Assembly: GCF_964204645.1 (NCBI RefSeq)
Contig: NC_134034.1
Coordinates: forward strand, 2,046,072-2,110,071
DNA length: 64,000 bases
Direction of reading: 5' to 3'
Source: Tubulanus polymorphus
Lineage: Eukaryota > Animalia > Nemertea
Shown here: positions 1 to 64,000 of the stretch, in pieces
How positions within the stretch are numbered: position 1 is the stretch's first letter
Layout of the letters: the number at the start of each line of letters is the position of its first letter
The notes under the pieces: model-generated
What the model saw: only the letters and a program-made list of their open reading frames with translations
What the model was told of the DNA's origin: nothing
Database searches by the model: none
Translations under genes and position numbers: made by a program

Positions 1-2
1 TA

Positions 3-872
3 AAGGAACCAATGGGAAACAAGCCTGTTACAGCAGTGCCGGGTATCGGGCCAGTTGGTGGTGAGCGATTAAGAAATCAAGGGATAAAATATGTACGTAT
101 CTGTATAAGCGTTTTCAAAATTTGAATTAGCTGTTATTCCTATAAAAAAAAAACTCTATACGTTCGACTGTCGTAGTGAGGATCTACCAGGTGTCGCTAC
201 CAGACAATCTTTCCATTCTCTGAATTTTAATCACTTCAGTGTTGTTTTGTAAATATTTGTATATACACGTGTAATAGTTTTCCTCCATTTTCTGTTTTCT
301 TGTTTTTAAGTTTTGTAAATTATAAATTTTATTGTACAAATTCTAATAACCTCTATGTACCAATGTTTGGTTAGAGCGAAATGAACCATTCTATATTCTA
401 TTCTATTCTAGTCTATTCTATTCTAGTCTATTCTATTCTAGTCTATTCTGCATGTATTCTTTCCTATTCTATTCTAGTCTAGTCTAGTCTAGTCTAGTCT
501 AGTCTATTCTAGTCTACATGTATTCTATTCTGACAAATGAAATTTTCTATATGTGGGGCATTTCAAATCACTTCCCAAGTAGACGTGGTGTCGTTGGATT
601 CCTAGTTTTAAAGGTTGCCTAATCCAAGAAAATAAGATTAGAACTAACCATTTTGAATGTTTATTCGGATTAAATCATCTACATTTTCGAAATGATTTTA
701 TTCGCAATATGTTTTTTATCTCTTTCAGGCCCCTCAAATGTTCGGTCAGTATCTAAGGGTAGGAAATGATACCGAATTTACTGGGTGGGTAAAAGACACT
801 TGCAGAACAGGAACAGGTCCCGCGAACGCCTGCAAAGATGGTATGAAAGCCTACTACGAAAACTTCATGTAA
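3..872 (+). CDS. Barrier-to-autointegration factor-like protein, 5'-partial; exons <3-92 and 729-872
   Basis: Spliced translation KEPMGNKPVTAVPGIGPVGGERLRNQGIKY|APQMFGQYLRVGNDTEFTGWVKDTCRTGTGPANACKDGMKAYYENFM* follows the BAF pattern (EPMGEKPV..GIG..GQFL..WLKDTC). GT at 93, AG at 727-728, AATAAA at 899-904. Absent from the ORF track. Confidence 0.85.
391..530. repeat. (CTATT/CTAGT)n pentamer microsatellite
   Basis: Read directly; lies in the BAF-like intron. Confidence 0.9.
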
Positions 873-1391
873 GAGATCAACTTTATCACCTGCATATAAA
901 TAAAAGGATAATGTTCTCATTGTAACTACTTGGTTCGAATCCCTGCCTCCGATTGATTGTGCCAAGATGATTTGAATCTTTTATCATTTTATTTGTATGT
1001 TTTAAAACTGATATATTTGTGCGAATAAAAAGATCATTAAAAAGTTTGCATTTGCAAAAGATAGTTAGCTTTTGAATCGTGGTCATGTCAATGAAACTAC
1101 ACGGATGTCTGATAATTTTATCGTTTATGCATAAAGATTTGTTTTCTATCTTACATGTATTTATGCAATAACGAATAGAATTCAAATTCGAAAGCAGGGA
1201 AGAAAGAACACAATAAGTGCGTGGTCTTGGTTTGTTTCGTATCCCGGCACCGGTCACAATGTAAATCTATTTGTCACCTACACTGACACTTATCTATGTT
1301 CGTCTGAAGGTCAAAATGAACCACCAGCGAAATAGAGGATTTTGAAGTCAAGAAGTTTGAAATCTCCATGAAAATGCATATGTACCTCCTG

Positions 1392-1520
1392 GATCCAGTT
1401 TCACGAAAAAGTTTAACTCAATTTTTTAGTGTAATCGCCATTGGTTACTTCGTGTTTTCAATGAGGACAATAATTCAAACTTAACTAATTTAAGCTTAAA
1501 CTTTTTCATGAAACCGGACC
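1392..1520. mobile_element. Harbinger-like MITE with CWG flanks
   Basis: TIRs gatccagtttcacgaaaaagttt / aaactttttcatgaaaccggacc, flanked by CTG and CAG. Degenerate sister copy near 26765-26905. Confidence 0.55.
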
Positions 1521-2303
1521 CAGGGCTTCATTTTTTCGAAACGTCCTAGTAAAAAACCTATGCCTGATCTGATCTGACCAATGTGATGTTGGACACTGCT
1601 CCCCTTTTCTCAGCGTTCAAGAAAAAAGTTAATTGCTGCTGAATACCATGGTTTCTTCATGTTATCAATGACTTTTGAGGCAAATAATTTGAACTAGATC
1701 GTAACTTTTCGCGATGAAACCGGATTTCTATTTGTTGTCTATGCAGATAGATCAACAAAATTCGAATAGTTCAATAGTTATTCAATTCGTTACCCGGTAC
1801 TTCCAAAATTCGACCAGATTTTTTGGACAAATTTCAAAATTTTTCTGCAATTATTAATCTTTGGGAATATTTTCAAAATAAATCCCACTGAAAAAATTGT
1901 TTGCCCATCGAAAAGGCCAGGGGCAGATCAAAATCTAGATAGAAGTACTTTTCGGGGAGGACCTTTTTCTACGTCGTAAGTCAACAAATGTGAAATCAAT
2001 GTATGATTTTATATAAAAAGCTTTTAAAACGGTAGTTAATTTGAAAAACTAGGGCCAGAAAAATCGGCACTAAAAACTCTAGGCCTAGGGGGTAGTGCGG
2101 GCCAACCTCTGTCCGCCGCTGCATGGATCGGCCCACGACGAAGACGCGCACAAGGCTCTGGTCTTGGATCAGAATAGTCATTTTTTTCTTCCGCGTTGAG
2201 TGGGGACACTAGCAACCAGTCTATATCCTGAATGGATAATGTATTAGTCATCGGTGCTGCAGCATCCAGCAGCAGCATTATCCGCGCGCGCGCGCGCCGA
2301 AAA

Positions 2304-2492
2304 TGACGTCATTGCTTCGCCGCGACACCTCTCATCATGACGTCATTTGAATCGAGCAGCCACCAATCGGAGTCGCTGTAACTGCGTGGCTGCTGAAACT
2401 GATCAATCAGCGACGCCGTATCAATTGGAACTGGGCGACGCCCGATGCTGATAGTATAAATAGACGCCGGCGCGCTGATGAGGCTCTCATTT
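2304..2492 (+). promoter_or_regulatory. alpha-tubulin promoter: two CRE palindromes, CCAAT, TATA, Inr
   Basis: TGACGTCA at 2304 and 2338, CCAAT at 2363, TATAAATA at 2455-2462, TCATTT at 2487-2492; ATG at 2625. Confidence 0.7.
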
Positions 2493-2624
2493 TAGACCGT
2501 GCCACGACCATAACGTCTAGCTGTAGGGTCGAAAAAAAGACAAGATCCTCTCTGCGAAATCATCAATCCGTACTTCTAAATCAATCATATTCTTCTACTA
2601 CTGAATCACTACAAAACTAACAAA

Positions 2625-5702
<3,078 letters not shown>

Positions 5703-5869
5703 TTACCGGTGTTCAATATAGAGGTCACCGCCGAAGCCTATACGTTTTGATTAAGCGGTATTAGCAGACGCCGATTAAGAATTGATGTAGCTTGACTTAT
5801 CGCGGTTTATCAGCTCACCAAATATAGTTTCAGCCGACTGATATTAATCTCAGCATTAACGGAGTTAAT

Positions 5870-6030
5870 TAACAAAACCCACAGCGGATGATTTAACAAA
5901 TTATTCCAACAATTTCCAAGTTTTTTCTCAACTTAATCATCGGAGACACAAAATCTGGTGATGAAGTTTAGTCAAAATTTCGAAACCGTCAGAAAATAAA
6001 TTATTATATCATCAACTGTGGGTTTTGCGC
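5870..6030 (+). mobile_element. Penelope-like terminal relic with degenerate hammerhead-like core
   Basis: gTGATGA-stem-GAAA-CC-GTC, then AATAAA and ttatatcatcaactgtg. Partly inverted copy at ~5870-5905; related copy at ~50301-50390. Confidence 0.45.
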
Positions 6031-6097
6031 ATAGATAGTTTAAGCCCCCAATGACAGCATCTAATTACCTTATTGTGTTTGATTGATAAGTACCCTT

Positions 6098-6300
6098 CGA
6101 GAAAAGATTGCTGCTTCAATAAATCCCCCTACGACATCATTGGATTACCTACTAGTGATTGATCTTCGAGAAATGATGGCTGCCTCCATAAATCCACCTA
6201 TGACATCCAACAAATTACCTACTAGTGATTTGATCTGTTGACATTCCTAGAAAAGATGTCCGCCTTCATTAATCCACCTATGACGTCATCAAATTGTCTA
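6098..6300. repeat. ~70-75 bp dispersed tandem repeat family (agatggctgcctccataaatccccctatgacatcatc...)
   Basis: Arrays also at ~11408-11590, 19435-19730, 23335-23390, 25105-25400, 26920-27110, 28120-28310, 33090-33605 and 34690-35060, in both orientations. Confidence 0.85.
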
Positions 6301-6803
6301 AGTTATTTTGATGAAGGCTGTCGTCTTTGAAATTCTTATAGACCGAAATCACTAGTAGACGGATCGATGATGTCATAGGGTGATACATAGAGTAAAGCCA
6401 TGATTGCTGGATAGTTCGGACTAGGCTATTTTTGGTGAGCCTTCTTAAAAGCGGTAATAGATAGTGGTACTCGCGTATTTTTTCAACAATTCCAGCTTTC
6501 GATGTTACTATAAAGGATACAATCATGTTTAAAACAGTATTGTGCATTTTAACCAGATCGCCTCTTTCCGCATTCTTCTCATAAGTATTCCTAGAGACTT
6601 TAGGGAAAAAGTATTCTTTTCTAAACCTAGACGACTTCCTCGGTGAAAACTTTGACGTGCGTTTTTAAAAAGCATTTATTATAAGTCGCGATCGCACGAG
6701 CGAGTGGTATACACGTGAACGGGCTCTCTAATTAGACCACGGTCCCTACGACTCCTTGATTACGTAAAAACTAAAAGATATTTTTGTCTAGTTTATAGTT
6801 GTA

Positions 6804-6968
6804 CAGTAGACTACTACCCCTAATATCGATACAGTTGGGACTTGGATTTTTTTACCCAATTATGCGGTTACTTAATTAGAAACCGAGATTAGAGAAAAAT
6901 TTGCTTACAAAACCATTGAATTACTGATTAACTGAGATAAACAGTACCGATTCAGGAGGCGTCTGCTG
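6804..6968. mobile_element. Tc1/mariner-type MITE (TA|CAGTAGAC...GTCTGCTG|TA)
   Basis: Short TIRs flanked by TA. Related copies at ~9617-9760, 10846-11015 and 59125-59255. Confidence 0.55.
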
Positions 6969-7894
6969 TAATTGAGATACGAAAGTGAGGCAGACGCTTC
7001 CTCGAACTCTGAATTTTCTCCTTTAAAACTTATATCCAGGAATGACTGATCTGTAGGCACGGGCCTCGTCTGGTGCAGGCCCAACTGTCTCGTGTGATCG
7101 CGGCCTATATCCAGTCTAGGGCGGTTAGTTAGTTATTCAGTATTATTAGCCCGGAACAAATCAAACTCAACTACGACTAAAGTTGTTCGAAAATTTCGAG
7201 GAGGTTTATACCAGTTTTGTGTTCAACTGAGAAGAAAAAGAAATTATATATATATTTATATATTTTTGAATATGGTTTTAGACAATCAGTGATCTTCCAT
7301 ACTTAGACCAGACTTAGGTCGCGTTTCGACCGGTTCTCGTCTCGGTAGAATTTCCGAAAACAGTGATTGTTATTTCTAAGCTTCGTCGATGTTTTATTTC
7401 GAACTGATCGATAAAATCACCGTTAAATAATGTGCTATAATTAGTTATGGTTTTTGTGCTAATCCGTGCGGAACTTTTTTCGTATCATTCAAGAATAAAA
7501 CTTGATTTGAATCTCGCTGTAGCGTTAAAGACGTCTTGTTGTCGAGTGCTGGATTTAATTTCATGGTGTCTGCTTTTGGAGAGAATCTCTTCTCGGTGCC
7601 TGGTACATGTACCATTAATCTGGAGCCACCCCCTTGGACTATCTACAGCGTGGAACCACCCTTCAGCCTATCTGGAAACGCCCCCTTGGACAATCCGCTA
7701 CTCTTTTGGACGATTATGCTCTCTGAAAATTTTATCTTCAATATGTAGCTCGAAAACCCCTTGAACTTATGGTAATGTGGAGCCAACCATTTGGACAATC
7801 TAGCTTGGAAGTACCGTTTTGACCCTGTAACCACCGCACAATCTATGGCCTGGAAATGACACTAATTTCTATTTCAACCTGACTTTAGAGCATT

Positions 7895-8333
7895 CTGGGT
7901 GGCCTGGCTCGATAATTTTTGGTAGTACATACCTGATAAAGGTCTGAATAGGACCAGAAAGGACAGGCAGTCGACCTAAATCATCATTTTTTAATCCATT
8001 TGAAACTGTATTGAAGGATATCCATAAAGACTTCACTGAAAGGGGTAAAATGAAGAGAAATGAGACTCCATGATTTGAAAGTTTAACAATATGTTTCCAT
8101 GCCTACGTATCAAATTTCATTTGGTAGGCATGGAGACATATTGTTAAACTTTCAAATCACGGAGTCTCTTTTCTCTCAGGAACCCCTCTCAATGCAGACT
8201 TTTTGGATATCCTTCAATACAGTTTCAAATGGATTAAAAAATGATGATTTAGGTCGACTGCCAATGCATTCTGGCCCTAATAAGACTTCTATCAGGCATG
8301 TACTACCAAAACTGACTGAGCTAGGCCACCCTG
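7895..8333. mobile_element. ~440-bp fold-back palindromic element, Tc1/mariner-like end (...GGCCACCCTG|TA)
   Basis: Two ~210-bp arms are reverse complements around a ~17-nt centre near 8107-8123. Confidence 0.75.
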
Positions 8334-9381
8334 TATGCTTTCAAGTCAGGTTGAAATAGACATTAGTCTGTCTGGGATTACTTCAATCAGTAGTCTGAAA
8401 CCACCCCTTCAAACATACTCCGTATACAGAAGAGTCGGCAGCCTGGATCAAACCCCAAGGTTGGACTCTCTTCTGGTTGTGTACCATATCCATAAGGGAA
8501 GAAATAACCATGTCTGAGGTTTACTTGAATAATTGCACAACTTGCATAAAGTTTATTTTCAAAAACAGATCATACATATCGGTATCATATTCAGAAAGAA
8601 ACTAATCAATACAGCATTTTGATGTGACGCTATTTTTCGGAGGACCCCGTCGCGAGTTAAATATCTCCAAACAAGCCTTCCTGAAATGCATTCTAGTCTA
8701 ATACGGAAGAAGTTTGATATGAGCGATATTTTTAGAGCCTTTTAATCGGTATCGGCACAAATGCCTCCAGGATATTTATTGCCCCCCCCCCCAATTTTAA
8801 CTTCAATTTCGATCAATCTTTCGATTCAAGTACTTCAGACCTCATTGAAAATGTTCCACAGTTGTGAGTTAGAGTTAACTCTGAGTTAAAGTTAGTTCAT
8901 TTTCAATGTTTTAACCCAGGGTCAATTCTTAATTCAGAACTGTGGAACTGGACCCACATTTTCAATGAGGTCAATGGTTCAAACTTAACCGATTTAACCA
9001 TTGATGACACGGCGCCCTCATCTGCTAAAGTGACGGATCACTAACTATAGTAGAAGATGACTAATTATCAGGGTAGCCAATAACTGGAAATCAGGCAATT
9101 GTCATAAATTCCTTTAAATCAATATGGTCACAATTTTACTATCAGGGGCTTGTTGCTCAAAAGTTGGCAAAGTGACGACAAATGAAATTGCAATGTCACC
9201 GTGGTCCACTGGTTAACTTGAAACAACTTTTGCTCAACTCATCGCTGAATTTAACGACTATCTAAATTCTAAGGCGGTTTTAGAAAAAAATGCGTGAAAT
9301 AATCGCTTTGATAAAAGAAACTGAAGTAGATGCTCCGCGAGAAAAGTCCGTCTGCTCCGTCGATAGAGAATCCGTCTGCTG

Positions 9382-12300
9382 CTAAGATTTTTCCTTCGTG
9401 TTGGCGACAGTCGCTTTTCGTTTCTTCACCATTTCGGCTAAATATTTAAATCGTTCTATACAATCCTCCTGCAACAACAACAACAACAACAAGGAATTTT
9501 ATCAGAATAGTTCAGAAAATGGAGCTATGTCAGAAAGATTGCTAGATATTAGGAGATTTCGAGGAGAAAATTTCAAATTTCAAGGAAGCGTCTGCATCAC
9601 TTTTATATCCCGATTACAGTAGACTCCTCCTAAATCGGTACTGTTTATCTCAGTAAACCGTTAATTCAGTGATTTTGTAAACAAATTTTTACCCTTGACA
9701 TAAACTAAACTCAATTTCCAACATGGGAACCGCCTTTGGGTAAAAACAAATCCCTACTGTGTAGATTAACGGTAGAAACTATTACTCACTTTAGTTTTAC
9801 CGGTGATGCACTCGGCTATTTTATCCCACCGATCGGTTGTTCCTTTCGGGTGTTTCGCCAGCGCCCATTCTAACGTTTTCTGCTGCGCTTGCGTCCACGT
9901 TTTTGCGCCGGTTTGCGTCGTAATCACCGACGCCGCTGAATTCTCCTTTTCCGAATTCCGCGTTGAGTTCGACGACGTTTCGAAGTCGGCGGATTTTTTA
10001 TTCGACGAGTTTTTTATCGCGACTTTTCGCGCGTTTAGATTATTCTCAATTTCTCCAGTATTCCCTCGCAATTCCGCCGGCGGCGACGGAGAGTTTTTAT
10101 CGACCAATCGAGTCGACATGATTTCGTCGCTGACCGCTTTCGGCTTCGACGCGACGTCCTCCTCGGAGCAGACCAACCCCTGCACTGACGGGTCGACGGA
10201 AACCTCGCCGAAATTTTGCAGACCCTTCGCTTTTTTTATCACCTGCGTTAAAAATAATATTAATTGAAATACTAGATTAACAGATGATTAAAAGTTATTT
10301 AGAAAATTATTCATCTAACTTAGTCTTTTCAGAGTGCGATGCGGTGTATAAATCAGTGATGGAGTTTACTAGTACATCGCATCACGGTGTATTGATGTTA
10401 TTAGTGATTAGTTTTTATCTATTCTTTTCTCTTTAACTATTCAACAAACAGCGATGGAATCTTTTAAAATTTTCAAATTATCTCCTGCACTTTCAGGTAT
10501 CAATCAGTACTGAAAGCGTTAAAGACAAACCAGACCCGCAGAAGAGTAGAGCTCGGTTCTGCCGACTTATTTTCGGAAATAGACACGACACGTACCTCTG
10601 AGACGGGCCGTCCCATGAATTCGGCTATTTTGACCCATCTGTTCGACGTGCCTCCCGGGAATTTATTCACCGCTCGCGACAAAGTGGCGTATTCCTCCGT
10701 ACTCCACTCACCCGCCTGAAATCATTACAATCAGAAATCAGAAATCGGGGTCCATTCAGATCAACCATTCTTGGCTAGGTGGAATTTTGGAGGAGAAAAT
10801 TTCACATTTCAAGGAAGCGTCTGCATCATTTTCATATCCCAATTACAGTAGATTCCTCATAAATCGGTACTGTTTATCTCGGTAAACCATTAATTCAGCG
10901 GTTTTGTAAGCAAATCTTTATTCTATACACTACCTAAACTCAATTCTAATTCAGTAACCGCCTAATAGGGTAAAAACAAATCTTGGCCCCAACTGTACCG
11001 ATTTAGGCGTAGTCAAAAATACATAAAGTATACACTCTACAGTACATACTCTTTATGTATTTTTGGCGTAGTCTAATGTTCAACTTCTTAAGTATCTACC
11101 GGTAATTACCTATTTCTAAAAATTTAAGGAGTTTTAAAGGAGTTTCAGGCATTTTGTTCAAATCAAATCAAAAGAGCCGTAGTGACCCTAGATTTATCCG
11201 TTGATGTGAGTATCTTTGATCGATGAACTGCACAAACCTTTTTTCTATCGTCATCGTTCTCGGCGTTAGTAGTGTTATCGGACTGGATAACAGCGGCGTA
11301 TTGGACTGGTTTCAGGATGTTCGACGCTTCCGCGTAAATGAACTCCGGCTGCGGTTCGACGACGACGCGCTTCCTGCGCGGGCGAATTTGTTCTGAAATT
11401 AACATAACGAATCCCCCTATGACATCATCGAAGTACCTACTACTGATTTGATCAATAGTAACTTCGAGAAAAGATGTTTGCTTCTATAAATCCCCCTATG
11501 ACATCATCGAATTCCTTACTAGCGATTTTATCTGAATTATTTTCTAGAAAAGATGGCTGCTCCTATAAATCCCCCTATGACATCATCAGATTGTAATAAA
11601 ACAAAAGACAGCATCTCTCACCCTCTGATTCCTCCTCATTACTATTCTCATTCTCGTTTTCCTCGTTCGCCGCCGTAGCAGCGATCTCGGCCGCCGTTTT
11701 CTGATGTCGGTATTCGTCGATCGAAGCCTTCACGCGGCGCCACGTCTGCGGTAGATTTCTGGCGCTCGCCGCGAACCACTTGACGAGCGCGAACGGAATC
11801 AGATCCTGCCAGCGCGGACGCGGTATTGTTTCGACCATGTTCGCGCGGTACATCTTGTTCAGTTCCGAGTCGTCTTCGCGCTTCTTGCGACTTTTCTTCT
11901 TGTTTTTTTCGATTTGCTCGCTGATGAACTCGTCCTGCAGAAAATACAACGACTTTAAACAATTTTCAATTAAAATGTCAAAAATCTTTACCTAAAATGT
12001 GGCTTAATCCAAAATTTTTATCACAAAAATGAATCAATAGTGAAACAAACTATAGCTAGATTGAAGAGCCCCCTGGTGTCTGTGACAAACTATCGCTAGA
12101 TTGAAGAGCCTCCTGGTGTCTGTGGAACAAACCATCATCCGATTGAAGAGCCCCCTAGTGTCTATGTAACAAACTATTATCAGATTAAAGCCCTCTGGTG
12201 TATGTGTGAGGAACTATCATTACACTGAAGAGCCCCCTGGTGACTGTGTAACAAACCATCATAAGATCGAAGAGCCCCCTAGTGTCTGGGTAACAAACTA

Positions 12301-13219
12301 CGAATACGAATACGAATATTTATTTACACTCCAACCATTTCCATGGTATATGGAGGAAAAACAGTATTTACAATAATTACAAACTGTTAATAGATTGAAG
12401 TTCCCTCTGGTGTCTGACTAACAAACTATAATTGAAGAGAACAAACTATCATGCCAGGCTTTGGCTTGAAGCCCCTCCTGGCGTCTATGCAACAAATTAT
12501 TGCTTCAGGCTTCCTCTATTGCCAGTTTAACTTACCACAGCCAGTCTCTTCTCAAAGTAAATTGCCCACTTGACCAAAAACTGACCGATGGTCAGTACGA
12601 TGAACAAGATCACCGACATTTCGAGGATGCCCATTTTACGAGCACGCCGATAGTAGAAAATCGGTTGCCTCCAGTTCGGAAGACCGTTGACCAAAACATC
12701 GTTATATCTTAAAGAAGAGAAAGAACAAATTGTAAAACCCCTTCACTTCGTTACCGTTTAGTTTAAGTTAAACAATTTGGCTTTCAAACCTTTTACGTTT
12801 GTCCGAATCTTTGAGTACTTCATAAACGGCCACCAGATGGCGAAACTTTGTTTCCGCGTCTTTGGCGTCGTTTTTATCGGGATGAAGTTGAAGGGTTAAT
12901 TTTCGGTAAGCTTTACGAATTTCTGACGTACTCGCGGCCTGTAGATTAGAAAGAAATGTGAAATTTTATACATTTTTCCCGTGCGGCCGTGGTGCGGGAA
13001 GCCGAAAAGGGTCTGCTGCCTGCTGGGACTGGGTGGGTGACATTTGGGCTATACCGTTTATACCTGATCGACTCCGAGAAAATCGTAGAAATTCTCATTG
13101 ACTTCTTCAACGACGTCGAACAGCTCGAAATCCTCATTATCCCAAGCGGCGACGGCGCTGAAAACTAATAGAAAAGTCGACCAGGAAATAATCAAATTCT
13201 GCGAACTGGGCGCCGCCAT
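9382..13219 (-). CDS. DNAJC1: DnaJ homolog subfamily C member 1 (ERdj1/MTJ1), 534 aa; exons 13219-13064, 12938-12790, 12707-12536, 11934-11622, 11392-11238, 10715-10596, 10242-9790, 9468-9382
   Basis: Signal peptide then WDNEDFELFDVVEEVNENFYDFLG, J-domain with HPD, GLPNWRQPIFYYRRARKM plus TM helix, two SANT/Myb repeats (KFPGGTSNRW; KHPKGTTDRWDKIA). Exons sum to 1605 nt in frame. Confidence 0.93.
12040..12500. repeat. Degenerate ~40-bp minisatellite (aacaaactatc..agattgaagagccccctggtgtctgtg)
   Basis: Roughly 9 copies in DNAJC1 intron 3, interrupted near 12300-12380 by another dispersed repeat that recurs inverted at ~48205-48280. Confidence 0.8.
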
Positions 13220-14610
13220 CTTTGTTAGATTGGATGGGACTCGGAGTCACCCGTGTCTGAGCCCGCCGGTTTGAAAAGCGTTAAAAACGTATTTCGTTTA
13301 TCTATCATCGTTTTTTTCTATTCAAAAATCAAATAAACAAGTAATTTGAAACAAAAAAAGATTGATTTGATAACTAATCGTTTCGGGTGTTCTATGTTTA
13401 CAACTTATGACGTGTGGTCTTTTAGCTGCAGGTGCTTGTCCAAGAGGTTCACTTTTGTCCCTGGTGGTCGTCAGTCTAAAGATCATGGCTATGGCGTAAT
13501 AGTACATTGGTTACGCACAAAGCAGCATCAGGCAAGGGTTGGGTTAGGATGATGGTTACGGCTAATATTGAAATCTTAAGCTGAAATGTATGTAGATGGC
13601 AGCACTAATCAACTACAAAAACGAGAACAAATAATCATAGCCCGCCGGTCTGAAACACGTTAAAAACTTTTCCGTTTATTTATAATCGTTTTTTCTATTC
13701 AAAATCAAATAAACAAGTAATCTGAAACAAGAAATAAGATTGATTCGATTATTAATTGTTTCGGGTTTTCTATGTTTACAACTTATGAAATATGGTCCTT
13801 TCAGCTGCAGGTGCTTGTCTGAGAGGTTCACCTTTGTCCCTGGTGGTCGTCAGTCTAAAGATCATGGCTATGGCGTGATAGTACATTGGTTACACACAAA
13901 GCAGCATTATGCTAGGTTTGGGTTAGGTTTAGAGTTAGAACTAGAATTGAAATCTCAAGCTGAAATGTATGTAGATGGCAGCACTAATAAACTGCAAAAA
14001 CGTGAAAAAACAATCATTTTCAATATACAAAGCTGGTACAGTTCTATTTCATCTCAAAAAATGACTTTGTTTAACGTTTGAGTATTGTCAAATTCTGCCA
14101 ACTGGATGCAGCCAACTTTGTTAAAAGTTTGGATGGATTGGACTCGGAGTCACCCGTGTCTGAACCCGCCGGTCTGGAAAGCGTTAAAAACGTGTTCGTT
14201 TGTTTATCCTCATTTTTTAAAAATTCAAAATCAAATAAACAAGTAATTTGACACAAGAAATAAGATTGATTTGATTATCAATTGTTTCAGGGGTTCTATG
14301 TTTACAACTTATGACATAGGTCCTTTGAGCTGCAGGTGCTTGTCCAAGAGGTTCACTTTTGTCCCTGGTGGTCGTCAGTCTAAAGATCATGGCTATGGCG
14401 TGATAGTACATTGGTAACGCACAAAGCAGCATCAGGCTAGGTTTGGGTTAGTATTATGGTTAGGACTAGAATTGAAATCTCAAGCTGAAATTTATGTAGA
14501 TGGCAGCACTAATAAACTGCAAAAATTGAGAAAAAGCAATCATTTCTAATAAACAAAACTGGTAGTCTTAGTTCCATTTCATCTCATATGACTTTGTATA
14601 ACGTTTTGAT
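13190..14610. repeat. Three-copy ~400-480-bp tandem duplication of the DNAJC1 5' region
   Basis: Shared blocks such as ggtggtcgtcagtctaaagatcatggctatggcg at ~13464, 13843 and 14367. Confidence 0.9.
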
Positions 14611-17600
14611 ATCATTTACGAAAACGATAAGGACCGGCTTTCGAGTGGAAAATCTGGGATTCGAACCCACTATTTGACAGTTGTATGGTGGCGCTGAAGC
14701 GGCAGAGTAAACACGCACGGTAACGCTTGCACTTGCAGTGGTGTAATTGGATTACGGTTCTTAATTAGTGCGTCTTAATTAGTCATCTTAGCCCGGATTT
14801 TAACAGCGAGGATTTATTAACTACTGGGACAGAATGTGGTGAGTATTCTATATGCAAAATTGATAAATAAACGGTCATTTTGGTCAACAACAACGAACAA
14901 GGTCAAGTCCAAAAAGCAAGAAAGAAATAAGTCCAAAAAGCAAGAAAGAAATAAATACACATTTTACTTTTTAGTCACCAAAATTTCACAGTTACGAGCC
15001 GAGTTTGTATTCAGGCATGTGTTTAAGGGTGAAACTATAAGAGTGTGTGGTAGTCGTCACAGTTTGTATGGATGTGAATATTTTTCAAACTGAGTTCATC
15101 GTAGTAGATGATTATTAAACGCTATAGTATAAGAAAGTTAGGCAGTAATGAGTAAAGCCCTAATCATCTGTTCAAAATCAATCGTATTCACAGCAGTCGC
15201 GTGAAGAAACACTAGTGTTTTAAGGGTGAAACTAAGAGCGTTTGAAAGTCGCCACTGTTCGGTCACAGTTTGTATTGATGCGAATATTCTTCAGACCGAG
15301 TTCACTGTATTTTAGTTACTTACCAAATCATTGGTGGTTTAGCTTTTATAATTGGATGGGCTTATACCTGTATACCAGCAATTTAGATTATAGATAAAAT
15401 CTGTGGTAAGGAATTCATTAGCCTATGTGGTTTGGGAAAATATCCGATCGCGAAACTAAACCACAGACAAGTTACTGACTAATCAAAGAGTTTAAAATCA
15501 GGCTTCTACAGATAAGGTTGATCTTGGCGGGCCGCACTTTTACAAAACATTTCACTTTCATAAAAAAAAGTGGCACTTTCATGAAAATCAAATCCCCCAA
15601 AGAAATAGCTGGCTATGGGCCTGCGTGATACACCACCAGTGAGGCAATCGACTCAGCTCAATTATCTTGAGGCAAGGTAAATTGAGGCATAAGTAGCACC
15701 AACAATTAGGTAGGCATAGGTAAATTAGGGAAGGGGTATAAGCCAGTTGCTCAAAAGTTGGTTAAAGATAACCAGTCCATAGATCCCATAGTAACAATGA
15801 ACTTGAAATTCTCACTACGTCAACTATCCACTGGTTAACTCTAACCAACCTTTGAGCAACTACAGCCCGTTATTAGCCAGTAGGCTAAACTCTTTCAGTG
15901 CATCTACACCGCAGTGCGGTGTATAAATTAATGATAGATTTTGCTAGTACACTGCAATGCGGTGTATTGATGTAATTAGTAATTAGTAATTATCTCTCTT
16001 GAAAAATGGCAGCACGTGTCAAACATAGTGAAATACTAGTAACTAACGATACACCGCATCGCGGTGTAGACGCACTATAGTGATATTCCCGTTATTCAAC
16101 ACACTAGGGTGGAATTTTTTAGAATTTTCAAATTATCTCCAGCACTCTAGGGTATTGATTAGTCAGCACTGAACGGGTTAAGGTGTTCTATGACTAAGAT
16201 GAGAAGAGATTTTGCTACTCTCAGTAATTACGGAGGTAACTATCTATCTGACCTCACGGAAGGGTTATAAAACTGATGTTGTATCTGCTCATTCAAGGTT
16301 TATTGATTTACTACTATTAGTTACACGACGCACGGATAGCAGACCTACATAAAGTGCTCTCCGGCTGATTGTCAATAATGGATTACCTGAGCAGGTGAAA
16401 TCATTAATGCTTTCTTAGCTAGGTCTATACCACTCTCGGAACTTACATTTACAAGTCCCATTTTTAAGATAAGCCCCCTTCCCCCCAAAAAAAAAAATTT
16501 CAAGTTTTTAAAAATTTCAATGGCCATGCAATTTGAGACTAGGAAAACAAAGTAGACCTAATCGATATGCTGTATTGAGCTCAGGCCTAGCGTATGTCCA
16601 GATCTAAAAGCCAGATGTAAAAGCCCCCCCCCCCCCTAAAAGCCAGTCTTGGTTCTACAACTGATCTACATGGGCGAGTGCCATAAGTCAGGACTTACAA
16701 TTAGTCTAAGACCATCTTAGTCGTATAGCCAATTTAACAACGTAAGACCAATCGTAAAGTTCATGACCACATTTGGAGTTAACCGGTGGCCGATGTCCCA
16801 GTTCTATGGAATCGGCCTCAGATGCCTTATGCCCTTTTTTCTAGTCATAAATCATTTGACTTCCAACAAAATATACTAAAAGATGCATTCGTGCTAAGTC
16901 ATTTTACCCTTTCAAAAGGAACTGCTCTCGTAAAGCTTGTGGGATGCCCCCCTGTATTCATAGATGCGTTGAGATGGTCCCTGCTGTGATGATGTTGTTG
17001 TCAGATTCGTTAATTAGATTCATATCGATATCAATTCATCTGCTTAATTCAACGATAGATAATGAGCCTTGCTGAGCCGTGTATGCTACTGACCGTACCT
17101 GGCTTCCATTCATAAAACTGCCACACGCAGGCAACAACACAAAGACCTGTCTAATGATTTTCCCTTTCCCAATGGGCTCTCAAAAGTTGGACTCTGAGTA
17201 GAGATCTGGCTGCTTAGACCCTCAGATCTTGTCCCTACGGTCTAAGTCCATTAAGCTTCTAGAAAAGAACGTTGCAACCGGTCTATTATTTAAGTCCGGG
17301 CGGGTTTGGACTCGATTTGGTATGATATAAACAAGTTTGAGCGGACTGTGTCTCTCCTTTATTTGTAATGAAGCTATTTCTATGTTGATGATGAATGTGA
17401 TGTATTTGTATAGCGGTATTTAAACACCTGTGTGTATGCCATCCTGGCTGTATGAGCCTGCAATCATCCACCCAATAGAACTGCTATGTTTAATTTAATA
17501 ATGTTTACTTCGTGATATTGTTATTGTTATGGAAGCTACAGTTACCATTGTACCGCCGATGCATTGCTTTCAATACAGATTCAATTCTAAAATTCATTCG

Positions 17601-18738
17601 AATCCAGGCTTGTCATTCAGGACCCAGGTTGGTATTAGGCCTACTTGCGATCCACCTCTTTAGCCGTCTGACATTGCGGGGGAAACCTTATTGTTTTCAC
17701 CTTTAATTAAACTGTGCCGATGTTTTGATGTGTCTGGGGGTGTCACTTGCGCACGTTGATCACAACTCTACTACTGCCTACTATGCATGAAAGTGCGAAA
17801 AACAAAATCGCTTCGCGGGGAATTTGTCAAATTTAATCAGTGATAGTATCGGCATTCAGAATATTTTATCTAAATCATCGGTACTAGTCTTTGTACATTC
17901 TTCTGTACAGTGTCAACTCGAGTACTTTCAAAAATTTTGTAATGTGTTAGGAATTTGAAAAATACCCGGATCCCCATTTTTAAAACATTCCTCAGGGTGG
18001 CGCCACTTACCCGGAAATCAGGATTTTCTTCTCTTTAAAACAGTCAGGGAATTGTCGGGGAATATTGTAGAATAAGCTAAAAATCAGAGAAATTTGTTGA
18101 GATTGCTAGATTGTTTAACTGTGTTAATTATTAAAAGTGTTCCCGAGTCAAACACAGAGAACTGGAATTGGGTCCGATAGATCGTGGTTTAGTTTCACTC
18201 CATAGAATTGGAATAAATTCATTTTTAACGTTTTAATTATTCAACGGTGTGAGAATTTCACCTCAAAATCAAATTAAACACGCATAAAGACTAGCGCGGC
18301 CTGCACTGAGTTTAGCTGACTAAACCTCACCTCTGAGTTTCTGTATAATGAACAAAAGGATCAATGACATTTTTTTTTTATTGAAAGTGAATGCGTTTGT
18401 TGTTGCACTTTCTGTGAACCCTCATTTCTTCACTGTAATAATTTATCTCACATTATAAACACTTTTATTCTTCAGTATAAGTCTAGGCCTATGTAAAGTG
18501 CACTGGTATTTTACCAGCAATGATAGTTTCTAATTGTAGGCCCTATGTTTAGGTGAAATGTGCTCTTTTTTGTTCGAGATTCAGTTTCTGAATATTTTTC
18601 AGATACGCGTGTAATTCATCGAAAATTTCAACGATCGACTAGAATTATGTAGCCAGTTTTCCCAGCTCGCTCGTCTGTCCGTCTGTGATATTATGTCTCC
18701 ATTCCGTCCATTGTGAAGAGTTTCAACACGAAATAACG

Positions 18739-21700
18739 ATGCCTTCTACGAGCAAGAGCCCCTCCCACCACCACCACCATCAGAACCAATCAGGAGACAG
18801 GTATGTGTAATAGCCCCTCCCACCACCACCATCAGAACCAATGAGAAGGCGGGTATGCGTATGAAATAGCCCTCTCAGAACTGGAACCGGGGGCTGAATT
18901 TCAAATTTTTTTTGAATTTGTTTCTTGCGGCAGCGATGCCGCCATTGGCCATCTTTTGAAACAGAAATTTCCTCTTATCAGGGTCCAGTCTAAATTTTGG
19001 GGGTTTAGTTAATAGACTGAAGAATTTAACCGAAAGAAAAGGCTATAAAACTAAGATGGACTTATACTGGTCTTAAATTTAACCACAAATTTTGGATCGT
19101 GAATTTTTATATTTTTTCAGTGAGTTCGGGGATTTGTTAAAACTGATCAGTTTAATCAGCGCACCTGTCGACTGTTCACAGCAGCAGCAGCTACCGTCCA
19201 TTCATCTCACGCAGCTTCCAGCCGCCAGTCGGCACCAGAAATCGTTCCAGTGGCCCGTACCGCAGCCGAAATCCGTAACGCAGTCCGGTCCGGCGACCGA
19301 GGCGTCCGCTCTGGAACGGTTCAGCGTGCGTTACCACGGCGACCGTCAGCTGTCGGCGAATGTCAATCACAAACATCTGAAAGAGTTGTTCATCGCGTTG
19401 ATAAAACATCGTCTCAGCAACCAGTGAGTATCAGTCACCCTATGATATCATCAAAATTTCCTTCATTTCCGATATATAGGTTTTTCAGAAAAGATGGCTG
19501 CCTCCATAAATCCCCCTATGACATCATCGAATTGATTCATGGACTGATGACTTTATCTATAAATCCCCCTATGACATCATCAGTTTGTCTACTAGACCCT
19601 TCTATAAAAGATAGCTGCCTCAATAAGTCCACCTATGACATCATCAAATAACCTACACTAGTGATTTGATCTATAGACACTTCTTATTAAGATAGCTTCC
19701 TCCGTAAATCCACCTATGACATCATCACTTTATCGTCTCATCGGACTGACGTTTATGTATGTTTTCAGTGATTGGATAGAATTGGCTCCGTCTGAGAATA
19801 TTCTACGCGTTCTCGTTTGTTTGCGTATATATCTACGAGATAAATTCTACCAGACGCAATTCTACGACCTGTCGGCCGTTAGAATCCTAGCTCAGGTACT
19901 ACTACTAAACGCATGTCTAATAGATCTTAGGAAGAGAGTTCAAGTATCTGAATAACCATAGAAGCGATAACACTAAAAACCTCATTTTCTAATCAGTAAA
20001 TACAGTTTATTGACACGAACGTTTTCGGGATCATATCCCCTCATCAGGTGAAATACAAGTGAATCAAATGATTAAACTACAGGACCCAGTTCCACAGTTG
20101 TGAGTTAGAGTTAACTCTGAGTTAAAGTTAGTTCATTTTCAAAGATTTAACTCAGAGTTAAATCTTAACTCGGAACTGTGGAACTGGGCCCAGGTTTATA
20201 TACAACATAAGTTACAAAATTACAAGCGCTAAATTCTAAGCTAATTACAAACCAAGTATTTATTTACAAGCTAATTATTTGAATACATTTAGGATAAAGG
20301 ATGAGCCGTTTTGAAATAATTGTTGATTTAAAGAGGGTTGTTGCGCTTTGATAAAGAGGGTCTCCCTAATAAACTGTATTTGCTCATTAGAAAATGAGGT
20401 TTTTAGTGTAATCGCTTGTATGGTTTTTCGGATACTTGTGTAATATTCCTGATCGGTTGCAAGCGATTTGTTTCGATTTGCATGTAATAACATTTCGCTC
20501 TTTCTTTTTTTCGCGCGCGCTTCGCAGCACCTCCAGAAAGCCACCGATAGTTACTTGTTCTACGGCGACGGAGCGTACGTCCTCGACATTCTTAAAGAGA
20601 TGACCAGTAAGTCGGGAAAAAAAGTCGAGAAAAAAACCCGAAAATTCCTCGGAAATCGCTCAGGGAATTTCGTGCTATTTCATGGACAAATTCAGGGATT
20701 TTGTAAATTGGTGGGAAGTGGTCGACTAGCCAACACTGTGAAAGCTCGATCCTTTCAGGCTCTGAGTACATAAGATATATTCCTGAGCGTTTGTTAGCAG
20801 CTCGGTGTTACTTCTCCCCAGGGAGAGATGACTGAGTATAAAATTGGCCGGGGTAATAATACCGAAAAATGTAAAGCGCTCTGAGCAGCCTGGCTTGATT
20901 TAGCGCTATATAAGAAACATATTATTATTATTATTATTATTATTATAATTATTATTATATTTTTGAAATGTTGTTGTTTTTTTGTACGTAGATATATTCC
21001 AGAAGATCTCATGTATAGTCGATCAGCGTGACTGGGTGATCGCTAGCGGCGCTCACAAGTCATTAGTGTTACTGCTGTCTGCGAACGACGTCATCGTTTT
21101 ACACTGTACTTTACACGCGCTGAGCAGCCTCGCTCAAAGGTTAGTCAATTCAGTAGTCATTTAGTCATTTCACTTTTCATTAAGTCAAGAAGTCATTCCA
21201 GTAGTCGTTAAGTCATTTCAGTAGTGATTTTGTTGATAGACAGCTTTGGCCAACTTCGGTTTTTCTGAGTTAGTCGACCATAGTCAAACTAAGTCAAACC
21301 GGATGCCAGTCATTCGGAATTATATTCCGAAAATAGTTCGGAAATTGAGCCAATTCGGTTATTAGTTCCGACCACTAGTCGACTAGATACGAAAACCGAA
21401 TTCGGCCCTTCAAGCTAGCTTTCAGTCGGTGTTTTTTATCGCTGGTCCAGCTAGCCGTAACACGGTTGATCAGTAACGCTGTAAGGTTAAATGATTGTTG
21501 TTACTGTTTTACAGTAAACAGCCGCGAATTCAGATCGGAGAATTGAACTCAGTCGAATCGCTGCTCAGAATAATGCAAGACTACGACAACGTCTCGAAAA
21601 AGTGAGTACGCCAGAAGTTCAGCGACCCGCTGAATGTTTGTTACAGTTAACCATCAGATAATCACCAATGCGCGATTTTAATTGTCCGCATGTCAATTAT

Positions 21701-24700
21701 CATCTTTTACCAACTTTTAACCCTTTCAGTGCGTCTACACTGCAGTGCGGTGTATGAATCAGTGATGAACTTTGCTAGTACACCGCACTGCGGGGTAACC
21801 AACTTTAAACCCTTTCAGTGCGTCTACACTGCAGTGCGGTGTATGAATCGGTGATGAACTTTGCTAGTACACCGCACTGCGGGGTAAATATCTCTATTGA
21901 GAGATGGCAGCACCTGTCAAACACAGTGAAATATCAGTGACTAGTGATACATCGCACCGCGGTGTATACGCACTATAGTGGTATTCCCGATATTCAAAAC
22001 ACGGGTGGATTTTTTTTTATAAACTTTCAAATGATCTTATGCACTTTAGGGTATTGATAAGTCAGTGGTAAAAAGTTTGAATTGTTATACTTGTTGAAAA
22101 CATGAACTAACCAATCGTCGATAAAAGAATTTTGGTAAATTTTTCTCATTAATCTGGACCCTGATTATTTTTATGAATTTCTTCAGACTCGCCGGTAATT
22201 TGTTGCGAATCCTGTGCGCCGACAGTCAACCGCGCGAGCTCGTCAAAATCTACGACGGTATACCGTTACTGCTGAGTTTGTTGCATAGCGACAACGTAAA
22301 ATTGTTGTGGAATGTTGTTTGGTGTATCGTGCAGTTAGCCGAGGATCAAGACGCCAGCAACGACATCCGCAACATGGGTGGAATTCCACTTTTACTTGCT
22401 TTACTACAGTGAGTTTTTGCGACGACTATTGGTCAAAATTGAAATTTTTCCACTTTTGATACAGTATTTTCTTTGGTTGTGGTTTCAGTGACCGTCCATT
22501 CAACAATGCCGACCAGTTGAACCCGGCGACCAGTGCTTCCGCCGTTCAAAGTCGTCTACCCTCGTCCAATAGCTCTCATTTCAATCCCGGTGTAAACAGC
22601 CAATCAGAAGAGGTAATTTTATAGCTAGCCAATGAGAAGTGGTATTATCGTACCATTAGTATACAAGCCAATCAGGCGGCATTATTTTCCAATTTATGAA
22701 TATCATTGGTAATTGAGCCAATCAGGAGAGGTTATTTTTAAATTTTATGAATATCATTAGTCTATGAGCCAATCAGAGACGTTTGTTTTTCATTTTGCGA
22801 ATAGCATTAGTTTATTAGCCAATCGGGATGTGTTATTTTTGAATCATAAGTTCAATGGCCAATCAAATCACGCTTGTGGGAAATCTATTGAAATCTAGGA
22901 ACCGGAAACTACGGTTGAAAAGTTTAAAAAACGCAAACGAAAATCAAAGGTGAGCGAAGAAATTATATGATCACAATTGACCGCTTGACTTAAAACGCGA
23001 GATGTAAAAGTGTCTGTTAACTTTATAACACTTAATGATTAGTTTAAGAAGTATTTAAGTCGTTAAACCTAACATCCTTATCGTGTCGTGAACAGCTGAA
23101 TTTATCAGTAATAATCTCTAATTCTTTCCATTATGACATCATCATACGCTCTGTATTTATATCCATTATGTAATACGTGCATAGATTTCATCATTTTCTG
23201 TGTCAAATCTGTACAAAAAATGCGTATATTATCTTATTATCTTGTGGAGACTTATTTGATATAGAAAAAATTAAACCTATTTCAACCGGTACTGAACCGA
23301 CTAACGGATTAACTTTGTACTGAACTCACTTAGACCTGACTGCCCATAAACTTAATGATGTCATTGGGGGATTTATGGAGGTAGCCATCTATTACTGCTT
23401 ACTAAAAACTCATCGATCGAGGACATGGCTCCACAGTTCTGGTATTTGAAGCGTCACTCTTAAAGTTGAATTTCAATACCCAATATTGAAACTCTGAACT
23501 TACTACTTTGGAGCTTGGTTCAGTTTTTTTTTTGGTCTCAGAAAAGCGTCCCTGGACATCGTAAGAGAAAAGGAGATTTTAGCAATATTCTAAGGGCGGC
23601 GATAATTTGCAAAAAACTCCGAGATATTATAAAAAATAATGTATTCTAGGACAATTCCCCCCTGCCCGAAGTAAATTTTGACCCTTAAGTAGCACAGATA
23701 CTAACTGCTGATAAATTAGACTAACTTAGAACTAACTAAATTTAGACTAGCTAATTAACTTTAGCTAAATACTCTATTGAACCCTAAAATTCATTCCAAT
23801 AAATTAGTCACTAATAAGTGGACTAACTAAGTTTCCTTTGATTTCGTAAGTGGATAATAATAAATGTAATAGTAGAAAATAAAAAATGATAATGATAATA
23901 ATAATAATAATGATATGATTCAATAAGAAAAAGAATTTTGCGACATCAAGATAAAAACCCACTATGTAGAAATTAAAGTAATTTTGAAATCGAGGATTTA
24001 TTTATTAGAAAAAAAATATAAGATATAAAATACACGACGTTTCGATCAGATTGAAACGTCGTGTATTTTACATATTTTTAATAAATAAATTCTCGATTTT
24101 GAAATCACTTTAATTTCTACGTAGTGGGTTTTTATCCTGTTATCCGTTCGCCTCGATTCGGGTGAAAAATTAAAAATTTCTTTTTACGTCGTTTTAATTC
24201 AGAGCGGAGACGATTTCGAGCATGTTTACTCGTTGAAGTCGGCAGTTTGCGCCGCGTTGACCGAACTCGTACTGAACGACACTAACGCTCAGCAGATCGT
24301 ACAGACCAACGGAATATTCTCGATCGGACGCCTGATTTTACCGCACGACAAAATATCGGATAGAAAATCGACGGAAACTCTACAGGTCGGTAGATCGTTG
24401 TGAAAGTTAAAGTTGTGAGAATCGGGCGTAAAGGGCGGCGGGGTTGTTAGAATTAGGGATCGTTTTTCTACTTTTACCCCTCCTCCTAATGTTGACGTAA
24501 TAAATGTATGATCCCTTATGAGAATCGAGGCTGTTATGATTCGGATTAAGGTTGGTAAAAAAATATTTCTCAATCTGAAAAAATTGGTTTCGATCGTAAA
24601 ATTCAATTGAAAATCTGGTCACATTCGTTTTAGCGCAGGGGCTGCAGTTGCTGAAAAAAATTGGTTAAAGAAAACCGGCGGATAAACGCCATAGTAACAA

Positions 24701-27700
24701 TGAACTGTCACTATGTCCACTATCCACTGGTTAACTGAAACCGACTTTTGAGCAACTGCAGCCTCGGGTTTTGTTAGATTCAGTTTAGAATCTCTGGTTA
24801 GATTGGTTTTAGCAGCTGGTGGGTTAGAGTTGACCGATAGGCCCAATTAGAAAGTCGGTTATTTTCAATAATTTTAACTCGAAGCTCAAATTTCGTATTA
24901 TTTTCTCCTTTCAGAAAAATGCATTTCGCGCGTTGAGGTTTCTATTCAGTATGGAACGCAATCGGCAGCTTTTTAAACGTCTGTTCCCGCCGGAGTTGTA
25001 CGAGATGTTCATCGACGTTCGACACTACGTACGAGACCTCGCTAAATATCAACCACTCGTCGATAAAATCAACAAACTGCAGGTCAGTTTACTGACCCTT
25101 TTATTAAAATGGCTGCCTCCATGAAACGCCTATGACATCATCGATTCTACCCATGATTTGATCTACAGACCCTTCTAGACAAGATGTCTGCCTCCATGAA
25201 ACCCCTATGACATCATCGATTCTACCCATGATTTGATCTACAGACCCTTCTAGACAAGATGTCTGCCTCCATGAAACCCCTATGACATCATCAATTTTTC
25301 TACCCAGGATTTGATCTGTTGACACTTCTAGTTAAGATGGCTGTCTCCATGAATCCCCCTATGACATCATCAATTACCTGCTTGTGATTTGATCTATGCC
25401 AGAATTTGACCTGCCAGAATTTGCATAAATTTGCATATGCAAATATAACAAGAATTTGCATACATAAACGTAAAGAGTATTTGCATATTTGAATCAATAG
25501 ATAATTTTCACAGTATTTCATCGATCCTCGTATCCGTTGGAACCCAGTTGTGTAAGCGATATTAAACATTTTCGTTTGTTTCTCATTCTGTCGGTCGCAG
25601 CGTGAAACGATCGCCGAGATCGAGGAGAACATCCTGTCGACGAACCACAATAAATCGCCGACCAAATTCATCGGCGACTACGCCGTGCTGGAGATACTGG
25701 GCAGCGGCGCTTTCGGTACGGTTTATAAAGTGAAGAAAAGGAGCGCCGGGCAATCGTTCCTCGCCATGAAAGAGGTAAGAGAGAGAGGAGGGAGAGACAG
25801 GGAGGGCATGGGGAGAGGGAGAGGGAGAGGGAGGGGGAGGGGGAGATGGAGAGGGAGGGGGAAGGGAAGGAGAGGGAGAGGGAAAGGGAGAGGTAGATGT
25901 AGAGGGAGAGGGAGAGGAAGGGGGAGAAGAAGCAGGAGAGGGAGAGGTAGATGGAGAGGGAGAGGGAGGGGGAGAGGTAGATGTAGAGGGTGGGGGAGAG
26001 GGAGGGGGAGAGGTAGATGTAGAGGGAGGGGGAGAGGGAGGGGGAGAGGGAGAGGGAGAGGGAGAGGGAGGGGGAGGGGGTGGGGGAGAGGGAAAGGGAA
26101 AGGTAGATGTAGAGGGAGAGGGAGGGGGAGGGGGAGAAGAAGCGGGAGAGGGAGAGGTAGATGTAGAGGGAGAGGGAGGGGGAGGGGGAGAGGGAAAGGG
26201 AAAGGGAGATGTAGAGGGAGAGGGAGAGGAAGGGGGAGAAGAAGCAGGAGAGGGAGAGGTAGATGGAGAGGGTTGGGCTGCCCCTTTACAATCTCCTTGT
26301 GACATTATCAAATTGATATAAGACTCTTCCAGAACTAATGGCTTCCCCCATTCATTCCCCCTACGACAGCGGGATATCCTCTCAATCCCCCATTCATTCC
26401 CCCTACGACAGCGGGATATCCTCTCAATCCCCCATTCATTCCCCTACGACAGCGGGATATCCTCTCAATCCCCCATTCATTCCCCCTACGACAGCGGGAT
26501 ATCCTCTCAATCCCCCATTCATTCCCCCTACGACAGCGGGATATCCTCTCAATGATTGTTGTGATGTTGCGTGTTTCTAGTTGAACGTCGCGGTTAGCGG
26601 TAAAACCAGTAAAGAACGAGACTCGAGCATCGGTGAAATGATGAACGAATTAAACATCGTTAAAGAACAGCTGAAACATCCGAACGTCGTTCGCTATCAT
26701 AAAACATTCGTAGAGGGTACGTTATCGATCCCCTTATGACATCATTTACGACATTCTTTAATTACCGAGTTCCAATTTCACGAAAAAGTTTCACTCATAT
26801 TTTTGGTTAAGTCGCTATATTGGTCTACACACGTTAATATCAATGAGGACAACATATCGAACTTAACTGATTTGAGCTTTAAACTTTTTCGTCAATTTGT
26901 ACCCAGGGGTTACTTCCGCTTAATGAATCCCCCTATGACATCATCGAATTACCTACTTACCTAAGTGATTTGATCTATGGACATACCTATGAAAGCTGTT
27001 TTCCTCCATAAATTCACCTGTGACATCATCAAATTGCCAGTCAGTGATTTGATCTATGGAAACTTTTAGAATAGATGTCTTACTCCATTAATCCGCCTTT
27101 GACGTCATCATCATTTTCATTATTCATTTTCATTAGATCATAAGTTGTATATAGTGATGGAGTTGATAGAAGGAGCTCCGCTCGGCGAACATTTCAATTC
27201 GCTGAAAGAGAAAGGCGAAAAATTCCCGGAGCCTCGAGTTTGGAACATATTTATTCAGGTACGACGAGTCTGTCCTAAATCTAAGCCCAAAACCTGGGTC
27301 CGGTCGCACAATCACAGCTTATATTTAACCCTGTAAAGGTTTTGGGTTTATGTTTACATCTGATACAAGATAAGCTCGAAAATAAGCTAGTTTGAATGAT
27401 ATATATTTTCTTTCTTAAAACAGATGGTTTTGGCTTTGCGTTATTTGCACAAAGATAAAGGAATTTTACACCGCGATTTGACGCCGAATAACATCATGTT
27501 AGGAGAAGGAGACCGTGTTACAATCAGTTAGTTATAGATTTCGCAACTTAGATGAAAAACGGCATTTAGAGAAGTTTAATGGATTTTATTTATTCGTTTT
27601 TTTCACGCAGCTGATTTTGGGCTGGCGAAACAGAAACGCAAAGACTCCAGTAAAATGACTTCGGTTGTCGGTACTATGCTTTATAATTGGTAAGTGTGAC

Positions 27701-30700
27701 TTCGCATTCATTGGCAACAGCCAAATACTAGCGCTAGCAGTCGGAAATATGCATTTCTTTTGTGGATGACTCCAAGAAAATCCAGATGATGGCATTTAGG
27801 ACAGCTCCGAGATATCGAAATAAGCCTAACTCATCATCAGGGAATAAGTCACGGAAAAAAAGCAAGTCAAATAATAGCGGGCTTCCTGAATAATTGTGTC
27901 ATGTCTAGGTCTATCTGCTGTGAAGTTTATATTTATGATTAAATCAATAATTCTGTCTTCGATTGTTGTTTTTCAGTCCGGAACTAGTTCAGAATTTACC
28001 ATACGGTGATAAGGCAGACGTCTGGGCGATCGGATGTATACTGTATCAGATGTGTATGTTGAAACCGCCGTTCTTCGGGAACAATATGCTCTCTTTAGTC
28101 AAAAAGGTACGTTTCCAATATGGCTGCCTCCATAAATCCCCCTATGACATCATTAAACTAACTTCAAGTGATTATTTATCGATGAACACTTCCAGAAGAA
28201 ATGTCTTCTCTCATAAAGTCCATGATGTCACTAAAACTATGGTAGTTTGGTATATAGACGCTTACAGAAAAGATGCCTGTCTCTATTAATCCCCCTATGA
28301 CATCATCGAATCTTCCTAATTTTTCTGATCATTCGTTTTAATTTCGTAGATCGTTGAAGCCGAGTACGAACCAATAACGGACGCGGAATACTCCGACAAA
28401 ATCAAAGTCACCATCAGAAGGTAAGAAGTCTGACTTGATATAGCTGACTAGTTGCCATCTTAGATATTTAAGAATTTAAATTGAATTAGTCCCGTATTGA
28501 TGGTATATCGTGTAGTATTTAGTGCCTGCACACTAGCACCACTTAGTGGATGTTCAATTGCCGCAGTAACATCTCCACTATGCGTACAAGACTGACTTCT
28601 TACTAGCACCACCTTGTGAATCCTCAATTGCCGCAGTAAATTTCCACTATGCATACAAGACTGACTTCATACTAGCGCCACCTTGTGAATCCTCAATTGC
28701 CACAGTAAATTTCCACTATGCATACAAGACTGACTTCATACTAGCGCCACCTTGTGAATCCTCAATTGCCACAGTAAACTTCCACTATGCATACAAGACT
28801 TACTACTCACTAGTGCCACCTTGTGGATCCTCAATTGCCACAGTAAATTTCCACTATGCGTACAAGACTTCTCCCTGCGCCACCTTGTGGATGCTCAATT
28901 GCCACAGTCGCATCGCGGGTTAGAAATATTTGAAATGAATACGTATTTTTCTGTTTGGATAGTTGTATTATGGCTGATCCGGAGAAACGGCCGGATATCG
29001 TAGGTGTCGCCGGTGTGATAGCAGACGTGATGCTCGTTCACATGGACGCGTTGCGCGTGACGCAGATCTCGATGGAGAAGAGACTGGAACGCGAGCGACG
29101 ACGCACCGAACGACACTACTACGAGGCGAACAAAAACATGCAGAACTATCATCGGCTGTTCCTCGTGTCGCAAGAACGTTACGATAAACTACTGGCGAGC
29201 AGCGGCGGAGCGTCGAGTCTGAAGGTAAACCAACAATGAGCGTGGAATGAAAAATCCAAGCGGTTGGGACCAGTTTCAGTCGTGATTCCAAAAGTCGAGT
29301 TAATTCTTAAGACTGGTCTTAAGTTGTCAGGTTGGCAATAGAACTAAGAGTATGCTTAGACTGGTCATAAATTGTTAGATAGATTACAGAACTTAAATGA
29401 GTTTAGAGTGTCTTAAGTATACGAAAGCAGGTGAGCAGACGAAGTTTTTAGGCCCGCAGTTCTCTAGATGTCCAGGGTGGTTGCAGTTTGTATCGGAATA
29501 CTAAAAACTCTTGCACCTCTTAATCATGTCAGGTGACCAACTTAACTTGCATTACTTAGCGTCCGTTTCAGCTCCAGAGTGCCCCGATATAACTGTCTCA
29601 GTGTGGCTCTGGATATCGGTCCCTGAAATTGTTCTGGAACTGCTAGGTGAAATGTTTTGTGTATTTTTGAAGGACGGTGAATTCAGCGATTCGAACAGCG
29701 TTTTCTCCGATCTCGAGTCGTTCGACGGTCGTCACGGTGACAGTCGTCCGGGAAGCGGTACGCGTCCGGGTAGCGGTACGCGCCCGGCGAGTGACTACGC
29801 CCGTCGACGCCGCGCAGCCACCGACGCCCGATCGGGTAGCAGCGGAACGCGGGGCTCGCGCGCGGATAGCGGTACCGTTGACTACGCGCGCGGCCTGGTC
29901 GCGGCGGCGTATCCCGAGGATAAACGACGCGACGTAGGTGGCGCTGCTGATAATTACGATAAAGAAGGTAAGAAAATTTTCAGGTAGTTTAATGTTCCTT
30001 AAATGACTCTGGATTTTGAACTGCCAAAACAAGCCCAAAAGTGCTCGATATTTTATAAATTCACAAATTTCAAAAGATCTTGGGTTCAGAGAGATCCATA
30101 GTAGCAAGAACAGTACAAATCTTATTTCTAATTTCTAATGATTTCTTATTCTATGTAAATACAAAAATCAAAATGTAAATCACTTGCACAGAAGAGGGGA
30201 TTATGTAACTCCCAAAAACTTTCGCTACAGTGAATACATTTACTCATTAGAAAACGAGATTTGTACGAGATTCGTTCTTGCTATTACTGATTTTTTATTT
30301 CGAAAAGAATTTTCTAAATTTCTCTTCGAAGGTTGGGTTAGCGACGACGAGGGCAGCAGTTCGCAGAACAGCAGCCGCGGTAGCAGCGCGGGCGGCAGCT
30401 CGACGAAATCGTCGTCGGAAATGTCGGGAACGTTGAAAGCGGCAGACGACGACGACGTCGAGCAGACGACCATCGTCGTGCCGATGATGAAACCGCCGGC
30501 GACGCCGCGGAAAAGGAACAACGATAAAAAAGGAGCGAAATGGGAACAGGAATTATCGGTGGATATTCCGGAAAGCGGTAGGTTCACAAGCTGGAATTAA
30601 TTTTAGAAATTGAATTTGTTAGATTTGATTTAATTTGATTTATACGGCTAATTAGGAAATTAGATTAATTTAATTGGATTAGTTAACTTGATTTGAGTCA

Positions 30701-33700
30701 ATTATCAAATTTATTAAGAAACTTAATTGTGGTCTAGTTAAAAAGCGGGGATTAATTTTAGAAATTGAATTTGTTTGATCTGATTAAGAAGTATGATTTA
30801 ACTCAATTAAATCAATCAATTCATAAATCAAATTAATTTGATGAATTTGATTGATTGAAATAGTTAATGAATAAATCTAATCAATTCGATTAAGAAATTT
30901 AGTTCAATTTAATATGGATTTTACCTTAAATATTCTGAGGAGTAATGGACGCTTCATAGTGAAATGCCCGAGTGCTGATGGGTCAATTTAGTTAAATTCA
31001 ATTTCAATATAATCAGTCAATACGTGTTAATTTTGTCGGCTTATTTTCAGCGAAGTCCAGTTATCGCGATTCCGGTCTCGAGTCCGGGGATCCGTCCCCG
31101 AACGCGCCGACGTGCTCTCCTCCGTCGTCTGCGGGCGGCGAATCGGCGACGAGAATCCCGCCGATTCAACGATCGGTCAGCACGAACACGCTGGAATCAC
31201 CGACCGCTCAACGCAGGAATCCGCCTTCGAATAAACCACGTCCGAGTAAGTGTTTAATGAATGTAGATAATCTGTTTTAATTCAGCCATGTTTTTAAGGG
31301 TGAAACTAAGAGCTTTTTGAAAGTTTGCTGTTTGGTCACAGTTTGTATCGATGTGAATATTCTTCAGACCGAGTTCATCGTAGTTGCGTTGTAACTCTAG
31401 AAGGTTATGCGGTATCATCGGTTCAATTGTCCGTTCAAAAATCAATAAGAAGCCATGTTCACGCAATTTCCAATAGGGTGGTTCCGCGAATACCCCAATC
31501 ATCGAGCCATCGGCATCAATTTCCTTTATGGGTTGGCTCCAGGAATACCCAAATCACGATATTTGGAGCCGATCCCTTTCTAGTGGTTGGTGGCTTCGAG
31601 AATCTCAAAATTATATGCCCATTGGAGCCTTCCTTGTCCTGAGTGGGTGGCTCCGAATATCGAATTGTTGTGAGTAGTGTTTTATGAAAGTGATCCCCTG
31701 TGCACGTGCTTACATCGTCGTCAGAACGTGTTGTTTCTCTTCATGTCAAAATCGTCTCTTCGTAAAATTCGCGGTAATATTGTATCATATTCTGTACTCC
31801 GTATTTTTTCAGGGAATTTGATCGGTAAGATTTTCATCGTCTGCTGCTGCTGCATGTGTTCAGTTTTTAGTTCTGTCTCGTTACGTTTTATTAAATCTTT
31901 TTCCCCCCCACGATGTACGATATTATTATTACGATTTTTTCGTAGATCGAAGTTTTGAGTTTTTGTTGGGTTTGTTGCATGTTGTGTCCACTTTTTACAG
32001 GAATTTTATTCGTACAGTAAACAATGCTCAAGTCGGATCTGTTTGAACTTGGATATTCGTTTGTGACGCAATGTGGAATATATGATTACTAAGTCGGATA
32101 TCGCTGATGTCCTTAAAGGTCCGAATTGAGCGGAGTCTACTAAATTTCTATATTTTGTTCTCATGAGCCAATATCCAGCGCCGTCGATTACTTACGTTTA
32201 CTTTCTAGAACCCGTTTCCTGCCGGTAGTTAGAATTTTCATTTATAATTCGCCGCATGTTGAGGAAATGTTATTTTATTCACTTAAGCGCACTGCAACTA
32301 TATCAATTTAATCTTAGTTTTCGTTTAACCCTTTCAGCGCGTCTACACCGCAATGCGGTGTATAAGTCGGTGTATAAGTCGCTAGTACACTGCACCGGGT
32401 GTATTATGTAATAATTAGTTTTTATCTCTATTGAAAGATGGCAGCACCTGTCAAACATAGTGAAATACTAGTAACTAACGATACACCGCACCACGGTGTA
32501 GACGCACTATAGCTGTATGCCAGTTATTCAATACACTGGGGTGGAAATTTTTTTTAATTTTCGAATTATCTCCAGCACTTAAGGGAAGCACTGAAAGGGT
32601 TAATCTGAATTTCTCATAAATGAATTTCATCGATCCTGAATGGTCCTGAAAAAGCGGGGCTAACTAATTACATGAATCCATCCCTCACCGTTTTCGTACT
32701 TAAAAATTCAACATATTCTCTTCATTCGCGGTTTCTTTCAGGCAGCGCCAATACGGCCACGCTGACGATATCGCCGCGCAAAGTTCGTCAGATTTCCGAC
32801 CCGATTTTACAACTGCTCAATCAACTTCATAAAATCATCTATATTTGCCAGGTATGTACCGAAAGTCTCAATTCACTCGGGGATCGGACCGATAGGAAAA
32901 TTACAGTGGCAACTTACCCGGAACAGAGTTTAACGCTCGTTTGTTTGTTTTTTCTACAGTTACCGCCGAGTTTGTGTCACAACCCGCGACGTCGCGCAAT
33001 CGAGATGTTTAAACGAGGTTTATTCACTTCGCAAAGTTCATCGTTGAATTTGAAAAACGAACTGAAAAAAGTAAGTAATCAATATCGCGAATAAATCCCC
33101 CTGTGACATCATCAGATAACGTATTGATTTAACACTTCTAGAAAAGATGGTTTCTCCCATAGCTCTCCCTATGAAATCATGAATTTGATTTAACTGTGAA
33201 GGCGGCCATCTTTTCTGGAAGTGTCTATAGATCAAATCATTGGTAGGTTATTTGATGATGTCGTAGGGAGATGTGTGAAGGCAGCCATCTATTCTGGAAG
33301 AGTCTACAGACAAAATCACTAGTAATTTGATGTCATAGGGGGATTTATGCAGACAGACATCCTAACTGGAAATGTCGTTAGATTAAAACACAAGTAGACA
33401 ATTTGATGATGTCATAGGGGGATGTGTTAAGGCAGCCATCTTTTCTTTAAGTGCATGAACCAAATCATAGGTGGACTGTTTAATGATGTCATAGTCTGAT
33501 TCATAAAGGCAGCGAAAATGGGTCTATAGATCAAATGATAATCATGTAATTTGATGATGTCATAGGGGGATTTATGGAGGCAGACGTCTTTTCTAAAGTG
33601 TCTATAGGGCCTATGTCTTTTTTTCTGTAAAACTATATGCGCATTATGGTTATATATTTGTAGCTGCTGACCGGATCACAAGATCTCATCGATTTCAACT

Positions 33701-33987
33701 CAGTCGGTGCGCTGGGAGCAGGCGGTGCCGGCGGATTGGTCGAATCTCCGCTGGCGAGTCGCCAGTTCAGTCGACAGACGAGTCGCGACGCGTCGGCCGC
33801 CGGGACGGATGACTCCGACATCGGTTTCACCTACGAACAGATGCAGTCGATTATCGAGGGCGCGCTCGTCGAGAGCGGATACTACGACATGTCGACGACC
33901 GCGCGTAATAAAAACACGGGCCTCGGACTGATCGGTAATCAACAGTTCGAACAGGCCAGACGTAAAATGTCTTTCGACGTTCCGTAA
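18739..33987 (+). CDS. NEK10: NIMA-related kinase 10 (ARM repeats plus kinase); 24 coding exons: 18739-18800, 19121-19423, 19769-19895, 20528-20606, 20992-21139, 21515-21601, 22187-22408, 22489-22612, 24203-24385, 24915-25082, 25601-25774, 26581-26716, 27137-27258, 27424-27526, 27611-27689, 27977-28106, 28350-28420, 28963-29224, 29673-29967, 30332-30577, 31051-31245, 32722-32851, 32960-33070, 33664-33987
   Basis: LGSGAFG, AMKE, the NEK10-type HRDLTPNN, DFGLA, CPE, LRFLFSMERNR, SPRKVRQISDPI. Splice phases agree throughout. The start exon is less certain. Confidence 0.93.
19941..20438. mobile_element. Penelope-like relic: ~70-bp inverted ends enclosing a hammerhead-like core
   Basis: 19941-20011 is the near reverse complement of 20368-20438. 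Minus strand 20047-20012 reads CTGATGA-GGGGAT-ATG-ATCCC-GAAA-ACGTTCGT-GTC, followed by AATAAA. Confidence 0.55.
20083..20190. mobile_element. Harbinger-like MITE (family C)
   Basis: TIR g(a/g)cccagttccacagtt, CAG duplicated at 20080-82 and 20191-93. Sister copies at 3897-4004 and ~8850-8955. Confidence 0.75.
23950..24136. repeat. ~187-bp near-perfect palindrome centred on cgacgtttc...gaaacgtcg
   Basis: Arms match as reverse complements; the GAAACGTCG plus AATAAA layout resembles an inverted Penelope end. Confidence 0.8.
25775..26270. repeat. GA-rich polypurine low-complexity tract
   Basis: (GGGAGA)-type units directly after a NEK10 donor. Confidence 0.9.
26345..26555. repeat. ~42-bp minisatellite, 5 copies (tcccccattcattccccctacgacagcgggatatcctctcaa)
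   Basis: Read directly. Confidence 0.9.
28530..28910. repeat. ~60-bp minisatellite (ctagcgccaccttgtgaatcctcaattgccacagtaaatttccactatgcatacaagac...)
   Basis: About 6 copies. Related monomers at ~39270-39370, 47720-47960 and 52650-52760. Confidence 0.85.
32329..32599. mobile_element. piggyBac-like non-autonomous MITE (~270 bp)
   Basis: TTAA|CCCTTTCAG...CTGAAAGGG|TTAA (TTAA at 32325-28 and 32600-03). Other copies at ~10322-10522, 15890-16181 and 21721-22078 (the last has a duplicated 5' end). Confidence 0.8.
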
Positions 33988-35509
33988 GCTCGTGGCTTTC
34001 GAAACCGGAGGTATATTTCGGGATGTACAGTGAGAATAGCGTCGTCGTAGCTGCGATGATCATTGCGCAAGGGCGGGTTTAGGGGGGTTCACTGGGTGGA
34101 CTGGTCCGCCCCTTCAAAATGTGCCCTTCAAAAAATCTGAAAAGATATATTTTGCAAAGAAAACTTTAAAAAGACGAAATATAGATCCAAATGATCCCTC
34201 ATAACAGCAGGAAAAGCCCCTTTCTGCTCTGAATTTCTTTGATAGGGCGACCAGAACTCCCACCAATGTTTTGTACTCGTAGCCTTCGCATTGCGAAATC
34301 TCACCCTTTTCAGTTACAACCCATTCTAAAAATCCTAGATCTATCCTCGTTGCATTGACGACTTATCCAAGTGACGAAATATCACATAGTGAATTTAATT
34401 GGAAATAGAAAATTGGGACTCAAAAATCGTGACGACGTAAGCGATGTTTTGACTTTCAAAATGACGACTTACGAGTGTATTTTTTTTTCTTTCTGTAAAT
34501 AAAGCCACCGGTAAAAGTTCTTTCAAAAGATATTTCTGCTGACTAGACACTATAACACGGATCGGGTTATTATAAAATAGTTCATTGCATCCATGAAGTT
34601 CCCTGATGACATTACTAATTTCATGATGTCATTAATGCATTACATCAAATTGCTCGTAGACAATTTGATGTACTGCATTAATGTAGGCTGACATCTCTTT
34701 CTGGAAGTGTCTATGGACCAGTAATCACTATAAGACAATTTGATGATGTCATAGGGGGATTTATGTAGGGGGCCGTCTTTTCTAAGAGTGTCTATAGATC
34801 AAATTACTAATAGGTGATTTGATGATGTCATCCTTGCGCCATCTTCTCTTAAAGGGTCTGTAGATTGATAAAATGATGTCATAGGGGGTTTTATGGAGGC
34901 AGCCATCTTTTCTTGAAGTGTCTATAGATGAAATATTCATTCCATGATGTCATAGGGGGTTTTATGAAGGCAAACATAATTTTTGTAAGTGTTTAAAGTT
35001 GAAATCATAATTTATGATGTCATAGGGCCATTTTATGGTAGTAGCCATCTTTTCCGGAATTGTCTACCAATGATTCCTCAAAAATATGGATGAAATTTAT
35101 ACATATGTTGAACTGGTCTTTTCAGGGTTTATCTTCTCTGAAATTTGTGGGGAGGGAGTACTCTCTGAGATGAGGAGGATTGAAGGGGTAATTCAGTCAT
35201 TTTTTCAAACATTTACCTATTATTTGTACAGCATATTTTTAATTGCTCATTCGTGATTAATGATTAATTTATATATCGATGAAAATTGATCAATTTTCCT
35301 GAAATGTATTCATCATCTTCAAGCCGTCCATCTACCTACCTACCTGTCCACCATGTTTTAAATCATAATAAGATTATCATTATTCATTATTAAGATAATT
35401 ATTAATAATATTGTTAGTAAGTCAGTACTTGTTAAATGTTTTAAGAATGTCCACTTTGTGTCTCATTGTTAACAGTTAGTTCGTTGTACAGATGAAATTT
35501 GTATTACTA

Positions 35510-36005
35510 TGATTGTCCCCGATTGTCGAGAACAATCTCTGAAAATGGTTTTCTGTCCCCTGATTGTCAGGAACAGTCTCTAAAAATAGCATTCTGTCCC
35601 CTGATTGTCAGGAACAGTGTCTGAAAATGGTTAACTGTCCCCTGATTGTCAGGAACAGTCTCTAAAAATAGTATTCTGTCCCCTGATTGACAGGAACAGT
35701 GTCTGAAAATGGTTAACTGTCCCCTGATTGTCAGGAACAGTGTCTGAAAATGGTTTACTATCCCCTGATTGTCAGGAACAGTGTCTGAAAATAGTATTCT
35801 GTCCCCTGATTGTCAGGAACAGTGTCTGAAAATGGTTTACTGTCCCCTGATTGTCAGGAACAGTGTCTGAAAATAGTATTCTGTCCCCTGATTGTTTGGA
35901 ACAGTCTCTGAAAATGTTTAACTGTCCCCAGATTGTCATGAACAGTCTCTAAAATGGTATTCTGTCCCCTGAATGTCAGGAACAGTCTCTAAAATGGTTA
36001 ACTGT
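35510..36005. repeat. ~41-bp minisatellite (tgtcccctgattgtcaggaacagtgtctgaaaatggttaac)
   Basis: About 12 copies downstream of NEK10. Confidence 0.9.
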
Positions 36006-38845
36006 GGGGTCGCTCATGTTCTCATTCCACATAAATGTTAATTGTTAAATAGCCGTCCATGTGTTATAAAAATCGCCAGTCAAATTTTAAATGTAAATAC
36101 ATTCAGAAAAAGTAAATATATCATGTTTTCTTCTCCCTGTTTTACACTGATCTTTTGTCGATATTCTTTTAATTACATGACAACTTAATGTACAATCAAT
36201 TAATTCCATGTCAATAGTCAGATTTTTATTGAATATTTTATCATTTGCATGACTTGATATCTTATTTCATCCATACATTACAATCAATATACGAACGTTT
36301 GGATTTGATTTTAATGTCCGTCCAGAAATTTTTTATCTCATGCATGTAGCTTATACTGTCCGTATTATGTCTGTGTTCCCTGAAAATGGTTTACTGTCCT
36401 CTAATTGTTGCGAGCATTCCAAACTTCATGGTTCCTCTATTGAAAATCAATACAATCGCAGACGATACATCTTTTTAACCGTTATTTTCAAACGAGTCAA
36501 TGTAAATATATACATGTAATATACACTGAGAAATAAAACACTAAATCTTCGTTGAATTTGTGATATTGTTCTTTCACTTTTTTAGTTTTTGAAAGTTGCT
36601 TCTGTTTCCTTGGTTTGTAGGCTAGGGCCAGTTGAACAATCGAGGCTTAGATTGGAGACCTGTTAGACCAACTTAGTTATAGCTATCTCAGTTAATTTAA
36701 GACCGAATCCTAGGATTAGAGCTCACTTCTGGGCTGTAGTCGCCGTTGTACAGCTGGGCCCTCTGTCCACTTGATGGCGCCCTGGTTGGGTTTTGAAGGT
36801 TCTGATTCTTTCCTCAAGGTGGCGTGAACGGTTAAGCTTGAAGGTTCGTATACGTTCCACTAGGTGGAGGAGAAGTCAAGCTGTCCCGAGGACGCAGTGT
36901 TTCACCTCTGATTAAGAAACAGAAATTGTCATCAAACCAGAATAGTCAAAATTCTTCTACACAGCCAATATTCGTTGAGATTTCAGACAAGCAACTAAAG
37001 CAAATTTGTTATCAGAACTCGAAAAACATCCACCTATATCATCATCCTTATCCCAATTAGACGGCCGACGAGAACAGGGAAGCTGGATACAATTCTGTCC
37101 CACCTTTCTCAAGCTGGAATTTCTCGATGAACTACAGTTCCGGTTCTAGTCAGCTTGGAACGACTATCTTTGAAATTACGTACGACTCCTTGCACCATGG
37201 AGAAATGGTCTGACTCTTACGGGTTTTGATTCTGGCCAGTAGATTGAAGGCTATGACTGAACATTCCAATGACTGAACACTCTAATCTGCTCAATCAGGT
37301 GATGAGTTTTGGTCCATATATGATATATGTAAATTCTCTAGTTTTTACGTCTATGGTCCACTCCACTAGCGGCTCCATGATGATGATGATGGCCGGCAGT
37401 GGTTGGAAAATATACATTCTTCCGTTTCGGTTTGGCAGCACCGTTTTAGTTTTAGATGTCTGCTGAGGTCATACGCAACTAAAAGAAACGATTCTTTGTA
37501 GTAAACTACCAAATTTATTAATGTACCTATATACTGACATATATATCTAACATTCCTAGATCCGCGAATCGATCTACATCAATATTCGATTAAAGACATC
37601 AGATTTAAACGACATTAGATCTACGACATTAATGCAAAACGCTTTGAATATCATATATACATACTATCATGAATTGAATGAAATATTCAGAGAAGTAGAT
37701 TTCCCAAATTGACTGAGTTTTAAATCCTGAATGTTTAAGCCTATATACATCTTCACCCGTCAAGGGATTCGAACCCACTACGCTAAAGCTGTTCCCCGAA
37801 CCCCTTGACCTCACGAGTCGTTGGAGTCGTTACTAGCCGACCAGAATCTGGTCGTACCAATCACAGCGCTTGTAACAAACCGTCAGTAGACTTCTGTTGG
37901 TTTTCCCGTTAAATTGACCAATCAGCGAACGTTTTACCGAACAAGGAAGTATTTCGCAAATCGATATATGACGTCACGCGCAACAGCGCCAGTAATGAAA
38001 TCACGCTTCGTGAGGCCAGGGGGCTGGTGGAAGCGAGTTCAGGAGTGATACCGGACCCCTGGCAAGCGAGGATGGGATATGGGAGGTCTATCCGATACAA
38101 AGACATATTAATTTACCAATATATACACGAATATGCTCGCTTAAACTTATAATATCAGTAAATCCAAAAAACTCTCGCTCTCCCCCTAAAAAGTCTACAA
38201 GAGAAATTGAAAAACTATCGATATGTTTGAGTTTAGGTGGGGGGGGGGGGGGTTTATTGAGTGGAACTGGCCGCGCTATAGACACCGAGAACCAGTTGCA
38301 CAGTCAAGGCTTACGGCCGACTTATAGTTCCATAGCCAAATGCCCGCGTAAGATCTTGGTTCCATAGCCAATCTAATGACTTCAGCTTAAGCTCATTTTG
38401 GTTCTATGACCAGTCTAAGCGCAACTCGATTCTATATAACCAATCTAACGACTAATGACCAATCTTAGCTCATTTTGGTGTTACGTGTAGCAAGAGCCAA
38501 TCTAACAACGTTGGCGTAGGACCAGTGTAAGCTGATTTTGGTTTCATACCCAATCTAACAACTTAAAACCATTCTGAGCTCATTTTGGTTTTTATAACCA
38601 ATCTAACACCTAAGGTAACACTGACTCAGTCTCTTTAATGCTGACAGCCGAAATCAAAAACACGCTTATTTTTGGCCCAAAGGTCAATAACAACTCAATA
38701 GACAGTCTACGCTCATCCTGCGCGAATCGCGAATCTAGCAATTTAAGCGGCGACTCTTTTCCTTCGAGAGACTCCTATTATACCGCGAAGTCATGACTGG
38801 GCAACATGGTCCCAGGCGTCCCCGGAAATAGACCGAGTGACGTCA

Positions 38846-41800
38846 TTATTCCTCCTTCTTCCTACGGCGTCTACGTCGTCTGCGTTTACGGTTTTTCCTC
38901 GGTTTGGTTTCGTTTTCATGTTTGTTACGTCGCGGTTGTTTCGTGTGCGCGACATCCAGAAATATCATTTGCATTTCCATGTTTCCGTACGGACTTTTTA
39001 TCCGCACGATGTAGCTACCGGTGTTCTTCCGCGTTACGTTGTGTAGTCTTACCCGGAAGTCTAACCAGCGACTGTAGTACCGCCCGTTTGCAAAGTGTGG
39101 CGCCACCAGTATTGTATACTGCTTCTCTGAAAAATGTATTTCAAATCATTTAAGATAGTCCAATGATATTTCCTTGTCCCTGAAAATGTTCCATCATAGG
39201 CTTGAATCCCGGAAACATTTATGTTGCACGCGTTAATTTCATAAATTTCAATTACTGCAGCAATACAGGATTCCACTTGTGGCAAGTGAGGATCCGCCAA
39301 GTGTCGCTAGTGTGCAGTAGGACATCTACTCATTATTAGCAATTCACTTGTGGCAAGTGAGGATCCAACATGATAAACGAAAGAAAGATTAACGAAGCGA
39401 AATTTTCGCTAAGACCGCGACTGTTAGTCACGCCACCTATACTTACTGTATTTCATTTTCTGCCAGTTATGAAACACGTCAATCGATTTGACTTTACCGA
39501 GAACCTCGCAATACAAATCTACAATAGAAAATGCAAATTAATTCTATAAAGATCGAGATCTGTCCTAAATTTGGCATAACGCGAAACACTGGCGCTAAAA
39601 CCTGACTGAAAACATTTCTGAACAATATCAGCTGGGTTTAGTTGCTAGTGCAATATGCGATCTTTTCAGCTGGGTTTAGTTGCTAGTGCAATATGCGATC
39701 TTTTCAGGCGAGGACATAAACCTTCATTTTCCAATCAAAGCGCCCCCTAGTGTCTGGAAATGGAATTTTGCATTCAAGCGCACGTCGTCAGTAAACTTAA
39801 GAACACGGTACACGCACACTCGCGCAAACTCGCGCGCACACTCGCACACACATACACCTGCCTGATTTCCAATCAGAATAATTTTTAATCGCCTGGTCGC
39901 GCCGCTGAAGTCATCAATTTCCCTCGTCGGTGCAAATCGCAACAATTCCACGTCGGGTTCGATAAAAATTCAATTTCGCACCGTCCGATCGAAACCGTCC
40001 GTAACCCGTCTAATCAAGCAGACGATATTGCTGCGCTGGAAACCTGTCCATTCGAGCGGAATGATCATGTTACGTTGGGCGATTACACAAACGCTTTACG
40101 TCGATTCCGATAACGGAATCAAGACGTTTTACAAGACGGATATTCTGCGACGTTTTATGTCTTAAACGGGGGTCGACAATTGTGTCGATTCAACTCTCCA
40201 AAGGATTTCCTCTCTCATCTCTATTTCTATTTTTGTGTCGTCTACCCAGCATTGATCGATGTCACTGATGACGATGATTTGTTTCTAGTTTTATCACCGT
40301 GTTGTGTATCAAAAATCAAACTTGACGCTTGAAAGAACTTGAATTTTGGAACTTGAGTTCGGTACAAAATATCAAGGCACAGGAGTCCACGTGAAGCACA
40401 GTTAGGACAGGTCTTGTGTTGTTGGGGCGGCCCTAGGAAGGTGTCGACAGGTTCAAGCATAGTATCTTAACTTTATATCTTAAATGCCAGTTTTAGTTAT
40501 CTAGATATCTCCGAATCTAATGTTTTAGGTTCGGTTGGTGAGAAGTTGCAAAATCTTATTTAATGACACCGTTTTTCATCTTCTGATATATCCTGATACT
40601 GTACCAAACAGCATCTATTGAGGAAGCTAAATAACGTACCGACATATGGTATGGGTTTTCGGTCCCAGTTACGCGTTATAGCGTTACGACATCTCCACAA
40701 CATCACATCCGTATCGTACATACGTAAATAATTGTTGATATCCTGAAATTAGTTTCAAGATTTATGATTAGAATAATGAGAAAAAGCTATGAAATATCGT
40801 TCAACACGCTCGTATAGCTAGCACTTTTATTGGCAGCTTTTCTACAAAAGGGAGGGTCAATTTAAAAGCTAAAAAAGGCCTACCTTTGGGGCAAATCAGA
40901 ATAAAAGGCGAAAATATTGCCCCTAAATCTAGGCTAGAGGAAGGTTAATCGTAGGAATTGATGGGACTCGAACCAAAGACATCGAGGCTCGGAGGCCAAC
41001 TAACAACCCACGGGGCCACTTAACCGTGGTGACCAAATATCAAGTTTGTCTGGTTTATGTAGGCGTTCGGTGACCAGCCAGGTTAAGTGACCAATCAGGT
41101 GTGGTGATTTTCAAATGCCCTATTCACCGACAGTTCGGAATTCTCTGCTTACTGGAGGTTTTTTTTTTATCAGGTCCGAGATTTGCAAGGGAAGTCTTCT
41201 TAGGCCAACCTTCCAACAAAAATTCAACATTGAGAAAAAAGATAGAGCATAGGACGACAGTGATTCGAAATAAGACTTTAAAACTCAGGGAAAACATTTA
41301 CATCCGTAAACAATTCCACATGGCTAGAAAAGTTGTATTAAACCAGAAACGTGAATATATACATGCACATGTAGTAGTTTGAGGGTTAGAAACTCTGCCC
41401 TCGCAGGAGTGGGAGCATAATGGGCATGTGCCCCCGTCGCGATCTTCCCGTACGTTTTTGAGACGGCAATATTTTTCAGGGAAATCATTCCACCCATAAC
41501 TGATAGATCAACAGCCCCAATGATAAGCTTATATTCTCATCTATGTCACTGAAGGGCCTGAAAATTCCATTTAAATGCACTGAAACTTCATAATCTTCCA
41601 AACCCCTTCACGGCTTCACGGTCACTAATACGTGGACACTGGCCTTTTCAGTATAGATGCCCTTTTAATTTGTCATGATTTCTTTGCGCTCCTGTTAAAG
41701 TCCGCCTCTGGGTCTTCATAACAGCTTCGACGGGTAAATATTGGCTCATTTACCTGACGAAGCTGCTATGAAGCGAATAACTCGCAAGTTTTGATAAAAT

Positions 41801-44800
41801 CAAGTTGACCTTTACGGCAGATCTAACAGCAGTCTTCGCGTTTGTTTGATAAACAATTTTAGCGGGCCAAAAATGATACATCATAATCGCTACAAGAAAA
41901 AACAAATTTCACAAATAAATCATACGACACGTTTTTCACGAATCGCTTGCACGGTTAATTTTCTTCGATCGCTTCCGAGTCTGAGTTGATTAAAGGAGAG
42001 AAAAAAAAACAATTTGACAGAAATCTAAATCGACATCGCGTCCGTAATCATCGCGCTTCACAGGCGGCGCGGCGATCACGTGACGACGTGGTGCGCACGC
42101 ATGCAGAGCGCGGCGGAAGTAACTAGCTGTCTCGTAATTAGTTAAATTTACGTTCGAACACGGGGAGTAGACAGCGCAAGTTCTGGGAGATGGGGCGTGA
42201 CAACAGACTGACGACGTCATATTAGTCTTTGAACGTCACAGATGTGTGAAGACTGACTACGAAGATGGAACACATATAGATTCAATATTTATCCTGGCTA
42301 CTTCAGGTTCTACACAAACCTTTGCGTTTGGGATCAGTTAAATCATACCGCGTATTGAAATGATCATAGAACAGTGGAACTGACAACGGTGGAACTGGCA
42401 GGGGTTCAGAGTTAACTTTTAAGAAATATAGGATTGAACATATTGACAATAGAATATTTTCTGGGGCCATCTTCACACAAAAATTACACTAACAAAACTA
42501 TGGAACTGGATTCAAAATCAAATTAAAACCCACACAACCGTGGAACTGGATTCAGAGTCAAATTAAACCCACACAACTGTAGAAATGGATTCAGAGTCAA
42601 ATTAAACCCACACGACTGTGGAACTGGATTCAGAGTCAAATTAAACCCACAAAACTGTGGAACTGGATTCAGAGTCAAATTAAACCCACACAACTGTGGA
42701 ACTGGATTCAGAGTCAAATTAAACCCACACAACTGTGGAACTGGATTCAGAGTCAAATTGAAACCCGCACAACTGTGGAACTGGATTCAGAGTCAAATTA
42801 AACCCACACAACTGTGGAACTGGATTCAGAGTCAAATCAAACCCACACAACTGGAACTGGGTTCAGAGTCAAATTAAACCCACACAACTGTAGAACTGGA
42901 TTCGGAGTCAAACTTAACCCACACACATCTGTGAAACTGGGTTCAGAGTCAAATTAAGCCCACACAACTGTCGAATTGGATCCAGAGTCGAATGAAGCCA
43001 AAACCTGTGAAACCGGGTTCAGAGTCTAATTAAACCCACACAACTGTGGAATTGGATCCAGAGTCGAATGAAGCCAAAACCTGTGGAACGTAATCTTCTA
43101 ACGAGACCTATTTTTCATACGATTGTGACGCGTATACGGCTGCTGTTGTTATGAAGTTATCACACTTTACGCGGCCTGTGTATAAATGATGTATTGTTTT
43201 AGATCGCTGATAAATGCCTCCCTCGATCGTATTTAGAAGTGAACGTGATCAGAAATTCTAAATTGGAAAATTCCATCATCCGTTTTTCGTAAAATTACAG
43301 CTCACTAGTGTCTACTGTATCACGCGTGAAACACGTGAAACACGTGCAACAAGGCGCCTTTTCGTTAATTCAGAAATTGGTTTTTACAGATAGCGCGGCG
43401 ATTGCTCATCTTTATACCACTTTCGGGCTTGGGGTAATTTTTCACTTTCATCCTACTGAACGTCCCCTGTAAAAGGTCGTGTACGTAGACCCCTAGGCCC
43501 GGTTTTATAGACTGGTATTGCCTTAAACCTAGTTGTGGCTAACACAATTGAAAATGAATGGAGTTAGCCCCCATGTTAAAAGGTAATACCAGTCTATAAA
43601 ACCGGCCCCTGGGATCCAGTTCTACAGTTTGTGCTGGTTCATTGACTCTGAACACAGTTCCACAGTTGTGTGTGTTTACTTTCACTCTCTTCGTTTTAAG
43701 AGTCCACGGTTAACTTCCCATTGATTGTGGATCCAGTTCCACACACGTTTTTATTTGACTCCCAGCCCAGTAAACCGGTGCTTTTATTTCGAAAAATAAA
43801 CAAAAAGCGTTGTCAGATTTTCTTGATAACAATAATTCTAATCGCCAGACGAACTCGCGTCGGCCATTAGGAACAATGCATCCGTGTTTTAGCGGATTTT
43901 TAGCGATACTCTGTGAGAGACTAAAAGAACTCGACGCGGCGACTACTGATAAAACCTATACCCTTATCGAAACGCCTGCGAGAGATAAGAGATAAACCCT
44001 CAGCCCGCGGATATAAAACAACGTTTTCACGATTGATAAATCTCAATAACTCATCGACGTATTTCCGCTATGCGTTTACTACCGGGCAGACGAAAACCAC
44101 TTGACGATACATAAAGAAAGCAAATTTGATAAAGAATTCAATAACTGCGGAATAAGACCCTAGACCCCGCTAGATATTTACATTAGCCGATTTATTATTT
44201 GCTCGCGTGTCTTCTCGAGACGGTACACAAGAGGTTTCCCTTTCTTATCGCGCCCGAGATGATAAGCTTGTCTCGTAAGCTTTTTCGAATTAGGAAACCT
44301 TCCGAAGCCCTCGGACGACGAGAAGTCAGTTGCGCATCTAACTCTCAGCTGAAATCAGCTCAATTTCGATTTTCTATAAACTCTTGGCTCAAATCTTGGT
44401 TCTGTTAATCAAGTCAGATATTGGGTATAAATTGATCGGAATAGTCCGGCAACCAATCTAGCCCCGATATTGATGACGTAGTGCGCATCCACTAGCACGA
44501 TATTCTAATTGATTATCAAAAATGTATGGAAAATGCATCGGGTGCGTAAGAAAAGGTCCGCAATTTTACCAATGACTGCGACTGCAAAGTGTCTTATTGT
44601 AAAGTAATGTTTATATTCATTGTTTTGATGTTTTCTGATCAGAGTACCAAATATTAAAACCAAATGAGAGCTGACCTCGCATCAAAAGGTCGAGCCTTCG
44701 CCGCTTGGCTTTACCAGGGAAGTGTGACCCTTGCTTTACTGATCTGGTTTAGGCCCACTCATAGTTTATATTGCGCGCCCCTTGGAGGGCCCTAGCCCTA

Positions 44801-47800
44801 CGGGCCTGTTTCACAATTGTAATTGTTATTTTGAAACGTCAATATTGATGACGTAGTCCACATCGACTCGCACAGCCCCTCTTAGATAGCGCGTCGTATA
44901 GCTATCAATGTAAAGAAACATTTTTAACGTTGTCAAAAATGAGTTAAATTGCTATAATTAACTAGAATTTGTGCATGAAAATTCCTGATTTTCCGAAGCG
45001 ATGTTAGTATTAATGATCTATCCGCATAGGGATCACAAGGCCTGAGATACTTTCGGGTGATTAAGCATTAAGAAATAGCAACTTTTCAGAAAACAAGACA
45101 GAGCTAAACAGGAAGTTGATAATCAAGTGTGTTATCGTCATTAGCGATTATTGCTTATCCACAACAGTTAGTATGATTCCGATGATGTCATATAGGTGGA
45201 GCTTTCTTTTCAACCAGGGTTTAAAATAGATGGAAATATGAATTGCGTGTCCGAAATTCGTCCGACCGAAGCTATATTGAAAGGTTTCAGCTATATCTAT
45301 AAATGCCGCGGAGATAGAGCTTTTCCGTTTTGTTTGCGTAGGGCTTCAAAGACACAACGACGCGATACGTTGGTTATCCAGGCATCAATCTGTATTTGTA
45401 ACATGGTACCCTTCAACTCGTCAGGTATTCACCACGTATATTGTAGTGTGAAGTGTGGACGATCAGTTTTTGAAAGTGTGCTGATAAAATGTCTCTAGTC
45501 TGATGTTTGTCGTTCATTCATTTTGAATTTTGGATTTGAAATGTCTCGGGCGAAGTTCTTAACAAATGTGAAGTGTGGATGATCAGTTTTTGAAAAATTA
45601 GCCGATAGAATGTCTCTAGGTCTGGTGTTTGTAGTTCATTTCTAATTTCAAATGTCTCAGGTGAAGCACTGAACACATGTGAAGTGTGGATGATCAGTTT
45701 TTGAAAGTGTGCTGATAAAATGTGTAATGTCTGTAGTTAATCTCCAATGAAAACTATATCAGATGAAGTACTGAACGCGCACGCAGGACTGGACAATCAA
45801 AACCTGGAAGAATGGTGATAAAATATCAAATATCTGCCGACGGGGCAGGCTTCAGATTGACACCTGCACGCGAAAACACAACATCGTGACAAATCAAAAA
45901 TCTAAAAAGAAGTCACAAGAAGAAAGAAGCAAAATCCGTCGTTGTAAGTCACTTCAGGTCTAGTAAAACCGGTCTATTTTTTCCTATCTAACGAATGCTG
46001 ACGTGCGGCACCGTAATGTAATTACCACGTGTTATGAGTCATACGTGTAAGTGCCGCAGACGTCAAACTTTGTGGCGACGACGACGGTGGCGATGATTTT
46101 TTCGTCAAACAAAAATGACTTTGCAGAAATCTTTTGACGGAGAAAGAATCATCACGAACATCTCATCCGCAAGAGAGAGAGAGACACAGCTATCTTTCTT
46201 CGTGTGCGAATATATTGATACTCCGCGACTCAACGTCGCAGCTCAATGTGAAGGGGTTCGACAAGAACCCTGTTTTACAATCACGCGTAATGGGTTCACC
46301 ACGAACCCACGTTTTTTGAATACAAAAAACCCTCAAAACTAAGTATGTTTTTGATAACGTTGGGAGTTCATCAAAAAGCTATGGACCGAGTTAGAATAGT
46401 TGTAACTGTTCTTTTCTTTGCAGCTTTATTCTCATTCAAACTTGTTACCAACAATAAGTTTTAACCTTCAGCGGCCAGTTGCACAGTCGTGGCTTACATT
46501 TGAAACCAGCCTAAGCTCATTTTGGGTATAAGCCAATAGAATATCTTAAGACCAGTCGTAGCCCAATAACCTATCAAACAATTGGGTACGGTCTAGCTAC
46601 CCCCCCCCCAAAAAAAAAATAAACTTTACCGGACCGCCATGTTTGTTCTCGGTCATCACCTTAAATCGGGTTCATTTCCAAGAGTACGCGTAGTACGTGG
46701 GCGCACTATTTCCGGTTCCGGAGTGTAGCTCGAGTAATATTGAATATAATAATATTCGTGATTAATATTAGAATGATATTCATTGTATTTCATGTGGTCA
46801 CAACAGTTTATTAGGTTCCCCGCACTAAGTAAGTATATATAAGGGTCCATTAGTTATATTAATATTTTACTGTCGTGACTGAAAGCAAGTAATTCATTGC
46901 TATGTAATGAATAGCGTTCAGATTTCTACAATCATAGGTAAAAGTAGGTGTAACCTAACTTATTATATACAGGTGCCGACCAAGCGACAAAGCTAATGGT
47001 TTTACAGATATGTTTAGGGCAAATTGATATTCGTTCGAGGTGATATTCTGGGCCCAGTTCCAAAGTCTTCCTTTCCGCGGTCCTAAGCTTATGCCTGGTC
47101 TCACATCTAGTCGTAAGTTGTTGGAATGGCTGCATAACTAAAATGAGCTTAGACTGGTCCTAAGTTGTTAGATTGGCTATAGAACCAAAATGAGCTTAGA
47201 CCGATCAAAATGAGCTTAGACCGATCTAACTGGTTGTTAGAAATGCTATAGAACTAAGTTAGTCTGAAACTGGTCTAAAATTTCAGACAATGACTTAGTG
47301 CAACCCTGTGGTTAGTTTGCTTGGTGAGTTCGATATTAGTACCCGCTCGACTCGTCCGCGTTTCAATAAAATGGCGTCATTCATCATCGTCAAATTGTGT
47401 CGAAAATTTCGACGGTTATTAAAAACTAGCACATCATTTTTTTTCTGATTGTCGGCTGTCGACGGATTCTTTGTTCGAGTAGTGAATACCTCGTAGCGCT
47501 GTTTCATGTTTACACAAAACAGACGAAGATGATTTATTATTTGTTTTGTCACCATCTGAGGAGAGGAAGGAACTGATAATGTTATGACGTTCCGATGTTC
47601 CGATGTTCCTTATATTCTGTCGTCTGCCGTTACAACGTCTCAAGTACAGATTTTACGAGAGTCGCGTTGCTGCCATATAAGTTATAGTTTTCTGGAAACC
47701 CCGCGTATCCGATTGGGGATGCTACTGTGGCAATAGAAGATCCACTGGGGGCGCTAGTGTGAAGTCGGTCTTGCTCATCGGGGGAGGCATGATAACGTTT

Positions 47801-49503
47801 CATGGGTTCGAGTCCCATGACTGCTCGCAGTGTAATAGGATTATTCTTGTGGAAAACCACGACCCCGAACGACGTTCAGCGAGATCTTGCACACGGGTAC
47901 TGACAATGCTGCTGTGGCAATTGTGGATCCACTAGGTGTCGCACTAGTGCGGTTAGTCTTGGCGACTTTTCGAACTACATTTCATTTTTTACCGTACTTT
48001 ACCGAATTATATAAAAACTACTTAAATCCAAATACCCTTTCGGAACCTTGATGTTTTAAAAAGTCCAACTTTTAAACTGGCTTAATTTATCAAATAAGGT
48101 CTAGATGTATATATATCCATCCGGTAGTGTGTGTAAATAGTATGTTGTAAATAACGTTTGTTATATTTCAAAAGACTTTTATTTTCTTTTTTTTGTAAAT
48201 AATTATAAATACTGTTTTTCCTCCATATACCATGGAAATGGTTGGGGTGAAATGAATATTCGTTTTCGTATTCGTATTCAAGTTATTATCATCTTATCTC
48301 ACCACGTAACATGGGTATATGAAACAATGCTACTGATGTACCAATCGATCCGAAATACACAAAGAATAAGGATTCATTTGTAGAACACACGAAATCCCAA
48401 TCAGTTATTTGTATGTTTTCAAAACTCTAGTTATCAGCGGGGCCGCTTTGAAAAAGCTCTATGAACCGTTGTTCGACTGTCTGAGTTGAATTGAAGAAAC
48501 GAAAACGTCACCAAACGAAGACGTTCACAGTCGCCTCAAAGACGATGCTTCGTTCTCCGTTGAGAGCCATTAATTATAGATATCATTGGCGATATAAATG
48601 CGAGTTGGCAGTTTGCTTTTAACAGGATGACAACAACTCGACAACCAGTATAGAGAGATCACAGTGCGGAGTGTGTAATTACGGGGAATCACGGCTAGCT
48701 GTAAGGCACGCCCGACATATCGCACCGCCGTTCAACCCACACCGCAATCATAATAACAGTCGCTACCCTTATACGCTCTCCCTGTTTAACTCCGCCGCAC
48801 GCGCTATTTGAAGTTGTAACGCAGGTCTTGCGCTGCGAAATGGCGCATAAAGATCAGGAGATTATTGCCGGTGCTTATCGCTTAGAGGTCCGTTATTTGC
48901 TGCGCCCGTATCGGCGGATGAACATCAAAAGAGTTTTATCACTATGATCATAACCTAGGCGATATACTGTATGGTCAACCACGTTTAACGGGCTATGTAA
49001 GATCGTTATCATGACGTATTTCGAATCTGACCAATCGTCGCTAGATATAGATATTGCGCAGTTAGCTGAACCGGGGGTCAGCGTAATGCGTGATATACAG
49101 TTACAAGCTCATTTTGTTTCTATGGTCGATCTTACCACTTAAGACCAGTCTGAGCTCATAATGGTTTTATAGCCAATCTATCAACTTAATTAAGACCGGT
49201 CTAACAACTTAAGACCAGCCATTTTGGCTCAGCCAGTCTTTACTCAAATATAACAACTAAACCTTTTGTATATAACAACTTAAAAATGATGAACCATGTG
49301 AACCATGCAACGTTAAGTTCTAGTAAAAAGCCCATCCTAAAATTATAAAAGTTTAAGTTGGGTTCACCTACCTGATCATTCTTGAATGTCACCGACTTTT
49401 TGTTCGACGTTTCATTTTCATGGTTCGAATTATAGACGGCGCCACATGTCGACAAAACAACGAGACACGTGACCGTGACGTAGCTCAGAAAGTTGGCTGC
49501 CAT
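38846..49503 (-). CDS. Uncharacterised secreted protein (~242 aa) with Ig-like C-terminal segment and polybasic tail; exons 49503-49372, 47555-47343, 40742-40640, 39126-38846
   Basis: Signal-peptide-like N-terminus (MAANFLSYVTVTCLVVLSTCGA). Four GT-AG-bounded exons join in frame (phases 0,0,1; 729 nt). LHNVTRKNTGSYIVRIKSPYG resembles Ig E-F strands. Extra exons cannot be excluded. Confidence 0.65.
42490..43090. repeat. ~39-bp minisatellite (cacacaactgtggaactggattcagagtcaaattaaacc)
   Basis: About 15 copies; the core matches the TIR of MITE family C. Confidence 0.9.
43496..43608. mobile_element. Harbinger-like MITE, uninterrupted family A copy
   Basis: TIR ccggttttatagactggtatt / aataccagtctataaaaccgg; followed by CTG and another MITE-like end. 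Confidence 0.65.
45445..45830. repeat. ~87-110-bp tandem repeat family (gaagtgtggatgatcagtttttgaaagtgtgctgataaaatgtct...)
   Basis: Second array at ~57790-58190. Confidence 0.85.
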
Positions 49504-50636
49504 ATTTGTGAAATTAACCCCTGTAATATAGAAAAAAAACGATGATACCCAATTAGATAGAAAAACTTTACGCTCGGAGAGTGATCACAATAGCAAAAAG
49601 CCGTTTAGTCAGCCGAAGTACATTGAAAATTGAAGTAAAAAGCCTCAACCATGAATTGCCATTTTCAAAAACTAAGAGAATAGTGATGTTTAGACTCAAG
49701 TCTATGAACCATTTCCAAAAAAAACTAAGAGAATAGTAACGCTTAGACTCAATTCTATAATTGTGGTTTTTTCAGGCGAACTATAGACAATCACTTGTTT
49801 ATGGAAATCATTCAATCTAGACTCGACTAAAGATTCTAGATCTAAAATTTAGATTTCACGCCGTTGTTGACTTTGTGAGGAATTTCACCGCATGCAATAG
49901 AAAACGGTTGAAACATTTTTAAATGAAAATGTTTGGTTTGGTCTAGAGCGCTCTCTCGGACCTGGCACGTGATGGAGAGGTCATTAAGAGGGCTGGGTGT
50001 TAATTAGATATTAAAACGCGCGCAGATGTTTTCGATGGTTATTTTTTCTAGATGAAATAACAAATTTCACTCGACCGAGTTCTTCCCGGGATTCGATATC
50101 CATCTCAACGAGGGGTTATTCCGTACAAACTATCTAATAAACTCATTACGAAGTTATTGGCCCATATATGAGTTGTGACGGGCAGAGGAAGCCGTATATC
50201 TAATAAAAAGTTTATTTTCAAACAGTTTTGAGATTAATTCTAAACCTCATACCCGGAGACAGAGGAACTGAAATAATACGATAATGAATTACAGTAAAAG
50301 TTTCTGCTGATGACGAAATTCAGTCAAAACTTCGCGAAATTGTCAGAATAAACTGTTATATCATCAACTGTGTGGATTTTACTCATTAACTCTGGAATTC
50401 TTGATTTATATCAGGCTGCTACCAGGCCTATGTTCCTGCGCCCCTGTGGGGCAATACCCATTTTTTCGGCAATTATTTCGAAATATGTTTTATGTTTTTC
50501 GAAATATGTAGTTGAATGTTTTGCAGCCTTTAGTTGTTTTTTAAAGAACCCGCGCAGAAAATAAATTCGCGTAACTCAAGCGCTGTATAAAAAGTCATCT
50601 TTTTCTCGTAATGATCATAGCGAAAAAAAGGATTAC

Positions 50637-51085
50637 CTGATATTCATCGTAAAGCGGTCCCTCGGTTCCATCGTGTTTAACAATTTCAGCGCCGACATTC
50701 GACTGCAAACTTCCGAAGCGAATTGAATTGCGCACTGCCTTACTCTCCTAGTCTCTGATCTCGCGAGTCTCTCTCTCCGTCTCACTCACTCTCAGTCAGG
50801 CGTTGTTGAAAATCTCCCGAGTCAAATGATCTCACGTACCTCGTCGCCGTACACTTCGCGCTCGGAACAAAAATCGTCGTCGACTTTTTATTATTTCGAA
50901 AGTAGATAAAAAAAACTTGGATTTCGTTTCTACGATTTTTTTTCGTTAAAGGAAATATTTCTGTGTAAATTCCGCTCCGTCGTTCGGAGAGTGGAATTGA
51001 TAATCGGGGATTCTTCCTCCAGCCGTAGACGAACACACGAGCGTGCACGTGACTGTTTGTGAAATGCCATCGCTGCGCATGCGTG
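50637..51085 (-). promoter_or_regulatory. Probable promoter and non-coding first exon(s) of the secreted-protein gene
   Basis: CpG-rich; minus-strand donors CAG|GTAATC (50636) and GAG|GTACGT (~50839); E-box CACGTG ~51046 and TGCGCATGCG ~51074; matching acceptor just upstream of the ATG at 49521. Confidence 0.4.
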
Positions 51086-53112
51086 AATCTAGACGACGCA
51101 CTTCAACTTTCATATGGTTTCGACTATAAGTGGCCGCGGAACCAATAATCGAACGGTCTATATAGGCCTATAGTGCGGTCTTTAGCACGCCTTCGCGGCC
51201 ATCTTGAAACTAGGTCCGGACTACAACGACCGTGCTCAATCCCGTGGTCGACTATTCCCGCACAGGTAGTTCCTACTCTGACATTCGGTTTCACTTAGTT
51301 CAACAATAGTCGACTAACTCCGATTAGGGATTATATTTGGCTTATTATTGATTATTCTTCGCGAACAGATATTCAAAATTGGAAAAAGAATTCTTCGAAA
51401 AATAAAAGTTTTCAGTAGATGAATGTAATAAGTGTAATAATCCTGAGACCAGTTTTATAGACTAGTGACTGGTCAACTTCATCATAGTGGTTTACTTATC
51501 ACCCCGAGTCAAAGTTAAAACAGGTCCATAAATCCAGCCCTTAGTTCAATTCCCGTTTAATAGCCAACGATGTGCCCCTTGAATTCTAGGATTTTGTGGC
51601 CAGTTCCATGAGTGAGAGCCAGTATGACTCACAACTCCATAAATGTCACACGAATCCGTAGAGTTCAGTGGATCGCTGACATCGTCGTGAACTAGGTTTT
51701 TACTCTCAAAAGTGGGACCGGCAAAAAAGGTCCGCTAAACCCGATTTAAGGTTCGGGAAATATGTTCGGAAGTCAGAAAAGTGATTTCGTTTTAGTTCGG
51801 GTGAGTCCTAAGTCCGAATCTGACATGTCCGGAGAAAAGCGAGGCTTACTGTAGATCTATCACTATGGACCCGACAGCGACGAAACGTGCTTGATCTTAT
51901 ACATATTTCGCGACGTTGTGTCAAAACAAACAGACCACGGGTCAGAGATTCTCCAAATATATGTATTCAGATTGCAGACCGACGACAAGTTAGGAAAATA
52001 AAAAACAGCAAGTTTGAAGGACTAACTATTATACGCGCCTTTGATGAAGAAAAAGCAACTGAACTGTCATTGAAGCACGGTCGTTTTTATTTGATTTCCT
52101 ATTCACTTCATTGTATCGCCACCTAGTTTCCTTGCTGTAGTATCATATTTTGTTTTACATTTCACATATTTTATTTGCAAATATTCTCTATTCCTATGTT
52201 ATCCATTATAAAAGCGATTATAAATGTATGTCCACTCTTGTACTGTTTTCCCTGTGTTTTGATGTTAATATTTTATTGCATGTCATTTCCTATGTAACTT
52301 GTATATTATATGGAGCAATAAAATTGAAGTTCAAGTTCAAGTTCAAGTTAAAGAAACTAAAACAAACTTCAATCTTTCATTTAAAGAAGCAGAAATATGC
52401 TTGAGACTAATGACGTAGATGTCTTGCATCCACGTGACCGACGCCATATTGGTTGGCGAACACAATAACTGATTTTCGTGATTGACGCTCAAAGTTTGAT
52501 CGGTTCCTTCACAGTGACGGCTTTCAAGACCAGTAGTTATATAGCCAATGTAACTCTTAATATTTAGGACCACTTTTGGACTTAAGTCTCGAATATGGAC
52601 CCTTTTCACTCAGCACTGATAGTGCTTACCCCTGACGGAGCAAGATTGACTTCACACTAGCACCCCCTAGCGGACTCTCGATGATCACCGTAGCATTGGC
52701 AGTGCGCTTAGAAGATTATATCTTCAAACGAGTGCCATCTAGTGAATCATCGATAGCCACAGTCCGTTCTGCGCGCGTCTCCAAATATCTAGTCAGAACT
52801 TCTAAAATCCTATCTTTTACTTGTCAAATATTTACCGTTTATTGTACACTGTTATTATCATAGTCAGTTTGTTTTCGTTTTTAATATGACCGGTTGTTGT
52901 TCCATTTGTTTTGCCAGACGACGATCGTACGTGTTACCTTTATTTATTAGAGCTGCCAAACCTCGAATGTTCTTGGATTCGCGAGTCAATAGAAAATAAT
53001 ATGCAGTAACGGTTAGACTTGCGACAAAAGATGGCACTTAGCCAATCAATAAGTCTAATTTATGTATCTTGATATGGTTGGGAATAGTTTTACTGTATTT
53101 GCTTTGTTTGTG

Positions 53113-53200
53113 AAGGGGATAGCGCGTACGCAGTCCCCCACTACCAGAAATTGTACACCCGAGTCTCCCACATTTGGGGAGATCGTATGGGTCAACCAGT

Positions 53201-53202
<2 letters not shown>
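53113..53202 (-). ncRNA. U1: U1 snRNA, 3' half (end of SL2, SL3, Sm site, SL4) of an interrupted gene
   Basis: Minus strand AGACTGGTTGACCCATACGATCTCCCCAAATGTGGGAGACTCGGGTGTACAATTTCTGGTAGTGGGGGACTGCGTACGCGCTATCCCCTT matches the metazoan U1 3' half. Confidence 0.95.
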
Positions 53203-53241
<39 letters not shown>

Positions 53242-56200
53242 CTCAGATACTACCATATATATTGAAAGCCTAAAAATTTTAAATGATGAGCTGTAGTAAT
53301 TAGAGAGAGATTCGACTATGTCTATAGAAAAGTGTTCAAATAGGTATGTTAAAGTTAAGTTGGCGGCTGATGTTTATTGAGAGCTAAGAGCTAAAAGCAG
53401 TGAAAATGAAGCGAGTTTGATATGGCAGTCGGTCTCGTATCCTAAATATCGGATACGATAGTCCTTCATCATTGGCTTTTTTGTTTTTGCTTAGGGTTAG
53501 GTGTATTTGGATTTTGGTAGGTTAGTTTCCTGTTGTTTGACTATGTGCTGCAAGAAAGGGGGACATTGTAATAGTTAAACAGTTAAATAAGCATTTAAAT
53601 ATTTGAAAAGTTGGAAAAGTCTTCTGCTTTTCGTCTCGAGGAAAGAGGAACCTGAAAAGGAATTAAGAAATTTCTTTGAATTAATGGCGCGCTGCGCTGC
53701 GCTGGCGCTGCAAATTTGCTTTGCTTATTCGCTGGTACCGATAGTAATAATTTGGTGTAGTCAAAGGATTTTCTGTATAAGTTATAGTACGTACAGGTGG
53801 GATAGTACTAAATACGTGGGATGTAATCTTTTATTATTTATCTAATTTTTACGTAATTACATATACGTATAAGAAACACTGTTTCTTTGTCAGTTAGTCT
53901 AGGATAGAGTTTCGTTGGGTATGTTAGCAGGTAGGGAAATTTTTGGGTTTGTGTCGGAAACGACTATAACACAAGTTTCCTGCGGGGTGTATACATTAAG
54001 AATATGTCAAGACGGGTAGCAACAGCATTTAATAAAATAGTGAACGCTGTTCGGGGGTTATCAGGGTGACGGTTCTGAGTATACATATGTATAATTAGGA
54101 TATTATATAGTTTTGATCTACAGTATGTTGCTATAGCATTACGCACTGTAGATCTGCATAAGGTTTAATGCCATTTTTAGACAATTTATGCTGGATTACA
54201 GCGTGGTATGATATCTATTATAGAGTGTACGTAGCTATTTTCACAGCAGTACGTGCACAAGCTTATGTATAAGGAATACATAAATATGCTTATATATACA
54301 GGTTCTATATAGAGTTGGTGTCAGGAGTTCATCTACCAGTCATTTCACTTTGGGTATTTATAATAGTATCGTTTGAGGGTGGATTTGGAAGTTAGATCAA
54401 GGGGTATTAGAAGTTTTCTATGATCTGTAATGTGTAGCTATATAATATATTTATATATGCATTACACATAAGACAGGTCTGTTTTTGCTGCTGATCTTTT
54501 TGGGCGGTCGTTCGTATCAAGAGACGCCTGTGCATAATGTTTTCCTTGGTACGAGATAAAAGGTGTACCAGTAATGTATATGCCTTGAATTCCTTTGGGC
54601 TTTGACAAACGCAGATCGTTCATGCAGAGGAGACGGTTGTCAGATATACGTATTCGTCGAAAATTGGTAGCGTAATAATGAACGTTACATTTGGGGTAAT
54701 TTTCAATTGTGGGGTATCAGAGTGAATATTCTGATTTTGCAGAAGTCTAGTCGGGAAACTAGTTTTGATCTATAGTGTGTAGCTTTGTGCATTACACAGT
54801 ACAGATCTGCAGATTTGCCGTTTTCTGAAGTGTACGTAGCTATAAATACAGCAGTACGCACAGATGCATATGTATAAAAATACATACCTATATATGTATA
54901 GTTGGTCTTACAGCCGCTTCGCTTGGGGTTTTACCAAGATAACGTATTATGGTGGTTTATACGGTGTGTAGCTATAATATATGTTGAAGCAGTACACGCC
55001 TGTATTAACCCACAATTTTATACAGCGGTGATAGTCTTTCAGATATTCTATATCTCAGCATGTGTAGTGCAGATACAGAGATTATTGAAAAGTAAAAGGG
55101 AGGTTCCGTTCATGTCAATACATATTTGACTTCCAGGTTTAAACTCCTCTTTTCAAAGCGTATTTGGAGAGGATGGTTCTATAGTATAGTGATCACACAT
55201 ATGAAGAGTTTGGTATTATATGGTTGTGTAGCTATTATTGTACAGCAGTACACACTCTAAACAACCCTGTACTTTTATGTACAGTCACGTAGAAACGCCT
55301 GGAGGAAAAGGAAAGAAAAAGTTGCCGTTGGTTTCAATCTTTCTATTAGCAAGCAGAGAGAGGATCATATGGGTTATAGTCTTTACATATTTGAAAGTAG
55401 ATTCGTTACAAATTAGGATCACGCGTGTGTCGAGCCAGGTTCATATTGGGATATTGTATATATGTTTATAAACGTATTACACGCATGTAAAGAGAATATG
55501 ATTTGTGGTGGCGGATTTCCTGAGTTTTAATGTACGGGCATTCAAGCGTAGTATAAATGGTTATAAAGGGTTTGCCCCGATATTATTTTTGAATATGTAT
55601 GAAATTTTAGTGATGTATACGTACATATCTACATATACCGACATATACATACGTATTCATATATACACACATATACATATAGACGTTGTGTTTTTGAAAA
55701 ATAATACCAAAATAATACTGCGTACATAGACTCAACAGTTGTTTACGATATATTAGTATTTCTGATTTTATTTTCTCTTCTAAACTTTGCTATTTGATTT
55801 TTAAATTCTAGTATAGGGGGTATAGGTATAACGTTTTTATGCTTAGTTTGGTTTCTGTGTTTCCAAATGATGAATTTATAGGTTGTGATAAATATATTGG
55901 CGTTGTTCTCAGCCTGTTTGTCTTTGTACTTAAATTTAGGATGAAAGAAAAATATCAGTTCCCTATCGAGGGTATTGTTCAATAAGGTATCTGAACTCGT
56001 ATTTTTCAGATATTCAAGCAGAGAAGTTTTTATGGGTTGTATATGTTGACACAGTATAAAGGTGTGATCTAAGGTTTCTTTTTGATTACAGTGTGGGCAG
56101 AAGGCAATGTATTTACCCTTTGACATGGGTAGTACATCATGTACAATCCTGTAGTTCAGTTCCTGGAAGTTGTCAGGCATTGTTTTTGACCAGATGATTT

Positions 56201-57083
56201 TCCAAATTTTTTCGTTGATTAGATGAGGGTTTCTTCTTTGGATGTTAATTTTAATTTTTTCAAATTTAATAAGGTGTAGGTATAGAGTTTTCAAAGTGTC
56301 TGTCGGTTGGGTCAGGTCATATCCATTGTCTTTGATCTCTTGTTGTAGTAGATTGAGTATCTGATAGTCTGGTCGAGTGGTTAGTTTTAATGGAATGTGT
56401 CTTATATCAATATTAGGGATAATTTTCTTGATCTTTAATGATCCAAAGGCATAAATAGTGAAGTCAGCCCATTGTGGATATATGTGTTGCATGGTTAGCT
56501 GTTTTAGTCTAATAATTTTTTGGAAGAGGTGTGCTTTGGCTTTTTGTTTTATATTCGTAACTCCACATCCTCCTTTATCTAATGGTAGGTACATTGTTTC
56601 TCGAGATATTGTCGGCATTTTATTGTTCCAAATGAAGTTAAATAATTCTCCTTGGAGTTTTTGTTCATACATTTGGGGGAGTGGGATAAATTTTGTTATG
56701 TACCATAGTGTGCTGAGAATATAAGTGTTAGCTAAAGTCGCTCTCTGTCTAAAGTTGATGTTTCTAATTGTCATTATTTTAAAAGTATTGGTAATTTTTT
56801 CCAAGAGAGGTGTCCATAATTCTGAATTTGTCACTTTCCCAATTTTTAGTCCTAAAATCTTAATAAAGTCTTTAATATATTCTGTCGGGTATATATATTG
56901 TGGTTTAGGGTTTATCGAAAGTATTTCTGTTTTTACGGTATTTATTTTGGAGCCGGAGGCTTTACTGTATTCGTTAAAAGTTTCAAAGGTCGCATGCATC
57001 TCATTTGGAGATCTAATAAAAACATTCGTGTCGTCAGCATATTGGGTTAGTTTAGTTAAATTTTTACCGCCAGGATGCATTAT
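53203..57083 (-). mobile_element. 5'-truncated L1/Tx1-like non-LTR retrotransposon inserted in U1 snRNA
   Basis: Poly(A) tail (T run 53204-53239), ~2.5-kb 3' UTR, ORF2 fragment, and TSD ACCAGTCT at 53195-53202 and 57084-57091. Confidence 0.93.
55743..57080 (-). CDS. ORF2 C-terminal fragment: RT (YADD onward) plus CCHC zinc knuckle
   Basis: QYADDT, ASGSKIN, KILG, FIWNNK, LPLDKGGCG, CPHCNQKETLDHTFILC; 445 codons without a stop. Confidence 0.9.
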   Translation of the reverse strand: MHPGGKNLTKLTQYADDTNVFIRSPNEMHATFETFNEYSKASGSKINTVKTEILSINPKPQYIYPTEYIKDFIKILGLKIGKVTNSELWTPLLEKITNTFKIMTIRNINFRQRATLANTYILSTLWYITKFIPLPQMYEQKLQGELFNFIWNNKMPTISRETMYLPLDKGGCGVTNIKQKAKAHLFQKIIRLKQLTMQHIYPQWADFTIYAFGSLKIKKIIPNIDIRHIPLKLTTRPDYQILNLLQQEIKDNGYDLTQPTDTLKTLYLHLIKFEKIKINIQRRNPHLINEKIWKIIWSKTMPDNFQELNYRIVHDVLPMSKGKYIAFCPHCNQKETLDHTFILCQHIQPIKTSLLEYLKNTSSDTLLNNTLDRELIFFFHPKFKYKDKQAENNANIFITTYKFIIWKHRNQTKHKNVIPIPPILEFKNQIAKFRRENKIRNTNIS

Positions 57084-57166
57084 ACCAGTCTTTGTGCAAT
57101 GACAGGCCTCGCCATAGGGGCACCGCCTTCCAGATCACGGTGAGCACCCCTGTGCCAGGTAAGTAT
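57084..57166 (-). ncRNA. U1: U1 snRNA, 5' half (splice-site recognition end, SL1, SL2 loop) of an interrupted gene
   Basis: Minus strand ATACTTACCTGGCACAGGGGTGCTCACCGTGATCTGGAAGGCGGTGCCCCTATGGCGAGGCCTGTCATTGCACAAAGACTGGT. Confidence 0.95.
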
Positions 57167-58195
57167 GCTTACGTAACGTCAATATTTCTATATATACGAC
57201 TGACCTTCTTGGTACCTGACCGGTGTCCAGATTATGCAATAAACAATCAATTCTATTCAGTTTTACCAAAATCATTAAAGACATGGAATTTGACTTGGAA
57301 TTCTACGCAGTTGGTGATATTTTTGCCGATATTGATCAAAGCGTTTATGAATATGTACTTTGTAACGATATTCCGCCGTACACAATTAAAATCTAGCATC
57401 TGGTTATACCGTTATTTGCCGCTACGTGGCGCTAGTAAAAATTCGTCCAAAATATGCATGAATAGTCTCAATTAGTTACTATGTCATTTCTGTTCATTCA
57501 AACAAGTCTATTGTGTCATTGAGTTTGTAATTTTTCTACCGTGTTAGCAAATCTTTAAATGTTGTGTTGCCCCTTTGATACCTGTGATGGGCTCGAGTGT
57601 TCAAATGAATTGATAATAAATTGAAAGTATGTTTCCTATTGAATTTGTTGACTTATAAATTGTTTTTTTTTTTGTTAGTATCACCCTATGAATGTGAGTT
57701 GTGGAGCAACAAATACTAATAATATGGATATTAAATCAAGCAACATAGATTTTCATGATGTATTATGTCAACGAACTGCTGAGCTCAGGATGATAAAATG
57801 TCTTATGTCTGGTGTTTGTAGATCATTTCCATTCTCAAATGTCTCAGGTGAAGTTCTGAACACGTATGAAGTGTGGATGATCAGTTTTTGAAAGTGCGCT
57901 GATAAAATGTCTAATGTCTGGTGTTTGTAGTTCATTTCCAATTAGAAATGTCTCAGGTGAAGCACTGAACACATGTGAAGTGTGGACGATCAGTTTTTGA
58001 AAGTGTGCTGCTAAAATGTTTAATATCTGGTGTTTGTAGTTCATTTCCAATTAGAAATGTCTCAGGTGAAGTAATGAACTCATGTGAAGCGTGGACAAAA
58101 TGTATAATGTTTGTTTTTCATTTTCAATTAAAAATTGCCTCTGAAGTCCTTAACACACGCGAATTCTGGATGACCAAAAATTGGAAGGATTCCAG

Positions 58196-58334
58196 GGGCC
58201 AGTTGCACACTTGTGACTTAAGTCTATAAGTCGTCTTAAATCTTAAAACCGGTCTTAAGTGTTTAGATTAGCTTTAGAACTAAGTTGGTCTTAGACCGGT
58301 CTTGAGTCTGAAGCCATGACTATGCAACCGGCCC
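58196..58334. mobile_element. Harbinger-like MITE (family B)
   Basis: TIR gggcc(a/g)gttgca, CAG on both sides. Same family as 3687-3822, with many fragments elsewhere. Confidence 0.75.
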
Positions 58335-58658
58335 CAGGTGATAAAGTATAACTGGGGGATCGGGGGATCGAACTCGAGTCTCAGCCATTACTATGAAACC
58401 GACCCCTGGTGATAAAGTATAACAACTGGAGGATCGGGGGATCGAACTCGATAGGGAAAGCAACACCGTTACTTAAGGACCGACTAAAATTTACGAATTG
58501 AAAGTACACCTTTTTTTTATATTATAACAATCATTTATTCATTTTTATTCATGATTCGTGTAATCTTTTTTTTTTCAAATTCAAATACAGAAACATTTCA
58601 CATGAACAAAGAACATGTTATACGTTTATTATAATAGAAAATATCCATCGGAGCCACA

Positions 58659-58693
<35 letters not shown>

Positions 58694-59948
58694 CGTAATA
58701 ATAGCGGTCGTTATGATGATGACGTCACCAGATTTTTACAAACGAATCTACGTACATAATATGAGCCTATAATCACTTGCATTAAGACGTTACCCCTATT
58801 AGACTACGTAAAAATCCTCGCGTAAAACTGGCTAGCGTTTGGGCCGTAAATATATTTCGCCGAGTTGAGAATCAACGGGCCAGCTCTCGGGAGATAACCC
58901 TCCGTTTTAACTCCAAAACTCACATCTATCGAACTGCCCCCCCCCCTCGGTCTCAACAGTTGGTTTCTGTTCGATCGATCTCGGGAGCAATCAAATCAGA
59001 TTGCTCCAATGTTGGATAAATGCTGCAGCGACGATGTTTGTTTATTTGCCTAGCACTTCAGGAACTGGTTCCATAGTCAAGACTAAAATCCGAAAGTGAT
59101 CATGAATCTTACACATCTTACATTGGTGCTGTTTATCTCGGTAAACCATAAATTCGGTATTTTTTGTAATAAAATCTGTATCATCTATATATTACACTCA
59201 GTTTCTAATTCGGTGACCTCTTAATTGGGAAAACAGATCCAGCTCCAAACTGTACTGACTGTTACATTGGCAATTGCCTATTTCTCAAAATCGAAGGAGT
59301 TTTAAACGCGTTCCTGACATTTTGCTCAAATCAACAGAGTTTAAAGAACCTCAAAAAGCATTTACGGTTTAAAAACGGGTTTTTAAGGAATCACGTGACC
59401 CGTAGTCTTAAGACCGGTCATGAATTGTCAGATTGACTGAAGAACTAAGATGGTCCAACTCTTAGACCGCCGTTATGTCGAGGCCATGACTATGGAACCT
59501 GCCGTTCTGAACGAGTATTTTGGTAAATTCACCCGGCCTGATACCTAAGTTACCTGATTCAGCCAGTAACGAATGAGCAAATTAGGAGTCTATCAGGGGA
59601 CACTAAAATTCACCGAAGCGTTCAATCGCGACCCTAGCAATCGTCGGGAAACCTACGACTTCCCTCGGAGATACTTAAATTCGAAGTTAATTCCGATCGA
59701 CACAGGGCGCCGTAGCCGCAGCCTCGCATTCCAGAGCCCAATTCATTACAATAATATACACACCAACGATATACAAAAATTCAAAAAGTTTTTTTTTTCT
59801 GCAAAAATGAGAAAAAAATGCCGATATATCCCGACCGAAGACGACCGGCCCGATTGGTAGTGTTCCGAGCTCTCCGATTGGTCGATCGGTCGAGTTAACC
59901 CGATCGTCGACCAATCAGAGATCGTTTTACATATACATGTGTATATTT

Positions 59949-59951
<3 letters not shown>

Positions 59952-60045
<94 letters not shown>
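59952..60045. repeat. (TA)n microsatellite
   Basis: Read directly. Confidence 0.95.
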
Positions 60046-60047
<2 letters not shown>

Positions 60048-60397
60048 CAGTTATTGAACACGGCACTCAAAATAGATACAATATAACTATATTATTCTGA
60101 TTTCCCATAAAAATATACAAGACAATATTACAATCTAAATATAGAGATATAGATGCACAATTAATAATAATAATAATGAAAATGAACCGCTACTATTAAT
60201 CCCGAGATATAAATCTGTTTAGATAATCCCGAGATTATCTACCTGTACTAAAGTATATCCAAAAACTGCCGTTATGAAATCGAATATCTAATCCCAAAAA
60301 GATGAATATATGCATCATTATTTACACCTCCGATTAAACAGCATTTGAGTAATAGAAGAGCCTGGCGATGCCATTTAGGGTTCCAATCTTTTATAAA

Positions 60398-60600
60398 CCC
60401 CACCAGTACAGGTGCGTTGTGAGCCCCACCAGTACAGGTGCGTTGTGAGCCCCACCAGTACAGGTGCGTTGTGAGCCCCACCGGTACAGGTACGTTGTGG
60501 GCCCCACCAGTACAGGTGCATTTTGAGCCCCCACCAGTACAGGTGCATTGTGAGCCCCACCAGTACAGGTACGTTGTAAACCATGCCGGTACAGGAGCGT
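60398..60600. repeat. ~26-bp minisatellite (ccccaccagtacaggtgcgttgtgag)
   Basis: About 7 copies. Confidence 0.9.
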
Positions 60601-62238
60601 TTAAATCCCAAACACAGATCGAGACACGCACAATGAACAGATACACTATAGTATGGACTATTTACAGGTCACTCTAAATGAAAATTGCTGCCAGATGTTT
60701 GTACGCTTGATTCCCGTTAACAGACGGTACAGGTGGCGCTGCTACTTCCTTCCATTATCTTATCTTATTCGAATCGACAAAATAAAAAAAGAAATGGCCA
60801 TTCACAGAAATATCAAAGCACAGAAAATTCAACTAAAAATCTTAATCAGAGAGAAATAGTTAACACATTCCCTGATATACACCATCCCCATAATTTGCTA
60901 CATATTCCAAAATGTATGTCATTTTTCATTATTCCTGAACACCAGAGGGCGCCTATTGCTGTTATAACGACAATAGTCATCAGTTGGTCATTCGGTTTCG
61001 AGTTGTTTTCGTAGGAAATTGTTTTTTCGCGGTGGTAAATGCCTTCGTAGGTTAGAGAATGAACAACTAGACATGAATAGGTTTTCAATCGAAAGGGACG
61101 CCATGTATTCATTGGTCGGAATAAGATTTTACCGCGCCGGTTGTCCGGTTTCATAGACTAAGGGCCCATCAGCCTTATATCACTTGGCTTTTAAGATTGG
61201 TTACAGAACGACAATGAGCTTAAACTAGACTTAACGTCTGAGATTGGTGATCGAACCAAGATGAGTTTAGACTGGTCTTGTATATAAGCTGCTTTGACTC
61301 TGCAACCGGCCACAGAGGGTTTGACCAGTTTTCAATTACGGTAATATCTTAAGGGTTAACCGAGAGGCCTAGTTACTTCACTGTAGCAAATATTTGCGAA
61401 ACGTGCTTAAAGCCTGGTCTATGGGCTTAAGTTCAAGGAAGGTAAGATCTTTTCAAATTAATGTTTGTAGTTAATTTTCAGATGAAGCACTGAACACAGA
61501 GAGGAGGACCCTTAAAGGGATTGAATGCGCTCGTCAAGCGACGCGGCTACGGGCCTAGTCTACAAAACCGGGGCGTCCAACGTACGACAGAATTTACGCG
61601 AACAGATGAAGAGGTACTTTACAAACATCCGATAGACGATACTGAGCCATCGTAGCCCAAAGAGCAGGAAGGCCGCGTGTGGATCCATAATCATTCTTAA
61701 CAGCACATTTTTAGTTTACACGTTTAGGAACTCGATTGTTCATATCGTCCGTCGACGCATACGCCATTAATTTGAAGGTCACGCGGAGCCAAGTTCATTA
61801 ACAACATACACAATTATCATATTCAAATACGCACAAATCGACGAACAAAAAAATACCGTAAATGAATTCGCGCGCGCGCGCGCATTACGCGCCGGTATAT
61901 AAACCGTTGCTAAGAAATCCCGAAGTTTTACAACAAAAATGGGACCAATAAGTTGGATGAACGGAGGCATCGAGCTCCGCAGCCTGGAACCTGAACCCCG
62001 TAAAAAAGACATTCGACATTAAACACCGTTGTTCGCTGTTCGTTTGTCGATTAACGAGGTTAAGTGCCGAGCGCGCCTGAATAGTGGCTTCCGAGTACGG
62101 AAAGAATGGTGATAAATACGTTTGGGGGTCCAGGATGCGGATTGACGATGCCTACATCGAAGGATAGATGTTTTATTCTAGCAGCCCAGTGTACGCACAC
62201 ACGCGAGCGAGCGCGAGTGAGTTAGTTCTGTGGCGATT

Positions 62239-62438
62239 CTACGACGTTCTCTCCGCCGGTTCCTCGCTGCCGTCAGGAACCTTCCAGCTCAGTTTGCGGC
62301 CGCATTCGTACAAATCTTTCAGCATGTCGGCGATGAAGTGCGGACCCTTAGCTTTCTCCTCCTGGTATTTCGCGTAGAGTTTCAACGCGGTTCGCGCGTC
62401 TTCGATCGAATCGTGAGTCACGCTTTGGATGTTCGTTT
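62239..62438 (-). CDS. PAN2: PAN2 deadenylase catalytic subunit, last coding exon (gene continues beyond the window)
   Basis: After acceptor TTACAG: TNIQSVTHDSIEDARTALKLYAKY...LKDLYECGRKLSWKVP, matching the PAN2 DEDDh ExoIII motif and C-terminus. Confidence 0.92.
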
Positions 62439-62452
62439 CTGTAAGAGATTAA

Positions 62453-64000
62453 TATACAGAGTCCCTACAGATCAGTGATTCCTGGATATACAGGGTCCCT
62501 ACAGATCAGTGATTCCTGGATATACAGGGTCCCTACAGATCAGTGATTCCTGGATATACAGGGTCCCTACAGATCAGTGATTACTGGATATACCGGGTCC
62601 CTACAGATCAGTGATTCCTGGATATACAGGCTCCCTACAGATCAGTGATTCCTGGATATACAGGGTCCCTACAGATCAGTGATTACTGGATATACCGGGT
62701 CCCTACAGATCAGTGATTCCTGGATATACCGGGTCCCTACAGATCAGTGATTTCTGGATATACAGGCTCCCAACAGATCAGTGATTCCTGGATATACCGG
62801 GTCCCTACAGATCAGTGATTTCTGGATATACAGGCTCCCTACAGATCAGTGATTCCTGGATATACAGGGTCCCTACGGATCAGTGATTCCTGGATATACC
62901 GGGTCCCTACAGATCAGTGATTACTGGATATACAGGGTCCCTACAGATCAGTGATTCCTGGATATACAGGGTCCCTACAGATCAGTGATTCCTGGATATA
63001 CAGGGTCCCTACAGATCAGTGATTCCTGGATATACAGGGTCCCTACAGATCAGTGATTACTGGATATACAGGGTCCCTACAGATCAGTGATTACTGGATA
63101 TACAGGGTCCCTACAGATCAGTGATTACTGGATATACAGGGTCCCTACAGATCAGTGATTCCTGGATATACAGGCTCCCTACAGATCAGTGATTCCTGGA
63201 TATACAGGCTCCCTACAGATCAGTGATTCCTGGATATACAGGGTCCCTACAGATCAGTGATTACTGGATATACCGGGTCCCTACAGATCAGTGATTCCTG
63301 GATATACAGGCTCCCTACAGATCAGTGATTCCTGGATATACAGGGTCCCTACAGATCAGTGATTACTGGATATACCGGGTCCCTACAGATCAGTGATTCC
63401 TGGATATACCGGGTCCCTACAGATCAGTGATTTCTGGATATACAGGCTCCCAACAGATCAGTGATTCCTGGATATACCGGGTCCCTACAGATCAGTGATT
63501 TCTGGATATACAGGCTCCCTACAGATCAGTGATTCCTGGATATACCGGGTCCCTACAGATCAGTGATTCCTGGATATACAGGGTCCCTACGGATCAGTGA
63601 TTCCTGGATATACCGGGTCCCTACAGATCAGTGATTACTGGATATACAGGGTCCCTACAGATCAGTGATTCCTGGATATACAGGGTCCCTACAGATCAGT
63701 GATTCCTGGATATACAGGGTCCCTACAGATCAGTGATTCCTGGATATACAGGGTCCCTACAGATCAGTGATTACTGGATATACAGGGTCCCTACAGATCA
63801 GTGATTACTGGATATACAGGGTCCCTACAGATCAGTGATTACTGGATATACAGGGTCCCTACAGATCAGTGATTACTGGATATACAGGGTCCCTACAGAT
63901 CAGTGATTCCTGGATATACAGGCTCCCTACAGATCAGTGATTCCTGGATATACAGGGTCCCTACAGATCAGTGATTCCTGGATATACAGGGTCCCTACAG
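62453..64000. repeat. 34-bp minisatellite (gggtccctacagatcagtgattcctggatataca), ~45 copies, running off the window end
   Basis: Read directly; lies in the last PAN2 intron. Confidence 0.97.

Follow-up and report, generated by a model that had tools for sequence, protein, structure and literature searches.

A LINE splitting a U1 snRNA gene of Tubulanus polymorphus probably belongs to a histone H4-homing lineage

Site-specific LINEs are known from rDNA, telomeres and microsatellites, and from spliced-leader, 5S, tRNA and U2 genes. Among them, R2 and R1 (in rDNA) and SLACS, CZAR and NeSL (in spliced-leader genes) are thought to depend on host promoters. Target-specific LINEs of the Tx1 clade include Keno in U2, Tx1L in Tx1D, Mutsu in 5S rDNA, and Kibi and Koshi in microsatellites (PMC4494074, PMC4640811). 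Utopia is a LINE on a low-copy snRNA gene family, and some Utopia families are only weakly specific (PMC4640811). According to the 2015 Utopia paper, the only specialists for snRNA genes are Keno, Utopia, Dada-U1 and Dada-U6, and Dada-U1, a DNA transposon in zebrafish U1, was then the only U1-targeting transposon reported (PMC4640811). Its insertions go into a single site and all point the same way (PMC3706591). No LINE targeting histone genes or U1 was reported in the literature that we searched.

The element described here interrupts a U1 snRNA gene in a stretch of 64,000 nucleotides of the Tubulanus polymorphus genome, referred to as the window. Both the gene and its insert read on the minus strand, and the features are as follows, from the 5' end of the gene to its 3' end.

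57084..57166, minus strand: 5' part of the U1 snRNA gene, nt 1-83 (partial match to RF00003, 42.0 bits, E 2e-8)
57084..57091, minus strand: upstream copy of the duplicated AGACTGGT; its last 5 nt, CTGGT, are microhomology with the element
53203..57083, minus strand: copy c1 of LINE family A, 5'-truncated inside the RT domain of ORF2
55743..57080, minus strand: open ORF2 remnant of 445 aa (RT from YADD to its end, thumb, putative C-terminal zinc-binding region)
53240..55742, minus strand: 2.5-kb 3'UTR, common to all family A copies
53204..53239, minus strand: poly(A) of 36 A, then one G at 53203
53195..53202, minus strand: downstream copy of AGACTGGT, target-site duplication (TSD)
53113..53202, minus strand: 3' part of the U1 snRNA gene, nt ~76-165 (partial match to RF00003, 48.1 bits, E 4e-10)

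Both U1 halves score below the Rfam gathering threshold and were detected with an E-value threshold. At the gathering threshold the window contains no intact U1, as is expected of a split gene. The partial matches to both halves and the minus-strand reading confirm the original prediction that a U1 gene flanks a polyadenylated LINE in the same sense. The promoter region of the split gene lies upstream, at higher coordinates. Over the 5' part and the 110 nt upstream of it, identity to the U1 gene bearing another family A copy, c3, is 98.5%, which indicates that the insertion hit a normal, promoter-bearing U1 gene. As predicted, AGACTGGT is present at both junctions, but the length of the duplication had to be revised: the 5-nt CTGGT at the truncation point lies within AGACTGGT and also matches the element, so the true TSD of c1 is 3-8 nt.

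The 5' end of c1 lies a few codons ahead of the YADD motif of the RT. The copy lacks both ORF1 and the endonuclease and therefore cannot move by itself. It is 98.9% identical to a full-length family A copy (positions 4451-8326 of the latter's sequence stretch), and its ORF2 remnant, which is 100% identical to aa 697-1144 of the intact ORF2, matches RVT_1 (E 2e-6) and, weakly, zf-RVT in Pfam. Of the "RT/CCHC element" originally described here, the RT holds, whereas the CCHC is the putative C-terminal zinc-binding region of ORF2 and not the ORF1 knuckle. The 3'UTR, which keeps the same spacing in four family A copies, carries, five times over, a hairpin-like motif that ends in TAGCTAC. Copy c1 was thus dead on arrival, the 5'-truncated product of a LINE that is young and low in copy number.

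Just after the ORF2 stop, near 55637-55682, c1 contains a TA/TG-rich stretch. Weak mir-297-like and similar Rfam matches at 55591-55686 were discarded as chance matches, the sequence there being TA/TG-rich and of low complexity.

A genome census found about six family A copies in the 268-Mb genome.

c1, this window: inside a U1 gene
c2, C12: full length, in anonymous DNA
c3, C10:2391275-2398658: full length, in a second U1 gene at the same nick as c1, TSD 15-18 nt
c4: in an H4 gene, 5'-truncated, with H4 on both sides and a 13-nt TSD, GGGCGGTAAAGGA
c5: old copy in a decayed H4 unit
c6: ~22 nt downstream of an intact U1 gene, with its own TSD

The census recovered the full-length copy that had been sought, in the form of c2 and c3. 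At full length the element measures 7.4 kb and consists of ORF1 with one CCHC knuckle, ORF2 with an APE endonuclease, an RT and a putative zinc-binding tail, the 2.5-kb 3'UTR, and poly(A). ORF1 and the 1144-aa ORF2 are both open in c3 and in no other copy. On neither side of c2 was an RNA gene, a tRNA or a convincing ORF found. Tails of ~20-45 A and TSDs of 3-8, 13 and 15-18 nt mark the copies as products of target-primed reverse transcription, and c1 and c4 are truncated at different points. Variation among the four young copies is star-like: over 3861 columns, 15, 11, 12 and 19 differences are private to one copy. Two of the four are in U1, and one is in neither H4 nor U1.

In Pfam, the full-length ORF2 matches Exo_endo_phos (E 1.2e-9, aa 9-237) and RVT_1 (E 2e-40, aa 530-778), while zf-RVT reaches 18.3 bits, below its cut-off of 27.5; zf-CCHC in ORF1 scores 27.3 bits, above its cut-off of 20.8. 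Human L1 ORF2p is the best solved relative (E 1.8e-74, aa 6-881). In a set of 1.84 billion representative proteins no relative exceeded ~38% identity, the best being at 30-38%, and an atlas search returned nothing further than APE and RT. Family A is an APE-type non-LTR retrotransposon of the L1/Tx1 group. The APE and RT domains, poly(A), TSDs and truncation bear out the proposal that such a LINE entered a real U1 gene by target-primed reverse transcription.

Three family A insertions lie in or beside U1 genes, of which the genome has roughly 20, and all three are in U1 sense. Copies c1 and c3 share one nick, between CACAAA and GACTGG, and a poly(A) that runs into U1 from nt ~79 is present at exactly two places in the genome, this one and C10:2391257. 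Two copies at one U1 nick and a third ~22 nt downstream of another U1 gene are far beyond chance. This upholds the earlier argument that the U1 hit was not random. That argument took copies at unrelated sites as a sign of chance insertion, and the census partly returned such copies: c2 lies in anonymous DNA, c4 and c5 in H4.

The insertions of c1 and c3 are independent. Their 5' ends and TSDs differ, their flanks differ beyond ~110 nt upstream, and c2 and c3 share 4-5 variants that are absent from c1.

Around the other U1 loci, a search out to 1.5 kb found no further LINE coding pieces. Two other U1 genes are split by a second LINE family, unrelated to family A, which entered both at one exact site (nt 24-38) that has no A run. 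These insertions fit a general U1 hot spot and tell us nothing specific about family A. The second family also has dispersed copies, such as those at C7:13998080 and C3:13567193.

Both full-length copies, including c3 in its U1 gene, are headed by host sequence from histone H4. The 5' ends of c2 and c3 consist of the H4 5'UTR, the ATG and nine further codons, identical to H4 genes, so that H4 codons 1-10 precede the element. The 5' end of c2 lies 26 nt after the H4 TATAAAG, which corresponds to the inferred H4 transcription start. No family A copy has a U1-derived leader.

The genome has seven H4 genes, six intact and one interrupted by c4. At the H4 site the bottom strand is nicked after codon 5-6, between GGCAA and GGGCGG, and the element's 5' end is joined after codon 10 (...GGTAAAGGA). 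Copy c4 is joined after the GGA of codon 10, the same nucleotide at which the leaders of c2 and c3 end. An in-frame TAG follows 2-9 codons past the H4 junction and closes the H4 reading frame. In c5, the poly(A) is followed by a decayed TSD and then by the head of another element, which forms a tandem stack.

The same H4 nucleotide also precedes more distant relatives. Diverged heads follow the GGA at C10:8524250, 8609629 and 8646279. The first is the head of family B, whose ORF2 pieces are 53-66% identical to family A, and it stands behind an H4 promoter 96.5% identical to live H4 promoters. The element behind the head at C10:8609629 is decayed, with 32-51% identity and many stops. The heads of families A and B and those at C10:8609629 and 8646279 are all preceded by ...GGTAAAGGA, which in one case has decayed to ...GGTAAATGA. 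These diverged relatives are confined to C10:8.52-8.65 Mb, beside the histone array, and none is in U1.

We conclude that family A probably belongs to a lineage of LINEs that home to H4 and borrow its promoter, the youngest branch of which also lands in U1 loci. The H4 leaders, the position of c4 in codon 10 and the sister lineages at the same H4 nucleotide all suggest that H4 is the lineage's home target and that U1 is secondary or newly acquired. A copy resident in H4, without a promoter of its own, would be read from the H4 promoter, and full-length cDNAs would then begin with the H4 5'UTR and 10 H4 codons. It is the leaders that point to a putative full-length source copy in H4, and their start at the presumed H4 start is consistent with transcription from the H4 promoter. 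No H4 gene in this assembly contains a full-length family A copy. Moreover, two of the four young copies, and the only one with both ORFs open, are in U1, so that U1 could by now be a genuine target and not a side effect.

As to why U1 is also hit, we infer that U1 loci may attract the element as loci and not by sequence. U1 genes resemble histone genes in that they are intronless, highly transcribed, non-polyadenylated and served by Pol II. Within a U1 locus, the L1-like endonuclease would choose a position directly behind a run of A. There are only two AAA runs in U1, and this would account for the repeated nick between CACAAA and GACTGG.

A further-reaching reading, which we consider possible but rather unlikely, is that the lineage is drawn to intronless, non-polyadenylated, multicopy Pol II genes (histone, U1) as loci, and is in the middle of a switch from the 7-copy H4 to the ~20-copy U1 genes. 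Such attraction could act, for example, through a shared histone-locus-body/Cajal-body environment or through special transcription and 3'-processing machinery. A switch in progress is suggested by the presence of the only copy with both ORFs open in a U1 gene.

It is less probable that both targets are recognized by sequence, with the endonuclease or another DNA-binding part reading a motif common to the H4 site and U1 nt 73-82 (AAAGGACTGG versus AAAGACTGG), so that U1 would be a look-alike of the H4 site. The best local alignment of the 30-nt H4 target against the whole of U1 does fall exactly on the U1 insertion site, and both U1 insertions used one nick. However, this similarity is no better than that in 36% of shuffled U1 sequences and is not significant. 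The bottom-strand nick moreover lies 13 nt upstream of CTGG in H4 but 2-5 nt upstream in U1, and c6 sits beside its U1 gene at unrelated sequence.

The original prediction favoured a family specific for U1, for which U1 genes would be the safe harbour; on this view the H4 leader is a one-off 5' transduction. Two independent insertions at one U1 site with a third beside U1, and the U1 residence of the only copy with both ORFs open, speak for such a family, which we nevertheless hold to be very improbable. U1 genes contain only two of the ~6 copies, c4 and c5 both occupy one exact site in H4, and c2 lies outside both targets. The leader is derived from H4 and in no copy from U1. Three diverged heads join H4 at that same nucleotide, and the relatives at 53-56% identity occur only beside the histone array, never in U1. 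The U1-specific reading is thus largely refuted by the H4 junctions. In L1, 5' transduction is sporadic: transcription begins at a promoter further upstream, and the host sequence from there on is copied into the new insertion. Here, in contrast, one host leader with one end nucleotide heads several diverged lineages, which is expected if the host promoter is the regular promoter.

Hardly credible is a single U1 insertion (c3), with c1 produced from it by a duplication, or by gene conversion from one U1 gene to another, followed by a deletion. The 3' junctions of the two differ only by a GA dinucleotide and in tail length, and the ~110 nt upstream are common to U1 genes. But the 5' junction of c1 is its own and shows microhomology, and the TSD of c1 is shorter. 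Copy c1 also lacks the 4-5 variants shared by c2 and c3 and is as distant from c3 as from c2 and c4, and the flanks are unrelated beyond the U1 promoter. Variant sharing led us to reject gene conversion between c3 and c1.

An H4-homing lineage that also lands in U1 would resemble Keno and other Tx1-clade elements in being an APE-type L1/Tx1-group LINE with one orientation and one site in a multicopy target, which for Keno is also an snRNA gene; family A is placed to the level of the L1/Tx1 group. It differs in that its targets are the protein-coding H4 and U1 rather than U2, and its specificity is leaky, with one of four young copies elsewhere. With R2, R1, SLACS, CZAR and NeSL it shares site specificity, presumed dependence on a host promoter and tandem stacks in one target. 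However, R2, SLACS, CZAR and NeSL use a restriction-like endonuclease, R1 belongs to another APE clade, and their hosts are RNA genes. What family A would borrow is the ordinary TATA-box promoter with which Pol II reads an mRNA gene, and new insertions carry a copy of the borrowed leader. Like family A, Utopia is a LINE with a low-copy snRNA target and, in some of its families, weak specificity, but it has a restriction-like endonuclease and targets U2. Dada-U1 differs in having a DDE transposase, a 6-bp TSD and an unrelated mechanism; its site lies ~15 nt downstream of the LINE nick found here.

Sequence-specific retroelement proteins are under development for transgene insertion at multicopy loci (PMC11371274), and the lineage may be of practical interest in this respect. 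If true, the homing of an APE-type LINE to one fixed nucleotide within a protein-coding gene would add a new kind of safe harbour. The regular use of a host Pol II promoter, combined with an early stop that closes the host frame, would also be new. With seven H4 genes, one of them broken, and about 20 U1 genes, Tubulanus polymorphus would provide a natural case of specificity being kept, loosened or switched in a small target family.

The foreign segment in the window splits a U1 snRNA gene in two, and the junctions and two Rfam half-matches show that the original prediction had placed it correctly to the base. The following features were read from the window sequence, with the open frame taken from an ORF call.

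57166-57084, minus strand: U1 5' part, nt 1-83
57083-53203, minus strand: foreign segment between the U1 parts (copy c1)
55743-57080, minus strand: open ORF2 remnant, 445 aa, with an RVT_1 match and a weak match to the zinc-binding tail
53202 to near 53113, minus strand: U1 3' part

Rfam detected no whole U1 in the window at the standard threshold and matched the two halves at 48.1 and 42.0 bits at a relaxed threshold. The 5' end of c1 lies a few codons upstream of the reverse transcriptase (RT) motif YADD, and the ORF2 remnant is followed by 2.5 kb without long ORFs, then by 36 A residues and one G. AGACTGGT is found on either side of c1. Since CTGGT also occurs in the element immediately upstream of the truncation point, the 5' joint is a microhomology joint and the true target-site duplication (TSD) measures 3-8 nt. 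Elsewhere in the window, a 340-aa open frame (4680-5702, plus strand) matches the GTPase and C-terminal domains of tubulin and is an ordinary host gene exon.

We searched the 268-Mb assembly (77 contigs) at the DNA level with the last 324 nt of the element and with the ORF2 remnant, and extracted and oriented the copies found. This young family, family A, has only about six copies genome-wide, which landed in U1, beside U1, in histone H4 genes and in anonymous DNA.

Copies of family A in the assembly (C10 is contig NC_134034.1)
c1: window; 5'-truncated in the RT; within a U1 gene
c2: C12:11063507-11070908; full length, one TGA in ORF2; anonymous DNA
c3: C10:2391275-2398658; full length, 7.4 kb, ORF1 and 1144-aa ORF2 open; within another U1 gene
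c4: C10:8390246-8396148; 5'-truncated; within a histone H4 gene
c5: C10, about 8.53-8.54 Mb; old, rearranged (piecewise identity 85-96%, mostly about 90%); decayed H4 unit
c6: C10, about 1.0514-1.0520 Mb; old 3' fragment; about 22 nt beyond an intact U1 gene

The search thus recovered the full-length element in c2 and, with both ORFs open, in c3, where ORF1 carries one CCHC knuckle and ORF2 an APE endonuclease, an RT and a weak zf-RVT match. The best solved relative is human L1 ORF2p (E 1.8e-74, aa 6-881), and the element is a member of the L1/Tx1 group. Word-indexed and exhaustive HMMER searches of 1.84 billion representatives returned no close protein relatives, with none above about 38% identity. 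The spacing from ORF2 to the 3' end is equal in four copies, so the 2.5-kb 3'UTR belongs to the element. In c1 this 3'UTR contains five spaced hairpin-like motifs (window 54237-55234, minus strand), each with a GT-rich arm, about 10-20 nt and then ATAGCTAC[GT]ACAC. They are kept in all young family A copies and may give the 3'UTR a structure that the RT recognizes. In a TA/TG-rich, low-complexity part of the 3'UTR (window 55591-55686), Rfam matches to mir-297, mir-1277 and mir-3149 stayed below threshold and were judged to be chance. The c6 and c3 loci share a stretch of 167 nt at 100% identity, which they carry in opposite orientations. It lies within c6, inside a roughly 290-nt interruption (minus strand, about 1191-1357 of the reverse complement of locus L040), and in the flank of the c3-bearing U1 gene (about 8728-8894 of the reverse complement of locus L036), and is probably a young short mobile element.

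In c3, the poly(A) is followed by GACTGGTTGACCC..., a U1 position identical to that of the window insertion, and the junction pattern of an A run plus GACTGGTTGACCCATACG has exactly two occurrences genome-wide, c1 and c3. We ruled out that c1 is a converted copy of c3. The latter is full length with a TSD of 15-18 nt, whereas c1 is truncated with a TSD of 3-8 nt, and their flanking sequences agree no further than U1 and about 110 nt of its promoter. Over 3861 aligned columns, private differences number 15 in c1, 11 in c3, 12 in c2 and 19 in c4, and 4-5 variants common to c2 and c3 are absent from c1. The old fragment c6, bounded by a separate short duplication (about ATGGAA), lies in U1 sense about 22 nt downstream of its intact U1 neighbor. 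Taking about 20 U1 genes as roughly 3.3 kb of 268 Mb, by our own arithmetic the chance of two of four young copies landing inside U1 is of the order of 1e-9. The second independent insertion at the same U1 position therefore bears out the claim that landing in U1 is not random.

The original prediction also proposed a U1-specific family with U1 genes as its safe harbour. Recurrent, non-random landing in U1 bears out part of that interpretation, but U1 specificity is not supported, and the home of the family appears to be H4. The 5' ends of c2 and c3 consist of about 50-80 nt of 5'UTR and an ATG plus nine codons (MSGRGKGGKG), followed by the element proper, and the genomic H4 genes begin with an identical copy of this leader. 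While c2 starts 26 nt downstream of the TATA box, at the expected start site, c3 starts about 60 nt further in and is joined to U1 via TAC microhomology. On its left, c4 is preceded by an H4 promoter (TATAAAG) and by the leader seen on c2 and c3 with its ten H4 codons; to its right are poly(A), GGGCGGTAAAGGA and the remaining H4 coding sequence. Thus, c4 is a clean insertion into an H4 gene with a 13-nt TSD. In family A, GCT TAG right after the junction closes the H4 reading frame. The simplest reading of these sequences is that the sources of the full-length copies occupied this same H4 site and were transcribed from the H4 promoter, which would make the leader on c2 and c3 a regular 5' transduction. 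We infer this H4-resident source, since the assembly contains no full-length family A copy inside an H4 gene. The genome has seven H4 genes in one tandem array (C10:8357118-8427216, about 10.2-kb spacing; loci L042-L048 and L056-L062), one of which is interrupted, by c4. The array interval from 8377532 to 8390216 exceeds the remaining intervals by about 2.4 kb, which suggests another insertion in that unit.

A genome-wide search for the ten-codon H4 pattern matched six intact H4 genes, c4, c2, c3 and three further sites, where the element head that comes after ...GGTAAAGGA is homologous but not the same.

C10:8524250: head preceded by an H4 promoter with 96.5% identity to the live ones, leading into family B, a diverged sister lineage
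C10:8609629 and 8646279: heads of a third type behind promoterless leaders, one beginning at the same ATTCG

Family B ORF2 pieces are 53-66% identical to family A, and the ORF2 remains beyond the 8609629 head have decayed heavily, with 32-51% identity and dozens of stops. The H4 frame is closed by a TAG four codons past the junction at 8609629 and nine codons past it at 8524250, and by a TGA inside the decayed tenth codon at 8646279. Across the genome, relatives at 53-56% identity are confined to C10:8.52-8.65 Mb, adjoining the histone array, and all other LINE families are about 30-39% identical to family A. Comparison of these heads indicates that the H4 junction predates family A. In H4, neither the nick nor the 5' joint shifts from one lineage to another, and this speaks for true recognition of the site. 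The region adjoining the array is a graveyard (C10:8524000-8548000 and 8609400-8656100; loci L055, L039, L053 and L054) in which stacked and nested copies from at least three lineages of H4-homing LINE come after a decayed H4 promoter and leader. It also holds a fragment of another LINE, with an RT motif near L055:6500. The poly(A) of c5 runs into a decayed version of the 13-nt duplication, beyond which another element head begins, so that the two form a head-to-tail stack in one target. Such stacking is typical of site-specific LINEs.

The nicks each follow a short A run, GGCAA/GGG in H4, CACAAA/GAC in U1 and GAAAA/ATGG at c6, and L1-type endonucleases have a loose preference for nicking after such runs. 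With just two AAA runs in U1, an element already attracted to a U1 gene could reuse one nick without special recognition. The position of c6 beside U1, at unrelated sequence, likewise points to attraction at the level of the locus. We therefore favour a mechanism in which the element would be drawn to U1 genes as loci, the nick then being set by the loose A-run rule. Recognition of a U1 motif as a look-alike of the H4 site is less favoured. The best local match between the H4 target and U1 (AAGGACTGG against AAAGACTGG) does coincide with the insertion site, but no likeness beyond chance was found between the two sites, equally good matches occurring in 36% of shuffled U1 sequences. Moreover, the motif lies at differing distances from the nicks in H4 and U1, and a look-alike would not account for c6.

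Scanning all U1 loci of the genome yielded 16 intact genes, the c1 and c3 halves, one fragment and two weaker matches (loci L017 and L018). Interruption at the window position recurred in c3, but the two weaker matches are variant-type U1 genes split elsewhere, at nt 24-38.

L017:399-1517 (C10:1354241-1355359): split variant-type U1, TSD CCACCGTGATCTGGA
L018:428-1515 (C10, about 1832337-1833424): split variant-type U1, TSD CCACCGTGATCTGA

Both inserts are 5'-truncated, end in poly(A) and lie in U1 sense, and their junction has exactly two occurrences genome-wide. They belong to a dispersed family distinct from A, the full-length member of which is about 32% identical to A in ORF2. No A run precedes their nick, so the endonuclease of this second family must choose its site differently. 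The L017 insert aligns with copies on contigs C7 and C3 at a reported 100% identity, whereas the L017 and L018 inserts are only 72-83% alike over their aligning parts, suggesting separate subfamilies. A LINE lies in or next to at least five of the approximately 21 U1 loci, and no further LINE coding pieces were found within 1.5 kb of the remaining ones. This fits U1 genes being a LINE landing zone in the T. polymorphus genome.

By 2015, the only reported snRNA-gene specialists were Keno and Utopia (U2), Dada-U1 and Dada-U6 (PMC4640811), and the U1 site of Dada-U1 lies about 15 nt downstream of the LINE nick in the window (PMC3706591). The Tx1-clade target list in the SINEU paper includes neither U1 nor histone genes (PMC4494074). 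A histone-gene-specific LINE was not found in the literature searched, which is an absence there and not proof of absence. On the sequence evidence, the window insert appears to be a dead member of a LINE family that homes to H4, borrows its promoter and has landed in U1 loci more than once. Family A counts among the target-specific APE-type LINEs, its class of target is new, and it may be in the midst of a target switch.
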